A stretch of DNA of 64,000 nucleotides from NCBI GenBank assembly GCA_965223005.1, contig CBDCVK010000010.1, positions 489,322 through 553,321 on the forward strand. The letters run 5' to 3'. The notes beneath the pieces are model-generated. The model did not search any database and was not told where the DNA came from. It saw only the letters and a list, made by a program, of their open reading frames with translations. Shown piece after piece: positions 1 through 64,000 of the stretch (position 1 is the stretch's first letter; every line of letters begins with the position of its first letter). The translations under genes were made by a program, and so were the position numbers. Origin of the DNA: Terriglobia bacterium. Its GTDB lineage: Bacteria > Acidobacteriota > Terriglobia > JAJPHL01 > JAPKYU01.

Positions 1-515
1 TGGTTTGCCCGGTGGCCGCCACCGTTCACAGCCAGGAAGGGCTCAACGAGATGGTTTACAACCGTTGTGTCGGCACCCGCTACTGCTCCAATAATTGTCC
101 CTACAAGGTCCGGCGCTTCAATTTCTTTGCATATTCGGATTACGAGACCCCCGTCCTGAAATTGCTGCGAAATCCGGACGTGACGGTACGAACCCGGGGA
201 GTCATGGAGAAGTGCACCTATTGTGTGCAGCGAATTAATGTAGCCCGCATCGAGGCAAAAAAAGAGGACCGCGAAATCCGGGACGGGGAAATCGTGACCG
301 CCTGCCAGGCAGCCTGTCCCGCGCAGGCCATTACTTTTGGCAATATCAATGACCCTAACAGCCAGGTATCCCAGCTTAAGGCAGACCCCCGAAATTACGG
401 TCTGCTCGAAGATTTAAACACCCGGCCGCGCACAACCTATCTGGCCCGACTGAGAAACCCTAATCCCGAGCTCGAAGGAAAAGGATGGAGCCCGAACAAC
501 CAGCACGGACGCTAG
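1..515 (+). CDS. actB: Alternative complex III subunit ActB (Fe-S / molybdopterin-oxidoreductase-like), C-terminal part; the gene begins upstream of the window
   Basis: The translation has 4Fe-4S ferredoxin-type Cys clusters ([29 protein letters not shown]). It is followed, with a 31-nt overlap, by an NrfD-like membrane subunit. The M at 12 is an ORF-caller artefact; the frame is open from base 1. Confidence 0.8.
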
Positions 516-1987
516 AAGGCGAACGTGCCCCACAGATCATCGCGCCGGGACACACCTATGCGTCGGTCACCGACAAGATCAGCGCCATTGTGCTCACCGG
601 GCGCACTCCGCGCGGCTGGTGGAGGCGCTCGGCTTCGGGGTGGCCTTTGCTCTGGTCATGGTTCTGCTGTATTCGGTGGCCTATCTACTGGCCGTGGGCA
701 CCGGCATCTGGGGGATCACCGGGCGCACTCCGCGCGGCGTTCGGCTTCGGGGTGGCCTTTGCTCTGGTCATGGTTCTGCTGTATTCGGTGGCCTATCTAC
801 TGGCCGTGGGCACCGGCATCTGGGGGATCAACGTTCCGGTCGGCTGGGGATTCGCCATCATCAACTTCGTCTGGTGGATCGGGATCGGGCATGCGGGCAC
901 TTTGATCTCAGCCATCCTGTTATTGCTGCGCCAGCAATGGCGAACCTCGATCAACCGTTTCGCCGAAGCCATGACGTTGTTCGCGGTCGCCTGTGCGGGA
1001 ATTTTTCCGCTCCTTCACATGGGGCGTCCGTGGCTCTTTTACTGGCTCATGCCTTACCCCAACACGATGGGGGTGTGGCCGCAGTTCCGCAGCCCGCTGG
1101 TCTGGGACGTGTTTGCTGTCACCACCTATGCCACCGTCTCGGCGTTGTTCTGGTTTGTGGGCCTGATCCCGGACTTTGCGACGCTGCGCGATCGCGCCGG
1201 CTCGCGGTTGGCTCAAGTCATCTACGGCGTGCTGGCGATGGGATGGCGAGGCTCGGCAAAGCACTGGCACCGCTATGAAACCGCCTACCTGCTTCTGGCC
1301 GGGCTCGCCACTCCTCTGGTGATCTCGGTGCACACCATTGTCAGTTTCGACTTTGCGATAGGCATCATTCCCGGCTGGCACGCCACCATTTTCCCTCCCT
1401 ATTTTGTGGCGGGCGCCATCTATGCGGGCTTTGCCATGGTCCTGACCCTGGCCATACCAGTCCGCGCCATCTATGGACTGCAGGATTTCATCACCATGCG
1501 GCACCTGGAGAACATGGCCAAAGTCATGTTGGCCACGGGCCTGATTGTCGCCTACGGCTACTTGATAGAAGCCTTCATGGCCTGGTATAGCGGGAATCGG
1601 TACGAACGGTACATGATTTTGAATCGGCTGAACGGTCCATACGCCAGTCATTACTGGGCGCTGCTGCTGTGCAACGTCGTGACCCCGCAGTTTCTCTGGT
1701 TTCGGCGAATCCGCACGAACGTGGTCACGCTGTTCCTGATCGCCATTGTGGTCGGCATCGGTATGTGGTTGGAGCGATTCATCATCGTTGTTACCAGCCT
1801 GCATCGGGACTTCTTGCCTTCCTCCTGGGGCATGTATGCCGGCACCCGCTGGGATTGGGCTACGTTTGCGGGTTCGATCGGCCTGTTTTTTGCCCTGCTG
1901 TTCTTGTTCGTCCGCTTCCTGCCAATGATTTCGATTTTCGAGATGCGGACTATCGTGCCGCGTTCGGAGGACCGGAGGAAGTCATGA
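485..1987 (+). CDS. actC: Alternative complex III subunit ActC (NrfD/PsrC-like polytopic membrane protein) carrying an internal imperfect tandem duplication
   Basis: The 500-aa ORF has conserved NrfD motifs ([32 protein letters not shown], many TM helices). Bases 595-716 and 717-828 are near-identical direct repeats. Confidence 0.8.
595..828 (+). repeat. Imperfect tandem direct repeat inside actC: copy 1 is 122 bp, copy 2 is 112 bp
   Basis: caccgggcgcactccgcgcgg...ggcatctgggggat occurs twice back to back. The copies differ only by ctggtggaggcgct versus cgtt. Copy 1 is read out of frame in the long ORF (Trp-rich [33 protein letters not shown]). Copy 2 encodes the conserved TM1 ([30 protein letters not shown]). 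Confidence 0.85.
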
Positions 1988-2015
1988 CGGACCCGATCGG
2001 GGGACACGTCGGAGA

Positions 2016-2561
2016 GTGCGCAGTATGAAGAAAGCGGCCCTTTACGGATTGATGGCTGAATTTGAGACTTCCGAGGCCGTGGTGGCTGCCGTACGCCGTG
2101 CTTACCAGGAGGGATACCGGCGGATGGATGCCTACACGCCCATGCCGGTTGAGGGATTGGCCGAAGAGTTCGGCTTCCATCATACGCGGCTGCCGCTCAT
2201 CGTTCTGCTCGGGGGGATTGCCGGAGGCGTTGGGGGATTCCTGTTGCAATACTACACGTCGGTGATCGACTTTCCCCTCAACGTGGGAGGCCGTCCCTTG
2301 AACAGTTGGCCCGCTTTCATCCCGATCACATTTGAGATGACCATTTTGGTTGCGGCATTGTCAGCAGTGCTCGGAATGTTGGCGCTCAACGGCCTTCCCA
2401 GGCCGTATCACCCGGTCTTCAACGTTTCTCGATTTGCGCTGGCCACACGGAACCGCTTCTTTCTGTGCGTCGAAGGCACCGATCCTAAATTTGACCTGGT
2501 TGCCACCAAGCGGTTCCTGGAGAGTTTAGGCCCGCGTGAGGTATCTGAAGTTGCGCCATAA
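2016..2561 (+). CDS. actD: Alternative complex III subunit ActD (DUF3341-like membrane protein)
   Basis: 181-aa ORF directly after actC with two predicted TM segments, in the conserved position in act operons. Confidence 0.7.
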   Translation: MRSMKKAALYGLMAEFETSEAVVAAVRRAYQEGYRRMDAYTPMPVEGLAEEFGFHHTRLPLIVLLGGIAGGVGGFLLQYYTSVIDFPLNVGGRPLNSWPAFIPITFEMTILVAALSAVLGMLALNGLPRPYHPVFNVSRFALATRNRFFLCVEGTDPKFDLVATKRFLESLGPREVSEVAP

Positions 2562-3171
2562 CACGATCCACTATCCGTGCGCGAACCATATTCCGGGAGG
2601 GGGCGTCCGGATTGGCCTGCTCGTCCTTTGTTCCCTTTTGCTGGGAGGGTGCCGCCAGGATATGCACGACCAGCCCAGGTTCGAGGCGCTGGAGGCCAGC
2701 ACGTTCTTCGAAGATGGCCAATCCGCGCGGCCGCTGATAGCCGGCACGGTGGCCCGCGGTCATTTGCGCAGAGATGAGCATTTCTACGCGGGGAAATCTG
2801 ACGGGGCCTTGGCCGATACCTTTCCCTTTCCAGTTAATCGTGAGGTCCTAGCGCGAGGCCGAGAACGTTTCGACATTTTTTGCTCACCTTGCCACGGTCG
2901 CGTGGGAGCCGGCCGGGGCATAGTCGTGCGACGAGGGTTTCGCTCGCCGCCGTCGTTTCACATCCCGCGGCTGCGCGAAGCTCCGGTAGGACATTTTTTC
3001 GACGCCATAACGAATGGCTTTGGCGGCATGGCTAGTTACGCGAGCCGGATTTCGCCTGAAGACCGCTGGGCGATTGTCGCCTACGTGCGCGCGCTCCAAT
3101 TGAGCCAGCACGCCACGCTGGCCGACGTTCCGTCAGAGCAACGTTCGGAACTCGTTGGGACCGCAGAATGA
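2536..3171 (+). CDS. actE: Alternative complex III subunit ActE, a monoheme cytochrome c that is probably a lipoprotein
   Basis: Single CxxCH haem-binding motif (CSPCH). N-terminal hydrophobic segment ending LLLGGC. The true start may lie a few codons downstream of 2536. Confidence 0.75.
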   Translation: MRYLKLRHNTIHYPCANHIPGGGVRIGLLVLCSLLLGGCRQDMHDQPRFEALEASTFFEDGQSARPLIAGTVARGHLRRDEHFYAGKSDGALADTFPFPVNREVLARGRERFDIFCSPCHGRVGAGRGIVVRRGFRSPPSFHIPRLREAPVGHFFDAITNGFGGMASYASRISPEDRWAIVAYVRALQLSQHATLADVPSEQRSELVGTAE

Positions 3172-4358
3172 ACGAATTCGAAACGCTCCGTCCCGAACTG
3201 GATCGCATTCGAAAGCAAGCGCTCGTGGTGGGCAGCGTGGCCTTGGGAGTCTGCATCGTAGGAGGCTTTCCCAACCCGGAGCAATTTTTCCGCTCCTACC
3301 TACTGGGCTACCTGTTCTGGATCGGAATCGCGCTGGGAAGCCTCGCCATCTTGATGCTGCACCACATGGTCGGCGGCGCGTGGGGTTTTGTGATCTGTCG
3401 CGCGCTCGAGTCCGCGACACGCACGCTGCCGCTGATGGGCTTGCTGCTCGTGCCACTACTGTTCGGCATCTACAAGTGGGGTGTAGTGTATAGCTGGGCG
3501 CGCCCCGAGGCAGTGGCTGCCGATGAACTCTTGCAACACAAGAGCCCTTACCTGAATGTCCCCTTTTTTTTCACTCGAGCGATCGTTTACTTCGCGATTT
3601 GGATCGCGATTGCCTACTTCTTGAATAAGTGGTCAGCCGAGCACGATCGAACTGCGGACGGCTCCTTTGTGCGTCGGCTTCAGATTCTCAGTGGGCCCGG
3701 ACTGCTGCTTTACGGGCTCACCGTATCGTTTGCTTTTGTGGACTGGGTCATGTCGTTGGAGCCGCATTGGTTCTCAACGGTTTACGGCGTCATGTTTATG
3801 ATCGGGCAGGCGCTGGGGGCGCTAGCCTTTGCCATCGGCGTGACCGCGCTGCTCGCCAAGCGCAAGCCTTTGTCGGACGTCGTCGAGGCCGGGCATTTTC
3901 ACGACCTGGGTAACCTCCTGCTGGCTTTCGTCATGCTGTGGGCCTACATCGCGTTTTCCCAATACTTGATTATCTGGTCGGGCAACCTGCCGGAGGAAAT
4001 TCCCTGGTATCTGCACCGCAGTTTGGGCGGCTGGCAATGGGTGGCGCTACTGTTGTTCCTTTTCCATTTTTGTTTGCCCTTTCTGGTGCTACTATCTCGC
4101 GTCGCGAAGCGCAGGGTACGAATCCTGGCCACGGTGGCGGCGGCCATGACCGTGATGCGTCTGGTGGATTTGTTCTGGCTGGTCGCGCCGGCATTCCATC
4201 CTACTGGGTTCAGCCTCCATTGGATGGATCTGGGGGCACCGGTCGGTATCGGAGGAATTTGGATAGCAGTGTTTGTTTGGCAACTGGGCAAGAGAGCCCT
4301 GCTGCCGGCGTATGACCCTCGTGTGAATGAAGAGATGGGGGTTGCTGAAGGCACTTGA
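3168..4358 (+). CDS. actF: Alternative complex III subunit ActF (second NrfD-like membrane subunit)
   Basis: 396-aa polytopic membrane protein, paralogous in architecture to ActC, overlapping the actE stop. Confidence 0.75.
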   Translation: MNEFETLRPELDRIRKQALVVGSVALGVCIVGGFPNPEQFFRSYLLGYLFWIGIALGSLAILMLHHMVGGAWGFVICRALESATRTLPLMGLLLVPLLFGIYKWGVVYSWARPEAVAADELLQHKSPYLNVPFFFTRAIVYFAIWIAIAYFLNKWSAEHDRTADGSFVRRLQILSGPGLLLYGLTVSFAFVDWVMSLEPHWFSTVYGVMFMIGQALGALAFAIGVTALLAKRKPLSDVVEAGHFHDLGNLLLAFVMLWAYIAFSQYLIIWSGNLPEEIPWYLHRSLGGWQWVALLLFLFHFCLPFLVLLSRVAKRRVRILATVAAAMTVMRLVDLFWLVAPAFHPTGFSLHWMDLGAPVGIGGIWIAVFVWQLGKRALLPAYDPRVNEEMGVAEGT

Positions 4359-4377
4359 AGCCCGCTGTAGGCGCGTG

Positions 4378-4803
4378 ATGAGTGAGACGAACCAGTCCGA
4401 GGAAAGCCTGGGCCGGCGATACCAGCCGAGCGAGCCGGACGTCGGACGCATTGCGCTGTTCGCGGTCCTGCTGGTGATTTCCGTCGGGGTGGCCCTGTTG
4501 GCGATGAGCTGGACATATACCATCCTGGCTGGCCTCCAGCCGGAGCCTTCTCCGACGGCTTCTCTGTGGGCGGAAGCGGAGCGTTTGCCGCCGCAGCCTC
4601 GCCTGCAAGTCGTCCCCGCACGGGATCTGCAAACAGCGCGCATTGATGAGGAGGCTTTGTTAAATAGCTACGGGTGGGTCGACCCAGAGGCCGGCGTGGT
4701 CAGAATCCCGATCGAGCGGGCCATCGACGTGCTTGCCCAACGGGGCCTCCCTGCCAGGGATCGGAGACAAGAAACCCGGAGGAGCTCTGATCGAAAGCCA
4801 TGA
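4378..4803 (+). CDS. Hypothetical membrane-anchored protein (possible ActG-like accessory subunit)
   Basis: ORF 4327-4803. The likely start is the internal Met (MSETNQSEE). It has one TM helix (IALFAVLLVISVGVALLAM) and lies between actF and sco. Confidence 0.4.
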   Translation: MSETNQSEESLGRRYQPSEPDVGRIALFAVLLVISVGVALLAMSWTYTILAGLQPEPSPTASLWAEAERLPPQPRLQVVPARDLQTARIDEEALLNSYGWVDPEAGVVRIPIERAIDVLAQRGLPARDRRQETRRSSDRKP

Positions 4804-5696
4804 CAGTTAGCGCGGCTCATCAGAAAGGGCAACGAATTCTGAATTGCGGTGCAGGGTCTCGACCTCTGGGATCTCGTTTCATCGTGTTGCTGTGTCTTTG
4901 CCTGCTATTAGCGCTTGCTGCGGATCTGGCTCAGGCGCAGAACCTCCGGCCCGCGCCCTTGCGTGACGTTGGCATTGATCAAAAGCTGAACGAGCAATTA
5001 CCTTTGAACCTGACCTTTCGGGACGAGACCGGCAAGCCCGTACAACTTCGCCAATATTTTGGCCAGAAGCCGGTGATCCTATCTCTTGTCTATTACGATT
5101 GCCCCATGCTCTGCACGTTAGTGCTGAACGGGTTGGTCCGGAGCCTCCGGGTTGTTCCCCTCGATGTGGGAGATCAATTCGATGTGGTGACCGTAAGCTT
5201 TGATCCACGGGAGACGGCTGCGCTGGCAGCAGCCAAAAAGGAAACTTATGTTAGGCGCTATGCCCGAGCTCAGGCATCACAGGGGTGGCACTTTCTTACT
5301 GGCGAGGAGGCCTCGATTCAACAACTGACCCGGGCCGTGGGATTCCGCTATGCCTACGACGCGAAAAGCGGGGAGTTCGCTCATGCCACCGGGATTATGG
5401 TCTTGACGCCTACCGGCAGGCTTGCCCGCTACTTTTACGGAATTGATTATTCGCCCAGGGACTTGCGCCTGGCGCTGGTGGAAGCCTCGGCCAATAAGAT
5501 CGGCTCGGCCGTTGACCAGTTGCTACTGTTTTGTTTCCACTACGACCCCAAAACAGGAAAGTACAGTCTGGTCGTCATGAATGTCCTCCGCGTCGCTGGG
5601 ATGGGCACGCTTCTGACCCTGGGGAGCTTTCTGTTTGTCATGTTTCGCCGGGATCGGCGCAAATACTGGAAGCCGGAGGAAACAGGTCCGGCGTAA
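4800..5696 (+). CDS. sco: SCO1/SenC family copper chaperone (thioredoxin fold)
   Basis: Signal/TM segment, then CPMLC (CxxxC copper-binding motif) in a Trx-like domain, with a C-terminal TM. Located immediately upstream of coxB. Confidence 0.8.
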   Translation: MTVSAAHQKGQRILNCGAGSRPLGSRFIVLLCLCLLLALAADLAQAQNLRPAPLRDVGIDQKLNEQLPLNLTFRDETGKPVQLRQYFGQKPVILSLVYYDCPMLCTLVLNGLVRSLRVVPLDVGDQFDVVTVSFDPRETAALAAAKKETYVRRYARAQASQGWHFLTGEEASIQQLTRAVGFRYAYDAKSGEFAHATGIMVLTPTGRLARYFYGIDYSPRDLRLALVEASANKIGSAVDQLLLFCFHYDPKTGKYSLVVMNVLRVAGMGTLLTLGSFLFVMFRRDRRKYWKPEETGPA

Positions 5697-5705
5697 GAGA
5701 CGAGA

Positions 5706-5724
5706 AGACCGGCGATGCCGGTCT
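5706..5724 (+). terminator. Perfect 8-bp hairpin (AGACCGGC gat GCCGGTCT) between sco and coxB; possible attenuator or terminator
   Basis: Read directly from the sequence. Followed by cttactgctttgg (weakly U-rich). Confidence 0.25.
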
Positions 5725-5740
5725 CTTACTGCTTTGGATT

Positions 5741-6684
5741 ATGTGGGAAGGTTTTCCTTTATTCCCTGAACAGGCGTCCACCGTAGCGGGCGAAGTGGAC
5801 ATGCTGTTTTATTTCTTGATCGCAGTCAGTCTGTTTTTTACCGTTCTAATTTTCTCGCTGATCTTTTACTTCGCCATCCGCTACCGGAGACGCTCCGAGA
5901 CTGAACAGCCTCGTCCGATGGTCGGCTCCATCGGACTGGAGTTATTCTGGTCCATCACTCCGTTCATGATTACGGTGGTCATGTTTGTTTGGGCGACCAG
6001 CCTGTATTTCAAAAATGCCAGTCCTACGGCGGGAGCATTAGAGATCTATGTAGTTGCCAAGCAATGGATGTGGAAACTTCAGCATCCGGAGGGCCAGCGG
6101 GAAATCAACACTTTGCACGTGCCGATCGGCCGTCCCGTCCGTTTGATCATGACCTCCGAGGATGTTATCCACAGTTTTTACGTGCCTGCATTTCGGGTGA
6201 AATACGATGTATTGCCAGGACGGTACACAACCCTCTGGTTTGAGCCCACAAAAACCGGAGAATACCACTTGTTTTGCGCGGAATATTGTGGAACGAAACA
6301 TTCTCAGATGGCCGGTCGCGTCATCGTCATGACGCCACTGGAATTCGAGAAATGGCTGGGAGGGACCGCGACAGGAGAGTCGCTGGCAGAGGTTGGTCAG
6401 AGGTTGTTCCAGCGGCTCGGGTGCATTACCTGCCACCGCCCGGACGCGAGCGGACGCGGGCCCGTGCTGGAAGGTCTGTTCAACAAACCGGTGCCCTTGG
6501 CCACCGGAGAGACTGTGATCGCGGACGAGGACTACCTCCGGGAGTCGATCCTGCGGCCCAGCGCGAAAATGGTGGCTGGATACACCGTGAGAATGCCAAC
6601 CTTCCAGGGCCAGATCGGCGAGGAGGGGCTGGTGCAGATCATTGCCTTTATTAAATCTCTTAGTCGGGAAGTGCAAATCGAGGA

Positions 6685-6688
<4 letters not shown>
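5741..6688 (+). CDS. coxB: Cytochrome c oxidase subunit II with a fused C-terminal cytochrome c domain (caa3-type)
   Basis: CuA motif region ([19 protein letters not shown]...[12 protein letters not shown]). C-terminal CITCH haem c motif. Start refined to ATG 5741, after the sco stop at 5696. Confidence 0.9.
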
Positions 6689-8305
<1,617 letters not shown>

Positions 8306-8313
<8 letters not shown>

Positions 8314-8953
8314 AACACACGCCGCGCTGGCGCACCAGTTTGACGACCTGGAACAGCAGCACGAAGCCGTCACTCTGGGCATGTGGGCGTTCCTAGTCAC
8401 CGAAATCATGTTCTTCGGTGGCCTGTTTGCCGGATACACCGTCTATCGCTCAGCCTATCCCGAGGCGTTTGCCGCAGCCAGCCGGATCCTGGACAGGGAG
8501 CTCGGCGCCATCAATACCGTGGTCTTGATCGCGAGCAGCCTCACGATGGTTCTGGCTGTGCATAGCGCGCAACTCGGCAGGCGCAAGGCATTGGTTGTGT
8601 TTCTGCTCTGCACCATTGTTCTAGGTTCGGTATTTCTGGGCATCAAGGCTGTAGAATACAGTCACAAGTTTGAGCACCATCTGGTGCCGGGCCCTTGGTT
8701 CCACTACGAGGGTCCCCGCGCGAGCCAGGTTCACCTTTTCTTCTACTTCTATTTCGTCATGACGGGTATGCACGCACTGCACATGGTAATTGGAATTGTA
8801 ATTCTAGCGGTTCTTGTCTTCCAATCCTGGCGCGGCCGGTACACAAACCTATACTCTTCGCCGGTGGAGATGACCGGCCTGTACTGGCACTTCGTGGATA
8901 TCGTGTGGATTTTCCTGTTCCCGTTACTTTATCTGCTCGGGCAGCACTTATGA
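8306..8953 (+). CDS. coxC: Cytochrome c oxidase subunit III
   Basis: 215-aa protein with 5-7 TM helices ([19 protein letters not shown]). Confidence 0.85.
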
Positions 8954-9303
8954 CGCACCACGTTGTCTCGCTGAAAGCCTATTACCTTGTCTTTGGGGCA
9001 CTTCTCCTGTTAACCATCACCACGGTTGCTGTCGCCTCGTGGGATCTAGGAGAGCTGCTGGATCTAGGAGCATGGGTGAATACGGTGGTCGCGGTCTTGA
9101 TCGCGGTTTTGAAAGCAACTCTGGTTGCCCTCTACTTCATGCACGTCCGCTACAGCAGTCATCTCACAAAAGTGTTCGTGGTGGCGGGATTCTTCTGGTT
9201 GGCCATCCTCATTGGCCTGATCATGAGTGACTTCCTCACCCGGGAGCGGCCTTCCCGCCCCACCAGCCTTGGCGCTTCTGCAACAGCAACCCTGAGTCGG
9301 TAG
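8950..9303 (+). CDS. coxD: Small caa3-oxidase subunit IV-like membrane protein
   Basis: ATGA start/stop overlap with coxC. 117 aa with 3 TM helices. In the conserved position in caa3 operons. Confidence 0.55.
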   Translation: MTHHVVSLKAYYLVFGALLLLTITTVAVASWDLGELLDLGAWVNTVVAVLIAVLKATLVALYFMHVRYSSHLTKVFVVAGFFWLAILIGLIMSDFLTRERPSRPTSLGASATATLSR

Positions 9304-9381
9304 CTCCCTGAAAACCACGCGTAGCAAGTTTTCACGTGTAGCGGGCTTTGATGTTCAGGACAGGCGTCGGAAATTCACGGC

Positions 9382-9992
9382 CTATAGCGGGCTCACCGAC
9401 AGCAACCAGTTCGCAGCCATGGTCCCGGCAGCCTGCAGCCACGCCAAGGAGGACTTTCGTGGTTCACAACGCAGGATTCCAGCGGATGGGAAACTTGGTG
9501 AGTTATCGTCTCCCTCCACGCTGCTCCATCGAACCGGAACGGACATGGGTGGGGCAGGTGGGGAGTCTGCTCCCAGCGCCGTGAGGGAACTCTGACGAGC
9601 CTGCGCGAGCCCGTAGCTGGACAGCGTTCCTCGCCAGCCCAGTTGCGGTGAGAGAAGAAAACCCGATTGCCACCGTTGGTCCGGCAGATAGGGGCGCTCC
9701 AAAGCAACCAGCGGTTGCCAGTCGGTTTGAGGCACCAACGACAAGAGACTAACCAGCGGCGAGGACAATGCGAGCAGTGAGAAGGTTGCGTGATAAGTTG
9801 AGAGTTCCAGCGGTCCGTAGCCTAGCGAGGGTAGCCGGGATCCAATCGTGAACTGCAGATGTCCGAAGGCGCTCACTGGTCCCAACGGCCCCGAGGCTTT
9901 TCCTTCACCAGGATACTCAGGTCAACGCAGTGATCCTCCGGAGCCAGCTTCATGCGGACGTCGGATTCTACAACCGGTTCGATCAAGACGAG
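9382..9992 (-). pseudogene. Degenerate remnant downstream of a truncated Omp85/BamA-like gene. The expected beta-barrel-coding region has no intact frame.
   Basis: Only short broken ORFs on the minus strand. The POTRA gene upstream on this strand terminates prematurely at 9993. Confidence 0.3.
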
Positions 9993-11228
9993 CTAGCTTA
10001 GACGCGCCAAGCTACGGCGCAGTCGTCCCTCATCAAACAAGTCCCCCTCTTGCAACAGCAGGGCTCGTCGCAGGGTCGAATCGCCGACCGCATGGTGGCC
10101 GCGAAATTCAATCTGCCCCACCCGATAGACAGCCCCGGTTTCAATTTTCGCCTTGAGGGCGACCCATGGGCGGGCAACCGCACCCGTTTCAGCTAACCCT
10201 CCTCCCTTCGGGTCAATTCCCCCTCTGTCCCGGAGACGTTCCGAGGTCGTTTTTGCTTCCAGCAAGGCGGTGAACCCAAGTTTGCCCTCTCTTTCCGACT
10301 CGCGGCGTGCTTCTAAGAGGAATTGACACAGTTCGCGACTCGAAAAAGTGCCATCCGGCTGCGGCGGAAGTTCTTGGATCGACTCGGCTCCCACGACCTC
10401 CAGCCGCTCCACGCGATAGCGCGGTCCCGCATCCACCTGCACCGTAACTGTGGCTTTGTCCTCTGCGGTGTTCACGGTGGAGATTCCTACCTTGGCATCA
10501 AAGTAGCCGCGGGAAAGATACAGCGACTGAAGACGTTCCACGTCGGCCTGGAGGCGCTGCTGGCTGAGAGGCGCAAGTAAGCGCCAACCTCGCCATAACG
10601 GGCCTAAGCCAGGCAACAAGCGTTGCGCGCGAGTCGCGCGCAACGCTCCCCGCAACTCGTTTGGTTTCAACCCTAATGATCCCGAGAAGCGCATCTCCTG
10701 TACCCGATAGTCCCGGCCCCGCTCCACCCGGACCCGCAAGTCCGCCTGCTGGAAACCCACCGGGATCACTCCGGCTTCCACCGTCGCCTCAGCGTGACCC
10801 TGCTCGACTAGCTGCTGCCGCAGCGCAGCCGCCACTCTCTTGGCCAGCACGGCATCGATGGGCGTGCCGTTCTCAAGGTCCACCGCGCGACGCTCGTTTT
10901 CGGGGTCGAACTCAACCCGCCGCAGGTGAAGCCGCGGCTTCTCTGCCAGAATGAAAACCAGGTGCACTCCCTCCACGGATGGAGAGCTTTCGACCAGGAT
11001 GGCGTTGAACCAGCCCGTCGCCCACAGGCGACGGACGTCGTGCTCAATACGGACCAGGTCGAGCGTTTGGCCGGAGCGCGTCTCTAATTCAAGAGGCCGC
11101 AGGCTGCCACGAATCTGCAACGTTTGGATGAATGGACTGTCTGCCGCCCATAGCGCAGCATGGGAGAGAAAGGAAAGGAGGAGGGTTCTCCAAATGAACG
11201 GTCCTACCATGGAAGTAACCTCGTTCAA
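9993..11228 (-). CDS. Omp85/BamA-family protein fragment: signal peptide plus repeated POTRA domains, with the C-terminal barrel missing (probable pseudogene)
   Basis: 411 aa. N-terminal signal peptide (LLLSFLSHAALWAADS). Repeated POTRA-like beta-alpha-alpha-beta-beta units (..YRVQEMRFSG.., ..YRVERLEVVG.., ..YRVGQIEFRGHHAV..). It stops inside the last POTRA domain. Confidence 0.55.
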   Translation of the reverse strand: MNEVTSMVGPFIWRTLLLSFLSHAALWAADSPFIQTLQIRGSLRPLELETRSGQTLDLVRIEHDVRRLWATGWFNAILVESSPSVEGVHLVFILAEKPRLHLRRVEFDPENERRAVDLENGTPIDAVLAKRVAAALRQQLVEQGHAEATVEAGVIPVGFQQADLRVRVERGRDYRVQEMRFSGSLGLKPNELRGALRATRAQRLLPGLGPLWRGWRLLAPLSQQRLQADVERLQSLYLSRGYFDAKVGISTVNTAEDKATVTVQVDAGPRYRVERLEVVGAESIQELPPQPDGTFSSRELCQFLLEARRESEREGKLGFTALLEAKTTSERLRDRGGIDPKGGGLAETGAVARPWVALKAKIETGAVYRVGQIEFRGHHAVGDSTLRRALLLQEGDLFDEGRLRRSLARLS

Positions 11229-11393
11229 GGATGATCGAGCAGCTACTCAGGGTAGCCTGGCGTTCAAGCAATACAAGACGGATTTGGAGGATAGAAGTTA
11301 CAAGATACAGGTACGAAATAGCGAGCACGAACAGAGCCGCGAAGGAAGCGGTCAAATCCCCGTAGCCTGTTGAAACGGCATCTTTTAAAAGAA

Positions 11394-11447
11394 TGGTCGG
11401 GCCGTCGGGATTTGAACCCGAGACCTCTTGCACCCCAATTGTGCGTT
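11394..11447 (-). tRNA. tRNA-like 3' fragment (partial anticodon arm, T-arm GGGTTCAAATCCC, acceptor 3' strand and CCA) with no matching 5' half; possible att-site remnant or pseudo-tRNA
   Basis: The reverse complement reads ...gcacaattggggtgcaagaggtctcgggttcaaatcccgacggcccgacca. No complementary 5' acceptor strand lies within 100 nt. Confidence 0.4.
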
Positions 11448-11828
11448 CCATGTTAGCGGCGATGAGATGGAGTGAGCCCAAGTGATACGACCAGCAAGGG
11501 ATGACTCGATTCAACCGCTGTGCCAGGTGACACTGACGCACACCGAGTAATAAGGGGTTAGTTGGGCTTGGATGCCAGGGTCACGTCACAAAGTACGTCA
11601 CAATCGCCGGGCGCCATCACACCGCGCATGCGAGGCTTCCGGCTCGCTGGGATGCCGAGGGCCCTGATGGTACCAGCCCGAGCCGTTTCGTGGGCACCGT
11701 TTGCTATTGACCAAACCCGTCAAGGGGTTGACGGAGAGTGTCTCACCTTTAGTTGAAAGTCGAGCGGCGGTTCGCTGACCTGGTTCCGTAGAATCGGGTT
11801 GGGAAACTTTCTGGAAAGGGGAACCGCC

Positions 11829-11951
11829 GTGCAGAGAAGCTACCACATCCTAGGCCGGAGCGATAGCCGAAGCTCCCGCAAACTGGCTGCCTACCTGGCT
11901 CGCCACGGGCAGTTTCTGCTGCCCTGGGTGGAGTTGATCGAACAATCGCGG
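11829..11951 (+). pseudogene. N-terminal 41-codon fragment of the IS256-family transposase, severed by the IS1182 insertion
   Basis: GTG..QRSYHILGRSDSRSSRKLAAYLARHGQFLLPWVELIEQSR. The same frame continues as AVDELIDVVGRAAIEAVL... at 13452, on the other side of the inserted element. Confidence 0.5.
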
Positions 11952-13453
11952 TTAGCAGCCCGTGTCTAAAATCGCCAGATGGGGAAGAAACATGTTACTT
12001 CGGAAATGTTCTTACTTACAATCGGGCCATGGCCATGGGAACGCGCAAGCATCGTCAGCGACAAGAGCCGCTGTGGTATCGGGCAGAGTTGGCCGAGGCG
12101 CCCGGACACCCGTTCTACCGGCGGCTGCACCAACTGTTGGAGGAAGCCGATTTTGATCGATTCTGCGAGAGTCGGTGCCGGCAGTTCTACCACGAGCGGC
12201 TGGGCCGACCGTCGTTGCCGCCGGGGATGTACTTCCGGTTGATGCTGATCGGCTTCTTCGAGGGGATCGACAGCGAGCGAGGCATCGCCTGGCGGGTGGC
12301 CGATTCCTTGAGTTTGCGGCAGTTTTTGCAGATTGGGCTGGATGAACAGACGCCGGATCATGTGACGATCTCGCGCACGCGGCGGCTGATGGACGAGCCG
12401 ACGCACCAGGAAGTGTTTGGATGGGTGCTGCGGCTGGTGGCCGAACGGGGCCTGCTGAAGGGCAAGACGATCGGCATTGACGCCACCACGCTGGAAGCCA
12501 ACGCGGCCATGAGGTCGATCATGCGGCGGGACAGCGGGGAAAGCTATACGGAGTACCTGAAGCGGTTGGCGGAGGCCGAAGGGATCGAAGCCCAGGATGC
12601 AGCGGCGCTGCGGAGGATGGACCGCTGCCGACCGAAGAAGATGTCCAATGCGAAGTGGGTGAACCCACATGATCGGGAAGCGGAGATCACCCGGATGAAG
12701 GACGGGCGCACGGCACTGGCTTACAAGGCCGAGCATGCGGTGGACATGGAGACTGGGGCGATTGTGGCGCTGACGGCGCACGGGGGAGCGACCGGCGACA
12801 CGGAATCGGTTCAGCAGACCCTGCCGGCGGCCGGCGCGGCGGTGGGCGAGCAGATCGCGACACCCACGGCCGAAGGGGAGTTTGTGGTGAACGCAGACGG
12901 GGTGGAAGAGGTGGTGGCCGACAAGGGGTATCACAGTGGGGAAGTGCTGGCAGAGATGCAGGCGATGGAGGTGCGGACCTACATTGCGGAGCCGGAGCGG
13001 GGACGGCGGCAATGGACGGGCAAGGAAGAGCAGAAGGCGGCGGTCTACCGCAATCGGCGGCGGGTGACGGGGCAGCGAGGGAAGGCGCTGCTGCGGAAAC
13101 GTGGGGAGATGCTGGAGCGTCCGTTTGCGCACATGTATGAGACGGGCAGGATGAGACGCTTGTATGTCCGTGGGAAGATAAACGTGCAAAAGAAACTGTT
13201 GCTGCAGGCAGCAGCCTGCAACCTGGCGCTAGTTTTGCGCCAGCTGCTGGGGGCGGGAACCCCGCGAGGCCTGCAAGACCGCATCACCGAGCTGTTTTTG
13301 CTCGTTTTCTGGATCACTGCCACAAGAATGGCCCACCCCGAATCCCCCACGCCCCTATCCTGGTGCAACGGTCAAATTCACGGCTTTGCTCTTCACTTGC
13401 CCCGCCTGAAAAAGAGGCCGGCCCAAAGGCCGGTTTAGACACGGGCTGTTAGC
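11951..13453 (+). mobile_element. IS1182/IS5-superfamily insertion sequence (about 1.5 kb) nested inside the IS256-family transposase gene
   Basis: Terminal inverted repeats GTTAGCAGCCCGTGTCTAAA (11951-11970) and TTTAGACACGGGCTGTTAGC (13434-13453), 18/20 matching. It encloses a 469-aa DDE transposase. Confidence 0.75.
12029..13438 (+). CDS. IS1182-family (IS5 superfamily) DDE transposase
   Basis: 469 aa. Motifs typical of IS1182 transposases: FYRRLHQLL, GIDATTLEANAA, DKGYHSGE, ERPFAHMYETGRMRRLYVRG...NVQKKLLLQAAACNL. Confidence 0.85.
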   Translation: MAMGTRKHRQRQEPLWYRAELAEAPGHPFYRRLHQLLEEADFDRFCESRCRQFYHERLGRPSLPPGMYFRLMLIGFFEGIDSERGIAWRVADSLSLRQFLQIGLDEQTPDHVTISRTRRLMDEPTHQEVFGWVLRLVAERGLLKGKTIGIDATTLEANAAMRSIMRRDSGESYTEYLKRLAEAEGIEAQDAAALRRMDRCRPKKMSNAKWVNPHDREAEITRMKDGRTALAYKAEHAVDMETGAIVALTAHGGATGDTESVQQTLPAAGAAVGEQIATPTAEGEFVVNADGVEEVVADKGYHSGEVLAEMQAMEVRTYIAEPERGRRQWTGKEEQKAAVYRNRRRVTGQRGKALLRKRGEMLERPFAHMYETGRMRRLYVRGKINVQKKLLLQAAACNLALVLRQLLGAGTPRGLQDRITELFLLVFWITATRMAHPESPTPLSWCNGQIHGFALHLPRLKKRPAQRPV

Positions 13454-14615
13454 CGTCGACGAGCTGATCGACGTGGTGGGTAGGGCGGCGATTGAAGCGG
13501 TGCTGGAGTTGTCGGCCGCGCAGGTGGCCGGTCCACGCCGTCAGGGCCGGCGGCGCCGTGGGGTAGGCTGGTATGGGCGCCAGCGGGGACGGGTGCGCCT
13601 GAAGGAGAGAAAGCTGGCCGTGCACAGGCCACGGCTCCGGCGGCCAGGCCGGGGAGCGGGGAAAGAAGTTCCCCTCCCGGCCTACGAAGCCATGCAGGAG
13701 GGCGAGGGTCTGGGGGCCCGGATGTTGGATATCTTGCTGCGGGGCGTCTCGACCCGGCAGTACCAGCGGGTGTTGCCGGAGATGGCGGACACCGTGGGTG
13801 TGTCGCGCTCCACGGTCAGCCGGGAAACGATGGAGGCTGCCGCAGCCGAGTTAGAACGTCTGTTGAACCGCCGCTTCGAGGAAGTAGAGTTGCTGATCCT
13901 CTACATCGACGGGATGGTGTTTGGCGACCATCACGTGATTGCGGCTGTGGGCGTGGATGCGGAAGGGCACAAGCACGTGCTGGGGATTCAGGAGGGGGCT
14001 ACGGAGAACGCCGCGGCCGTCCAGGACTTGCTGGAAGGTTTAGTGCGGCGAGGGGTGCAGCCGGCCCAGAAACGGCTGTTTGTGATCGACGGCTCGAAGG
14101 CCTTGCGGGCGGCGATCCGCGCCGTGTTCGGGGCCGAGCAGCCGGTGCAGCGCTGCCGCGCCCACAAGTTGCGCAACGTCCTGGACCGGTTGCCGGAGCC
14201 AGAGCGGGACCAGGTGCGGGCGGCGATGCGGGCCGCCTGGCGGTTGGATCCGAAGACCGGCAGGGCCAAGCTGGAGAAGTTGGCCCAATGGTTGGAGCGA
14301 GATTGTCCGGCCGCGGCGGCCAGCTTGCGGGAGGGTCTGGAGGAATGTTTCACCATCAACCGGCTGGGGCTTCCGGCTTCGCTGCATCGCTGTCTGGCCA
14401 CCACCAATCTCATCGAGAGTCCGCAGGCGGGAGTGAGGTTGCGAACTCGCCGGGTGTGCCGCTGGCGGGATGCGGCCATGGTCCAGCGCTGGGTCGCCTC
14501 CAGCTTCCTGGCCACGGAGAAAAACTTCCGCCGCCTGATGGGGTACCAGGACCTGTGGATGTTGAAAGCGATCCTCGAAGGATCAAAGTCGGCCACTCGA
14601 CGGGAGGTGGCGTAG
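13452..14615 (+). CDS. IS256-family (Mutator-like) transposase, main C-terminal portion; 5' end separated by the nested IS
   Basis: VDELIDVVGRAAIEAVLELSA..RRGVGWYGRQRGRVRLKERKLAVHRPRLR...LILYIDGMVF...QRCRAHKLRNVLDRLPE, typical of IS256/Mutator transposases. The frame is open from 13410; the ORF track starts it at 13473. Confidence 0.8.
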   Translation, partial: AVDELIDVVGRAAIEAVLELSAAQVAGPRRQGRRRRGVGWYGRQRGRVRLKERKLAVHRPRLRRPGRGAGKEVPLPAYEAMQEGEGLGARMLDILLRGVSTRQYQRVLPEMADTVGVSRSTVSRETMEAAAAELERLLNRRFEEVELLILYIDGMVFGDHHVIAAVGVDAEGHKHVLGIQEGATENAAAVQDLLEGLVRRGVQPAQKRLFVIDGSKALRAAIRAVFGAEQPVQRCRAHKLRNVLDRLPEPERDQVRAAMRAAWRLDPKTGRAKLEKLAQWLERDCPAAAASLREGLEECFTINRLGLPASLHRCLATTNLIESPQAGVRLRTRRVCRWRDAAMVQRWVASSFLATEKNFRRLMGYQDLWMLKAILEGSKSATRREVA

Positions 14616-14672
14616 TATGATGGCTCCGAACCGCCGCTACGAACTTTCAACTGAGTTCAGGACACCCTCGTT

Positions 14673-14825
14673 GGCCTGGCTGGTCAACTTGGCCACTTGG
14701 CGGCGGTGCCGGCAGTCCTCCACGTCCAGCTCGTGCAATCCGTGCTGCTGCGCCAGCAAGTCCAGCGCTGTGTCGTCGGGGTCCGCAAGGTGAATCCAGG
14801 GGACGCCGGGAAACGGTTCCGCCAT
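14673..14825 (-). pseudogene. corA: N-terminal fragment (about 50 codons) of a CorA-type Mg2+/Co2+ transporter, truncated by the IS256-family insertion
   Basis: MAEPFPGVPWIHLADPDDTALDLLAQQHGLHELDVEDCRHRRQVAKLTSQAN matches the conserved CorA N-domain segment (WIxLxxPxxEE..L...FGLHxLxxED...xxQRPKxExxxN). The reading then runs into the IS terminal repeat. No GMN-motif C-terminal part is present. Confidence 0.6.
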
Positions 14826-14868
14826 GGCTAGCTCTCAATCAATGGGATTTCCAACGCCCGTAGTCTAG

Positions 14869-16208
14869 CAGGATGCTGAAAAAGTCCCTGGGCGACCTCT
14901 TACGAACAAAATATAAATGAGTATAATTGTTCTCATTATGCGAGGACACGATCTGCACCAAGACGCGATGTTCAGCTACCTGAGCCCCGAGCAACGGGTG
15001 CCCCAGGATCATCCGTTGCGGCCGATACGCCGCATGACCGACCAAGCACTGCAACGGCTTTCGCCGCGGTTCGAGCGGATGTATGCTGACATCGGTCGCC
15101 CCTCGATCGCCCCGGAGAAGCTGCTGCGGGCCTTGCTGCTGCAGGTGCTCTACACCATCCGCAGCGAACGGATGCTGCTGGAGCAACTCGATTACAACCT
15201 CCTGTTCCGGTGGTTTGTGGGACTGAACATGGATGACGCGGTGTGGGTGCCGACGGTGTTCAGCAAGAACCGGGACCGGCTGCTGGAGGGGGCCGTCGCC
15301 GAGGCATTCTTTGACGAGGTGTTGCGCGAGGCGGGCGAGCAGGAGTTGCTGTCGGAGGAGCACTTCACGGTGGACGGGACGCTGCTGGAGGCGTGGGCGA
15401 GCCAGAAGAGCTTTCAGAGGAAGGACGCGCCGGAGGGGCCGCCGCCGGAGGATCCGGGCAATCCCACGGTGGACTTCCACAAAGAGAAGCGGACCAACGA
15501 AACGCACCAGTCGACGACAGACCCGGACGCTCGGCTGGCCCGGAAGGGCAAAGGCAAGGAGGCCAAGCTGAGCTACGTCGGGCACGTGCTGATGGAGAAC
15601 CGCAACGGGCTGGTGGTGAATGTGCGGCTGACCCAGGCCACCGGCACCGCCGAGCGGGAAGCGGCCGTGGAGATGGTGGACGACATTCCGGGCCCGAAGC
15701 AGGTGACGGTGGGTGCCGACAAGAACTACGACGCCGAAGCGATGGTGCAGCAGTTGCGGGAACGGAAGGCCACGCCGCACGTGGCGCAGAACCAGGAACG
15801 GCGGCGCAGTGCCATCGACAGCCGGACCACACGGCACCCGGGTTACCAGATCAGCCAGAGAGCGCGGAAGAAGGTGGAAGAGAGTTTCGGATGGATGAAG
15901 ACGGTCGGGTTGCTGCGGAAGCTGCGGCATCGGGGCCTGGAGCGCGTCGGCTGGATCTTCACCTTTACGGCTGCCGCCTTCAACCTGGTCCGGATTCGCA
16001 ACTTGGTGATCGGGGCCGTCCCGCCGCGGGTAGTGGGCCCAGGGGCCGCCTGAGGAGGAGTGTGTCCAAAGGACGAAAAAGGGCTGGGAAAGGCAAAAGA
16101 CAAGGCCCCAAAGGGCCAATAGCGAGGTTCACTACGAACCGAACGGCTCAAAGAAAATTCCCACAGGATAAACGCTACTGAATTTTTTGGCCCTTTTTCA
16201 GCACCCTG
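14869..16208 (+). mobile_element. IS5-family insertion sequence (1340 bp) flanked by a 4-bp CTAG target-site duplication (14865-14868 and 16209-16212)
   Basis: Terminal inverted repeats CAGGATGCTGAAAAAGTCCC (14869-14888) and GGGCCCTTTTTCAGCACCCTG (16189-16208), 17/20 matching. CTAG lies directly outside both ends. It encloses a 378-aa IS5-type transposase. Confidence 0.75.
14917..16053 (+). CDS. IS5-family DDE transposase (InsH-like N-terminal domain)
   Basis: MFSYLSPEQRVPQDHPLRPIR...PEKLLRALLLQVLYTIRSERMLLEQLDYNLLFRWFVGL (DUF772/InsH N-terminus), FTVDGTLLEAWAS, GADKNYD, and a C-terminal ...FNLVRIRNL. Confidence 0.85.
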   Translation: MSIIVLIMRGHDLHQDAMFSYLSPEQRVPQDHPLRPIRRMTDQALQRLSPRFERMYADIGRPSIAPEKLLRALLLQVLYTIRSERMLLEQLDYNLLFRWFVGLNMDDAVWVPTVFSKNRDRLLEGAVAEAFFDEVLREAGEQELLSEEHFTVDGTLLEAWASQKSFQRKDAPEGPPPEDPGNPTVDFHKEKRTNETHQSTTDPDARLARKGKGKEAKLSYVGHVLMENRNGLVVNVRLTQATGTAEREAAVEMVDDIPGPKQVTVGADKNYDAEAMVQQLRERKATPHVAQNQERRRSAIDSRTTRHPGYQISQRARKKVEESFGWMKTVGLLRKLRHRGLERVGWIFTFTAAAFNLVRIRNLVIGAVPPRVVGPGAA

Positions 16209-16334
16209 CTAGTGCCGTTCCAACTTGATTTGCTAGTCACTTGGTTTGCGACAGCTAGCCAAAAAACAGCTGAAACAGCACTGGTGCAAGCCCTTCCCCG
16301 CCGTCTGCCGCTGTTTGGCCCTCGTTCCAGGCCA

Positions 16335-16349
16335 GACACCCAGGGTGTC
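16335..16349 (+). promoter_or_regulatory. Perfect palindrome GACACCC-ag-GGGTGTC upstream of gltA; candidate operator
   Basis: 7-bp inverted repeat with a 2-nt spacer, about 110 bp upstream of the citrate synthase start. Confidence 0.3.
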
Positions 16350-16458
16350 TTGTGGCGAGCCGCCCTCTGGCACAAAGCTCGATTTCCCCCGGCCGGGGTT
16401 TCCGTGCTAGATTATTGTCCTCGTTCGGACAAGAAATTCTGCTGGGAGAAGAGGTCTT

Positions 16459-17589
16459 ATGGCGGAAGCCGTTGCAAAAGCTGGTTTGGAAGGGGTGGTT
16501 GCCGCAGATTCCTCGATCTGCTACATCGATGGGGAGGCGGGCATCCTTAGCTACCGGGGCTTTAACATTCATACGCTGGCCGAAAATGCCACCTTCGAGG
16601 AAACAGCGTACCTGCTTTGGTTTGGGCGCCTGCCAAAGCCCGCCGAACTGGAGGAGCTGCAGCAAAAACTGGCCGCCGTACGGAGCTTGCCGCCGGCGGT
16701 CATGGATTTCCTCCGCGCACTGCCGCCGAAAGCGGTCCCCATGCACATGCTACGCACCGCTGTCTCCGCGCTGGGCGTCTACGACCCGGACGCGGAAGAC
16801 ATGTCGGAGCAGGCCAATGTGGCCAAGGCCATCCGGCTCACGGCCCAGATGGGCACCGTAGTTGCGGCCTTCGCGCGCCTGCGCAACGGGGAGCAGCCAG
16901 TGGATCCTGACCCGGCGCTCTCCTACGCGGCGAATTTCCTTTACATGCTGAACGGGACTCGCCCGGCTGAAGTGTCGGCCAAGACGCTGGACATCGCCTT
17001 GATCTTGCATGCCGACCACGAGTTCAACGCCTCCACCTTTGCCGGGCGAGTGACAGCGGGTACGCTGGCCGACCTGCATTCGGCGGTGACCTCAGCGCTG
17101 GGCGCGCTAAAGGGACCGCTGCATGGTGGAGCCAACCAGGCGGTGATGAAGATACTGGCGCCGCTCGGCAGCGCCGATGAGGCCGTGGCTCACGTGCGGG
17201 AGATGCTGGCCGCCAAGAAGAAGGTGCCCGGCTTCGGCCACCGCGTCTATCGAACCGAAGACCCGCGCGCCACGCACCTGCGCCGCATGTCGGAAGCTCT
17301 TGGGCGCGAGCACAACGATCCGAAGTGGTTCGAAATGTCGCGAGCCATCGAGCAGTTGGTGAACAGCGAAAAGCGGCTCAATGCCAACGTGGACTTTTAC
17401 TCAGCTTCCACCTACCACGTGCTGGGTATCCCCATTGACCTGTTCACCCCGGTGTTCGCTATGAGCCGGATCACAGGCTGGACCGCGCATTTCCTGGAGC
17501 AGTATGCCAACAATCGGCTGATCCGTCCGCGCTCGGAGTACGTCGGCCCGCCCGTGGGGCAGCCCTGGGTTCCCATCGAGCAGCGGTAG
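16459..17589 (+). CDS. gltA: Citrate synthase
   Basis: 376 aa. ..ICYIDGEAGILSYRGFNIHTLAE.., GHRVYRTEDPRA, and catalytic His/Asp regions typical of citrate synthase. Confidence 0.9.
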   Translation: MAEAVAKAGLEGVVAADSSICYIDGEAGILSYRGFNIHTLAENATFEETAYLLWFGRLPKPAELEELQQKLAAVRSLPPAVMDFLRALPPKAVPMHMLRTAVSALGVYDPDAEDMSEQANVAKAIRLTAQMGTVVAAFARLRNGEQPVDPDPALSYAANFLYMLNGTRPAEVSAKTLDIALILHADHEFNASTFAGRVTAGTLADLHSAVTSALGALKGPLHGGANQAVMKILAPLGSADEAVAHVREMLAAKKKVPGFGHRVYRTEDPRATHLRRMSEALGREHNDPKWFEMSRAIEQLVNSEKRLNANVDFYSASTYHVLGIPIDLFTPVFAMSRITGWTAHFLEQYANNRLIRPRSEYVGPPVGQPWVPIEQR

Positions 17590-18010
17590 GGCTGCAGGGG
17601 CCGAGGTTCAAAGCTCGAAGTCCAAGGCCCAGAGTCCAAAGGCCTAGAATCTAAGACTCGCTGGCGTCCCGCTACCGTCTCTTGGGTTGCGCCGACTGCC
17701 CGCTGCCTTCCATCTCCTCGACCCAGTTCAGGAAAGCCCGCAGGCGTCGTCGCTCCCGCCACAGGAACCGCCAAAATTTTCCGAACCCGATCCGCTCCGC
17801 CCTGCCGCCAGCGTAGGTTTCGATGCGCCAGCGCAGATAGGGACTGCGCCATGGCCGGAGCCGATGGCCGCGCGTGACAACCCACAGGAACCGCAGGGCG
17901 GACCGCATCCCCGGGCATTGAACCACAAAGCCACAATGGAAGGTACATGGTTCGGGCCCGAGGAGTTACTTGCAAGAAATGAGGACAGAGCCGGAAGAGA
18001 CGGCGGGGAC

Positions 18011-19051
18011 TTATCCCCCAGGGCGGCGGGCGATCGCCGACTTGGACTCGGCCGTGGCGTAGTAACCTGTTCGGGTGCGCACGAAGAGCCTGCCCTTCCC
18101 CGGCGCATGGACCTTGACCTTCACGGAGCGATAGCGGCCGTCGGCGGCCGAGTTGGAAGGCTTGTAGGTCAGCAAGTACTGGTTTCGAATGTCGTGCGCG
18201 ATCTTGGCAGCAATTCCTTCCACCTCGTCGATGTTCGCCGGGAAGAAGGCGACGCCGCCGGTGGCTTCAGAGACAGCTTCGATGGATTTGCGCGCTCGTC
18301 GGGCCGCTCGGGCGTTATCGCCGCCCAAGAGGCCGACGCTGTAAATGACCACGTCGGTTTGCTGAACGTACTTGATGAGCCGCTCCAGAGTGAAGCGGCT
18401 GGCATTGTCCTCGCCGTCGGTGATCACCAGCAGCACTCTCTTGGTCCTCTGGCCGCGACCGGTCACATGGTCGAGCGACATCCGGATGGTGTCGTAGTAG
18501 GCGGTGCCCCCGCGGGAATCGATCTTCTCCAGTCCTTCCTTCAGCTCCTCCAAATTGGAGGTGAAGTCCTTGTCCAGGAAGGCCTCGTCGTTGAAGTTGA
18601 CGATGAAGACCTCGTCATTGCGGTTGCTGGTGCGAACGAAGGTCAGTGCGGCGGCATTGACCCTGACCCGTTTGTCCCGCATGCTGCCGCTATTGTCCAC
18701 CAGGATGCCCACCGAGACCGGGATGTCCTCCCGCTTGAAGTCTTTTATCTCCTGCCTGACGTTGTTTTCCAAGACCTTGAAGTGTTCCCGGCGCAGGTCG
18801 GTCACCAGGTGCTTCTGCCTATCCAGCACAGTCGCGTGCAGGACCACCAGCTTGGTTTCCACCGCAAACCGGGGAACGCCCTTCGGCCGGGCTCGGGATG
18901 GCTTGCTTTGCGGAACCGCTCGCGCCGCGCCCGACTTCCCGCGCTGTGGCGCGGCACGCTGCGCTGGCGTGCTGCCACACCACAGTAGCGCCAGCGCCAC
19001 GAGGACCAGCGGGACAGTCCGGCGGGCGGAATGGCTACTCTGTAGGAGCAT
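18011..19051 (-). CDS. Secreted von Willebrand factor type A (VWA) domain protein
   Basis: Signal peptide, then DxSGSM MIDAS-type motif (LVDNSGSMRDKR) with ITDGEDN and a C-terminal beta-rich region. Confidence 0.75.
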   Translation of the reverse strand: MLLQSSHSARRTVPLVLVALALLWCGSTPAQRAAPQRGKSGAARAVPQSKPSRARPKGVPRFAVETKLVVLHATVLDRQKHLVTDLRREHFKVLENNVRQEIKDFKREDIPVSVGILVDNSGSMRDKRVRVNAAALTFVRTSNRNDEVFIVNFNDEAFLDKDFTSNLEELKEGLEKIDSRGGTAYYDTIRMSLDHVTGRGQRTKRVLLVITDGEDNASRFTLERLIKYVQQTDVVIYSVGLLGGDNARAARRARKSIEAVSEATGGVAFFPANIDEVEGIAAKIAHDIRNQYLLTYKPSNSAADGRYRSVKVKVHAPGKGRLFVRTRTGYYATAESKSAIARRPGG

Positions 19052-20033
19052 AGTAACCCGTCTTGGCGTACACGTGCAGCGGGGGAAGGCCGCGCGGCGG
19101 ATTCAGTTTCACCTTGATCTTCCGCCACTTGCCGTCCTTGTCCCTATTGGCGGAGACGTAACCGAGCACGTACTGGTTGCGCAGCTCCAAGCCGATCTTG
19201 GCGGCCACATCGGGCAGAGCATTCAGGTTGTTCACAGAGAACTGCCGGCCGCCGGTCGACTCGGCTAGACCCGTCAGCAGGCCGGGCCCGGCCATTTCTT
19301 CCGGCGTGCCACGCGCACTGTAAGGGTTGTAAATGCCGATGGCGTAGATCTGCACGTCGGCTTCCCGAACCAGCGACTTGATTTCGTTCTGGCTGTAGCG
19401 GCTGTTATTGTCTCCGCCATCGGAGATAATCAGCGTCGCCTTCTTCCGATGAACGCCATGGCGCATGTGGTTCAGCGCCATGTAGATGGCGTCCAGCAAC
19501 GCGGTCCGTCCCTTAGCCGCGGTAAAAACCAGCCGGTCCTGGATGTCCTCGATGCGGCGGGTGAAATCCGACACCAGCCGTGGCCGGTCGTTGAAGTCCA
19601 CCAGGAAGAATTCATCCTGAGGGTTCGCCGACCTGAAAAATTCCAGCGCCGCCATGCGTGACTTGCGCATCTTGTTCGACATGCTGCCGCTGGCATCGAA
19701 CACCAGCCCCAACGAAATGGGCACGTCCTCACTGCTGAAATACAACACCTCCTGCTCCTGCTTGTCCTCAAACACTCGGAAGTGCTCTTTTTCCAGGCCG
19801 GTCACCAGCCGGTTGAGCGGGTCGGTGACCGTTACGGTCACCAGCACCACGTTGACGTCCACCTGAATGGGGCGCTGGCGCGTTTTCAGTGTCTTGCGGG
19901 ACTGTCGGGTCTTGGAAGGCTGGGCGGGCGATTTGGCCAGATCGTCGGCCGACAGCAGCCAGCCCGCACAGGTGAGCGCGAACAGTAAGAGGGGAAGTGT
20001 GAAAAGCGCGCGCTGTAGCTTGCCCAATCTCAT
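19035..20033 (-). CDS. Secreted VWA domain protein, tandem paralogue of the preceding gene
   Basis: Same architecture (LVFDASGSMSNK, IISDGGDNNSRY, ...TGYYAPTE), overlapping the downstream paralogue by 17 nt. Confidence 0.75.
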   Translation of the reverse strand: MRLGKLQRALFTLPLLLFALTCAGWLLSADDLAKSPAQPSKTRQSRKTLKTRQRPIQVDVNVVLVTVTVTDPLNRLVTGLEKEHFRVFEDKQEQEVLYFSSEDVPISLGLVFDASGSMSNKMRKSRMAALEFFRSANPQDEFFLVDFNDRPRLVSDFTRRIEDIQDRLVFTAAKGRTALLDAIYMALNHMRHGVHRKKATLIISDGGDNNSRYSQNEIKSLVREADVQIYAIGIYNPYSARGTPEEMAGPGLLTGLAESTGGRQFSVNNLNALPDVAAKIGLELRNQYVLGYVSANRDKDGKWRKIKVKLNPPRGLPPLHVYAKTGYYAPTE

Positions 20034-20179
20034 GACTTGCTTAGCGCCGGTGCGTGTTGTCTCCGGCCTCCCTGTAGACCGCCTCTGACTTTATATTATC
20101 ACGGCCATGCAAGCCTGTGCTAAACTAGCCGGTACTCACTTCCCAGGGCCGACTCCATTCTGATTCGGGTTGGAACCGA

Positions 20180-22649
<2,470 letters not shown>

Positions 22650-22674
22650 CCCGGGCATCGAGAATCCCACGCCG

Positions 22675-23196
22675 ATGTCGAACGCTGTAAAGGAGCACAA
22701 ACGGGCTGTCGCGCTTGTCATTCATGACAAGAGCCGGTATGACCAGGGCCAGTATGACAAGGACCGGCAGCACCTTCTGGTGGTTCGTAGGCCTCCGGAA
22801 GACGACCGACTGCCGAATGTCTGGGGCCTGCCGGCAGCAACGTTGCGGGTGGGGGAAAGCTATGAAGACGCCGCCGTGAGGGCCGGTCAAGAGAAGCTGG
22901 GAGTGAAGATTAGGATCGTCGGGGAAATCGCCGAAGGAACTGCGGACCGGGGCGACCACATTCTGCATATGAAGGAGTTCGAAGTCGAGATTGCAGAGGG
23001 GACGCCGAGTGTGCCCCAGTCAATCGCCCAACCAATTGGAGGCGTCACCCAGTACGTGGCCTGCAAATGGGGAGAGCCAAATGATCTCATCGAGGCAACT
23101 CGGAAGGGCTCGCTGTGCTGCCGGCTGTATCTGTCGAGCATCGGCCAATTTCGGGGAAACCAATCGCAAGCGGATTCCTCACTTGGCCTAGGATGA
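22675..23196 (+). CDS. NUDIX hydrolase
   Basis: Nudix-box-like GLPAATLRVGESYEDAAVRAGQEKLGV. Start refined to the internal ATG of the 22453 ORF. Confidence 0.65.
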   Translation: MSNAVKEHKRAVALVIHDKSRYDQGQYDKDRQHLLVVRRPPEDDRLPNVWGLPAATLRVGESYEDAAVRAGQEKLGVKIRIVGEIAEGTADRGDHILHMKEFEVEIAEGTPSVPQSIAQPIGGVTQYVACKWGEPNDLIEATRKGSLCCRLYLSSIGQFRGNQSQADSSLGLG

Positions 23197-23223
23197 TAGG
23201 AAAGGGGAGAGAACGTGGCGCTG

Positions 23224-23610
23224 CTAGCGCTGGCTGATCCGCATGGTTTTGTCCACGCTCAACTCGGGCATGCCAGTGGCCGGCCCGTGATAGCTGGCGG
23301 TGATGACGAAGTGGTTGCCGCTAATATCAATGGAGTAGGTGTAGCCCAGGCGCCCCTCGCGGTTCACGTTGATGTGGCCTTCCGAGCTCAGCTCTTCCAG
23401 GGTGGCGTACTTGCCGTTCAGCGCCATGTAGGAGCGCTCGGCGTTGGCCATGGACATCAAGTCGTTTTTCACCCCGGCCAGATCGGCTGCGGCCCGCGGG
23501 TTGTTGGTGCCCTGGGTGATCGAGCTCTTGCCGGTGAATTGTGCGCGGTAAATGAACATGCCGATGCCCAGAGTCACGAGCAGTCCTATCAAACCCATTA
23601 CGCCACGCAT
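23224..23610 (-). CDS. Hypothetical protein with an N-terminal TM anchor
   Basis: 128 aa with MRGVMGLIGLLVTLGIGMFIY. No recognised catalytic motif. Confidence 0.45.
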   Translation of the reverse strand: MRGVMGLIGLLVTLGIGMFIYRAQFTGKSSITQGTNNPRAAADLAGVKNDLMSMANAERSYMALNGKYATLEELSSEGHINVNREGRLGYTYSIDISGNHFVITASYHGPATGMPELSVDKTMRISQR

Positions 23611-23810
23611 GCTGATTTGCTACCTCCCTCCGTTGGGATAGCTCCCCTTGCGATAGCTTGATGGTAGGAGAACCGTTCGGGAGAGTCAACCGTGAGGCTT
23701 CGCGCCTGCCTATTCAAACGGGTGGTCCAGGCGCTCCAATAAAAGCACTTGACAGCTGCGGGCCAACACCTGAAACCTGACACCTGACAGTCGGCTGCTA
23801 CGGGGTAAAA

Positions 23811-25439
23811 GTGAAGATCCTGACTGCTGCACAAATGCGGGAAGTGGACCGCGTCACCATCCAGGAGCTGGGGGTGCCGGGCGTGCTGCTGATGGAGAAC
23901 GCCGGCATCAGCGTGGTCCGCGTGTTGGAAGAGCGCTTTCGCCCGTTGGCCCGGCATCGTATCGCCATCCTGTGCGGCAAAGGCAACAACGGCGGCGACG
24001 GCTTCGTGGTGGCACGGCAGCTGTGGATGCGCGGCCTGCGGCCCCGGGTGCTGCTGCTGGCCAATCCAGACAGCATTCGAGGCGACGCGCGCATCAACTA
24101 CGACATCATGCTCAAGACAGGCTGCCTGCCCGGTCTGGTGCGCGACCGGAACGACTGGCTGGCCGTGAAGGCTGACCTGCGCGGGTCCACTCTTCTGGTG
24201 GATGCGCTGCTGGGCACCGGCTTGTCGGGGCCGGTCGAAGGCTTTCTGGCTGACGTCCTGAGCGACCTGAACACCGGCTTTGCCGACGTTCCTCTGGTTG
24301 CGGTGGACATCCCATCCGGGCTGCCGAGCGACAGCGGCAGGCCCCTGGGAGAATCGCTCCGGGCCGACATCACCGTCACCTTTACGGCACCCAAAGTTGC
24401 CCAGATCTTTCCGCCCAACTGCGAGCGCATTGGGGAGCTGGTGGTCTGTCCCATCGGGACACCGCCCGAAGTCTACGAACGACGCGCTGAGGTGTGCCTG
24501 AATCTGATCACTCCAGCGGAACTGGCACCCTTTGCTGGCCCGCGGGCGCGCGCCGCGCATAAGGGTAACTTCGGTCACGTACTGGTGGTGTCCGGGGGGC
24601 GCGGCAAGACTGGCGCGGCAGCTATGACCGGGGAGTCGGCGCTGAAGATCGGCGCCGGTCTGGTCACTGTGGCGACGGCGGAAAGCGCGCTGTCGGTGGT
24701 GGCGGGCTTCGTGCCGGAGCTGATGACCGAGCCGCTGGCCGAAACCGAAGTGGGCAGCATCTCGGGGAGCGCCCTGGACTACGGGCGGTTCCAGCAGGTT
24801 CTGGAGAACAAGGACGTGCTCGCCATGGGCCCCGGTCTGTCCACTCATCCTGATACGCTGGGCTTTGTGCGCCGAGTGGTTCGCGACTTCGCCATCCCTG
24901 CCGTGCTCGATGCCGATGCCCTGAATGCCTTCGCCGGGGATCGGGAGCTGCTCCGGGACCGGAGCTCCCCGCTGGTGCTCACCCCGCATCCCGGTGAGAT
25001 GGCGCGCCTGATGGAAATTTCCACCGCTGAGGTCCAAGGCAATCGGGTGGAGGTGGCGCGCCGGCTGGCCACAGAGCTCGGTGTCTTCGTCGTCCTGAAA
25101 GGCTTTCGCACCCTGGTGGCTGCTCCCGAAGGTCAGGTTTACGTCAATCCCACCGGGAACCCGGGCATGGCCAGCGGAGGAACCGGCGATGTGCTGACCG
25201 GTTTCATCGCAGGACTGATGGCTCAGTATGCCCACGAGCCTTTGGCCGCCGTGCTGTGCGCCGCCGTCTACGTGCACGGCCTGGCGGGAGATCTGGCGCT
25301 GCCTAAGACCGGCGAGAAGGCATTGGTCGCCACCGATCTGATCCGTTCCCTGCCGCAGGTCTGGGAGGAGCTTGGTGCAGGCTCGCCCGCTTCCGGCATA
25401 GGCGATGCGATGCAGAACAGCGAGCCTCCGCGCTGCTAA
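23811..25439 (+). CDS. nnr: Bifunctional NAD(P)H-hydrate repair enzyme Nnr (YjeF N-terminal epimerase plus C-terminal dehydratase)
   Basis: 542 aa. ILCGKGNNGGDGFVVAR (YjeF-N) and GPGLS...GGTGDVLTG (carbohydrate-kinase-like C-domain). Confidence 0.85.
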   Translation: MKILTAAQMREVDRVTIQELGVPGVLLMENAGISVVRVLEERFRPLARHRIAILCGKGNNGGDGFVVARQLWMRGLRPRVLLLANPDSIRGDARINYDIMLKTGCLPGLVRDRNDWLAVKADLRGSTLLVDALLGTGLSGPVEGFLADVLSDLNTGFADVPLVAVDIPSGLPSDSGRPLGESLRADITVTFTAPKVAQIFPPNCERIGELVVCPIGTPPEVYERRAEVCLNLITPAELAPFAGPRARAAHKGNFGHVLVVSGGRGKTGAAAMTGESALKIGAGLVTVATAESALSVVAGFVPELMTEPLAETEVGSISGSALDYGRFQQVLENKDVLAMGPGLSTHPDTLGFVRRVVRDFAIPAVLDADALNAFAGDRELLRDRSSPLVLTPHPGEMARLMEISTAEVQGNRVEVARRLATELGVFVVLKGFRTLVAAPEGQVYVNPTGNPGMASGGTGDVLTGFIAGLMAQYAHEPLAAVLCAAVYVHGLAGDLALPKTGEKALVATDLIRSLPQVWEELGAGSPASGIGDAMQNSEPPRC

Positions 25440-25445
25440 GACACC

Positions 25446-25898
25446 GTGGGGGAGCAACGCAGGCGCGAGTACATTACCGAATCGCACGAACAGACGGTGG
25501 AACTGGGCCGGGAACTGGCCCAGCAGATGCGCCCGCCGCTGCTCACGCTTCTGGTGGGCAACCTGGGGAGTGGAAAAACCACCCTGGCCAAGGGCATCGT
25601 CAGCAGCTTGGGCAGCGCCCCGGAAGAGGATGTGACCAGCCCTTCATTCACGCTGATCCACGAATACGGGCGCGGAAGTTCAAGAGTGTTCCACGTGGAT
25701 CTGTACCGGCTGGAAAGCCCGCGCGAAATTGACACGCTCGGCCTGGAAGACCTGTTCGACGAGGCCGAGCCGGCCGTCGTGCTGGTGGAGTGGGGCGAAA
25801 AATTGCGTCAGCTGTTGCCGGGGCGGCGCTGGGAGATTCACCTGTCCGATCTGGGCGAGGACCGCCGTAAAATAGTGGTGGAGGAATGGAATGGTTGA
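25446..25898 (+). CDS. tsaE: tRNA threonylcarbamoyladenosine biosynthesis protein TsaE (P-loop ATPase)
   Basis: LVGNLGSGKTTLAKGIV Walker A. About 150 aa. Follows nnr, a common arrangement. Confidence 0.8.
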   Translation: MGEQRRREYITESHEQTVELGRELAQQMRPPLLTLLVGNLGSGKTTLAKGIVSSLGSAPEEDVTSPSFTLIHEYGRGSSRVFHVDLYRLESPREIDTLGLEDLFDEAEPAVVLVEWGEKLRQLLPGRRWEIHLSDLGEDRRKIVVEEWNG

Positions 25899-26694
25899 AA
25901 ACAACAAGCGGCTGTGGGCGCTGATCTTGGGCGCCTCCAGCGGCTTCGGCGAGGCCAATGCGCGCGAACTGGCGCGGCTGGGCTACAACATCCTAGGCGT
26001 GCACCTGGACCGTCGGGCCACACTCCCGCACGTGGAGGAGATCATTGCGGCCATCCGCGCCGAGGGCTCCGAGCCGGTTTTTTTCAATGTTAACGCCGCC
26101 GACGCCGAAAAGCGAAAGCAGGTGATCACGCAGATCCGGGCCCGGCTGGACGGCAGCCAAGGCCCGCCAGGGACCGTCCGGGTTCTGCTGCACTCGCTGG
26201 CGTTCGGCACGCTGAAGCCGTTCGTCAATATAGAAAACCCAGTAGTGCGGGACCAAATCGAGATGACCGTGGATGTGATGGCACATAGCCTGGTCTACTG
26301 GGTCCAGGACCTGCTGGCCTGCCACCTGCTAGAGCGCGGAGCCCGCGTTTTCGCCATGACCAGTTCCGGCGGCACGCGCGTGTTGCCCACCTACGGCCCG
26401 GTTTCGGCCGCCAAGGCGGCTCTGGAATCCCACATCCGGCAACTGGCCATGGAACTTGCCCCGCTGGGCATTACCGCCAACGCCATCCGCGCCGGTGTCA
26501 CCGACACCCCGGCTCTGCGAAAGATCCCGGGACACGAAAAGCTGATTGAGTTTGCGCGCCAGCGCAACCCGCACGGTCGCCTGACCACTCCACAGGACGT
26601 AGCGGCCGCCATTGGGATGCTTGCCCGACCGGAAACTTACTGGATCACGGGCAACGTCATCGGTGCGGATGGTGGCGAAGACGTTGTTGGCTAG
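25891..26694 (+). CDS. SDR-family oxidoreductase, enoyl-ACP-reductase-like (FabL/FabI type)
   Basis: ALILGASSGFGEANARELARLGYNILGV Rossmann N-terminus and a catalytic Y/K region (YGPVSAAKAALES). Confidence 0.65.
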   Translation: MVENNKRLWALILGASSGFGEANARELARLGYNILGVHLDRRATLPHVEEIIAAIRAEGSEPVFFNVNAADAEKRKQVITQIRARLDGSQGPPGTVRVLLHSLAFGTLKPFVNIENPVVRDQIEMTVDVMAHSLVYWVQDLLACHLLERGARVFAMTSSGGTRVLPTYGPVSAAKAALESHIRQLAMELAPLGITANAIRAGVTDTPALRKIPGHEKLIEFARQRNPHGRLTTPQDVAAAIGMLARPETYWITGNVIGADGGEDVVG

Positions 26695-26725
26695 CAAACA
26701 GCCGGTCGCGGCAAGCCGCGTGGAC

Positions 26726-26944
26726 TTAGTCGCCAAAGAGAACCTTCATCGTCACGTAGAATTGTAGCAAGAACAGGGCCAGCAGCAGCGCCGCGGCCCC
26801 GCGCCGGAGCAGGCGGTGGGTGAAAGACAGTTCGATCGGTTCTTCCGAGGCTGGCAGAGGGAGGTGCGCGTCACAGAATTCGGCCCCTTCTATAGGGGGC
26901 ATGGAGCAGTTTCTTCCTCGGGAATCAATGTGGAGGCAGCGCAT
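26726..26944 (-). CDS. Hypothetical small Cys/His-rich protein with a C-terminal TM helix
   Basis: 72 aa. C..C(x11)..FCDAH, then LLLALFLLQFYVTM. Uncertain. Confidence 0.3.
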   Translation of the reverse strand: MRCLHIDSRGRNCSMPPIEGAEFCDAHLPLPASEEPIELSFTHRLLRRGAAALLLALFLLQFYVTMKVLFGD

Positions 26945-27322
26945 CGTCTACAAACAGTTGCTCATTCAAAGTGTGCTTTAGTTTATCGCAACCCGCCTGC
27001 CGAGTGCGGAATGTGCCGCAACCAAGGTTGCGACAAACCAGGCTCGCAACAAAAATGCCCACCTTCCGGTGAGCATTTTGTGTCCCCTTTTCCTGGGGAC
27101 CATTAGGGAGAAAAGCCCCGACGAATGCGCAGCCGCCAAAACTTTTCAGGGCCAGTGTATTCCGCGGGTAGGGGGCTGTCAAGGGAAAACTCCTGCAAAT
27201 CGTAATCCAATAAGTCTTTTGGATTCAAAAGATTACAGGGAAAAGCCCTTTCTCCTCCGCTTGCCTTCCGAAACCGGCGACTCGGCCCGAGAAACCCTAT
27301 TTCGGAACTAAACAGTGTTTTT

Positions 27323-28516
27323 TCAATGGCTTATGTTGAGGCGAATGATCTCCGTCTCCTCCAACCGGTCGAAGAACCGCCCAGGGTAGCGCTGCTTCAG
27401 CAGCACCCGCAGAAAACCGAATCCCAATCCGGCAATGAGCGCGAACGCAAGCAGCGCTCCGATCAGCGCAATGATGTTTAAGATCAACTGCGCGAAATCG
27501 GATGCGGTCACTTCTTCCACCGGCTCGTTCCACACGACATCGGCGGTGTAGGAGATGCGGTTCAGAAGCTGATCGGCTTGGCTCTTTTCCGTGGCGCCGA
27601 GAACAAATCCCACCAGCGGGCCAACTCGACGAGCGTATAACTGCTGAGCGACCGAGTCGCTACCTCCGGCAGGTAAATCTTGCCAGGCTTTCATCTTGCT
27701 TGCCGCCAGTTGTGCTATGGGATAGCTGAGCAACAGCAAGGTCAACGGTGGCTTTCCCGGAAATTGGTAAAGGGCCAGGTTGGCTTCGGCGCCCATCTCG
27801 AAGTCCACCAGTTCCGACGGTATCTCGGGCGCTAAACGAGCAAGGGCCACTGGCCCCAGGATGTATTTGCGGCTCTCGGGGAGAACACCACGCTCGGGAA
27901 GATACAGTCGCAGGGTCGGCAGCGGACCTCCGCCCAAGGTCTCAAGTCCAGCAGCCAATTCGCGGAGCTCGGCGACGCTGAGCCGGGCGTTGGACGAGCG
28001 CCCCTGCAAAGACGCACGGACCAGCACTTCCTCCTTCCGCAGCAAGAAATCAGTTCTGCGCCAGGCAAGCTGCTCCGTGCCGGTTTCCCGGGTGGTCCAG
28101 TCTTGCCCGCGATATAAGGTGAACAGCCCATAGCTGCCCGAGGCGTTTTTCAGGCGTACGGCTTCCACGCTCAGGGTCTGGCTCTCTTTGGTGAACTGCC
28201 GCCGCTCAGCTCCAACGTACCCGTATTCCACCAGGATGGGCGCTTCGTCTCCAGCCAGCGTGGCCGCGCTGTAGCGCCCAAAGGTCTGTGCAGCCGTGCC
28301 CACCCATCCGGCGAAGGTGTCTGGGAGGATGGTGCCGCGCTTCGGGCCAGTCGTGGGAGTGGAACTCGCAGGCGGCCGGCTGGCCGTCTTCGCCGCGGCA
28401 GGCGGATCGGCGGGAAGCTCCTTCAGCGCCCGCCGGCCTTCTTCGGGTGAAACCAGCGTGACCTGGCCGAAGACTGTGCTGGAGAAAAGGAAAAGCAGGA
28501 CATGCCAGGACTTCAT
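27323..28516 (-). CDS. Hypothetical exported protein with an N-terminal signal peptide and a C-terminal TM anchor
   Basis: Start refined to MKSWHVLLFLFSSTVFGQ. Pro/Ala-rich linker. C-terminal LILNIIALIGALLAFALIAGLGFGF. Confidence 0.5.
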   Translation of the reverse strand: MKSWHVLLFLFSSTVFGQVTLVSPEEGRRALKELPADPPAAAKTASRPPASSTPTTGPKRGTILPDTFAGWVGTAAQTFGRYSAATLAGDEAPILVEYGYVGAERRQFTKESQTLSVEAVRLKNASGSYGLFTLYRGQDWTTRETGTEQLAWRRTDFLLRKEEVLVRASLQGRSSNARLSVAELRELAAGLETLGGGPLPTLRLYLPERGVLPESRKYILGPVALARLAPEIPSELVDFEMGAEANLALYQFPGKPPLTLLLLSYPIAQLAASKMKAWQDLPAGGSDSVAQQLYARRVGPLVGFVLGATEKSQADQLLNRISYTADVVWNEPVEEVTASDFAQLILNIIALIGALLAFALIAGLGFGFLRVLLKQRYPGRFFDRLEETEIIRLNISH

Positions 28517-28762
28517 GACGGCCTGAGCTTGATCATAGCGCACCTTGCTCACGCTCGGATAGCTTAAGTGGACTCCTCCGGAATTCAGGGCTAGCCGACC
28601 ATACTCCCGCGGTGGGTCGTCCCCGATCATCGCGCCGATGGCTGGTCACCTCGGGCGAACCCGCAAGGGCTCGCAGGCGGATGGGAAAGACTCTCGGCGC
28701 ACGGTTGCCCCCGCCCTCTGCGAATTTTGGCCATCAACGCTCTGTTTCCGTTGTATATCTAC

Positions 28763-28786
28763 TTGTCTATCTGGTTGTCTATCTGG
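28763..28786 (+). promoter_or_regulatory. Perfect tandem 12-mer TTGTCTATCTGG x2 immediately upstream of the nox-like start codon
   Basis: Read directly from the sequence. AT-richer patch 9 nt before ATG 28795. Confidence 0.3.
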
Positions 28787-28794
28787 CGGTTCGC

Positions 28795-30162
28795 ATGCTG
28801 GCTAACCGGTTGTTGGTAGTTGGAGGACAAGCTGCAGGACTGAGTGCGGCCAGCCGGGCGCGCCGGCTGGACTCGCGGCTGCATATCACCGTCTTGGAAC
28901 AAGGGCACCATATCTCCTACAGCGCCTGTGGCTTGGCCTATTTACTCAGCGGGCAGGTGCCGCGAGCCGAGGATCTGCTGGTGTACTCGGCCGAATTTTT
29001 TCGGGAGCAGCGCAACATCGAGGTGCTGGTTGGCATGCGGGTGGTTGAGATCGAGCCGGGACGGCGGAGGGTACGCGCCCTGGCCGTCGAGACCGGGCAA
29101 GAACACCTGTTCCCTTACGACCGGTTGGTTCTGGCCACGGGCACCCGGCCAGACTGGCCCGCCATCCCCGGCATGGATTCACCCGGCGTCTTCCAAGGGA
29201 ACAACCTGGCAGGGACGCTGGCCTTACAGGCCTTCCTGGAAACCGGCCAGCGGCCTCGTCGGGCCGTCGTCCTGGGCGGTGGCTATATTGGGCTGGAGTA
29301 CGCCGAGGCGTTGCGCCAGCGAGGTCTGCACGTTGTGGTGCTCCACTGCGGCAGCGAGCTATTGGAGGGATTCGATCCGGAAATCAACGAGCTGGTGGAA
29401 CAGAGGCTACTGCAACACGGCGTGGAAGTGTTTAAGGGCACTCCGGCTACCGCGATCCTGGGGCAGGGGCGCGTGCAGCGGGTGCTCTCTGCCGCCGGGC
29501 GGCACGAGGCGGACCTGGCGTTAGTGGCCACCGGCGTTGTGCCACGCTCCGAGGTGGCCATAGCCGCCGGCCTATCCACCGGGGTGAGGGGTGCAATCGT
29601 CGTGGATGAGCGGATGCAAACCAGCCTGCCCGGCGTCTATGCCGCCGGCGATTGTGCTCATACGATTCACCTGGTAACCGGGCGTCCTGTCTACATCCCG
29701 CTGGGCACGACCGCAAACAAACAGGGCCGCGTCGCGGGCGAGAATGCCGCCGGTGGCAACGCGCGCTTTGCAGGCATCGTAGGCACCACTGTCACCCGGG
29801 TGTTCGAATTGGAGTGCGGCCGCACTGGTTTGTCGGAATCCGAAGCGCGCGCCGGAGGCTTCCGCGTGGTCACCGCGGTCATCGAGCACGGGAGCCGCGC
29901 TCACTACTTTGGAGCCAAGCAGATGCGGGTGAAGCTGCTGGCCGACCGCGCCAATGGACGCCTCCTAGGGGGGCAGCTGCTGGGCGAGGAAGGGGTGGCC
30001 AAGCGGGTCGACGTGGTGGCCACGGCCCTGCATGCGCGTATGAATATTGAGCAACTGGCTGGCCTGGACTTGAGTTATGCGCCGCCTTTCGCCCCGGTTT
30101 GGGACCCGCTCCTGACTGCCGCAAATGCTCTGGGCCGGAAACTTCGTGACGGACGTGGCTGA
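28795..30162 (+). CDS. FAD-dependent pyridine nucleotide-disulfide oxidoreductase (NADH oxidase / CoA-disulfide reductase family)
   Basis: GGQAAGLSAA FAD motif, single redox Cys in ISYSACGLAY (CoADR/Nox Cys42-type), GGGYIGLE NAD motif. Confidence 0.8.
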   Translation: MLANRLLVVGGQAAGLSAASRARRLDSRLHITVLEQGHHISYSACGLAYLLSGQVPRAEDLLVYSAEFFREQRNIEVLVGMRVVEIEPGRRRVRALAVETGQEHLFPYDRLVLATGTRPDWPAIPGMDSPGVFQGNNLAGTLALQAFLETGQRPRRAVVLGGGYIGLEYAEALRQRGLHVVVLHCGSELLEGFDPEINELVEQRLLQHGVEVFKGTPATAILGQGRVQRVLSAAGRHEADLALVATGVVPRSEVAIAAGLSTGVRGAIVVDERMQTSLPGVYAAGDCAHTIHLVTGRPVYIPLGTTANKQGRVAGENAAGGNARFAGIVGTTVTRVFELECGRTGLSESEARAGGFRVVTAVIEHGSRAHYFGAKQMRVKLLADRANGRLLGGQLLGEEGVAKRVDVVATALHARMNIEQLAGLDLSYAPPFAPVWDPLLTAANALGRKLRDGRG

Positions 30163-30267
30163 CAGTGGCCTGCGTGGCTGGCAGTGGCCAGCTAGGATAA
30201 GCGCCGGCGCAAGTTGACACTTCATGTTCGGCAGGTTATATCCACACTGATAGGGAGGAAGCGGCGT

Positions 30268-30768
30268 ATGAGTGCTTTGGAGGCAGAGTCGCGGGCGGCG
30301 GACTTTCTTCTGCCGGGCCTGGACAACAAGACATATTCGTTGGCGGAATCGTTGAAAGAGGGGCCGGTGCTGGCCGCTTTCTTCAAGTCAAGCTGTCCGG
30401 TCTGCCAACTCACCTTTCCATTCCTGGAACGGTTTCAGCACCATTTCCGCGAAACCAAGGCGCACATCTGGGCTGTCAGCCAGGATGAGCCGGAGGAGGC
30501 GCTAACGTTCGCCACCGAATACGGGCTCAGCATGCCGGTGCTCCTGGAGAATGTAGAACACAACTATCCGGTATCAAATGCCTACGGCCTGACTCACGTC
30601 CCTACAGTCTTCCTGATCGGTCAGGCCGGTGACATCCTGCAGACCTCGGTCGGTTTCGTACGCAAAGAGCTGGTCCAGATGGGCCGTAGGCTGGAGATGC
30701 TCACCGGCAGAAAGGGTTTCGTGCCTTTCGGGGAACAGGACGAGGTCCCGGAATGGCAGTCCGGTTGA
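30268..30768 (+). CDS. Thioredoxin-like / redoxin-family thiol-disulfide oxidoreductase (CPVC active site)
   Basis: FKSSCPVCQLTFPF. Start taken at the internal Met MSALEAE of the 30214 ORF. Confidence 0.6.
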   Translation: MSALEAESRAADFLLPGLDNKTYSLAESLKEGPVLAAFFKSSCPVCQLTFPFLERFQHHFRETKAHIWAVSQDEPEEALTFATEYGLSMPVLLENVEHNYPVSNAYGLTHVPTVFLIGQAGDILQTSVGFVRKELVQMGRRLEMLTGRKGFVPFGEQDEVPEWQSG

Positions 30769-30782
30769 AGCTCCAAGAACTA

Positions 30783-30803
30783 GCCCCCGTCGGGGGTTCT
30801 AAT
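30783..30803 (+). terminator. GC hairpin (CCCCC gtc GGGGG) followed by a T-rich stretch, 15 nt after the redoxin stop
   Basis: agCCCCCgtcGGGGGttctaatcc. Confidence 0.35.
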
Positions 30804-31090
30804 CCCGGTCGACTTCCCGCAGCAGGTTTTTCTTGTGCTTGGGGGTCTTTCGTTTCCGCGTATCCGGAATGGGGCGGGAGGGAGGAGGCGTGCCCAGGCG
30901 CTCGCGCGCGATCGCCCGAACCTCTTTGCCAGAGCTGAACCGGCGGCGGCGCCTACCAGAACGAACCATCGGGTGATCCCAACCTGAACCAAGCGGTACG
31001 ACAACTGTTTGCCCTTACCTGATCTTCGCGAGCCCTCGCCGAGGCTTACTCAATCGGCAATCAGCCTATCGGCAATGACTCAATCAGAGA

Positions 31091-31185
31091 TGGCGGAAGG
31101 TTATGGGAATCGAACCCATCGCTGCTCGTGAGAAACAGCCACCGGCTTTGAAGGCCGGGCGAGTCACCAGACCCGATTACCTTCC
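31091..31185 (-). tRNA. selC: Selenocysteine tRNA (tRNA-Sec), anticodon UCA
   Basis: 95-nt minus-strand tRNA GGAAGGTAATCGGGTCTGGTGACTCGCCCGGCCTTCAAAGCCGGTGGCTGTTTCTCACGAGCAGCGATGGGTTCGATTCCCATAACCTTCCGCCA. It has an 8-bp acceptor stem, a 6-bp D-stem with 4-nt loop (CGGGTC/TGGT/GACTCG), a CUUCAAA anticodon loop, a long variable arm, a 5-bp T-stem with TTCGATT loop, G discriminator and encoded CCA. This is the bacterial tRNA-Sec 8/5 architecture, strongly similar to E. coli selC. Confidence 0.85.
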
Positions 31186-31229
31186 AGGCCCAGTATAGCT
31201 CGATATTCGAAGGCGGCAGGCGGCGGCCG

Positions 31230-33704
31230 TCAACGGGAGGCAGTCCGTTCCAGAGCCCGCTCGGTGTACCGATACACCAGGTGGTTGGTGCATACTTCGT
31301 AGTAGCGTCGCTGGGTGTACTCCTTCAAGCTGAAGGAGTGGGCATCCACAAAGGGAATCTGCGCTTCGCGCACCACCAGCCGCTGGAACACCTCGTTGGG
31401 CAAGGGGAAGGCACCACAGTGCAGCGTCACCTTTTCCGGCTGCCAGAGCAAGGGCATTTCCAGCTCGACCGGCTGGAGCGAAATCTCCTCTTGCAGTTTG
31501 TCAAACGCCTCCTCGCTCAGGCAAATCCCGGTGTTGTAGCGGACCAGGAACTCTTCCATGGCGCCTGCGGCGGCCTCTTCGGTGATGGTCTGGAACACGA
31601 ACGCCCGGAAGAGCGACTGCTTGCTGTCCAGCGCGCGGCGGGCCAGCTTGCTGCACCCGCTGAGCCGGTCGGCCAGGTTGATGGCCGAGGAGATCATGAT
31701 CCGGGTCTCGCCGTCCAGCAGGTACATGGGCGTCGAGTTCTGCCAGCAGATTCCGATGCCAATCTCCAGCCGCGGCAAGTCCGCCTTCTCGGCCCTCGCA
31801 TTGTATTGCTCGACCACGGCCATGATCTCCCGCGCCAAGCCACAGGCTCGGGCCACGGGATAACCGCCCAGCGCCGCACCTTGTTTCTCGAACATTGCCA
31901 GAATCACCGCGTCGCCCTCAATGAACACCTTCTCACCGGCGTACTTGGGCAGCAGCTTGTTCAGCGGTTCGTAAAAGTTCAGACTGAAGTGGCTGGCCGG
32001 ATTCAGGCCGCGGGCGAACAGGTCGGCGGTGAGCCGGGTGGAGTCACGCACGTCGGCTTTCAGAATCACGTGGCCTAGTATCTGTTCGCCCTGCGGCTTG
32101 TCCTCCGCCGGCAGCAGGAACTCGTACAGGGTGTTGTTGATTCGGGAAAGCTGCCGGGTTTTTTCCTCAAACAGCAGGTTGACCCGCTCCATCAGGCCTT
32201 GCAGGGCCTGTAGCAGGCAATTGTCGCGGTGGTGCCGCAGGAAATCGCGAACGAAGCGAACGAGAAAGGCGCGGAGGTCACGTGGTTGATAGGTACGCAC
32301 TCGAGCGGCGGCCTCTTCCAGAGTGGCTACGCTGGCCCGGGTCAGCTTGTAATGCGTGATCAGGTCGGCCACCTTCTTGAGTTCGGAAGGGTCCAGGAGG
32401 GCGCGTTTCAGTTGCTGCGGATGGATCGGCGGGCAGTAGTCCTGGTAGACGTTCGCCGTCTCGTAGGCGGCGGCGAAGCAGGGCAATAGCCCCAACTGCT
32501 GCGCTGCGTTATAAAATTCATCAACTAGCTGGCGCTGGATCTCTAGCCTTTCCTTCAGGGCGCTCAGTTCTTTCCGCGGTGCCTTTCGCGACTGCGCCTC
32601 AGCCAGCAGTTGCTCGGTGCGCACAGTACCGAGCAGCTGCTCCACATTTTCGGGGACGTTGAGCATCTCCGTCAGGTGCGCGTCATAGGCTTCCGTCGAC
32701 AGCCGCAGTTGTTCGGCCGACTGCCTCAGTTGTCTCTCCGGCTCCTCTAGGCGCCCCGCAAGATCGGGAGAGGCCGGAGACGGGGTCTCGGGGCGGGGAC
32801 CGAAGAGGCGTCCCAATCCCAATCCCAGCCCGCGCTCGGGAGGCTGGAGCTGGTCGCGCAAAGATGAGGTCCGGCTGGCCAATTGGTGATGCTCCTGCTG
32901 ACGGGTCTCCAGCTCACGCGCCTCCGGTCCGACTGCGTCCACCCCCTTGAGCATGGACTTCAGCCAGCGCTCCACGGATTCGTACAGGTCCGGGTCGCGG
33001 TGGAAGTTGCCCAACATGACGTACTTGGTTAGCTGAATGTAATCGTCACGGCCGGTTTCGGTGAACACCAGCGGGTGAGAAAAGTAAGTGAACCAGGGAC
33101 TGGCTTCGTCGCCGAAAAAGGATTCGCGCGTCTTGCGGACCACACCAGCCTGCACTTCGTTAGCCAGCGACAGTAATTCATTCGAAACGCGTCGGAAGAC
33201 GTTCTTCTTGTCGGCCTGAAACTCGCTGAAGATTTCCTTCAGTTGGAAGGCGCGCAAGTTCCGATCGTGGCGCGGCCCTTCATACATCCGCAGCTTGTTC
33301 TTGCCCTCCATCTGGATGCGGCCGTACTGTTGCTGCACTTCCCAGCTCAGGTACTTGAAGAGGGCGACGTTTCCCAATAGGTCGATGTCGGGGTTGCGCG
33401 CCTCCTTGGCGTGGCTGAGCGCACTGAGCAGTACCTCCTGCAACAGACGCTTGAATTCGTTGCGCTCCTGCGGCTTGGGCGGGCCCGGGTTCTGCTCCGC
33501 CAGTTCAGGCGCGCGGCTGTGCTTCATAAAGAGCTTGAGAATGTAGCCCCCGGTGAAGCCGATGAAGCGGGAGCTCAGGTGGACGTCGTGGCGGACGTTG
33601 TCCACGCCCGGCACTAGCGATGGAAAGCGCAGGTCCGGTGCGGACCCGACGAGGTGAACCGCTGCATATACGCGTTCCGGGCTGGAACGGGAGAACAGCG
33701 GCAT
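31230..33704 (-). CDS. Large cytoplasmic protein with a C-terminal class III adenylate/guanylate cyclase-like catalytic domain and an uncharacterised ~580-aa N-terminal region
   Basis: C-terminal ILKADVRDSTRL...EGDAVILAMF...LEIGIGI...ISSAINLADRL follows the CHD cyclase pattern (FADIxGFT...GDA...IGI..G.......G..VNLAARL). The N-terminus is not recognised. Confidence 0.6.
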   Translation of the reverse strand: MPLFSRSSPERVYAAVHLVGSAPDLRFPSLVPGVDNVRHDVHLSSRFIGFTGGYILKLFMKHSRAPELAEQNPGPPKPQERNEFKRLLQEVLLSALSHAKEARNPDIDLLGNVALFKYLSWEVQQQYGRIQMEGKNKLRMYEGPRHDRNLRAFQLKEIFSEFQADKKNVFRRVSNELLSLANEVQAGVVRKTRESFFGDEASPWFTYFSHPLVFTETGRDDYIQLTKYVMLGNFHRDPDLYESVERWLKSMLKGVDAVGPEARELETRQQEHHQLASRTSSLRDQLQPPERGLGLGLGRLFGPRPETPSPASPDLAGRLEEPERQLRQSAEQLRLSTEAYDAHLTEMLNVPENVEQLLGTVRTEQLLAEAQSRKAPRKELSALKERLEIQRQLVDEFYNAAQQLGLLPCFAAAYETANVYQDYCPPIHPQQLKRALLDPSELKKVADLITHYKLTRASVATLEEAAARVRTYQPRDLRAFLVRFVRDFLRHHRDNCLLQALQGLMERVNLLFEEKTRQLSRINNTLYEFLLPAEDKPQGEQILGHVILKADVRDSTRLTADLFARGLNPASHFSLNFYEPLNKLLPKYAGEKVFIEGDAVILAMFEKQGAALGGYPVARACGLAREIMAVVEQYNARAEKADLPRLEIGIGICWQNSTPMYLLDGETRIMISSAINLADRLSGCSKLARRALDSKQSLFRAFVFQTITEEAAAGAMEEFLVRYNTGICLSEEAFDKLQEEISLQPVELEMPLLWQPEKVTLHCGAFPLPNEVFQRLVVREAQIPFVDAHSFSLKEYTQRRYYEVCTNHLVYRYTERALERTASR

Positions 33705-33882
33705 CGTTTCGGCAGTCTAGCAGAAAAATCGCGACCGAGAGCAACAGAACACTGAGGGCCAAGTTCAAGTTGGAACCGGGAAGCTATGGTTTAGCCAGAG
33801 CTTCCTTGTTGCCAGCTATCGTTGCCAGCCATCACACACAGTGAGTTGCACCAAGCCAAAGAGATGGGAAAAATATGGGCGC

Positions 33883-33902
33883 GCGGAAAAGTGATTTTCC
33901 GC
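33883..33902 (+). promoter_or_regulatory. Palindrome GCGGAAAA-gtga-TTTTCCGC about 180 bp upstream of the cyclase-domain gene
   Basis: 8-bp perfect inverted repeat with a 4-nt spacer; candidate operator. Confidence 0.25.
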
Positions 33903-34128
33903 CCGCAAGAGCCCGTGATGGGGACGTGATCGAAATTGCCAGGGTCAAACTGCCGTTCAGTTTAAGAAAGTAGAGTCGAACGTGCACTCACTCGCCCACC
34001 AGCCACGTGAACTAGCTCCGCACACAGCATTCTGCTGATGGATTCCCGCCGCTGAAGGATCCTCGAAGGATCGTTGGGCCACCACTAAATGGCGGCCCTG
34101 TAATCGAAGCAGCTCTGCCCGGGGCCGG

Positions 34129-34311
34129 CTATGAGGCTCGAACCAGCAGCGGACGTGCGCGGATGGCTTCCCCCGCTGCCTCCAGAGCCGCAAGTTCGTT
34201 GTCCATCACCACAAGCCGCCGGGAAAAGCCGGCGCAACTCCAGCAAACGGCTCGCTTGATCTCATCCCGCGTCATCAGGAGTTCTCCGCAGGCGCATTGG
34301 TTAGGTTTCAT
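34129..34311 (-). CDS. Hypothetical small 4-Cys (CxC...CxxC) zinc-ribbon-like protein
   Basis: 60 aa. CACGEL...(17)...CWSC. Immediately downstream of the Sec-peroxiredoxin gene. Uncertain. Confidence 0.25.
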   Translation of the reverse strand: MKPNQCACGELLMTRDEIKRAVCWSCAGFSRRLVVMDNELAALEAAGEAIRARPLLVRAS

Positions 34312-34460
34312 CTTTCACCTCCAACGCCTGCAAAGATATGCGCGCTCCACCCGACTGGCAATAGAACGCCCGTCTCATTTTGCGTGGGACGGCAGTACTG
34401 AGTCCGCCCACCCCGATGGTACTGCGTGTCCTAGCTGGCCCGAACCCCGCTGGCTCCCGC

Positions 34461-35006
34461 TCATCCCCCGGCAGACAGACGACTGCAAACCGCATAGGCG
34501 CCGTTGGGGTCAATCGCGCTCCCGCCTTTCTCGATGTGGCGAATGATCCCCTGCTTATCCACCACGAAGGTGACCCGCAGAGCGAAGTTGCGCTCGGGAT
34601 CCAGAATCCCGTATTTCTTGCTGACCTCGCGCATGAAGTCGCTCAGAAGCGGAAACTTCACCCCGAGGTCTTCGGCGTAACGACGATTGGCGTAAGAGCT
34701 ATCCACGCTGATGCCCAGCACCTGCGAGCCGGTCTTTTCGAATTTGGCGATATCATCCTGATACGCCTTCAGTTCCTTCGTTCAACCACCCGTGAATGCC
34801 AGGACGTAGAAGGCCAGTACCACATTCTTCTTCCCCTTGAAATCGCTCAACCGGACCGGCTTGTTGTTCTGATCCGGAAGCGTGAAATCGGGCGCGGAAT
34901 CGCCTACTTTCAGATGGGTCATGACGTCGGGTGGCGGCTGAGCCGGGGCCAGACTGAGTGGCGCGGGCAGAATCAAAGCCAGTGCCAAAGCTGTTCGACA
35001 AACCAT
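34461..35006 (-). CDS. Exported PrxQ/Bcp-type peroxiredoxin with an in-frame UGA (34782-34784) at the peroxidatic Cys position: predicted selenocysteine-containing peroxiredoxin
   Basis: ORFs 34782-35183 and 34461-34721 are in the same frame, separated only by TGA. Read through, the sequence is ...VVLAFYVLAFTGG-U-TKELKAYQDDIAKFEKTGSQVLGISVDS..., matching the Prx motif FYP.DFTPGCTxE with Sec replacing Cys. Signal peptide MVCRTALALALILPAPLSLAPAQ. A SECIS-like hairpin follows the UGA, and selC lies 3.3 kb away. Confidence 0.7.
34746..34767 (-). promoter_or_regulatory. SECIS-like hairpin in the mRNA 15 nt downstream of the in-frame UGA
   Basis: mRNA: UGA acgaaggaacugaa GGCGUAUC AGGAU GAUAUCGCC. 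This is a GC-clamped stem with one bulged U and an apical loop containing GG/U. Spacing and shape are like bacterial SECIS elements. Confidence 0.45.
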
Positions 35007-35522
35007 ACGCCTACCTCCAGTTTCTTGCAATTTCGGGATTTGCACAGGATTCCGTCGATGCGCTCGTTCCTTGCACGACCCCCGAATTATGTACCCAAAT
35101 CCTGGCTTCGTCCAGTTTTTGGTAGCGGACACTCCACTGCGGCGAGGGTCCTGCAGCGGCGGTGGGAGTCCACGGCTTTCCATCTTGACACCACGAGGAC
35201 CCGAAGCTAGGATGCGCCTACACGAGAAAGGAGGTGGTCGATGTTGCAGGATCCATTATGTAGGCCCCGTGAGGTGGTCGCGCCTTAGGGCGGAATTTGC
35301 CTCAGAGCCGTCGTGTTTTCTTTCTGCTTGCCTGTGGCTGTAGAATTCCGCCTCAGGTACTCTTACGCGGCTACCGGCGCCGGGCAGGAGGGGTTGGCCC
35401 TTCGGCCCGGCGTTTCGCTTCTATCAGGGTGCTGAAAATTAGCGACTGGATCCGCTCAGAACCGTTTTCTGACGCCCGCAGTTCCTTAACTGTAACCACT
35501 TGTCAAGCCGCAACCCACTGAT

Positions 35523-36596
35523 CTAAAACAGCTTGAACTTGATGGTCAGATACTTTTTCGGGTCCTTCCGGAAGTCGGCGATCAGGCCGCGCATCTCCAG
35601 GCTGAAGGTATTGACGTTCTCATAAAACGCCTGGTCATGAAGGAACCTGCCGAAGGAACCCTCACCGCGTTCCAGCCGGCCGGCGATCTTGTCAATACGG
35701 CCCATCGCGGAATTGGCTCGGTTGTAAAACGATTCGTCCTTCAGCAGCCGGCCGACCGTCCCACGCCCCGCGTTCACGTCAGTAACCACGCGATTGGCCC
35801 GGGTCATCAACTGGTCGGCGTTTTCGTAGAGCCCGGGATCATAGATGAACCTGCCCAGGGAACCCTTGCCCTCGCGCACTTCGTCAAGCACTCCGTCCAC
35901 TTTCGTCACGCTGCTTCGGATCTCGTCGTACAGGTCTTCGGTCATGATCAGCTTGCCCAGGGTCCCCTTTCCCGCAGCAGCATTGGAAATTAGAAGGCGC
36001 GCGTCATTCACGGTCTGGTCCGCCTTCCGCCACAGCGCCTCGTCGTAGAGGAGCTTTCCCAGACTGCCTTCTCCGGACTCGACCTGCTCTATAACGCGGT
36101 CCACACGCCCCGCGATGCGATTGAGTTTGGTCATTGCGTCGGCGCCCGTAGCCAGGACCTCACTGAGTTCCGGGGTTTCCTTGAGCTTGATCTCCCCGCC
36201 GGCCTGGATCAGCGGCTGCCCGGGACTGCCCCGGGTAATATTGATGAAGCGTTGGCCCAGCAGCCCTTCGGCATCCAGGCGGGCCAGGGAGTCGGTGCGC
36301 AGTTCCTGCTGATACTTGCGCAGGATGCGCATGACCACCTCCACCGACCGGTCGGGCTCGTGGCTGCCGGAGACGCGGATTTCCGCCACGTTGCCCACGT
36401 CAATGCCGGTCAGGCGCACCGGGTCGCCGGTCTTCAACCCGGCGGCGTCCTCCATGAAGACGCTGATGAGATATTTGCGCTCCAACAGGCCTTCGCCAGT
36501 CATCAGGAAGACCACGGTGGCAAAAATGATCAGGCTGGTCAGGACCAACAGGCCAACGCGCAGTTGGGTCCACTGAAGTTGCTTGGGTTGCGGCAT
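35523..36596 (-). CDS. mlaD: MlaD / MCE-family protein (phospholipid transport substrate-binding component)
   Basis: N-terminal TM, MCE domain, then repeated ...G.GS.G.L..D..LYE.. units. Confidence 0.8.
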   Translation of the reverse strand: MPQPKQLQWTQLRVGLLVLTSLIIFATVVFLMTGEGLLERKYLISVFMEDAAGLKTGDPVRLTGIDVGNVAEIRVSGSHEPDRSVEVVMRILRKYQQELRTDSLARLDAEGLLGQRFINITRGSPGQPLIQAGGEIKLKETPELSEVLATGADAMTKLNRIAGRVDRVIEQVESGEGSLGKLLYDEALWRKADQTVNDARLLISNAAAGKGTLGKLIMTEDLYDEIRSSVTKVDGVLDEVREGKGSLGRFIYDPGLYENADQLMTRANRVVTDVNAGRGTVGRLLKDESFYNRANSAMGRIDKIAGRLERGEGSFGRFLHDQAFYENVNTFSLEMRGLIADFRKDPKKYLTIKFKLF

Positions 36597-36614
36597 GCGA
36601 CCTCCTCAAGGAAA

Positions 36615-37430
36615 CTACAAGACAAACTTTCGCACGTATGAGTCCTGCGAGCGAAACAGTTCCTGATGGCTGCCGTCGAAGACGACTTCGCCTTCGCGCA
36701 GGACCAAGAACGAAGTGTTGGTGTCCACCTGTCGACCGTCGGAATCAGCGGGCAGCAGGCGACCAGCCGTTTCATCAAAATAGTAGTTGGCCACCACGTC
36801 GGCGTCCTGGAGGCGGTGCGTCACCAGCAGGCTGCTGACGTCCTGCAGGTCGCCCAGACGGATGATCAACGAGACGATGGCACGTCCGGTGAGCGGGTCC
36901 AGGCCGCCGGTGGGCGAGTCGTAGAGCATCAGTGGCGGCTCGCCGACGAAAGCTCGAGCAATCGCCACCCGGCGGCGCATGCCGCCGGACAGCTCCGAGG
37001 GCAATTTTTGCATGGCGTCTTCCAGATCCACAAAGCGCAGTGCCTGGCGCACCCGTCGCTCCTCCTCCTCGGGCGGCAGGGCCCGGTCCCCCTGGAAGAC
37101 GTAGCCGACGTTCTCGGCCACGCTGAGCGAGTCGAACAGCGCGCTTTCCTGGAACACCATGCCGATTTTCTGCCGGATGGGCTGCAGTGTCTCCTCGCCG
37201 AACCCGGTGATGTCCTCTCCAAAAACCGAGACGCGACCCGAATCGGGACGGAACAGCCCCAGCGCCGTCTTCAGCAACACCGATTTGCCCGAGGCCGTGG
37301 CTCCCAGCAGAACCTTGGTTTCGCTGCGCGCGAGCCGGAAGCTGATGTCGTGCAGCACCGGTGCATCGTCCAGGGTCAGTTGGACCCGGTCGAACTCCAG
37401 CACTACCTCCGAACTGCGCTCCAGCGCCAT
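36615..37430 (-). CDS. mlaF: ABC transporter ATP-binding protein MlaF
   Basis: Walker A LLGATASGKS, ABC signature LSGGMRRRVAIARA, Walker B LLMLYDSPT. Confidence 0.85.
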   Translation of the reverse strand: MALERSSEVVLEFDRVQLTLDDAPVLHDISFRLARSETKVLLGATASGKSVLLKTALGLFRPDSGRVSVFGEDITGFGEETLQPIRQKIGMVFQESALFDSLSVAENVGYVFQGDRALPPEEEERRVRQALRFVDLEDAMQKLPSELSGGMRRRVAIARAFVGEPPLMLYDSPTGGLDPLTGRAIVSLIIRLGDLQDVSSLLVTHRLQDADVVANYYFDETAGRLLPADSDGRQVDTNTSFLVLREGEVVFDGSHQELFRSQDSYVRKFVL

Positions 37431-38308
37431 TACATGACGGCCAGGAGGAACTTGGTAATGAAGAAATCGGTTGCCAGGATCAGCACCGAAGCGGCCACCA
37501 CCGCTTGGGTCGTCGAGCGTCCCACCCCCTCGGTGCCGCCGCGGGTGGTCAGTCCGAAATAACAGCCCACCATGGAGACGATGAAACCGAAAACGAACGG
37601 CTTCACCAGGCCCTGGAACACGTCTTCGAAGTGCAGGGCCTGATAGGCGCTGGTCCAGTACTGGATCGGGTCCATGCGGATGATGAAGAAGGAAACCACG
37701 AAGCCGCCGATCAGACCCACGAAATCGGCGATCACCGTCAGCAGCGGCAACATCGTCACTGTAGCCACCACCCGAGGGGTCACCAGTTTCTTGCTGGGGT
37801 CGGTGCCCAGGGCGCGCATGGCGTCTATCTGCTCGCTCACCGCCATGGAGCCCAGCTCACTGGCCATGCCAGAACTGTTGCGCCCGGCCACCATCAACGC
37901 CGTCAGAACCGGTCCCAGCTCTTTGACTAGCGACAGGGCCACCAGTTGACCGGCGAGGGAGACAGCTCCGAAAGTTTGCAGCATCTGGGAGGTCTGCAAC
38001 GCCAGCACCGCCCCGGTGAAGAACCCGGCCAGGATCGCAATAGGCAGCGAGCCTACACCGATGATGTCCATCTGGACCAGAATGTCGGCCCAATAGCGGG
38101 GGCGGGAGAAGAGGTTTCTGATGGCCCGCGCGCCCAGAAAGGTGAACTCCTGGACGGCGAAGACTTTGCCTTTGGCAAAATCGGCAGGCAGGGTGAAGAT
38201 GCGGTTCAAGGTGATTCGTTTTTCCTCACCGCGCGGCTTCCAAATTCCAATGTAACACAAACTGCCCGCTCCGACGCACACGCCCCCAGCGGTACAATAG
38301 AATGCCAA
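37430..38308 (-). CDS. mlaE: ABC transporter permease MlaE
   Basis: Polytopic permease overlapping the mlaF start (ATGTAA). The N-terminus may be shorter than the ORF suggests. Confidence 0.75.
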
Positions 38309-38314
38309 CGAGCG

Positions 38315-39430
38315 ATGAGTATCCGTATCCTGGGCATCGAGTCCTCTTGCGATGAGACGGCGGCCGCGGTCGTCGAACAGGGGTCACGCGTGCTTTCCAA
38401 TGTAGTGGCATCGCAGATCGCCACCCATCAGCCCTACGGCGGAGTGGTGCCCGAACTGGCGTCGCGAGAGCACCTGAAGGCCATCGTGCCGATCGTCGGC
38501 AGAGCATTGGCGGAAGCCGGAATCGGCTGCGACGAGCTGGAGGCGGTCGCCGTCACCCAGGGGCCCGGACTGGTCGGTTCCTTGCTGGTGGGGGTGACTT
38601 ACGGCAAGGCGTTGGCCTTCTCGCGGAGCTTGCCGTTGATCAGCGTCAACCACCTGGAAGGCCACATCCACGCCGTGCTGCTAGAGCAGCGACTGGCGGG
38701 CAGCCCGGAGGTGGAGTTGCCGGCTCTGGCCCTGGTCGTCAGCGGCGGCCACACTCTAACTTGCCTGGTGGAGCAGGAGAGTGGCCGCTTCCGGTACCCG
38801 GTACTGGGCAGGACCCGCGACGATGCAGCCGGCGAAGCCTTCGACAAGGTAGCCAAGCTTCTGGGGCTCGGCTATCCGGGCGGCCCAGTCATTGACCGTC
38901 TCGCCGCTCACGGCAATGCCCACGCGGTGCGCTTCACTCCGCCAAAGATCAAAGGCAACTCGCTGGATTTTAGCTTCAGCGGCATCAAGACTGCCGTGCT
39001 GCGCTATGTGGAATCCCATGCGCTGGCCGCGGAAATCGAGCGCCGCCGCGTCCTGCTCGACCGCCAACCCCGGGTCCCGACTGAGTCTTTCCTGGAGCTA
39101 TCGAGCCCGACCACGCTGGATCTGGTGGCCAGCTTCCAGCACTCTGTGGTCGAGCAACTGGTGCAACGCACACTGGTTGCCGCCCAACTGCGCGACGTGC
39201 GTGCGATCATTGTTTCGGGCGGCGTGGCCTGCAATTCTCTGCTGCGCGCACGCTTCCAGCAGCTCCCTGGCAACCGGCGGATTCCCGTGTTCTTCCCCAG
39301 CATGGCACTTTCGACCGACAACGCGGTGATGATCGCTGCGGCCGCCTATCCCAAGTTTCTGGCCCGGGATTTCGCCGGCTTCGACCTGCCCGCAGAGCCG
39401 GGCTTACCGCTGGAGGGAAGCGCCGGCTGA
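38315..39430 (+). CDS. tsaD: tRNA N6-adenosine threonylcarbamoyltransferase TsaD (Kae1/YgjD family)
   Basis: [20 protein letters not shown]..., HLEGH, GGVACN. Start refined to ATG 38315 inside the longer 37946 ORF. Confidence 0.9.
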
Positions 39431-39474
39431 TAGGCAGCCCTGGCGACGGGTGCCTATTTGGCGGCGACGCGTGC

Positions 39475-39825
39475 TTACTTGGCGCGGAACACGACCCAGG
39501 AGAAGACGATCGCCGCCAGGACGCTAATGATCAGAAAAATTCCAGTGGGGATGAAGTTCCCGGTCTTGGCTACCCGCATGGAGAAATTGATCGTCAGCAA
39601 CAGCGCCGTCACCGAAGCAATGGCAAACCCCGGCCGTGGTCGGGAGCGGGACACGGCGAAGGCGCCCAGCAACACGATCGCGCTGCCGAAGCCCCCGATG
39701 AGGGAGGCGGTGCTTCCGGCGGCGCGGTAGCCCATGATGCCGCCGATCAGCATCAGCGCCGCGTAAGTTAGAAGAGCAATCGTCGCAAATCTGGTCATTG
39801 GCTGGCTCTCAGCGAAAGACAACAC
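39475..39825 (-). CDS. Small four-TM membrane protein (TMEM14-like)
   Basis: 116 aa with four hydrophobic helices. Confidence 0.45.
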   Translation of the reverse strand: MLSFAESQPMTRFATIALLTYAALMLIGGIMGYRAAGSTASLIGGFGSAIVLLGAFAVSRSRPRPGFAIASVTALLLTINFSMRVAKTGNFIPTGIFLIISVLAAIVFSWVVFRAK

Positions 39826-39834
39826 GCCGGGGGT

Positions 39835-40584
39835 TCATCGAGCGAGCTTCCGGTAGTCCTCGGCGACGATATCAACCAGGCGGCACATTTCTTGCAGCCG
39901 GGACGTCACTCGCGCTCCCAGGCGCTCTTCGAAGGTTGCATACGTGCGGCGCTTTCCAGGCACGCCGCTCACGGGGTCTTCCTTCAGATTGGCGGTGAGC
40001 AGCGTGGGCTTCTTCTCGTTGTAGCGGTGATTGAGGAGGTAGTTAATGGTGTCTTCCACCCAGTCGGAAACGCGGTTGGCTCCCAGATCGTCAATCACCA
40101 CCACTTCGGTCTCCAGTACCGGCCGCATCACCTCACGCTCGGCGGTCAGCGCCTTCGGGTTGTAGCTGGACTGGATGCGCTTCAGCAGTTCCTGGTAGTC
40201 CAGGAACAGGACTTCGGCGCCCTTCTCGACGAGGCCTTTCAGCAGAGCCACCGTCAGGTGGGTCTTGCCGACGCCGGTCTCGCCCATCAGTAGCAGGCCC
40301 TTGCCGTCCACCAGCGGGTAGTCGGCCAGGTACTGATCCACGACGCCTAAAGCTTTCCACAGCGACTCGTTGCGCGGGCCGCCCCGCGGCGGGTACAGCT
40401 CGAAATTGGTGAAGGCGCAGGCCTGGTACCGCGGCGGAATCCGCGCCGCAGCCAGTGCGCGCTCCAGGCGGGTCTGGGTGCGGCACTCGCAGGGCACCAC
40501 GGCGTCGCCGGTTCCGCTGGAGCGCCAGCCAGTGCCCGAGCACAGCGGGCACGCCACAGATGCGTCACTGATCGGCGAGGCCAT
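39835..40584 (-). CDS. DnaC/DnaI-like AAA+ ATPase with an N-terminal Cys4 zinc-binding motif (helicase-loader family)
   Basis: CPLCSGTGW...CECR zinc motif. Walker A GETGVGKTHL, Walker B VVVIDDLG. Confidence 0.65.
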   Translation of the reverse strand: MASPISDASVACPLCSGTGWRSSGTGDAVVPCECRTQTRLERALAAARIPPRYQACAFTNFELYPPRGGPRNESLWKALGVVDQYLADYPLVDGKGLLLMGETGVGKTHLTVALLKGLVEKGAEVLFLDYQELLKRIQSSYNPKALTAEREVMRPVLETEVVVIDDLGANRVSDWVEDTINYLLNHRYNEKKPTLLTANLKEDPVSGVPGKRRTYATFEERLGARVTSRLQEMCRLVDIVAEDYRKLAR

Positions 40585-40739
40585 GGCATCCAGTCCAAGC
40601 TATCCCGACACCGGGCAAATTCCGGTCCCTACAATATCGCCTTGAACGCCATGGGTCAAAGAATGCCGAGTGTCTCCTACACAGGCGCCGGAGACGCTCG
40701 TAAACACGGTGGTAGTGGCCGGGCTTTAGCTGCTCCAAT

Positions 40740-41606
40740 TCACGGCTTTGTCTTATGAGCGCTAAGCAGAAATCCAGACACGATTCCAATGAGCTGGATT
40801 GCTGCTCGCGCTTCTACATCTGAAACGGTCGGCAGCCAAGGTCTTCCGTGTCCAGTACCCTCCTTGTTTCTGAGAGCGTTCACAGCACAACCAGTCTCGT
40901 ATAGAGCCCGCGCCAGTCGACGCTGTGGCGGTTCGGTTTGCTGTGGTGCGGTAAGTGGAGTTGCGAGCTCTAATGCTGTGAACGCCTGACCGAGCAGTGT
41001 GGGGAAGTTGGCTTGTTGAGGATACTGTCCGTAGCGTTCATAGATCACGTGAGCCGCTGTGGCCTCCAACAGGTCTTTGCCCGCGCCCACCAAGAGCGCG
41101 GCATCCTGACTTCCTCGTCGGGCACGCCGAACATACGCCTCTAGGGCGCTTGTTAACTGCACACCAGTGAGCGTGTCGATACTAGTGGGTTGGAGCTCTC
41201 CTTCCGCCGTGAGCACATACCCTTCACCGCGGAATGCGTCCGCAGCATCTGTGATTGCGTCTTCCCTGACAAAGTTGGGAGACCCGCGGCGGAATCCACC
41301 CTTTCCCCGAATCAGCGCAACCAGTGCAGCTAGGAAGACCTCTCCGCTTTCGGGAGCATTATCCAACGCCCAGCTCAACACTGCTCGAACTCTCTTCGCC
41401 TTACCGACGATTTGCCCCTGCAATTTGGGATCGCCTGCGCCCAGATCTGCGCGAGTAATCCGGAACTCGATGTCGGAATGGCTTGGCTCGCGCGTTTCTG
41501 TCTGCGCGTCGTCTACAAGGCGAGCGACCGCGGTTATGATGGCGTCACTGAGCGGCGCGTGCGGTCGTTTTTCTCGTTGATTCGTTGTCACACTTGACCA
41601 CCCCAC
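40740..41606 (-). CDS. Abortive-infection-like protein with a C-terminal Abi_C/HEPN domain (AbiJ-like architecture)
   Basis: C-terminal ...ALYETGCAVNALRNKEGTGHGRPW... carries the HEPN Rx4-6H motif (R-NKEGTG-H), in the context typical of the Abi_C family (RN..GtGHG). The N-terminal ~180 aa are unassigned. Confidence 0.5.
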   Translation of the reverse strand: MGWSSVTTNQREKRPHAPLSDAIITAVARLVDDAQTETREPSHSDIEFRITRADLGAGDPKLQGQIVGKAKRVRAVLSWALDNAPESGEVFLAALVALIRGKGGFRRGSPNFVREDAITDAADAFRGEGYVLTAEGELQPTSIDTLTGVQLTSALEAYVRRARRGSQDAALLVGAGKDLLEATAAHVIYERYGQYPQQANFPTLLGQAFTALELATPLTAPQQTEPPQRRLARALYETGCAVNALRNKEGTGHGRPWLPTVSDVEARAAIQLIGIVSGFLLSAHKTKP

Positions 41607-41642
41607 CCAATACCGATGTGAACCAGCCTAACGCAATGAAGC

Positions 41643-42221
41643 TCAGTCGCGCGGCGCCTTCTTGCAGTTCGCTGCATCCTGGCACTCCACAGCTACGCTT
41701 GGTCGCTTCGAGACCTGGCTCCTCCCCTTATTCCACAGAGCGCCAAGGACCCCCAACCACACGGTCCCGACAAACACCATGACCCAAGGGTGAACGCACT
41801 TCTCATACAGGTGAACGCACTTCTCATACAAGTTGAACAGTAACTTGACGCCTACCACGGTGAACGAACCCACGAACATATGCCACATGTGGGGCCACCT
41901 CGGCGTTGTATCCTGTAGGAAATCCTTGAGTTTCCCTTCTTGTAGTAATTCGTGGTGAAGGCGCGACCGGAAAAATCGAAAGGTGGCGACGTAATACACC
42001 CCCATCACGGTCAAGAGAAGGCCAGCGGACTCAGGCCACAACTCTTCGGCGTTTTTGTCATCAAAGCTAGCCGCGAGCAGAGCACCAACCCCAGCTGAGA
42101 AAATGGTGATTACGACCCATTGGAGTTGGTCATAGTGTCGGCTCCACTCCTGCCCATGCTGGTGCGCATCCTGGTCGGTTTTCTTTCTTTCTTTTTCCTC
42201 GTCTTCCTTTTCCACCGACAC
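41643..42221 (-). CDS. Hypothetical multi-TM membrane protein in a lower-G+C patch; carries an internal 21-bp tandem duplication
   Basis: 192 aa. Acidic N-terminus (SVEKEDEEKERKK) then 4 TM helices. LYEKCVH is duplicated (41790-41831). Codon usage is visibly AT-richer than its neighbours. Confidence 0.45.
   Translation of the reverse strand: MSVEKEDEEKERKKTDQDAHQHGQEWSRHYDQLQWVVITIFSAGVGALLAASFDDKNAEELWPESAGLLLTVMGVYYVATFRFFRSRLHHELLQEGKLKDFLQDTTPRWPHMWHMFVGSFTVVGVKLLFNLYEKCVHLYEKCVHPWVMVFVGTVWLGVLGALWNKGRSQVSKRPSVAVECQDAANCKKAPRD
41790..41831 (+). repeat. 2 x 21-bp tandem repeat GTGAACGCACTTCTCATACA(G/A)
   Basis: Read directly from the sequence. Encodes LYEKCVH-LYEKCVH on the minus strand. 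Confidence 0.8.
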
Positions 42222-42664
42222 CTCCCTTGCAGCCTAACTCTTGTTTATGCTGTCCCGCATAAAATCCGTCCCGGTCGGCACAAGAGGAAACCCCCACAGC
42301 CGGGCTGCGGTGGTGACTTCTGAGTTCAGCGGAATTCGCGTCCGCGTGCAATTATAGCTGACCGAGATGCCTTAGAGCGGTTGACGATAGTGCGCTATAG
42401 CCTTGTAGCCAATCCTTCTTCCCGTGTGCCTGTTGCTGTCGCGAACAGCCCTTTACACCAACAAACGATTACCGCCCAATAAACGCTGTTCCCGGATTGT
42501 GACTTCGGGCTGGGATGCGCCGGTTTCCAGTTCAAACTGACCGACTAGCGGAGGGGTGGGTCGTTGATGCGGTTAGGGGCGTGTGCTAGGATGGGCGTCT
42601 TGGAAGCCGCCGGGAAAATCTACCGGGGCGGAGCCTTCCCTTTCCGCTCCAAGGAGCTTCTGCC

Positions 42665-44776
42665 TTGAAGGTGTACCACGGCAAAGACATCCGCAACGTT
42701 GGGGTGGTTGGCCACGGGGATGCCGGTAAGACCACGCTGGTCTCCGGGCTGCTCTACACGGCCGGCATTGTGACCCGGCTGGGCCGTGTGGACGACGGCA
42801 ACACGGTGACTGATTTCGACGAGGAGGAAATCCAGCGCCGGGTGAGCATCTCGACCGGGCTGGCCTACCTGGAATGGAAGAAGGTCAAGGTCAATCTGCT
42901 GGATACGCCCGGCTACAACATCTTCCTGAATGACGCCAAAGGCAGTCTGGTCGCCGCCGATACCGCGCTGGTGGTGGTGGACGGGGTGGCAGGAGTGGAA
43001 GTGCAGACCGAAAAAGTGTGGGGCTTTGCCGAGGAGAACAGCCAGCCCCGGCTGCTGGTGATCAACAAGATGGATCGGGAGCGGGCCAGCTTCGAGCGGG
43101 CGATGGAATCCATCGGCAACGTATTCGGCCGCGCGGCCATTCCTCTCCAGTTGCCGATCGGAGAAGAACGCGGCTTCCGCGGCGTGGTGGATCTGCTGCG
43201 GATGAAGGCGTTCACCTACCAGAATGACGGGGACGGCAAGGGAGCGGAAGCCGACATTCCCCCCGAGCTGGCCGAGGCCGCCGGGGCTGCCCGCGACAAG
43301 CTGGTGGAGATGATCGCCGAGGGCAAAGATTCACTCATGGAGGAGTTCTTCGACCAGGGCACCCTGAGTCCGGAACACCTGCAGGAGGGGCTGCAGGAAG
43401 CCATCCGCGCCAGCAGGATTTATCCCGTGTTTTGTGTCTCGGGCTATCACAACGTGGGCAACGACCTGTTATTGGATTTTCTGGTGGATTTCTTGCCCAC
43501 CGCGGTCGAGCGCGGTTCGGTCTCTGGCAGCGTTCCGGGAGACGGCGCCGGTCCGCTCGCCCGGAAGCTGGCGGACTCCGAACCTGTTTCCCTGTTTGTC
43601 TTCAAGACCAGCGCCGACCCGTTCGCCGGCCGCCTCTCCTACTTCAAGGTCTACTCCGGAGTGCTGAAGAACGACACCACCCTGGTGAATTTCAACAAGG
43701 GACACCAGGAGCGGCTTGCCCACATCACGGTGGCGCAGGGCAAAGAGCATGCCGGAGTGCAGGAGATCCGGGCGGGGGACCTGGGGGTGGTCACCAAGCT
43801 GAAAGACACCGTAACGGGCCAGACGCTGGGGGACAAGGCGGCCCCGATTCTGTATTCTCCCGTGAAGCTGCCCGAGCCGCTGATTGCCTTCGCCATCCAG
43901 CCCAAGTCGCGGGCCGATGAGGACCGCCTGGGCCCCGCCTTGCACAGGATCCTGGAGGAGGACCCGTCGCTGCGCTTCTACCGCGACCCGCGAACCCACG
44001 AATTCCTGCTAGCCGGGGCCGGGCAGCAGCACGTGGAGGTGATCGTCTCCCGGCTCAAGCGGCGCTACCACGTGGAGGTGCAGTTGAAGGCGCCCAAGGT
44101 GCCCTACCGCGAGACCATCCGCGGCACTGCCGACGTAGAAGGCAAGCATAAGAAACAAACGGGCGGCCACGGCCAGTTCGGCGTCTGCCAAATCAAGATG
44201 GAACCGACGCCGCGCGGAGCCGGCTTTGAGTTTGTCAACGACATCTTCGGCGGGGCCATCCCCAAGAACTACATCCCGGCGGTGGAGAAGGGCATCGTCG
44301 AGTCTGCCCAACGCGGCTTTCTGGCAGGCTATCCGGTGGTGGACTTCCGCGCCACCCTCCATGATGGGAAGTATCACGATGTGGATAGTTCAGAGTTGGC
44401 CTTCAAGATTGCCGGTTCGCTGGCCTTCAAGAGCGCCATGAAGGAGGCCAAGCCCATCTTGCTGGAGCCGATCATGAGCGTGGAAGTCCTCTCGCCGGAC
44501 CAATTCGCCGGCGACCTCATGGGAGACCTAAACTCCCGACGGGGCCGCATCCAGGGCATGGAGAACCGGGGGACGCTCACGGTGATCAAAGCGCAAGTGC
44601 CGATGGCCGAGATGCTAACCTATGCCACCGACCTGACCTCCAAAACCCAGGGGCGCGCCAGCTATAGCATGGAATTCTCCCACTACGACACGGTGCCACA
44701 GCAGATTGCCGATAAGGTGATCGCTGCCACGAAAGCGGCGCGTGCGGCCGAGGCAGCGGGGGAGGGAGAAGCATAG
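42665..44776 (+). CDS. fusA: Elongation factor G (EF-G family translational GTPase, possibly an EF-G2 paralogue)
   Basis: 703 aa. G-domain motifs GHGDAGKTT, DTPGY, NKMD, plus EF-G domains II-V. Confidence 0.9.
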   Translation: MKVYHGKDIRNVGVVGHGDAGKTTLVSGLLYTAGIVTRLGRVDDGNTVTDFDEEEIQRRVSISTGLAYLEWKKVKVNLLDTPGYNIFLNDAKGSLVAADTALVVVDGVAGVEVQTEKVWGFAEENSQPRLLVINKMDRERASFERAMESIGNVFGRAAIPLQLPIGEERGFRGVVDLLRMKAFTYQNDGDGKGAEADIPPELAEAAGAARDKLVEMIAEGKDSLMEEFFDQGTLSPEHLQEGLQEAIRASRIYPVFCVSGYHNVGNDLLLDFLVDFLPTAVERGSVSGSVPGDGAGPLARKLADSEPVSLFVFKTSADPFAGRLSYFKVYSGVLKNDTTLVNFNKGHQERLAHITVAQGKEHAGVQEIRAGDLGVVTKLKDTVTGQTLGDKAAPILYSPVKLPEPLIAFAIQPKSRADEDRLGPALHRILEEDPSLRFYRDPRTHEFLLAGAGQQHVEVIVSRLKRRYHVEVQLKAPKVPYRETIRGTADVEGKHKKQTGGHGQFGVCQIKMEPTPRGAGFEFVNDIFGGAIPKNYIPAVEKGIVESAQRGFLAGYPVVDFRATLHDGKYHDVDSSELAFKIAGSLAFKSAMKEAKPILLEPIMSVEVLSPDQFAGDLMGDLNSRRGRIQGMENRGTLTVIKAQVPMAEMLTYATDLTSKTQGRASYSMEFSHYDTVPQQIADKVIAATKAARAAEAAGEGEA

Positions 44777-45018
44777 CCTGCTCCGGGCAATCTTGTTGAT
44801 CCCCTGAGCGCGCATTGCTTTCCGTTGTCAACCGGCGGGTTCCAACCGGCTACCATCAAGATTCCATCCTTTTGGCAAACCTACACGTCTCTTGGCGGGA
44901 CACTACCAGCAGGCTATTGGGTTGACCTGTGGCAATCCTGTGTAGTAAACTTTTTTGACGGATTGTAAACGTAGCGAGTGGGAAGCCAACCTAGAGGGAC
45001 AGCATTCTTAGGAAATCT

Positions 45019-46848
45019 ATGAAACGGGGAAGTGTTGTCCTCCTGCTTGGGCTAGTGTTCCTGTTGGTGGGGTTGTCGGGCTGCGAAATGCCCGGCAGAA
45101 AAAGGGTCCTGGTCGTTCCTCCCGTTAAACACATTCCTCCTCCTTTGCCCTTAAAGCCGGCCCCTGAGCTGGTGACCGAGAAGGTGGTAGCGGCTTCTCC
45201 CGCGCTTCCACAGCCGAATCCCGCGCAGGAGCTCATTGTCCAGAGTGAGGCCGCGTACCAGGCGGGGGTCGCAGCTTATGAGTCTGGCCACCTGGAGCGA
45301 GCCAAGCGCGAGTTTGATCAGGCGGTGGACCTCCTGCTGGAGGGGCCAACCGACCTGGCGTCCGACGCCCGGATGGAAAAGCACTTAGAAAAGCTGGTGG
45401 ACCAAATTCACAATTATGAGCTGCTGGCTCTACAGGAGGGGGACGGCTTTACCGAGCAGCGCCCTGTGCCGGCTGCGGTGGACGAAATTGCCGACCTCAC
45501 CTTCACCTTCTCCTCCAGCCCAATCCTCAAAGAGAGGGTCGAGCAGGAGGTCCGGGAAACAACCTCCGACCTTCCGCTGGTCATCAACGAGCACGTGCTG
45601 GGCTACATCAATTACTTGTCTACCCGGGGCAAAGGCGGCCTGCAGACCACGTTGCAGCGGGCTGGCCGCTACCGGGCCATGATCTCCCGCATTCTGCGCG
45701 AGGAAGGCGTACCCCAAGACCTGATTTACCTGGCTCAGGCGGAATCGGCCTTTCAGCCCTGGGCGGTTTCTCGAGCCGGGGCCCGCGGGATGTGGCAATT
45801 CATGCGCAGCCGCGGCCGCGAGTATGGCCTAATTATCAACTGGTGGGTGGATGAGCGGCAGGACCCGGAAAAGTCCACCCGCGCGGCGGCTCGCCACTTG
45901 AAAGACCTCCACCAAGCCTTCGGGGATTGGTATCTGGCGATGGCCGCCTACAATTCCGGACCCGCCAGGGTGCAACGCGCGATTCAACGAACCGGGTATG
46001 CCGATTTCTGGGAGCTGCTGAAGCGCAACGCGCTGCCGCGCGAAACCCGGAACTATGTACCGATTATCTTGGCCACCACCATCGTGGCCAAAAACCCGGA
46101 AAAGTACGGGCTCGACCGTGTCTCACCGCAATTGCCGGTGGCGCTCGAGACGGTGACAATTTCCACTCCTACCGACCTGCGGCTGATCGCCGAGACCATA
46201 GATTGCAGCGTCAATCTGCTGCAAACCGTGAACCCCAGCCTCCTCCGGCTCGTTACTCCCAAAGGGGAGTTCGAGTTGAAACTGCCTGCCGGGACGAAGC
46301 AGCGTTTCCTGGAGCAGATTGCCCGGATCCCGGAGAACAAGCGGGTGTTTTGGCGCTGGCACCGCGTGGCTCCAGGTGAGAGCCTCGGCAAGATCGCTGG
46401 CCGGTACAAGACGACGGTGGCCGCCATCGCCAAGGTCAACGAACTGAAAGTCAAGGCTCCTTTGCCGGTGAACGCCAAGCTGGTGATTCCGGTCACCAGC
46501 AGGCAGGCGGCACAAACAGGGACAGTACGATTGCGCTACCGGATCCGGTGGGGCGATACCCTGTCCGAACTTGCCGAGCGCTTCGGCGTTTCCATCTCGA
46601 ACCTCCGCCGCTGGAACCGGATCCGGGGCAGTCGCCTGGTTGCCGGGCGCTTTCTGGTCATTTACGCCAAGCAGCCGGGCACGGGTCGCACGACCTCCAG
46701 GCGGCGCTCCTCCAGCAAGGCGGGAGGAAAGGCGGTTCGCACTTCCGACGCTAACCGCAAGGAAAACAAAAGGTTAGCAAAGACCAAGACTCCCCCTGCC
46801 AACCTTCCCCTGCCCCCTGTGACTGGAACGCGCCCAGCAGTTCGTTGA
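45019..46848 (+). CDS. mltD: Membrane-bound lytic murein transglycosylase D-like (SLT domain with C-terminal LysM repeats)
   Basis: Lipoprotein-type signal ([15 protein letters not shown]). Transglycosylase motifs ([30 protein letters not shown]). Two LysM ([11 protein letters not shown].., [13 protein letters not shown]..). Confidence 0.85.
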
Positions 46849-46901
46849 AATCATGCCCCCCTTCCTCTCTGACTTTTTCCTGTGCCACATCTAGTCCGCT
46901 C

Positions 46902-46930
46902 TTGACAGCTTGGCGGCAGTGGAGTTAATT
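46902..46930 (+). promoter_or_regulatory. Sigma70-like promoter: -35 TTGACA (46902-46907), 17-bp spacer, -10 TTAATT (46925-46930)
   Basis: Perfect -35 hexamer with canonical spacing, about 95 bp upstream of the GTG start of the H1-like gene. Confidence 0.4.
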
Positions 46931-46964
46931 TCGCGCGGGGAAAACGTTTATCCGCGCATTTGTT

Positions 46965-46995
46965 TGACCAGGGTTCTCGTTGATCAGGGTTCTCG
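46965..46995 (+). promoter_or_regulatory. Two adjacent 15-bp direct repeats TGA(C/T)CAGGGTTCTCG in the 5' leader of the H1-like gene
   Basis: tgaccagggttctcg t tgatcagggttctcg. Preceded by a GC inverted repeat GCGCGG..(13)..CCGCGC (46933-46957). Confidence 0.35.
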
Positions 46996-47020
46996 AAAAT
47001 CTATACCAAAGCGGTAGTGA

Positions 47021-47509
47021 GTGGAGCACATGATGGCGATCGACTATCGGCAGGAGGAAGACAGCGAGATGGAAGAGCTGGGGTTAGGCTCCCAACACGA
47101 GGAAGAAGCGGAGGGGGAAACACTGGAACAAGAAGTGATCGGCGGCGTGCCTGAGCTGTTCCCACCTGTTCCCGTGCCTCTGCCAGCGCCGGCCGCTCCG
47201 GCACCCCCAAGGGTCCGGAGGGCAACGAAGAAGCCGGCCCGCAGGCCAGCCAGGAGAAAGCCGGCCCGCAGGCCAGCCAGGAGAAAGCCGGCCCGCAGGC
47301 CAGCCAGGAGAAAGCCGGCTCGCAGGCCAGCCAGGAGAAAGCCGGCTCGCAGGCCAGCCAGGAGAAAGCCGGCTCGCAGGCCAGCCAGGAGAAAGCCAGC
47401 CCGCAGGCCGGCCAGGAGAAAGCCAGCCCGCAGGCCGGCCAGGAGAAAGTCGGCTAGAGCCAGACCCAAGAGGAGGGCGAAGGCCAAGAAAATCCGGCGG
47501 CGGCGCTAG
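47021..47509 (+). CDS. Histone H1-like / AlgP-like basic protein: acidic N-terminal domain plus C-terminal (KPARRPARR)x8 repeats
   Basis: 162 aa. The N-terminus is rich in E/D (EEDSEMEEL...HEEEAEGETLEQE). A PVPLPAPAAPAPP linker follows. Then 8 copies of KPARRPARR and a KRRAKAKKIRRRR tail. Confidence 0.7.
   Translation: MEHMMAIDYRQEEDSEMEELGLGSQHEEEAEGETLEQEVIGGVPELFPPVPVPLPAPAAPAPPRVRRATKKPARRPARRKPARRPARRKPARRPARRKPARRPARRKPARRPARRKPARRPARRKPARRPARRKPARRPARRKSARARPKRRAKAKKIRRRR
47231..47446 (+). repeat. 8 x 27-bp in-frame tandem repeat AAGCCGGCCCGCAGGCCAGCCAGGAGA (minor variants)
   Basis: Read directly from the sequence. Encodes KPARRPARR x8. Confidence 0.85.
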
Positions 47510-47717
47510 GCTAGGCCACGGCAGGACAAATCTTTTGCTGCCCGACTGCTTCCTGATTGGCGTTCCGGCGATTTTTGCCGCGCTGGGCTTGCTGAGCAGG
47601 TGGCTGAGCAACCTTGATTTTCGGCGCAAAGGCAATCCTAGCCGTCCCGGGCTCTGCGGCTTGCTGGCGCCGGCGGAATACCCTTCCGCTTCCGGGCAAG
47701 CGCCGTAAGCCAGCTTG

Positions 47718-47939
47718 CTAGGCCGTTTCCACTGCTTTTTCCACCGCAGCCCGGCAACGGGAGTAAAGTTTCAGCAAACTCTCAGCTACGTCTTCGCTCT
47801 TCTCCGGCTTGGCCTGGAATCCTGCCGAGACAGCCGGGCGGTCGTATCCGGTTGTTATGGCGATGAACTTCATCAAGTCCAGGGCAATATCCTCCACCCG
47901 CCGCGTGCCCGATCCCACCGCAATGGATTCTTCCGGCAT
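47718..47939 (-). CDS. Hypothetical small protein
   Basis: 73-aa ORF with non-repetitive, protein-like composition (EDIALDLMKFIAITTGYDRPAV...). No recognised motif. Confidence 0.3.
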   Translation of the reverse strand: MPEESIAVGSGTRRVEDIALDLMKFIAITTGYDRPAVSAGFQAKPEKSEDVAESLLKLYSRCRAAVEKAVETA

Positions 47940-47965
47940 GTGTGCTCTCCTAAAGATTTCGTCTG

Positions 47966-48484
47966 ATGGCGCACAGCTACTATACTTGCTGTGTGGAAGA
48001 CTGGGAAAGCGTCGCGTTACCGGGACCGGCGCTGGACTACGACTGGGTAACAGATCGGCTGGCCGTGGGCGGCGCCATTTGGACCCGCAGAAACATGCAA
48101 TTGTTGGCCGCCGCTGGCATCACCCATGTCGTGAACATGCAGCTGGAGTTCAACGACTCGCAGATCTCCGACGGCACCGGCGTGTCCGTGCTGTGGAACC
48201 CCTGCGATGACGATTTTCTGGAAAAGCCACCGGAGCTGTTTCGGCAGGGAGTGGAGTTCGCCCTGCATGCCTACCAGGAGCCTGGCTCGCGGATCTACTT
48301 TCACTGCTCGGCCGGCGTTCACCGTGGGCCCATGATGCTGCTGGCGTTTCTGAGCGCCCAGGATATGAGCATGGACGCGGCCGTGGCCCTGATCCGCAGC
48401 AAGCGTCCCGGCGCCGACTTCCCCGCCGTCTACCGGAACAGCGTCGAGCGTTTCCTGGCCACCTACCACAGGCTGTCCAAGTAA
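47966..48484 (+). CDS. Dual-specificity (Cys-based) protein phosphatase
   Basis: HCxxGxxR P-loop (FHCSAGVHRGP) in a 172-aa DSP-sized protein. Confidence 0.75.
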   Translation: MAHSYYTCCVEDWESVALPGPALDYDWVTDRLAVGGAIWTRRNMQLLAAAGITHVVNMQLEFNDSQISDGTGVSVLWNPCDDDFLEKPPELFRQGVEFALHAYQEPGSRIYFHCSAGVHRGPMMLLAFLSAQDMSMDAAVALIRSKRPGADFPAVYRNSVERFLATYHRLSK

Positions 48485-48593
48485 CTGGGCTCGTTTTCCC
48501 GAGACCAGCCAAGCTTCCAGAATGGGCTGCCGATTCCGGAACTTGCCCCACTGGGCCCGGAATTCGCCGCATTTGAGCTAAGATGGCGCCGTC

Positions 48594-49409
48594 ATGCCCA
48601 GGGCCCTCTTCCAGGTGCAGCGCATGCGCGGCGGAGCCCAATCGCACCTGATTTTCTGTGAAAATGGCAGCTTCTATGTCGTGAAGTTTCAAAACAACCC
48701 CCAGCATGTCCGTGTTTTGGCCAATGAAATGCTAGCTACTTCGCTGGCAAACTTTCTTGGGCTACCGGTCCCCGAGTTTGCCGAGGTGGAGGTGTCAGCG
48801 GAGCTGCTTGAGCGCGCTCCAGAGCTGAGTTTCCAGGCTGTCCAGGGACGTGTGGGTTGCGCCGCCGGCCGGCACTTCGGCTCGAAGTTGCCGGTTAATC
48901 CCTCGCGCGAACCACTCTACGATTTTGTCCCGGACCAGACGCTGGCGCTGTTAGCGAATCGCCAAGCCTTCGCCGGCATGTTGGCCTTTGACCAGTGGAC
49001 GTGCAATGCCGACGCGCGCCAGGCAGTGTTCTGTCGAGCCCCGGATTCGGGGGGTCGTTACCGGGCTCTGATGGTCGACCAGGGCTTTTGCTTCAACAAT
49101 GGCGAGTGGAATTTCCCCGACTCGCCTCTCCGCGGGCTGTATCCGCGGTTGGTCGTTTATGAGGGCGTGACGGGCTGGGACAGCTTTGATCCCTGGTTGA
49201 CGCTGTTGCGCGAGATGGACTGGCGCGTGGCGGAAGAGTTTGCCGGCCGGGTTCCGCCCGCCTGGTACGACGCTGAGGACGCGGCCTTACAGAAGTTGGT
49301 GGAAGCTCTGGACCGTCGCCGCCGCCGCCTTCCAGAACTCCTGGAGGCCGTGCGGCGGAGCCCGAAGAATCCGTTCCCCAACTGGCGATTGCAACTGGCC
49401 GCCAGGTAA
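48594..49409 (+). CDS. HipA_C-like kinase-fold protein with a non-canonical catalytic motif (possible pseudokinase)
   Basis: GGAQSH.. (compare the HipA Gly-rich loop AGAQxK), YVVKF...NEMLATSLANFLGLPVPEF (compare HipA yIlKf...nE..rLA...Gi.vpe), and FDQWTCNADARQ. The last aligns to the HipA catalytic loop, but DHxKN is replaced by ARQAV. Confidence 0.4.
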   Translation: MPRALFQVQRMRGGAQSHLIFCENGSFYVVKFQNNPQHVRVLANEMLATSLANFLGLPVPEFAEVEVSAELLERAPELSFQAVQGRVGCAAGRHFGSKLPVNPSREPLYDFVPDQTLALLANRQAFAGMLAFDQWTCNADARQAVFCRAPDSGGRYRALMVDQGFCFNNGEWNFPDSPLRGLYPRLVVYEGVTGWDSFDPWLTLLREMDWRVAEEFAGRVPPAWYDAEDAALQKLVEALDRRRRRLPELLEAVRRSPKNPFPNWRLQLAAR

Positions 49410-49548
49410 GGAGTGGCGGCCAACGGGCCGCGGATAACCTCCGGTGCATAGCCGCCATAGAATAGCCGGAGATCAGAAGCGCCGCGGGCAAGCTACGGCG
49501 GTAGTCAGGAAGCAGGCGGCAGTGAGGTAGCAGAGGGAGGGGTAGCAG

Positions 49549-50334
49549 ATGGAAACATTTCGATTTCAGTTGCTGCGCTACGTGCCCGATCCAGTCAAGA
49601 ACGAATTTATCAACATCGGCGTGGTGCTGCTGGACGACCTCAGCCATTCGCTGGGCGTCCGCATGGCCAGTGAGGCCGACCTGCGCCGCGTGCGCTGTGT
49701 CCATCCGGGCGCCGACCTGGACTTGCTTCGTTCCTGGCAGGCCACCGTGGAAGACGAACTGGCTCGCCAGCCCGAGGCGGCAGGCGAGTGGCTGCGTTCC
49801 CTGGAGGAGGTGGCGTCCCACTCGCTTCGCTGGACCTCGCCGGCGGGTTGCCAGAGCCGGGACGCACCGGTCGCACTGCAGGAACTCTACGAACGGTTCG
49901 TGGCCTCACCGCCGCGGGCCGCTGTGGGCGTCCGTCCTGGAACCGCTGCCTGGGTGAAGCGGGAGGCCGACAGCGTATTCCGGGCTTCGGGGTTGCTGGA
50001 GCATTTCCAAAGCGGAGTTTGGGCCCAGCGCTTCACCTATCCGGGCGACCCATTCCGCATTCACTACGCCTATAGCAATGGCGCGCCTCGCTACATCCAC
50101 ATGCTCTCTCTTGAGCATTCGATACAGCAGGCCAAGGTCCTGGCATTCACCTTCGAACGCATCCAGCGCAACGGGCAGGGGGCTCTGACCTCGGTGGTGG
50201 AGCCGGAACCCCGGCCCATCCCGACGGTCCAGTTCACGCGTCAGTTGCTGGAACAGAGCGGCATTGAAGTCGTTTCACTGGACCGCATCCAGGCCTTGGT
50301 GCGGAGGGCCAGGGAGGAGCTCCGTCTCGTTTAG
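49549..50334 (+). CDS. DUF3037-like protein
   Basis: N-terminus METFRFQLLRYVPDPVKNEFINIGVVLLD matches the characteristic DUF3037 signature (..LRYvPd...gE.iNiGVVL.). Confidence 0.55.
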   Translation: METFRFQLLRYVPDPVKNEFINIGVVLLDDLSHSLGVRMASEADLRRVRCVHPGADLDLLRSWQATVEDELARQPEAAGEWLRSLEEVASHSLRWTSPAGCQSRDAPVALQELYERFVASPPRAAVGVRPGTAAWVKREADSVFRASGLLEHFQSGVWAQRFTYPGDPFRIHYAYSNGAPRYIHMLSLEHSIQQAKVLAFTFERIQRNGQGALTSVVEPEPRPIPTVQFTRQLLEQSGIEVVSLDRIQALVRRAREELRLV

Positions 50335-50463
50335 CGATCGCGTTGACCAACCTTCCGCGTTTCTATCTGCGAAATCTGTGTAAATCTGCCGATTGATTCC
50401 TGTCTGGTTTTAAGAAACACTGATCAACTGACGGATTTCTGTTAGGACTGAGGAGGTCCCCTA

Positions 50464-51435
50464 GTGGGTGAGGTTATTCTGCCGGCGGCGGTGCGCGTGC
50501 CGGGCTCCAGCGCCAACCTGGGGCCGGGGTTCGACGTGCTGGGCCTGGCACTGGAAATCTACCTGGAGGCGCGAGTCGACCGGTCGACACCCGGCAAACC
50601 CCCGGTGCGGCTCGCCGGTCCCCACATCGAAGGAATCTCCACCGACGATTCCAACCTGGTGCTGACCGCTTTTCGCACTGCCTTCCAGCGCACGGGCAAG
50701 CAGGCCCCCTCAGTCTGCCTGGAACTGCGCAACGGGATTCCTCTGACACGAGGATTAGGCTCCAGCGGCGCGGCCGCCGTGGCGGGAGCCACGCTTGCCA
50801 ACTACTGTGGCCGCCTGGGGTTGTCCCGAACCGACATGGTGGCGCTGGCCGCGGAACTGGAAGCCGGTCATGCGGACAACGTGGCCGCCTCCTGCCTGGG
50901 TGGTTTGGCGGTGGCCTGCCGGGGTGGCAGCGCGGATGGCGGCGCCGCGGGGGGAATTCAGGTTCTGGCCTTGCCCTGGCCGCCGGAGATCGTACCGGTG
51001 CTGGCGATTCCGCAGTTACACCTCGAAACCCAGGAGGCGCGCAGCGCGCTGCCGAACTCCTACAGCCGCGCCGACGCCGTGTTCAACCTGCAGCGGGTAG
51101 CACTGCTGGTGGGGGCACTGGCTTCCGGGCGCGCGCCCGAGCTGGCCGACGACTCGGAACTGTTCGCCGCCGCGCTCGCCGACCGCCTGCACCAGCCCTA
51201 CCGCGCCCCTCTCGTGCCGGGACTTCGCGAAGCGCTCGGGCTCCGTGTCCCCGGCCTGCTCGGCGTGGCTCTGAGCGGGGCAGGCCCTTCGCTGATTGCC
51301 TTCGTCCGGGGGGCGCCTCAGCCCACCGTGGCCGCTCTGGAGCAGCTTTACCGAGACCTCGGGCTCACAGCCGAGGTGCGGCCGGTGAAGGTAGACACCG
51401 AGGGCGCCGTCGTGATTGATTCATTGACGATTTGA
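50464..51435 (+). CDS. thrB: Homoserine kinase (GHMP kinase family)
   Basis: PGSSANLGPGFDVLGLAL and GLGSSGAAAVAG GHMP motifs. Confidence 0.85.
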   Translation: MGEVILPAAVRVPGSSANLGPGFDVLGLALEIYLEARVDRSTPGKPPVRLAGPHIEGISTDDSNLVLTAFRTAFQRTGKQAPSVCLELRNGIPLTRGLGSSGAAAVAGATLANYCGRLGLSRTDMVALAAELEAGHADNVAASCLGGLAVACRGGSADGGAAGGIQVLALPWPPEIVPVLAIPQLHLETQEARSALPNSYSRADAVFNLQRVALLVGALASGRAPELADDSELFAAALADRLHQPYRAPLVPGLREALGLRVPGLLGVALSGAGPSLIAFVRGAPQPTVAALEQLYRDLGLTAEVRPVKVDTEGAVVIDSLTI

Positions 51436-51539
51436 GCTTTGAATCATTGCGGTCCTGAGTCGGGTTGGATCCATCGTTAATCCTTCCATCTTCAACGATT
51501 CAATTCCCCGCGAATCAGTTCTGTGCTTTCATAGGGTGA

Positions 51540-52850
51540 ATGAACGGTTATTTCCGCTGCGTGCGGGCGAGGTGCGGCGCCGATTTTTCCCTGAGCGAAA
51601 ACATCCACACCTGTCCACGCTGTGGCGGCCTGTTGGACGTGCTGTTCGAATTTGACCGGGACGCCGCGCAGCAGTGGCCGGCGCTGTGGCAGAAGCGCCG
51701 GGCCTCGCTCCACAGCCTGGACGCCAGCGGCATCTGGCGCTTCCGCGAACTGATCCCCTTCCTGGACGACTACGGCGCGGTGGCCACACTCGGGGAGGGG
51801 AACACGCCGCTGCTGGAGTCGCCCAGAGCGGCGCGCTTTGCCGGGGCGGAGAACCTTCGCTTCAAGCACCAGGGCTTCAACCCTACAGGCTCGTTCAAGG
51901 ACAACGGGATGACCTGCGGGGTCGCCCGGGCGCGGGCGCTGGACATGGGCCTGGTGGGCTGCGTTTCGACCGGCAACACCTCGGCTTCTATGGCCGCCTA
52001 TGCGTCCCATGCAGGGCTGCGTCCGGTGGTCTTCGTTCCGCACGGCAAGATCGCAATGGGCAAACTGGCCCAGGCGCTAGAGTATGGCGCCGTCACCTTT
52101 CAGGTAGAAGCGAACTTCGACGGGATCCTGCGACTCATTTTGCAGATAGCCGACCAGGTGGGCCTCTACCTGCTCAACTCGGTGAACCCGTTTCGTTTGG
52201 AGGGCCAGAAGCTCATCATGGCTGAGCTGCTGGAGCAGTGCGGGTGGAAAGAGCCCGATTGGATCGTTCTGCCCGGCGGCAACCTGGGCAACGTCTCCGC
52301 TTTCGGCAAGGGGCTGCGGGAACTGTTGGACCTGGGCTTGATTCGCAGGCTGCCGCGGCTGGCGGTGGTGCAGGCCGAAGGGGCTGCTCCGCTGTATCGC
52401 ATGCTGTCGGCAGGCGCGGAGCAACTCCAGCCGCTGGAGCACCCACAGTCGCTGGCGACCGCCATCCAGATCGGCGCGCCGGTCTCCTGGCCTAAGGCCG
52501 TCCGCGAATTACGGGCATCGGCGGGGATTTGCGAAATCGTTAGCGAGCAGGAGATCGCAGATGCCAAGGCGGCCATCGGGCGCGCCGGGATCGGCTGCGA
52601 GCCCGCCTCTGCCGCCAGCCTGGCCGGCGTCAAGAAACTGATTGCTTGCGGAAAAATCTCTTCCCACGAGAGCGTGGTGGCCGTGCTGACCGGCCACCTG
52701 CTGAAAGACCCCGACTACATCTTGCGCTATCACGCCGGGGAATTGGAGTGCGCCGGGCAGCTCTTGGAGAGTCGCTTCGCCAATCGACTCCGACAGGTCC
52801 CCGCTGACAGCGCCGAGCTAGAACGCGCCATCCTCTCTATAACGTCTTAG
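51540..52850 (+). CDS. thrC: Threonine synthase (PLP-dependent, with an N-terminal Cys4 zinc ribbon)
   Basis: C..C...CPRCGG zinc ribbon. PLP region FKDNGMTCGVARA (Lys-containing) and GNTSASMAAYA. Confidence 0.85.
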   Translation: MNGYFRCVRARCGADFSLSENIHTCPRCGGLLDVLFEFDRDAAQQWPALWQKRRASLHSLDASGIWRFRELIPFLDDYGAVATLGEGNTPLLESPRAARFAGAENLRFKHQGFNPTGSFKDNGMTCGVARARALDMGLVGCVSTGNTSASMAAYASHAGLRPVVFVPHGKIAMGKLAQALEYGAVTFQVEANFDGILRLILQIADQVGLYLLNSVNPFRLEGQKLIMAELLEQCGWKEPDWIVLPGGNLGNVSAFGKGLRELLDLGLIRRLPRLAVVQAEGAAPLYRMLSAGAEQLQPLEHPQSLATAIQIGAPVSWPKAVRELRASAGICEIVSEQEIADAKAAIGRAGIGCEPASAASLAGVKKLIACGKISSHESVVAVLTGHLLKDPDYILRYHAGELECAGQLLESRFANRLRQVPADSAELERAILSITS

Positions 52851-53058
52851 AACTCAGAAGCAGTCGCAAATCTGTGTAGTCGGGATTTGGTCGGTGCCGA
52901 CCAAAAGAAAGTCCCGTGACTTCCGGTTCCGTCGGTAAAACATTCTGCTTGCATTCTGTTCGACTCCGTTCCATTCTAGCGTGGGGCCTACCTAGACGAG
53001 GAACGGAAGGCCCAAGGATGGGCACCAGCGGCCATCTCCGGAGCGTCTCATAATTGAG

Positions 53059-54084
53059 ATGGCAATCCTGACTGTATCTCGACAGTTCGGCAGCCGCGGG
53101 GATGACATTGCCCGGGAGCTGGCGCGGCGCACCGGATTCCGGCTCCTCACCCGAGAAATTGTCGAGCAGCAGATGCGCGAGCTGTGCGGCGTGGAACCGC
53201 CAGCCCTAGCCACCGAAAGTGAAGAACCGGACGTCAACGGGAGTCCTAATGGGCGTCCGGCCGCAGAAGTGACCCTCTACGCCGACCTGGTGACCACCGT
53301 GGTGGCGGACCTGGCAACGGTTGAGGATTTTGTCTTGGTGGAACTGGGCGGCCAGTGCCTGTTCCACGAGGCGTCCTGCGCAGCGCACCTGCGCGTGGTG
53401 GCGCCGCGCTCCTGGCGCGCTGCGACGGTGGCCGCTGAGCTGGCACTGGCTCCGCCCGCCGCTGCGCAACTGGTGGCTCGCCAGGACGTCGCCCAGGCGC
53501 GGTATCTTCGGATGGTTTTCAGGCGTAGCGCGGAGCGAGCGGATCTCTACCATCTGGTCCTGAACACCGCGGCGCTGGATCAGGATCACGCCATGGACCT
53601 GGCGATGTCTGCCGTGGATTCCATTCGGTTGCGCAGCGCGGGCCGGCTTTCGGCCGAGGCCGGCGAGCGCATGAAGGTGCAAAGCAAGATGCGCCTGGCC
53701 CGGCACTTTGCCGACCTGCCCGGCTCGGCCCTGCTCGAACGCGTCTCCTTTGCCCACCCCAGCGAGCGCGTCTTCGCCCGCCTGATGGACTTTTATCGCA
53801 TCGAGTGGGAGTACGAGCCGCGCACCTTCCCCATCGAGTGGAACGAGCAGGGCGTCGTGGTGGAAGCCTTCACGCCCGACTTCCACCTACCCGAACTGGG
53901 CTTGTACGTGGAATTGACCACCATGAAGCAATCCCTGGTCACCCGCAAGAACCGCAAGGTCAAGCGGCTGCGTGAGCTGCATCCGGAGGTCAACATCCGC
54001 ATCTTCTACCAGAAGGACGTCGAAGACTTGATCTTCAAGCTGGGAGCGCAGTACCAGCGCGAAGAGTTAAGCGTAGGGAGTTGA
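53059..54084 (+). CDS. Fusion of a cytidylate-kinase-like family N-domain with a C-terminal DUF559/Vsr-like (PD-(D/E)xK-fold) endonuclease-like domain
   Basis: N-terminus MAILTVSRQFGSRGDDIARELARRTGFRLLTREIV (Cytidylate_kin2-type P-loop-like). C-terminus FTPDFHLPELGLYVELTT...RKNRKVKRLRELHPEVNIRIFYQKDV follows the DUF559 pattern (vDF....l.iE.dG....D..R...L...G..v.Rf). Confidence 0.5.
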   Translation: MAILTVSRQFGSRGDDIARELARRTGFRLLTREIVEQQMRELCGVEPPALATESEEPDVNGSPNGRPAAEVTLYADLVTTVVADLATVEDFVLVELGGQCLFHEASCAAHLRVVAPRSWRAATVAAELALAPPAAAQLVARQDVAQARYLRMVFRRSAERADLYHLVLNTAALDQDHAMDLAMSAVDSIRLRSAGRLSAEAGERMKVQSKMRLARHFADLPGSALLERVSFAHPSERVFARLMDFYRIEWEYEPRTFPIEWNEQGVVVEAFTPDFHLPELGLYVELTTMKQSLVTRKNRKVKRLRELHPEVNIRIFYQKDVEDLIFKLGAQYQREELSVGS

Positions 54085-54171
54085 CAATCGCGTCCTGGCG
54101 AGTGATGGCGCGTGCCGGGTGGTCTTGGCTTTTAACTTCTCACCCTTCATTCTAAACTGTCCACTCATCCC

Positions 54172-54708
54172 ATGCATGCGGACGTGGAACGCATCCTGTT
54201 TCCCGAAGAAGAAATTCGTCGGCGCGTGGCCGAGGTGGCCGGTGAAATCTCCGCCGACTATGCCGACAAGGAGCTGACGCTGATCACCGTGCTTCGCGGC
54301 GCGCTGTTCTTCGGCGCCGACTTGGCTCGCGCCCTGCGGCCGCCTGTGCGCATGGATTTCCTGGCTGTCTCTCCTTTTCCACGCGCCGCCGACTCGGGTG
54401 TGGTCCGGATTGTCAAGGACCTGGACGAAAGCATTTCCGGAGAAGACGTCCTGCTGGTGGAGGATATCGTGGACACCGGTCTGACCCTGCGCTACCTGCT
54501 CAAGACCCTGGCAGCGCGCCAGCCCAACAGCCTGGCCGTCTGCACCCTGCTGGACAAGACGCCCCGCCGGCTGGTCGAGGTGCCGGTGCGCTACCGCTGC
54601 TTCGAAATCCCCGACCGCTTCGTAGTAGGCTACGGGCTGGACTACCAGCAGCGCTATCGCAACCTGCCCTACGTGGGGGTGCTCAAGGCGGAGGTGTTCC
54701 GCAGCTGA
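54172..54708 (+). CDS. hpt: Hypoxanthine-guanine phosphoribosyltransferase
   Basis: PRPP-binding motif VLLVEDIVDTGLTL. Confidence 0.85.
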   Translation: MHADVERILFPEEEIRRRVAEVAGEISADYADKELTLITVLRGALFFGADLARALRPPVRMDFLAVSPFPRAADSGVVRIVKDLDESISGEDVLLVEDIVDTGLTLRYLLKTLAARQPNSLAVCTLLDKTPRRLVEVPVRYRCFEIPDRFVVGYGLDYQQRYRNLPYVGVLKAEVFRS

Positions 54709-54746
54709 GCGTTCTACGGCATTTTGGCTTGCGAGCGTAGCGCCGG

Positions 54747-56081
54747 TCAGAATTTTGTGACTTCGGTGAAGTGGAAGTCGCGGACCTTCATCGGGGGCAC
54801 CACCATCTCGAAAGACTCTTCGCCGGCGGCGCGCTCGGCAACTCCAAGCACTTCCACATTGTTGAGCATCTCCACTAGGCTTTGGTTGAAACGGAAGTTG
54901 AAGATACCACGGCGCACCTTCCCTTCTTCCACCAGGAAAGTGCCGTCCCGGGTCATTCCGGTCAGAATCTTCTGGTACGGGTCCACTTCACGAATGTACC
55001 AGAGGCGGGTGACCAGAATACCGCGCTCGGTCGAGGCGATCATGCTGTCCAGCGAGGCGCTGCCGCCGGCGAACACGATGTTCATGGGAGCCTCGCCGAC
55101 CTCGTTGGGAAGGGGAAACCCGTGCCCGGTGGGCTGAGTCTTCATGAGGTGGGCGGTCTGCCGGGAATAGACCAGGTTGGCGGCCACGCCACGTTCCACC
55201 AGCACCACCGGCTTGCGGCATGTCCCTTCGCCATCAAACGGGGCGCCGGATTGCAGCGGGTGGTAGGCATCATCCACTACGGTGATGTTCTCGCCAAACA
55301 GCTTGGTTCCCAGGCGGCCAGTCAGGAAGCTGCGCTTGTCATACACCGAGCGTCCCGAAAAATCGTAGAACAGGAAGCCGACCAGGTCCAGCACGGCGGA
55401 AGGCTCCAGCAAGACAGTGTAACGGCCGGAAGGAATCTCTGCCGGATCAGCACTGAGCGCGGCCTTGGTGGAGGCGCGCAGAGCCAGTTCCTCGACCGGG
55501 ATGCCCCGCACGTCCGGTGCATTGGCTTTGGCCCAGCCCGAGCTGTTTTCCGCCAGCATGGTCACGGAGAACTCCGCGTCGGTTTCCCTGTGGTAGGCGA
55601 ACAGGCCGCGGGAATTCAGCATGGCCAGCATATCGGTGCCGCTGGAGAGGATTCCGGCCGCGGTCTGGCCGTGCTGCTGGGCCACCTGGACCACCTGGCG
55701 GACGCCGGTGGCGCGCGCCTCCGGCGTCATGGCGGCAGTGGCTTCAAAATAGCGCTCCACACCGGGACAGTTCTCCGGGCCGGGCAGGGACGGCAGCTCG
55801 GGGTCGGGTTGCTGTTGACGGGCAACGGAAGCCGAAGCGGTCACCACCCGGTGAATGGAATCGTCGTCGAACTTGTTGGTGGTGGCGCGCGCCGTCCGGC
55901 CGCCATAGACGGTGCGCACCGAAAGCACGTAGCCCTCTTCCGCTACATTCTGGTGAATGCTGTTATTGGCAAAGCGGGTCAGTTCGTGAACGCCGCCCTC
56001 GATCAGCGCTTCGGTTTCGTCGGCATCGCTGAACTTTCGGACCTTCTCGAAAATTTCCTGGCAGCGTTCAGGTTCTAGCAC
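54747..56081 (-). CDS. pmbA: TldD/PmbA-family metalloprotease (PmbA/TldE-like)
   Basis: 444 aa. Paralogous to the adjacent tldD. Has HEVGH-like...GHG motifs of the family. Confidence 0.8.
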   Translation of the reverse strand: MLEPERCQEIFEKVRKFSDADETEALIEGGVHELTRFANNSIHQNVAEEGYVLSVRTVYGGRTARATTNKFDDDSIHRVVTASASVARQQQPDPELPSLPGPENCPGVERYFEATAAMTPEARATGVRQVVQVAQQHGQTAAGILSSGTDMLAMLNSRGLFAYHRETDAEFSVTMLAENSSGWAKANAPDVRGIPVEELALRASTKAALSADPAEIPSGRYTVLLEPSAVLDLVGFLFYDFSGRSVYDKRSFLTGRLGTKLFGENITVVDDAYHPLQSGAPFDGEGTCRKPVVLVERGVAANLVYSRQTAHLMKTQPTGHGFPLPNEVGEAPMNIVFAGGSASLDSMIASTERGILVTRLWYIREVDPYQKILTGMTRDGTFLVEEGKVRRGIFNFRFNQSLVEMLNNVEVLGVAERAAGEESFEMVVPPMKVRDFHFTEVTKF

Positions 56082-56243
56082 GAGCTTGGTCCTAATCTTC
56101 CGGAGTCAGAAAAACTAAATCGAAAAAAACATCCGCAGATTACGCAGATTTCGCAGAACTAAGATCTTTCCATTCCGTGAAAACTCAGTGGAGCCGCGAA
56201 ACTTTGTGGATACGTTCGAAATGCGGAATCCCGAAATCCGCAC

Positions 56244-57701
56244 TCAGCCAGAATAGGCTACGCCCACCTTCACGCCACGGAAGCGGGCCGGGGATGCGCC
56301 GTGGCCTGTCCCCATCGCCTGCGACGGCTGGCCCTTACCGCAGTTGGGGGTGCCCCACAACACCCAGTGGTCGCGGTTGGCAATGGCGTCACAAGAGTTC
56401 CAGAACTCGGTGGTGATCCCGCTGTAGCTGGGGTTCTTCACCATCCGGGTCTTCTTGCCGTTCTTGATTTCCCAGCCCACCTCGCAACCGAATTGGAAGT
56501 GGTAGCGCTTGTCATCAATGGACCAACTCCGGTTGGTTTCCATGTAGATGCCGTTGTCGGTGGAGGCCACGAGGTCTTCCTGGCTACGGTCTCCGGGCAG
56601 CAGGCTGACGTTGGTCATGCGGATCAGCGGGATGCGGTTCCAGCTCTCCGCCCGCATGGTTCCGTTGGAACGCGGCAAGCCGAGGGCCGGAGCCGTCTCC
56701 CGAGAGGTGAGGTAGCCTGTGAACTGCCCATTGCGAACGATGTCGGTCGATTGCGCGGGGACCCCCTCGTCGTCGAACGCAAACGTGCCCAGCCCGGGGC
56801 CATGTTCCGGGCGGGCGTCGGCAACCACGTTGACGATTTCCGAGCCATACTGCAGGCGGCCAAGTTGGTCCAGCGTGAGGAAGCTGCCGCCGGCGAAATT
56901 CGCTTCGGTCCCCAGCACCCGGTCCAATTCGATGGGATGGCCGATGGATTCGTGGATTTGCAACGCCAGTTGTGAGCTATCCAGGACCAGGTCTCGCACG
57001 CCTTCCGGGCACTGGTGGGCGTGATGCAAAGCCACCGCTTCCTCGGCGATTCGTGGCGCATTCTCCACCAGCCGCAGTTCTTCAATGAGGTCGTAGCCCC
57101 GGAGCTGGTACTGCCCGCCGAAGGAGCTGGGATAGGAGCGCTTCTGGATCTCATTTCCGGAAAAGGCAAAGGCGGCGAATCCGCCGCCGGTCACATAGCG
57201 AGTCTGGTGAATCACCGAACCCAGCGTGCTCAGGAAGAGCTGCTCCTGGCGCCGGAAATCCAGCGCAGCTTCTGCCAGCGTGACCCCGGTCACGCGGCGC
57301 AGTTCCCTGTCCACTTCGAGCAACAGGGCGATGTTCTCATCAATGCCGGTGGCAAATGGATCCTTACCGACAGGGGACTCCCAGGCGGCCTCAATCTTTT
57401 CTTCGGGGGCCAACACCACATCGCGCTGCTTGACCAGGGCGGAAGCGTGTGCAATGGCCACGGCTTTCGAGGCGGTCTCTTCGACCCTCGCGCGCGTGAG
57501 CGTGTCGGTGGAAGCAAACCCCCAGGCGCCTCCGGCTAGCACCCGGACGCCCAGCCCCAGCGTTTCGCTGACAGCGGCCTGGCCTACCTTGCCGTTCTTG
57601 GTGGAAACAAAGCGCTCCCGCGTCTCTACGACCCGGACGTCCGCATAGCTGGCGCCCAACACTTCGGCGCGATTGAGCGCCCAAGAGCCCACGTCCCGCA
57701 T
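56244..57701 (-). CDS. tldD: TldD-family metalloprotease
   Basis: 485 aa with HESIGHPIELDRV (HExxxH) and a C-terminal GxC motif. Confidence 0.85.
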   Translation of the reverse strand: MRDVGSWALNRAEVLGASYADVRVVETRERFVSTKNGKVGQAAVSETLGLGVRVLAGGAWGFASTDTLTRARVEETASKAVAIAHASALVKQRDVVLAPEEKIEAAWESPVGKDPFATGIDENIALLLEVDRELRRVTGVTLAEAALDFRRQEQLFLSTLGSVIHQTRYVTGGGFAAFAFSGNEIQKRSYPSSFGGQYQLRGYDLIEELRLVENAPRIAEEAVALHHAHQCPEGVRDLVLDSSQLALQIHESIGHPIELDRVLGTEANFAGGSFLTLDQLGRLQYGSEIVNVVADARPEHGPGLGTFAFDDEGVPAQSTDIVRNGQFTGYLTSRETAPALGLPRSNGTMRAESWNRIPLIRMTNVSLLPGDRSQEDLVASTDNGIYMETNRSWSIDDKRYHFQFGCEVGWEIKNGKKTRMVKNPSYSGITTEFWNSCDAIANRDHWVLWGTPNCGKGQPSQAMGTGHGASPARFRGVKVGVAYSG

Positions 57702-57713
57702 TTCTATTTAGGA

Positions 57714-58988
57714 TCAGGTCCCTTCTGACCAGGAAGCCAGATAGGCCTCCTGTTCTGGAGTTAAGCGGTCAATTTTCAAGCCCATGGAATCCAGCTTCAG
57801 CCGGGCCACGTTCTTGTCAATTGCCTCGGGCGCCGGGTACACCTTGTTCTCCAGTTGCCCGGCGCTCTTCACCAAGTATTCGACCGACAAGGCCTGATTG
57901 GCAAAGCTCATGTCCATCACCGCTGCCGGATGGCCCTCGGCGGCGGACAGGTTAATCAGGCGGCCCTCGGCCAGTAGGTAGATCTTCCGGCCGTCTCGCA
58001 TGGAATATTCGTCCACAAACTCGCGGGCGGGACGCTTGCCAGAGGCCATCTTTTCCAGCGCGGGAATGTCAATCTCGACGTTAAAGTGGCCGGAGTTGGC
58101 CAGCACCGCCCCGTTCTTCATATGTTCAAAGTGTTCGCGGCCAATGACGTTCTTATTGCCGGTCACAGTGACGAAAATGTCGCCAAGGCGGGCAGCTTCA
58201 GCCATGGACATGACGCGGTAGCCATCCATGACGGCTTCGAGGGCACGGGTGGGATCGACCTCGGTGACAATAACCTCGGCGCCCAAGCCGCGTGCGCGCG
58301 AGGCCAGCCCGCGACCGCACCAACCGTACCCGCCCACCACGACCTTGAGACCGGCCAGCAACAGGTTGGTCGCGCGCAGGATGCCGTCAATGGTGGACTG
58401 GCCGGTTCCGTAGCGGTTGTCGAACAGGTGCTTGGTGTAGGCATCGTTCACCGAGATCACCGGGTAGGGCAGTACGCCCTCGCGGGCCATTGCGCGCAGG
58501 CGAATGACGCCGGTGGTGGTTTCCTCGGTCCCCCCGATGGTCTCGGCCAGCGCCTCGCGGCGCTTCGTCACACCGGTGGTGATCAGGTCGGCCCCGTCGT
58601 CTACGGTGACCTGCGGCCGATGGTCCAGGGCCGCATCGACATGCGAGTAGTAGGTTTTGTCGTCCTCACCCTTGATGGCGAATACCGGGATGCTGTAGTC
58701 GCGCACCAGCGCGGCCGCCACGTCGTCCTGGGTGCTGAGCGGGTTGGAGGCGCACAAGACCACCTGGGCACCGCCGTCCCGCAGGGTAATCGCCAGATTG
58801 GCCGTCTCGGTGGTGATGTGGAGGCAGCCGGAAATCCGAATGCCCTTTAAAGGCTGGGCTTTGATGAACTGCTTGCGGATCAACTGGAGCGCGGGCATGG
58901 ACTGATTGGCCCAATCGATGCGCCGCTTGCCTGACTCGGCCAGGCCGGGATCCTGAATATCACACGTCATCTTGGGAACAGTGGACAT
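57714..58988 (-). CDS. ahcY: Adenosylhomocysteinase
   Basis: 424 aa. NAD-binding GYGWCGRG and conserved substrate-binding regions. Confidence 0.95.
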
Positions 58989-59006
58989 AGTGGGTCTCGA
59001 GTTTCC

Positions 59007-60182
59007 TCAGTGGGCTTGGGCTGTCGCGGGAACCCCAGCGGCGCTGCGCAAGACCGCCGCCTTGTCGGTGCGCTCCCAGGTGAACTCCGGCTCGGTACGG
59101 CCGAAGTGCCCGTAGGCCGCGGTCTTCCGGTAAATCGGGCGCCGGAGCTGCAAGTGGTCAATAATTCGCAGGGGGGTCAGAGAGAAAGTGTCGCGGACCA
59201 GTTCGACCAGCCGGTCCTCAGGCATGGCTCCCGTCTCGAACGTGTTCACCATCACTGAGACCGGCTCAGCCACTCCAATGGCATACGCCAGCTGAACCTC
59301 CGCCCGGCGGGCAAGTTCGGCTGCCACCAGATTCTTGGCAATGTATCGGGCCATATAGGTGGCGGACCGATCCACCTTGGAGGGGTCCTTGCCGGAAAAC
59401 GCCCCGCCGCCGTGGCGGCCAACACCTCCATAGGTATCAACGATGATCTTTCGTCCGGTCAGGCCGGTGTCGCCGTGCGGGCCGCCGCACACGAAGCGCC
59501 CGGTCGGGTTGACGTGGAACTTGACTCTACGGTCGCTCAAGTGGGAGGGGAGAACTGGCTTGATGACCTGTTCCAGGATGTCCTGGCGGAGTTGTTCCAT
59601 CGGAACCTGTTCGGCGTGCTGCGCCGAGATCACGACCGTATCCACCCGCACCGGCTGGTCCCCTTCATACTCGACCGTTACCTGTGACTTGCCATCCGGG
59701 CGCAGGTACTCCAGGAGGCCTTCCTTGCGGCACTGGGTCAGACGACGGGTGAGCTTGTGCGCCAGCAAGATGGGCAGCGGCATCAACTCCTCGCTCTCGT
59801 CCGAGGCGTAGCCAATCATCATCCCCTGGTCGCCCGCTCCCCCTGGATCTACACCCATGGCAATGTCGGGAGACTGCTCGTGAATGGCGGTTAGCACGGA
59901 GCAGCTTTCATAATCCAGCCCGTACCGGGCATCCGTATAGCCCAGCTCCTTGATCGTGTTGCGAACGACCGTGGGATAGTCCACGACCGCCCTGGTGGTG
60001 ATTTCCCCTGCAACCAAGGCCAGCCCGGTGGTCAGCAGGCATTCGCAGGCCACCCGTCCGGTGGGATCTTTGGCCAGGACCGCATCCAGGACGGCATCGG
60101 AAACCTGGTCGGCGATCTTGTCCGGGTGCCCCTCGGTAACCGACTCGGAAGTAACCAGATAGTGAAGACGCGACTTGGCCAA
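59007..60182 (-). CDS. metK: S-adenosylmethionine synthetase
   Basis: [29 protein letters not shown]..., [16 protein letters not shown]. Confidence 0.95.
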
Positions 60183-60248
60183 TGAAGATGCCTCCTTTGC
60201 TCAACCTTACATTCTAAACCAGCAGGGGAGAATCACGACAGGCACCTA

Positions 60249-60286
60249 GCCTTGCCGGTGGCCAGGCGCCGGTGGCCAGGCAAGGC
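60249..60286 (+). promoter_or_regulatory. 38-nt structured element in the metK leader: GCCTTGCC/GGCAAGGC stem enclosing two GGTGGCCAGG direct repeats
   Basis: Read directly from the sequence, about 65-100 nt upstream of the metK start on its mRNA. It does not match SAM-I core motifs that I could recognise. Confidence 0.3.
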
Positions 60287-60602
60287 GTCAACCTAGCAGA
60301 GCTTTCGCGGAACTGTCAAACAATTTTCCCCCGGCGGCTCGCGCGCTTCGCTTCAACTGCTTGTCATTGCTTCACCGAAGGCCATTTGCTGGCTTCACTG
60401 AAGGCCGCTTGCGGATGTCCGTAGCCTTGTAGTTTGAAAAGCTTACCGAGCGTAATTTGAAAAGCCTACCGAGCTGCCATCGTCATGGAGCATTCAAGCC
60501 AGAGGTCTTCCCAGCCACCTGCCACAAGCAGAACTGCACGCAACTATTGGTGACCTCGGCCCGTCTAACGTGGGCAGGACACTTTCAAGGGAGGGTAGCA
60601 TC

Positions 60603-60863
60603 ATGGCGACTGCTCTTAAGGCGTTGAAAGAGAAGCTGATACGGACGAAGGTCTATTGCACTCTATGCACCCGAACCGTGGAGGCCCGTGTTGGTTTGAC
60701 TACCAGCGTGGTGGGCAGGCGGCGTCTGGCTGTGTCTCCCGGGCAGAAGTGCCCACGGTGTGAGGCTCCGCTGGATGCGGCGTTCGTCCTCAACAAACTC
60801 CCATTCGTTGCGGCAGTCTGGTCCTCCCAACCCACCTTGGCCAGCAGTTCGCCGCGCCCGTAG
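60603..60863 (+). CDS. Hypothetical small zinc-ribbon protein (CxxC...CxxC)
   Basis: CTLC...(27)...CPRC. Start taken at MATALKALKEK within the 60570 ORF. Confidence 0.35.
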   Translation: MATALKALKEKLIRTKVYCTLCTRTVEARVGLTTSVVGRRRLAVSPGQKCPRCEAPLDAAFVLNKLPFVAAVWSSQPTLASSSPRP

Positions 60864-60975
60864 CGCAGCCTGACCGCTGCAGCCACGGGCCTGGAATCTC
60901 CAGACCCTTGCTGAACTTGCAGGTGCAGGACCACCCGCTCAATCATTTAGAACTTCGACAGTACAAATTTCGATT

Positions 60976-61608
60976 TTATTGTTTGTTGCAAGATTCCAAG
61001 TGTATTCGTAACTCTTGCCATTCCGGCACATCGCGCAAGGGAACTGCCAGTTCCAGCGGCGCCTGTACCTCGCGAAAGGCGTGGGGAGCCAGCGTGCCGC
61101 GCAGTTCAAACAAGAAGGAGGCCAGCGCCGTGCGATCCCGGCTTCCAGCCTGCCGCAGATCCACCCGACAAGAAAGATTCTCCAGTACCTCTCTGCTATG
61201 GTTGGTGACCAGGGCCATGACGCGGGCGCGTGCGGCCCGGTCGGTGTAAATCCGCACACCGGAAACCTCCACGGTCCCGCGAAGCGGCTCAGCGCGCTCC
61301 GGGGGTAACAGCACTAGCTGGGGCGTGGTGGGCGCTGCTGCGGGCACCGGGCGCGCACGCAATTGCCTCAAGGAAGCCAGCACCGAAGGCAGAGCCAGGT
61401 AGACGATAACGGCCAACAGCGCCAGGATTCCACCCATCACCGTCCAGCGCCGCGTCCCGGTCACGCGCACCCGAACACGCCTGCCGCCGGGCAAAGGTTG
61501 CTGACTGGGACGCCCGGCGCACTGCGGACACTCCGATACGGATACGTCCAAGACACGACCACAGCTGTTACAAATCCACTGAAACATGATTGCCTCTTCC
61601 GCGACCAC
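60976..61608 (-). CDS. Hypothetical protein with an N-terminal zinc ribbon (CNSC...CPQC), one TM helix and a C-terminal domain
   Basis: 210 aa. TM segment GGILALLAVIVYLALPSVLA. Confidence 0.4.
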   Translation of the reverse strand: MVAEEAIMFQWICNSCGRVLDVSVSECPQCAGRPSQQPLPGGRRVRVRVTGTRRWTVMGGILALLAVIVYLALPSVLASLRQLRARPVPAAAPTTPQLVLLPPERAEPLRGTVEVSGVRIYTDRAARARVMALVTNHSREVLENLSCRVDLRQAGSRDRTALASFLFELRGTLAPHAFREVQAPLELAVPLRDVPEWQELRIHLESCNKQ

Positions 61609-61787
61609 GCTGGCGCTAGGGCATCCAGCATTTTACCGCCGCTCGCCAGCAAACGCGCCCCTTTCACCTTGACACCAACTTGATATCGGAGCTATTCTGC
61701 AGTTGGCTGATTTGCGCCGCCGACCTCCCTCGGAACGGAGCAGTGGGCACCCTTTTCCGGGTGGCCAGCGGGGCCTGAGGAGGAGCC

Positions 61788-62138
61788 ATGGCCTCGACAT
61801 CCTGTATCCTCGCTGTAGTCAGTGAACCCTCAGATTTCGCCACCCTTTCGGCACACTTACAACCCACTGGGCTTACACTGCACCGCGCGGATGGCCTGCT
61901 GGACGCCATCCTGCGCCAGGCTGATTCCCCAGCCAGCGTAATCCTCTGCGATGCCGACGGCCTGGATTGGAAGGAAGCGGTGAATCTGTTCCGGCGCATG
62001 AAAACACCCGGCGTGGAGACGCTGGACGCCGGCGCCTTTGACCTGTTGGAGAAACCCTACCGGCCCGAAGCCCTGTGCTGGGTGGTGTCTACTGCACTGA
62101 AGCGCCGCACGGCACAAGCCGCCAGCAGCGCGGCATAA
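61788..62138 (+). CDS. Single-domain response-regulator receiver (CheY-like), possibly atypical
   Basis: ILAVVSEPSD...ILCDADG (phospho-acceptor Asp)...LEKPY (conserved Lys). Confidence 0.45.
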   Translation: MASTSCILAVVSEPSDFATLSAHLQPTGLTLHRADGLLDAILRQADSPASVILCDADGLDWKEAVNLFRRMKTPGVETLDAGAFDLLEKPYRPEALCWVVSTALKRRTAQAASSAA

Positions 62139-62433
62139 GAGTTCCCTCGGATTGCTCAGGCAACTACGCGGAGGCATCCCACTCAGGGGGGATGCTCTGC
62201 GCGACTGCCTCTACCGCGCCCGCCGCTTGTTCCTCACCTGGCTGGCCCGCAGCTTGGCTTTCTTGCGTTTCGGCTTGGAAATCAGAAAGGTGCCGCTGCC
62301 CATGTTCTTCGCCTGCCAGGTCTTTTTGGGTTCCTGAGCCATTCAATGTCCTCTTCTTCAGGCGAGCTACAGGGCTCGCTTCGGGATTTTAATCTTACAC
62401 TCTCTCACCCGACGCGTCCAGCGGGCGGTAGCC

Positions 62434-63738
62434 TCAATCGGGTACTCGGTAGATCGTTAGGCCGGAGAGAAGCTTCGGGTAGAAGTCGGTGGATTTCTGC
62501 GGGAGCACACCTCCACTGAAGGCGATCTCCCGCATTTGTTCAATCCGCACGGGATTGAGGAAGAAGCAGGCAGCCGCCCCGTCGGCCACTGCCTTGAGAC
62601 CCACCTCAAATTCCCGTACGTACTCCAGGAACTTTTGCTCGCGGACGGCCCGCTCGTTGATCCCCAGGCAGCGGGCCAAGAGCAGACTGTGCAGCACCAC
62701 CACGTCCAGGCCGCGCTGGGCGGGAGATAATTCAGCCAGCAAGATGGCCAGATCGGTCTCCGAGCGCAAGCGGAGCAGGAAAAAATCGGGGCCGCCCACG
62801 CCGGTAAGCGCGAGGCCGAGAGCCTGGCCGGCGCCATACGTAGCCAACCGCCGCCGACCTTCCTCCGGGCTCATCGGCAGAGATTCAAAATAACGCCCCA
62901 CGGACTCCAGCAAAGCGGCTCGGTCCAAGCCCGGCAGCCGCGCCAGCAGGCGGTGGGTGGGCAGGATGGTCAGCCCCGGTGCCTCCATGTTCACCAAGGT
63001 CATCATTACCGCCTCGCACCTGCCACCGGAACGGTGTTCGGGCGAGCGCCGGCATTCCTCCCGAAAGGCCAGCGCTGTCTCGTAGCGGTGGTGGCCGTCA
63101 GCGATTAGCAGCTTCTTGTCGGCCATGGCCCGCTGGATGGCTTCAATGGCCGCAGGCCGTTCCTCACGCCACACTATGTGCTCGCCGCCATACTCGTCGC
63201 TCAGCCGAGTGAGCGGTTCGGCGGCCGTGGCTGTGTCCAGCAGGCGCTCCACTTCCCCAGCCGGGTCGGAATAGAGCATAAAAAGCTGGCCGAAGTGAGC
63301 GCGAGTGGATCGCAGCAAATCCAGGCGATCCTGCTTGGGACCCGATAGCGTCTGCTCGTGACGGTACACTACGCCGGCCCGATACTCTTCCAGCCGGCCG
63401 GCGGCAACAAACCCCTTGCGAGTGAGCACCTGATCCGAACCGGGCACAGAGTACCTCTGAAAGTAAGGATAGATGGCAGGGGCGGGATCGGGTCGCAGCG
63501 CGCCCTCCGCCAGCCAGCTCTTCAGGCGTGCCCCCGCTCCGGCGTAGTCTGCGGTTTTGAGGACGTGCGCCAGGTTGTACGGGCTCAGCCGCTGGTAGCG
63601 CGCCAACATCTCCGGAGTGATCTTGTCGTAAGGCTGGGTGATGACGCTCTCCAGGGGGCCTACCTTTTCTGTTACGTAACGCAGAGCCGCGAAGGGGAAG
63701 ACTTGGGCCAAGGGTGCTCCTCCGTCAGGATGATACAA
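62434..63738 (-). CDS. DUF1015-family protein
   Basis: 434 aa. N-terminal ...FAALRY..., conserved HRYE.. core. Size and motifs typical of DUF1015. Confidence 0.6.
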   Translation of the reverse strand: MYHPDGGAPLAQVFPFAALRYVTEKVGPLESVITQPYDKITPEMLARYQRLSPYNLAHVLKTADYAGAGARLKSWLAEGALRPDPAPAIYPYFQRYSVPGSDQVLTRKGFVAAGRLEEYRAGVVYRHEQTLSGPKQDRLDLLRSTRAHFGQLFMLYSDPAGEVERLLDTATAAEPLTRLSDEYGGEHIVWREERPAAIEAIQRAMADKKLLIADGHHRYETALAFREECRRSPEHRSGGRCEAVMMTLVNMEAPGLTILPTHRLLARLPGLDRAALLESVGRYFESLPMSPEEGRRRLATYGAGQALGLALTGVGGPDFFLLRLRSETDLAILLAELSPAQRGLDVVVLHSLLLARCLGINERAVREQKFLEYVREFEVGLKAVADGAAACFFLNPVRIEQMREIAFSGGVLPQKSTDFYPKLLSGLTIYRVPD

Positions 63739-63749
63739 TAGTCCGAGCG

Positions 63750-64000
63750 ATGCAGATTCGCCTGCTGATTTTCGATCTGGACGGCACGCTGATTGACTCG
63801 AAGCTCGACCTGGCGGTAGCGGTCAACGCCACCCGCGCTTCCGTGCATCTGCCTCCCATGGACGAGGAACGAATCTATTCCTACGTCGGCGAGGGCGCGC
63901 CCAAGCTGATCCGGCGGGCGATTGGGCCGAAGTTCACCGAGGAGGAGCTGTCGCGAGCGGTCGAGTTCTTCCTGGCCTATTACCGCGACCACAAGCTGGA
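63750..64000 (+). CDS. HAD-superfamily hydrolase (phosphoglycolate-phosphatase-like), 3' end beyond the window
   Basis: MQIRLLIFDLDGTLIDS: HAD motif I (DxDGT) at the N-terminus. Frame open to the window end. Confidence 0.6.
   Translation, partial: MQIRLLIFDLDGTLIDSKLDLAVAVNATRASVHLPPMDEERIYSYVGEGAPKLIRRAIGPKFTEEELSRAVEFFLAYYRDHKL

Follow-up and report, generated by a model that had tools for sequence, protein, structure and literature searches.

Three consecutive plus-strand genes in an acidobacterial genome raise the question of whether a Cys-based phosphatase, a kinase-fold protein and a DUF3037 protein constitute one phospho-regulated toxin-antitoxin or conflict module, as an earlier note on this DNA had proposed. 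The window, meaning the whole stretch of 64,000 nucleotides analysed from a Terriglobia bacterium, contains the following features at this locus.

47021-47509: gene of an H1-like basic repeat protein.
47718-47939, minus strand: conserved open reading frame of 73 aa with no assigned function, divergent from the phosphatase gene.
47966-48484, plus strand: DSPc phosphatase gene, 172 aa, containing FHCSAGVHRGP.
48536-48578, plus strand: two tandem units of ~22 nt, CCGGAACTTGCCCCACTGGGC and CCGGAATTCGCCGCATTTGAGC, with the palindrome TTCCGGAA, upstream of the kinase gene.
48579-48584, plus strand: -10-like hexamer TAAGAT; its end lies 9 nt ahead of the kinase ATG, and the interval has no Shine-Dalgarno sequence.
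48594-49409, plus strand: HipA_2 kinase-fold gene, 271 aa, containing CNADARQAVF (residues 137-146).
49410-49548, plus strand: spacer of 140 bp between the kinase and DUF3037 genes.
49549-50334, plus strand: DUF3037 gene, 261 aa, whose protein starts METFRFQLLRYVPDPVKNEFINIGVVLLD.

The positions, lengths and motifs first given for the three reading frames were all found in place. All three genes are intact and under purifying selection, with dN/dS of 0.12-0.33 against orthologues at 65-78% identity. The trio was also rightly said to have no metabolic context; its setting is a conserved housekeeping-type syntenic block and not a defence island. The basic protein gene, described as its direct neighbour, does lie at 47021-47509, but the conserved 73-aa minus-strand gene separates it from the phosphatase gene. 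No RNA family was found by Rfam in 46800-50600 at E<=1. Approximately 6-8 kb upstream, outside the syntenic block, there are genes of an IstB-like ATPase and an Abi_C protein.

The pairing of a HipA-like kinase with a DUF3037 protein is already known, and has recently been recognised as anti-phage; what is new is the Terriglobia variant, which is vertically inherited and bears an alternative catalytic loop. The E. coli system DS-6, or "HipAD", reported with DefensePredictor, is a HipA_2-kinase and DUF3037 pair, in which the D139A substitution in DS-6A abolishes defence and AF3 predicts a complex between A and B (PMC13092281). A HipA-like/DUF3037 pair is also present in the Retron-Sda1 operon, where deletion of the kinase abolishes defence and deletion of the DUF3037 gene is toxic (PMC12548924). 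PADLOC carries the same pair as candidate PDC-M66, and both window genes match it, the matches being profile E-values and not the outcome of PADLOC's own calling procedure. DS-6/PDC-M66 and the window have a common gene order: the small HipA_2 kinase comes first, and behind it the DUF3037 protein, which ends in a nuclease-fold domain. Both proteins are homologous over their full length, though the identity is only 22-29%.

The kinase-fold similarity of 48594-49409, first suggested under the name "HipA_C-like", was borne out by profile and fold comparison, and only the family name has to change. Pfam HipA_2 (PF20613) matches with an E-value of 2.2e-11 and 43.9 bits (cutoff 27), while HipA_C, at 0.01, falls below its cutoff. 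The HipA_2 match covers model positions 9-123 of 240, the N-terminal half, and ends at the catalytic loop; canonical members match over positions 1-239. The PADLOC PDC-M66A profile gives 2.1e-7, and hhalign against DS-6A gives 98.5% over 205 columns. Searching PDB sequences with a profile of the kinase-like family gave nothing relevant and no match to a solved Hip kinase; the link to HipA and CtkA came only through fold comparison. The AF2 model (pLDDT 84) matches CtkA, Fam20C, PI4KIIa, HipA and HipT. Its best structural matches are CtkA (Helicobacter pylori JHP940, PDB 3akk/3akj), Fam20C and PI4KII-alpha, with E 2e-5 and TM ~0.5, a fold-level likeness at 12-18% identity to secreted or eukaryotic kinases that have no DUF3037 partner. 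The modelled kinase superfold is common to HipA and HipT of the HipBA and HipBST systems (Foldseek 3dnt, 7vkb, 8ezr), and a Gly-rich loop near the N-terminus is found in short Hip kinases as in the window kinase. Judged by its sequence, the protein is a member of the HipA_2 family, in a short "R-Q loop" subfamily.

Hip kinases are defined by four core motifs and an adjacent antitoxin (Gerdes et al. 2021, PMC8262856), and on that definition the window kinase has the Gly-rich loop and the Mg2+-binding motif. The toxin with adjacent antidote, the logic of HipBA and HipBST, is also the one proposed for the window pair. These systems carry a HipB-type helix-turn-helix antitoxin or a HipS partner, whereas the window pair has neither, its partner being DUF3037 joined to a nuclease-fold domain. 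The text of Gerdes et al. (PMC8262856) does not treat the window subfamily, and the terms DUF3037, "phosphatase" and "Acidobacteria" are absent from it.

The partner is identified by Pfam DUF3037 at 1.6e-15 and 57.8 bits (cutoff 22.6) and by a full-length hhalign match of 98.2% over 234 columns to DS-6B-type partners. It consists of an N-terminal DUF3037 domain (~1-120) and a C-terminal domain (~133-258) with the core of a restriction-endonuclease-like, PD-(D/E)xK fold. In the clade, D167, H184, S187, K196 and E218 of this second domain are conserved and form no canonical PD-(D/E)xK motif; the catalytic triad of NucS/EndoMS, Can2/Card1 and the type II restriction endonucleases is not evident. 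Only K196 is common to the clade and the DS-6B-type partners, and D167 is clade-specific. Among 56 DUF3037 partners scanned with Pfam, none gave a named C-terminal domain (such as DUF1829), and no helix-turn-helix was matched by Pfam in the partner. When the window DUF3037 protein was used to search plasmids, a single weak match was obtained; the canonical plasmid pairs were reached only with DS-6A as the query.

The catalytic loop of the kinase had been described as degenerate, with the possibility of a pseudokinase. Around this loop, the protein holds a Gly-rich loop (R12-G-G-A-Q-S-H18), Lys31, Glu45 and the metal-binding V-D162-Q-G; the first and last of these are invariant across the clade, and K31, E45, D133, N138 and D162 are invariant among canonical and acidobacterial members in the loop comparison. 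The loop itself reads F-D133-Q-W-T-C-N138-A-D140-A-R142-Q143 (N-A-D-A-R-Q-A-V-F). The catalytic motif of HipA is D-x-H-x-K-N, known from D309 and N314 of the E. coli protein, and only its Asp (D140) is present in the window, the His, Lys and Asn being absent. The canonical D-R...N loop of DS-6/PDC-M66, N-x-D-R-x(3-12)-N-[ILVM]-[LF], is not found either, as the window kinase has a shortened N-x-D-x-R-Q and is without the canonical Arg, the loop and the invariant Mg-binding Asn, 7-14 loop residues being missing. The loop does differ, as noted, from HipA and from canonical HipA_2 members; the degeneracy did not hold. R-Q is present in 126 of 128 diverse subfamily representatives and Asp in 113 of them, which suggests a conserved active site and not decay, and on this sequence evidence the loop is a conserved shorter form. 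D140 aligns with D139 of DS-6A, and the ATP-binding Lys, the Glu and the metal-binding Asp are likewise common to the two kinases. From these retained residues, the window protein is more likely to be a working kinase of variant mechanism than an inactive one. Asn takes the place of the catalytic Asp in 82 of 91 Terriglobia clade relatives, the window keeping Asp, and at least four independent Asp/Asn switches have occurred. An idea that the clade loop had degenerated, with Asn at the catalytic site, was overturned by an exhaustive representative search, in which N-x-D-x-R-Q proved to be the majority form of a large subfamily. The window-clade kinases also possess a GEWNFPDxPLRG segment and an RRRxR...PFPNW tail, unlike the DS-6/PDC-M66 kinases.

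On balance, and with modest confidence, the locus is read as a HipA_2-kinase/DUF3037 gene pair that would act as toxin and antidote, with the phosphatase as a separate neighbour. The toxin-antitoxin or conflict interpretation is retained to the extent that both proteins are homologous to a validated pair; it is poorly supported for the phosphatase as a fixed member, and the pairing itself was already known as PDC-M66. By homology, the DUF3037 protein, presumed to be the antidote or regulator of the kinase, would hold the small kinase inactive through direct binding, and the released kinase would phosphorylate a cellular target and bring about growth arrest, which in characterised relatives amounts to phage defence; the targets of the known Hip kinases are aminoacyl-tRNA synthetases. 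The partner's C-terminal nuclease-fold domain may be a DNA-binding element used in autoregulation or sensing. For the Terriglobia clade, everything said about toxicity, neutralisation, kinase activity, substrate and defence is carried over from relatives that are 22-29% identical.

Linkage of the kinase and DUF3037 genes, which the earlier note had left for comparison with other genomes, is nearly absolute, the two being adjacent in 89 of 90 loci, and pairwise distances in one protein track those in the other (r=0.89). The pair occurs in at least 592 species genomes of a large Acidobacteriota (Terriglobia) clade, and the best 80 are all Acidobacteriota. Its order of SLT/LysM, H1-like basic protein, kinase and DUF3037 is syntenic, with SLT/LysM upstream of the kinase in 67 of 90 loci, and the pair co-diverges with its flank (Mantel r=0.75, p=0.001). 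Canonical PDC-M66 is patchy and plasmid-borne, with IS elements or integrases alongside, whereas the window pair is chromosomal, syntenic and vertical; judged from these comparisons, it is vertically inherited and chromosomally fixed in Terriglobia as a distinct branch. The spacing of the two genes differs as well. Canonical plasmid pairs overlap by 4 bp and the genes of the main clade are a few bases apart; the 140-bp spacer of the window is a break from this tight coupling. In alignment, the spacer contains variable short-repeat insertions, and reaches 606 bp in L003 and 436 bp in L007.

Toxin-antitoxin or defence genes are not usually inherited in such a core-like, syntenic and strongly constrained way, and this lends some credit to a domesticated housekeeping or regulatory pair, which would serve cellular signalling or nucleotide sensing, would no longer be, or never have been, a toxin-antitoxin or defence system, and would not strictly need phosphotransfer. 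The breadth of species, the synteny with SLT/LysM and the H1-like basic protein, and the co-divergence with the flank all fit this picture. The kinase-like gene is moreover under strong purifying selection (dN/dS 0.12-0.13 against orthologues), with tighter constraint than thrB or SLT/LysM and less divergence (0.35 against 0.41). No defence genes were found in the immediate flanks of the pair, and the wider flanks are without a defence island. The Asp/Asn toggling is difficult to square with a catalytic base that is essential, and DUF3037 is missing from the surroundings of four distant R-Q kinases, although on short contigs; R-Q kinases may accordingly lack intrinsic toxicity. Against domestication, both proteins are full-length homologues of a validated toxic-kinase and antidote pair, the window kinase retains its catalytic Asp, and the strict pairing is what toxin-antidote dependence predicts. 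In the manner of many antitoxins, the partner has diverged far more than the kinase (identity of 34% and 54%, respectively). Domestication is a credible but less probable account, and the toxin-antidote pair is preferred.

A three-component phospho-switch, in which the phosphatase would reverse autophosphorylation of the kinase or phosphorylation of its target as a second, enzymatic antidote, is unlikely. The enzyme itself matches Pfam DSPc (PF00782) at 7.1e-11 and 42.5 bits (cutoff 33.5), and it has the HCX5R loop and upstream Asp common to bacterial DSPc-type Cys phosphatases: H113-C-S-A-G-V-H-R120 with C114, and the general-acid Asp82/Asp83, are invariant in 8 relatives. Its adjacency on the same strand, its intact active site and the purifying selection upon it would all suit a switch. 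In two lineages whose upstream surroundings differ, DSPc immediately precedes the kinase: it follows SLT/LysM in the window clade and an xseA-like gene in L050/L075. It also lies within ~5 kb of the kinase in L058 and L088. Together this is above chance for a rare family. Yet DSPc directly precedes the kinase in 8 of 90 kinase loci; 82 have no DSPc directly upstream and 80 have none within 6 kb. Seen from the phosphatase, the pair is near at 1 of 43 family loci with enough flank, and there on the opposite strand; the usual neighbour, at 71 of 80, is the gene of a giant secreted protein just behind the phosphatase gene. L161 and L097 hold SLT/LysM, a homologue of the 73-aa minus-strand gene and DSPc together without any kinase. 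The 73-aa gene, called in L001-L005 with dN/dS of 0.12-0.32 and an AGGAG 7 nt upstream of its ATG, has neither a Pfam nor a PADLOC match, and by its distribution it travels with the phosphatase and not with the kinase pair. The two probably form a separate small gene pair, inserted beside the kinase pair in the window lineage.

Putative transcription signals also argue against one three-gene unit. The phosphatase-kinase spacer is 110 bp, a weak terminator-like hairpin lies at 48475-48490, and the kinase has a promoter-like element of its own. The pattern TTGCNN-16..18-TANNNT occurs within -80..-1 of the kinase start in 54 of 86 loci, against a background of 0.5%, and its -10 end lies 8-9 nt ahead of the start codon in 45 of those 54. 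Since the window TAAGAT is in register with this clade-wide element and no Shine-Dalgarno precedes the ATG, the pair probably has its own, leaderless-type transcript. Two further ideas linking the enzymes were tried. That the Asp/Asn state tracks the presence of the phosphatase was rejected, as Asn accompanies DSPc in L011, L050 and L075, and L007 has Asp but no DSPc; that the phosphatase acts on a phospho-Ser of the Gly-rich loop was weakened, Ser17 being Ala in the DSPc-linked L050 and L075. No documented role of a DSPc phosphatase with HipA-type kinases was found in the literature searched. The three-gene module is thus weakly supported by these gene neighbourhoods, and the phosphatase appears to be a lineage-specific neighbour of doubtful membership; it could act on kinase products without being a defining part of the system.

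That the 271-aa protein is a true pseudokinase, binding nucleotide or a partner without catalysing phosphotransfer, is improbable: the missing canonical Arg, Mg-binding Asn and loop residues, the Pfam alignment that stops at the loop and the Asn of most Terriglobia relatives would agree with it, while D140, K31, E45 and D162 of the window, the near-invariant R-Q loop with its Asp majority and the low dN/dS speak against it. Just as improbable is a composite, in which the pair would be a domesticated core-genome descendant (or ancestor) of HipAD/PDC-M66 whose N-x-[D/N]-x-R-Q site, with Asp and Asn interchangeable, does something different from ordinary phosphotransfer, for example nucleotide-dependent switching or another chemistry, and the window lineage would have gained a dedicated DSP phosphatase to make a reversible phospho-switch.

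A class-wide, syntenic pair with repeated Asp/Asn switching, at the residue essential in the E. coli system, represents a natural experiment on the importance of individual parts of the kinase site. Two histories are conceivable: a defence or toxin-antitoxin module may have been taken over for a cellular role, or a housekeeping pair may have given rise to the mobile defence systems. In surveys, the copies of soil Acidobacteriota may be mis-scored in either direction, as PADLOC-style models match the clade partially and with modest E-values.

Lastly, the palindrome TTCCGGAA was considered as a clade-wide operator and set aside, its strict form being present in 7 of 86 loci; the conserved signal is the -35/-10 promoter-like pair. 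The tandem units of ~22 nt that carry it in the window number three in L001, and are a candidate operator or displaced -35 region.

Three intact plus-strand genes are present at the positions and with the motifs that the earlier note gave them, and two further genes lie just upstream.

Genes at the locus (window coordinates)
47021-47509, plus strand: basic repeat protein
47718-47939, minus strand: orf73, a conserved 73-aa gene between the basic repeat protein and the phosphatase, divergent from the phosphatase gene, preceded by a good Shine-Dalgarno sequence
47966-48484, plus strand: DSPc phosphatase, 172 aa, with FHCSAGVHRGP (Pfam DSPc, 7.1e-11)
48594-49409, plus strand: HipA_2 kinase-like protein, 271 aa, with CNADARQAVF (Pfam PF20613, 2.2e-11)
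49549-50334, plus strand: DUF3037 protein, 261 aa, N-terminus METFRFQLLRYVPDPVKNEFINIGVVLLD (Pfam DUF3037, 1.6e-15)

The DSPc, HipA_2 and DUF3037 assignments each exceed the curated cutoff, and comparison with orthologues places all three genes under purifying selection. The 271-aa protein had been labelled HipA_C-like; the kinase kinship holds, but HipA_2 is the right family, since the HipA_C match (0.01) is under the cutoff.

The kinase-like gene and its DUF3037 partner can be firmly assigned, from profile matches and a structural model, to the HipA_2-kinase/DUF3037 family. The A and B models of PDC-M66, a two-gene candidate system in the PADLOC library, match them at 2.1e-7 and 1.1e-12. PDC-M66 corresponds to DS-6 ("HipAD"), an E. 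coli pair validated with DefensePredictor, in which the substitution D139A in the kinase DS-6A abolishes defence, and a complex of DS-6A with its partner DS-6B and, more weakly, DNA binding by DS-6B are predicted (PMC13092281). In profile-profile comparison with the DS-6 sequences from the supplement of that paper, the kinase aligned with DS-6A over 205 columns (98.5% probability) and the partner with DS-6B-type partners over 234 columns (98.2%), the C-terminal domain being covered. Structurally, the kinase-like protein (AlphaFold model, pLDDT 84) resembles CtkA, Fam20C, PI4KII-alpha, HipA and HipT. In the Retron-Sda1 operon, deletion of the HipA-like kinase loses phage defence and deletion of the DUF3037 gene is toxic, which the authors interpreted as a toxic kinase kept in check by the DUF3037 protein (PMC12548924). 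The proposal of a kinase-toxin-type conflict module is thus borne out for these two genes by DS-6/PDC-M66 homology, but not as a novelty, because the pairing is an already known system. What is new is a class-wide, vertically inherited and strongly constrained variant of it, with a conserved alternative catalytic loop subject to Asp/Asn switching, an apparent leaderless-type promoter of its own and, in the window's lineage, a phosphatase gene next door.

More than 7000 homologues of the kinase-like protein were found; at least 592 species-representative genomes encode a relative, and the best 80 are all Acidobacteriota. The conserved linkage that the earlier note proposed to look for is there, as the DUF3037 gene directly follows the kinase gene in 89 of 90 relatives' loci. 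Upstream, 67 of the 90 carry an SLT/LysM gene in the same orientation. Pairwise distances of the kinase correlate with those of its partner (r=0.89) and of SLT/LysM (r=0.75, Mantel p=0.001), and the kinase-like gene is the most constrained tested (dN/dS 0.12-0.13 vs 0.27-0.38 for thrB). Canonical pairs are plasmid-borne, often beside IS elements or integrases, with a 4-bp overlap, whereas the window pair is chromosomal and syntenic, flanked by housekeeping genes (EF-G paralogue, SLT/LysM, thrB, thrC, a cytidylate-kinase-like gene, PRTase, TldD/PmbA). We lean modestly towards the Terriglobia pair still acting as a toxin-antidote or defence pair; its domestication in this clade seems rather unlikely.

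In the two distant relatives checked (L006 and L008), as in the window, an acidic-then-basic H1-like protein is encoded between SLT/LysM and the kinase, so this gene may be part of the syntenic block. Its acidic N-terminus and Lys/Ala/Pro-rich basic tail recur at 47021-47509 (plus strand) in the window, 5507-5797 in L006 and 5429-5740 in L008. The window protein carries about 11 tandem 9-aa PARRKPARR-type repeats; in the DNA, these 27-bp units give rise to a run of spurious terminator-like matches on the minus strand. The Cytidylate_kin2 protein (53059-54084, plus strand; 2.8e-22) is extended at its C-terminus by a region with a weak, sub-cutoff Phage_endo_I-like match (0.012). Three genes lie just upstream of the EF-G paralogue, at 39835-42221 on the minus strand: one for an IS21 helper ATPase of the IstB type (1.5e-13), which also matches PADLOC DrmD weakly, one for a protein with an Abi_C abortive-infection domain (6e-12), and a 192-aa ORF that Pfam does not match. 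They may represent a small insertion of mobile or defence genes some 6-8 kb away from the pair.

The catalytic loop was aligned in 17 sequences, comprising acidobacterial relatives and nine canonical members (DS-6A and plasmid kinases from Pantoea, Pseudomonas, Vibrio, Photobacterium, Chondrinema, Peribacillus and Alisedimentitalea). Every one of the 17 has K31, E45, D133, N138 and D162. In canonical members, N-x-D-R is followed by a loop and an invariant Asn. The acidobacterial clade has neither the Arg nor the Asn, is 7-14 residues shorter in the loop, and carries an invariant R142-Q143 instead. The Pfam HipA_2 model covers canonical kinases end to end (223-267 bits), while for the window protein and three of four acidobacterial relatives tested the match (43-60 bits) stops around model position 90-123, no later than the loop; L075, the fourth relative, shows a weak alignment over most of the model. 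When 1.84 billion cluster representatives were searched exhaustively, 2771 clusters matched at E<=1e-3, 497 of them at E<=1e-30. Among readable loops of the best 150 representatives, R-Q is present in 126/128 and Asp in 113/128. The loop NADARQAV, previously called degenerate, is thus better read from its conservation as an alternative loop, N-x-D-x-R-Q, of a large subfamily, with the window carrying the majority state.

Window D140 is the alignment equivalent of DS-6A D139. Clade sequences have only Asn (82/91) or Asp (9/91) here; loop decay, first suspected from the Asn count, was overturned by the Asp majority among the broader representatives, and the Asn form characterises an abundant sub-clade of Terriglobia. 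Gly occupies the position in 3/128 diverse representatives. Across L001-L090, a neighbour-joining tree implies at least four independent Asp/Asn switches. This repeated switching between only two residues suggests a hydrogen-bonding or metal-binding role for the side chain rather than that of a strict general base. No DUF3037 gene was found near four more distant kinases with the R-Q loop, which lie on short contigs.

In 54/86 loci, against 0.5% of background windows, the 80 nt preceding the kinase start contain a TTGCNN, 16-18 nt, TANNNT pattern, whose -10 element ends 8-9 nt ahead of the start codon in 45 of the 54. The window has TAAGAT (48579-48584) 9 nt before the kinase ATG, with no Shine-Dalgarno sequence found there. 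Together these signals suggest separate transcription of the pair, from a promoter of its own, as a leaderless-type mRNA. A ribosome-binding site of its own precedes the DUF3037 gene, which in the window's sub-clade follows a gap of 35-606 bp of variable short-repeat sequence. The spacers (window 49410-49548; L003 3935-4539; L007 6802-7236) hold variable tandem or dispersed CACGGAT/CGCAGAT-type units, similar to the REP- or MITE-like elements of acidobacterial intergenic regions.

The phosphatase had been grouped with the pair in one module, which its distribution supports only weakly. Relatives keep its HCX5R site and upstream Asp residues without change, and its recurrence by the kinase gene exceeds chance: the window's sub-clade, L050 and L075 have it directly before the kinase gene (the latter two with an xseA-like gene, not SLT/LysM, before the phosphatase), and L058 and L088 have it about 5 kb upstream. 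From the phosphatase side, the pair is near only 1 of 43 relatives with adequate flanks, on the opposite strand, and the usual directly downstream neighbour is a giant secreted protein (71/80 metagenome loci). A weak terminator-like hairpin lies at the phosphatase stop codon. Homologues of orf73, for which no Pfam or PADLOC match was found, stand beside SLT/LysM and DSPc without any kinase in L161 and L097, so orf73 seems to be a partner of the phosphatase rather than of the kinase. Given the rare linkage, the pair's own promoter-like element and the hairpin, we read phosphatase and orf73 as a separate small unit standing next to the pair in the window's lineage. Phosphatase and pair are unlikely to be functionally linked, and such a link is not a defining feature. 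In the conserved cluster of phosphatase relatives, a LexA/XRE-like regulator often precedes the phosphatase, and the downstream gene, usually within about 4 bp, encodes a CarboxypepD_reg-like, repeat-rich protein of up to about 2000 aa (L091-L170; for example L104 6459-12443).

Follow-up and report, generated by a model that had tools for sequence, protein, structure and literature searches.

The gene described here occupies positions 53059–54084 of the window, the whole stretch of 64,000 nt that was analysed, as a single plus-strand open reading frame of 341 residues plus a stop codon, with the start given in the reading-frame list as MAILTVSRQFGSRG. It encodes a domain resembling the Pfam family PF13189 ('cytidylate kinase-like'), a helical linker and a PD-(D/E)xK domain similar to T7 endonuclease I, referred to below as ENDO. 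Upstream are the genes for homoserine kinase (50464–51435) and threonine synthase (thrC; 51540–52850, 245 bits with TIGR00260). Downstream on the plus strand is hpt, encoding hypoxanthine phosphoribosyltransferase (54172–54708; 198 bits with TIGR01203, for a cutoff of 150), and PmbA/TldD-like genes lie nearby on the opposite strand. An earlier note on this DNA had placed the gene between thrC and hpt, and both this placement and the coordinates and motifs that it quoted agree with the reading-frame list and with the TIGR00260 and TIGR01203 matches.

The fusion gene and hpt are separated by a spacer of 87 nt (54085–54171, plus strand) that contains a weak terminator-like hairpin at 54114–54129; this separation in the window counts against the coupling of the two products proposed below. 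Searches around the fusion gene found no sigma-70-like promoter, only weak hairpins, and an Rfam search of its surroundings at E ≤ 1 gave no credible riboswitch or leader RNA.

The full-length AF2 model has a mean pLDDT of 86.8 and a pTM of 0.75, and 120 homologues cover the window protein over 89–100% of its length in nearly all cases. The inter-domain linker (residues 172–228; 53572–53742, plus strand) is mostly helical in the model, with helices at residues 175–189, 191–194, 199–214 and 224–228, and is poorly conserved, its columns being variable in the homologue alignment.

The N-terminal kinase-like domain

Residues 3–171 (53065–53571, plus strand) match PF13189 (Cytidylate_kin2) with 80.2 bits (cutoff 28) and an E value of 2.8e-22, over profile positions 1–175 of 176, in agreement with the earlier assignment of this part to a cytidylate-kinase-like family. 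A profile built from ten homologues of the domain matches only two structures, 3fdi from Eubacterium ventriosum (E 7e-14) and 3hdt from Clostridium symbiosum (E 5e-10). The same two are found by Foldseek with the AF2 model, at target TM values of 0.86–0.92 and an E value of 4e-9, with CMP, dephospho-CoA, shikimate and adenylate kinases as lower-ranked matches. Both 3fdi and 3hdt are uncharacterised single-domain proteins, whereas the window protein adds a C-terminal nuclease-fold domain.

The phosphate-binding loop of the domain is degenerate. It reads T5-V-S7-R-Q9-F-G11-S12-R13-G14-D15-D16 (53071–53106, plus strand), without the GK[ST] signature, and is of the same type as the 'GREFGSGG' loop of 3fdi; the Walker lysine is likewise missing from 3fdi and 3hdt. 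Residues T5, S7, Q9, G11, S12 and G14 are kept in 78–96% of 120 homologue rows and an acidic residue (E/D) at position 15 in 90%. Arg13 is found in 77% of these rows, whereas 3fdi and 3hdt have Gly at this point of the loop. The Walker-A motif GxxxxGK[ST], with its catalytic Lys and Mg-binding Ser/Thr, was also sought in the PF13189 loop of the homologues and is absent, the register of the loop relative to CMK being ambiguous by one residue. Conserved elsewhere in the domain are five arginines, R112, R120, R148, R155 and R156, of the kind typical of NMP-kinase phosphate sites, together with G97-G98-Q99 and N169.

Source annotations call the protein a cytidylate kinase, and a true (d)CMP kinase extended at its C terminus would fit the JGI and NCBI names, the NMP-kinase fold and the presence of CMP kinases among the Foldseek matches. 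We find this scarcely credible, given a score of 12.3 bits with the CMP kinase equivalog TIGR02173 (cutoff 102.1), the lack of a match to any other CMK model, the missing GK[ST] motif, and nearest structures that are uncharacterised PF13189 proteins and not CMP kinases. From the loop and the conserved arginines, we infer instead that the domain would be no cytidylate kinase and would carry out no canonical phosphotransfer, its role being to bind a ligand that is phosphorylated and most probably a nucleotide.

Family and fold of the C-terminal domain

Foldseek matches to the full-length model are confined to the N-terminal domain, and the C-terminal domain was therefore modelled separately. ENDO comprises residues 229–330 (53743–54048, plus strand), and its best sequence match is T7 endonuclease I (gp3; PF05367; 1fzr, 1m0d, 2pfj and 3cae). 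The entry 3cae is found with an E value of 4.6e-6 when one sequence is the query and of 1.9e-6 when the query is a profile of 20 sequences, and 2pfj, 1m0d and 1fzr match more weakly. With PF05367 (Phage_endo_I) the window protein scores 15.6–18.3 bits, under the gathering threshold of 29.1 bits; 15 of 20 ENDO family members find this model at E ≤ 1, the best at 1.2e-6. Matches to the C-terminal half are also given by PHROG 945 ('endonuclease', 9e-7) and PHROG 9019 ('Holliday junction resolvase', 2e-4). At curated thresholds ENDO passes no Pfam or NCBIfam model. The similarity to T7 endonuclease I is thus modest (E ~1e-6 against PDB sequences, below the Pfam gathering score), a point against the functional reading given below. 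ENDO and the T7 enzyme share an (S/L)E pair on helix 1, the motif TPDF.LP, a VE pair on strand 3, and a basic helix with HPE..IR after it. ENDO differs in being cellular and part of the core genome, and in its linkage or fusion to Hpt and to modules of the sensor type.

Modelled on its own by AF2 (pLDDT 82), the domain shows the alpha-beta-beta-beta-alpha-beta core of the PD-(D/E)xK superfamily. Its elements correspond in the full-length model to a helix at 234–245, strands at 257–261/267–271, 275–277 and 282–287, a helix at 291–307 and a strand at 313–317, and acidic residues are found on helix 1, at the start of strand 2 and on strand 3. Every significant fold match of the ENDO model is a member of the superfamily. 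The fusion of an NMP-kinase-like module to a PD-(D/E)xK nuclease fold, as first described from the open reading frame, is real, being supported by Pfam and PDB profiles and by both AF2 folds.

The earlier note had assigned the C-terminal domain to a DUF559/Vsr-like endonuclease fold. At the level of fold this holds, and the Vsr-like minimal PD-(D/E)xK fold is present in the model; as a family assignment it fails. Profiles of PF04480 (DUF559) and Vsr gave no match at E ≤ 10, either with the whole protein or with its C-terminal half, and none at E ≤ 1 with 20 ENDO family members, so that assignment to DUF559/Vsr by sequence was rejected and only the fold-level similarity kept. The structural relatives, Vsr (1cw0/1vsr), I-Bth0305I (3r3p), NGO0050 (3hrl), VRR-NUC (4qbn) and RAP domains, have 8–19% structural-alignment identity to ENDO, and the motif set of the Vsr/DUF559-like minimal domains differs from that of ENDO. 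By sequence the closest family of ENDO is T7 endonuclease I (PF05367-like) and not DUF559.

T7 endonuclease I is missing from the fold-search lists obtained with the compact monomer model of ENDO, plausibly because its crystal chains are domain-swapped (PMC3424549). The T7 enzyme is a domain-swapped dimer, whereas ENDO is known here from monomer models.

The putative active site

Three conserved motifs correspond to the active site of T7 endonuclease I. The first, FAHPSE (residues 231–236; 53749–53766, plus strand), contains E236, which aligns with E20 of the T7 enzyme in the HMM alignment to 2pfj. The second, TPDF (residues 272–275; 53872–53883, plus strand), places D274 on T7 D55, and the third, VELTTMKQSLVTRKNRK (residues 284–300; 53908–53958, plus strand), places E285 on T7 E65. 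Conservation was assessed in 404 relatives spanning all ENDO architectures. F231 is present in 393 of these, H233 in 370, S235 in 378 and E236 in 395; P273 is invariant (404/404), and D274 and F275 are each found in 403. The third motif is equally constant, with E285 in 402, Q291 in 400, K297 in 402, N298 in 399 and K300 in 403. Residues E236, E253, D274, E285, T287, K297, N298, K300 and D320 are each kept in about 98% or more of the relatives. A wider set, F231, H233, S235, E236, W250, Y252, E253, P273, D274, F275, E285, T287, T288, Q291, K297, N298, R299, K300, Y317 and D320, is kept in at least 91% and mostly in at least 97%.

The active site departs from the T7 enzyme at one catalytic position. 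Thr287 occupies the place of the catalytic lysine K67 in the HMM alignment and is present in 402 of the 404 relatives, so that the canonical catalytic lysine is absent from ENDO; this too counts against the reading of the domain as an active nuclease. The earlier note had described the acidic residues as partly substituted. In fact the acidic metal-binding triad of E236, D274 and E285 is intact, each residue being present in 395–403 of 404 relatives, and the residue replaced is the lysine. The helix at 291–307, which follows strand 3 in the AF2 model, carries K297, N298 and K300, and one of its two lysines, K297 or K300, would probably stand in for the missing lysine of the ExK motif and supply the general-base or electrostatic function. 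Other PD-(D/E)xK enzymes are known to carry the lysine at a shifted position.

That the nuclease may be inactive, as had been suggested, is not the reading that we favour, because the active-site acids are conserved. A rival reading makes ENDO non-catalytic, either tethering Hpt or a sensor to RNA or DNA and so regulating purine genes, by analogy with the PRT-fold regulators PurR and PyrR, or serving as a ligand-binding or dimerisation domain. We judge this unlikely: E236, E253, D274, E285 and D320 are near-absolutely conserved, a pattern typical of metal-dependent catalysis, and the Hpt partners described below score as true HGPRTase equivalogs. As a general pattern, moreover, inactivated PD-(D/E)xK domains usually lose their acidic residues (PMC3424549), whereas ENDO keeps them.

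The two halves of the protein differ greatly in conservation. Among 119 full-length homologues the median identity to the window protein is 71% for the ENDO half, compared with 34% for the kinase-like half, and ENDO is, as judged from these alignments, under strong purifying selection.

Distribution of the fusion and linkage to hpt

Thousands of relatives of the full-length fusion are present in databases, either named 'cytidylate kinase' or 'cytidylate kinase family protein' or unnamed. In a scan that took a single genome from each species, at least 462 were found to encode a relative, a count that may include non-fused forms, the scan patterns lying within the ENDO domain. The best 80 of these loci all match over essentially the whole protein and thus carry the full-length fusion (80/80). 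They belong almost entirely to Acidobacteriota (Terriglobia, Bryobacterales and Solibacteraceae), and the closest is from a Terriglobia MAG with 93% identity. The protein had been regarded as an unusual fusion, but with the full-length form in all of the best 80 loci of the homologue search it is no oddity.

Linkage to hpt is nearly invariant. In 79 of the best 80 loci the gene follows that of the fusion in the same orientation, with a gap of ~5–70 nt in 76 and of up to ~390 nt in two related loci. The upstream genes thrB/thrC are shared, among the same 80 loci, only by the three closest relatives, and all-versus-all clustering of the reading frames of the 80 loci gave, besides hpt, no neighbour present in more than ~23 loci, except for shadow reading frames that overlap the fusion gene and hpt themselves.

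A kinase-like domain that senses nucleotides and activates a nuclease effector would suit an anti-phage or conflict system, as the earlier note had proposed. We consider this most improbable, since PADLOC gave no match for the fusion protein and the linkage to a housekeeping gene, hpt, is tight and conserved. Other evidence points the same way. The full-length fusion in all of the best 80 loci, almost all acidobacterial, has a fixed partner; the neighbours in the window are thrB, thrC, tldD and pmbA; and the conservation of ENDO (71% identity) indicates purifying selection and not diversification. A phage collection yielded only marginal partial matches, to Gordonia phage endonucleases, none over more than 43% of ENDO, and the sole strong match in a plasmid collection lies in the 918-kb replicon of Thermomicrobium roseum.

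ENDO in other protein contexts

ENDO occurs widely outside this fusion. When its profile was searched against 1.84 billion cluster representatives (clusters at 50% identity), 2,676 clusters matched at E < 1e-3, of which 397 did so at E < 1e-30. The ~150 top-ranked representatives include 42 PF13189-ENDO proteins, 99 that consist of ENDO only (some fragments included) and 6 ENDO-Hpt proteins; GAF-ENDO-Hpt (P0226) and MerR-HTH-ENDO (P0208) forms are also present.

Standalone ENDO proteins of ~114 residues gave 4,938 matches, and some carry the JGI names 'hypoxanthine phosphoribosyltransferase' or 'bifunctional TilS/HprT'. Five loci were found in which a true HGPRTase gene begins within the standalone gene, with an overlap of 4 nt. 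Direct fusions of ENDO to Hpt are found in MAGs of Chloroflexota/Dehalococcoidia, for example MCC6627653.1 and MDO8530621.1, and one such fusion was recovered from three independent contigs. A further example, with no annotation other than hpt, comes from the cultured bacterium T. roseum (WP_012643103.1). Residues 16–117 of this protein have 63% identity to the window ENDO, and residues 130–300 have 55% identity to the window Hpt; ENDO is thus more conserved than Hpt between the two. The fusions comprise the same ENDO and Hpt as the two adjacent genes of the window. They differ in having no PF13189 domain, and in that ENDO is covalently joined to Hpt instead of being encoded upstream of it.

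A second lineage of PF13189-ENDO proteins has a more canonical PF13189 domain, with a GSGG loop, and a long linker to ENDO; its gene is followed by a Pribosyltran gene, and NDK and an adenosine-kinase-like gene are found in the vicinity. On an actinobacterial contig, a gene for a MerR-ENDO protein, possibly related to mycobacterial Rv1830 (McdR/ResR), is located two genes away from an Hpt-like gene and beside a gene for a BFN-domain nuclease.

These architectures show that the N-terminal modules preceding ENDO (PF13189, GAF and MerR-HTH) are interchangeable, and that the association of ENDO with Hpt extends over several phyla, as adjacency in Acidobacteriota, as gene overlap for the standalone form and as fusion in Chloroflexota/Thermomicrobia. 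With ENDO alone, ENDO-Hpt, GAF-ENDO-Hpt and MerR-ENDO forms all represented, it is the pair of ENDO and Hpt that forms the conserved unit, with PF13189 as one of several swappable N-terminal modules. The hpt neighbour, which the earlier note had recorded simply as a location, becomes the key observation, because ENDO partners Hpt across phyla.

Cellular members of PF05367 in Dehalococcoides and Thermomicrobium have been noted before, without the link to Hpt (Steczkiewicz et al. 2012; PMC3424549). Searches of the literature on PF13189, on Hpt with endonuclease I and on N-terminal extensions found no description of the ENDO family.

Functional implications

The reading that we prefer, with a probability of roughly 0.45, is of a two-module protein in which a nucleotide-binding PF13189 domain is combined with an active ENDO nuclease and is coupled, with Hpt, to purine salvage. 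ENDO would hydrolyse phosphodiester bonds of nucleic acids with Mg2+ or Mn2+, probably as a dimer in the manner of T7 endonuclease I. It would function jointly with Hpt, probably as a complex, an arrangement that would tie purine salvage to a nucleic-acid substrate which ENDO cleaves or binds. A nucleotide-sensing module on a nuclease fold is plausible, and in this lineage the PF13189 domain may report nucleotide status and so gate ENDO; the GAF domain in other lineages may likewise be a small-molecule sensor that gates it. Candidates for the physiological logic of the pairing are salvage linked to nucleic-acid turnover, repair of deaminated purines and purine-responsive regulation.

Gene adjacency and fusion show a functional linkage of ENDO and Hpt, and not its mechanism. 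The hpt gene also occurs in other conserved operons, such as tilS-hprT-ftsH in Firmicutes. Other phosphoribosyltransferase domains are physically coupled to a module directed at nucleic acids, as in PurR and PyrR of B. subtilis and in the bifunctional TilS/HprT. The wHTH of PurR and the domains of TilS have no sequence relationship to ENDO, and the likeness is one of analogy only.

An alternative view is that ENDO is a housekeeping structure-specific DNA endonuclease, a resolvase of Holliday junctions or branches like T7 endonuclease I, and that its linkage to hpt and its fusions to Hpt reflect co-expression and no joint function. Several features make this doubtful. The equivalent of K67 is Thr in 402 of 404 relatives, and N-terminal GAF or NMP-kinase-like sensor domains would be unusual for resolvases. 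Independent fusions to Hpt, together with translational coupling, occur in several phyla and are hard to attribute to chance.

Beyond the coupling of nucleotide binding, nuclease activity and purine salvage that we favour for the window protein, we tentatively suggest a generalisation: that ENDO (~105 residues) is an unrecognised family, present in at least 3–4 phyla, with Hpt as its obligate partner, and that the two form a module joining metal-dependent nucleic-acid cleavage, or nucleic-acid recognition, to purine salvage under swappable sensors (PF13189, GAF and MerR).

Neither fold is new, and proteins with this fusion are common in Acidobacteriota and had been sequenced before. What is new, by the tools and literature searched, is that ENDO is a distinct and very highly conserved family, coupled to Hpt and provided with swappable sensors, with an active site that is not canonical and scores below the thresholds of curated models. 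Textbooks treat Hpt as a housekeeping enzyme, yet annotation pipelines have missed its small partner domain, which is present in Acidobacteriota, Chloroflexota/Thermomicrobia and some Actinomycetota and is labelled 'hypothetical' or 'cytidylate kinase' or absorbed into 'hpt'.

If ENDO does act with Hpt as an active nuclease or nucleic-acid sensor, nucleic-acid turnover or repair would be tied to purine salvage in abundant soil phyla, and a new regulatory or enzymatic layer would be added to this salvage enzyme. The PF13189 family, at present uncharacterised, would gain its first functional handle, as a probable nucleotide sensor. The relation between ENDO and Hpt is directly testable, since the cultured T. 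roseum carries the two as a single fusion protein.

The CK-ENDO–hpt spacer

The gene that joins the cytidylate-kinase-like domain to the nuclease-fold domain ENDO (the CK-ENDO gene) is separated from hpt by 87 nt in the window, whereas this spacer is shorter in most relatives, and for that reason co-transcription of the two genes is uncertain in the window. A weak terminator-like hairpin, with a 6-bp stem followed by TTTTAACTTC, lies inside the spacer on the forward strand (54114–54129). Three relatives (loci L056, L057 and L065) have a CK-ENDO gene and hpt typical of acidobacteria, yet the MAGs that contain them bear the label Verrucomicrobiia or Arcobacter; the records are probably mis-binned or mislabelled.

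ENDO in other architectures and neighbourhoods

A second lineage fusing the PF13189 domain to ENDO is represented by P0160 (406 aa; L089, 4001–5827), in which the loop is the canonical GSGG and the linker is long and rich in Ala and Pro. A Pribosyltran gene lies 3' of it, with genes for NDK, an adenosine-specific-kinase-like protein and formate-tetrahydrofolate ligase nearby. P0226 is a GAF-ENDO-Hpt triple fusion of 484 aa (L088, 1099–2553), found on a single contig from a lower-GC organism and adjoined by a nitroreductase gene.

In Thermomicrobium roseum (L092, 3956–5802; NC_011961.1, 368419–370265) the 3' end of the ENDO::Hpt gene overlaps the convergent mutM, which encodes formamidopyrimidine-DNA glycosylase, an enzyme of base-excision repair of damaged purines; the overlap may be coincidental. 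An actinobacterial contig (L087, 2149–7062) carries, in this order, gcvH, an FHA protein, an FtsR-like MerR, an Hpt-like protein, a BFN-domain nuclease, the MerR::ENDO protein P0208 and GCV_T. P0208 would correspond in position to Rv1830 (McdR/ResR), the second MerR gene of the mycobacterial cluster.

Several loci with standalone ENDO (L081, L083, L084 and L086) have an S4-domain (Hsp15-like) gene on the opposite strand immediately after hpt and, on their 5' side, large proteins weakly matching DUF5719 or Peptidase_M10.

Other features of the window

A tRNA-Sec gene with anticodon TCA is located on the reverse strand (31091–31185; Rfam, 78.5 bits), which implies that the source organism uses selenoproteins. 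Upstream of thrB, a forward-strand ORF of 261 aa (49549–50334) matches DUF3037 (PF11236; E = 1.6e-15) and has no match in NCBIfam; it is retained, at 89% identity, in the related locus L002.
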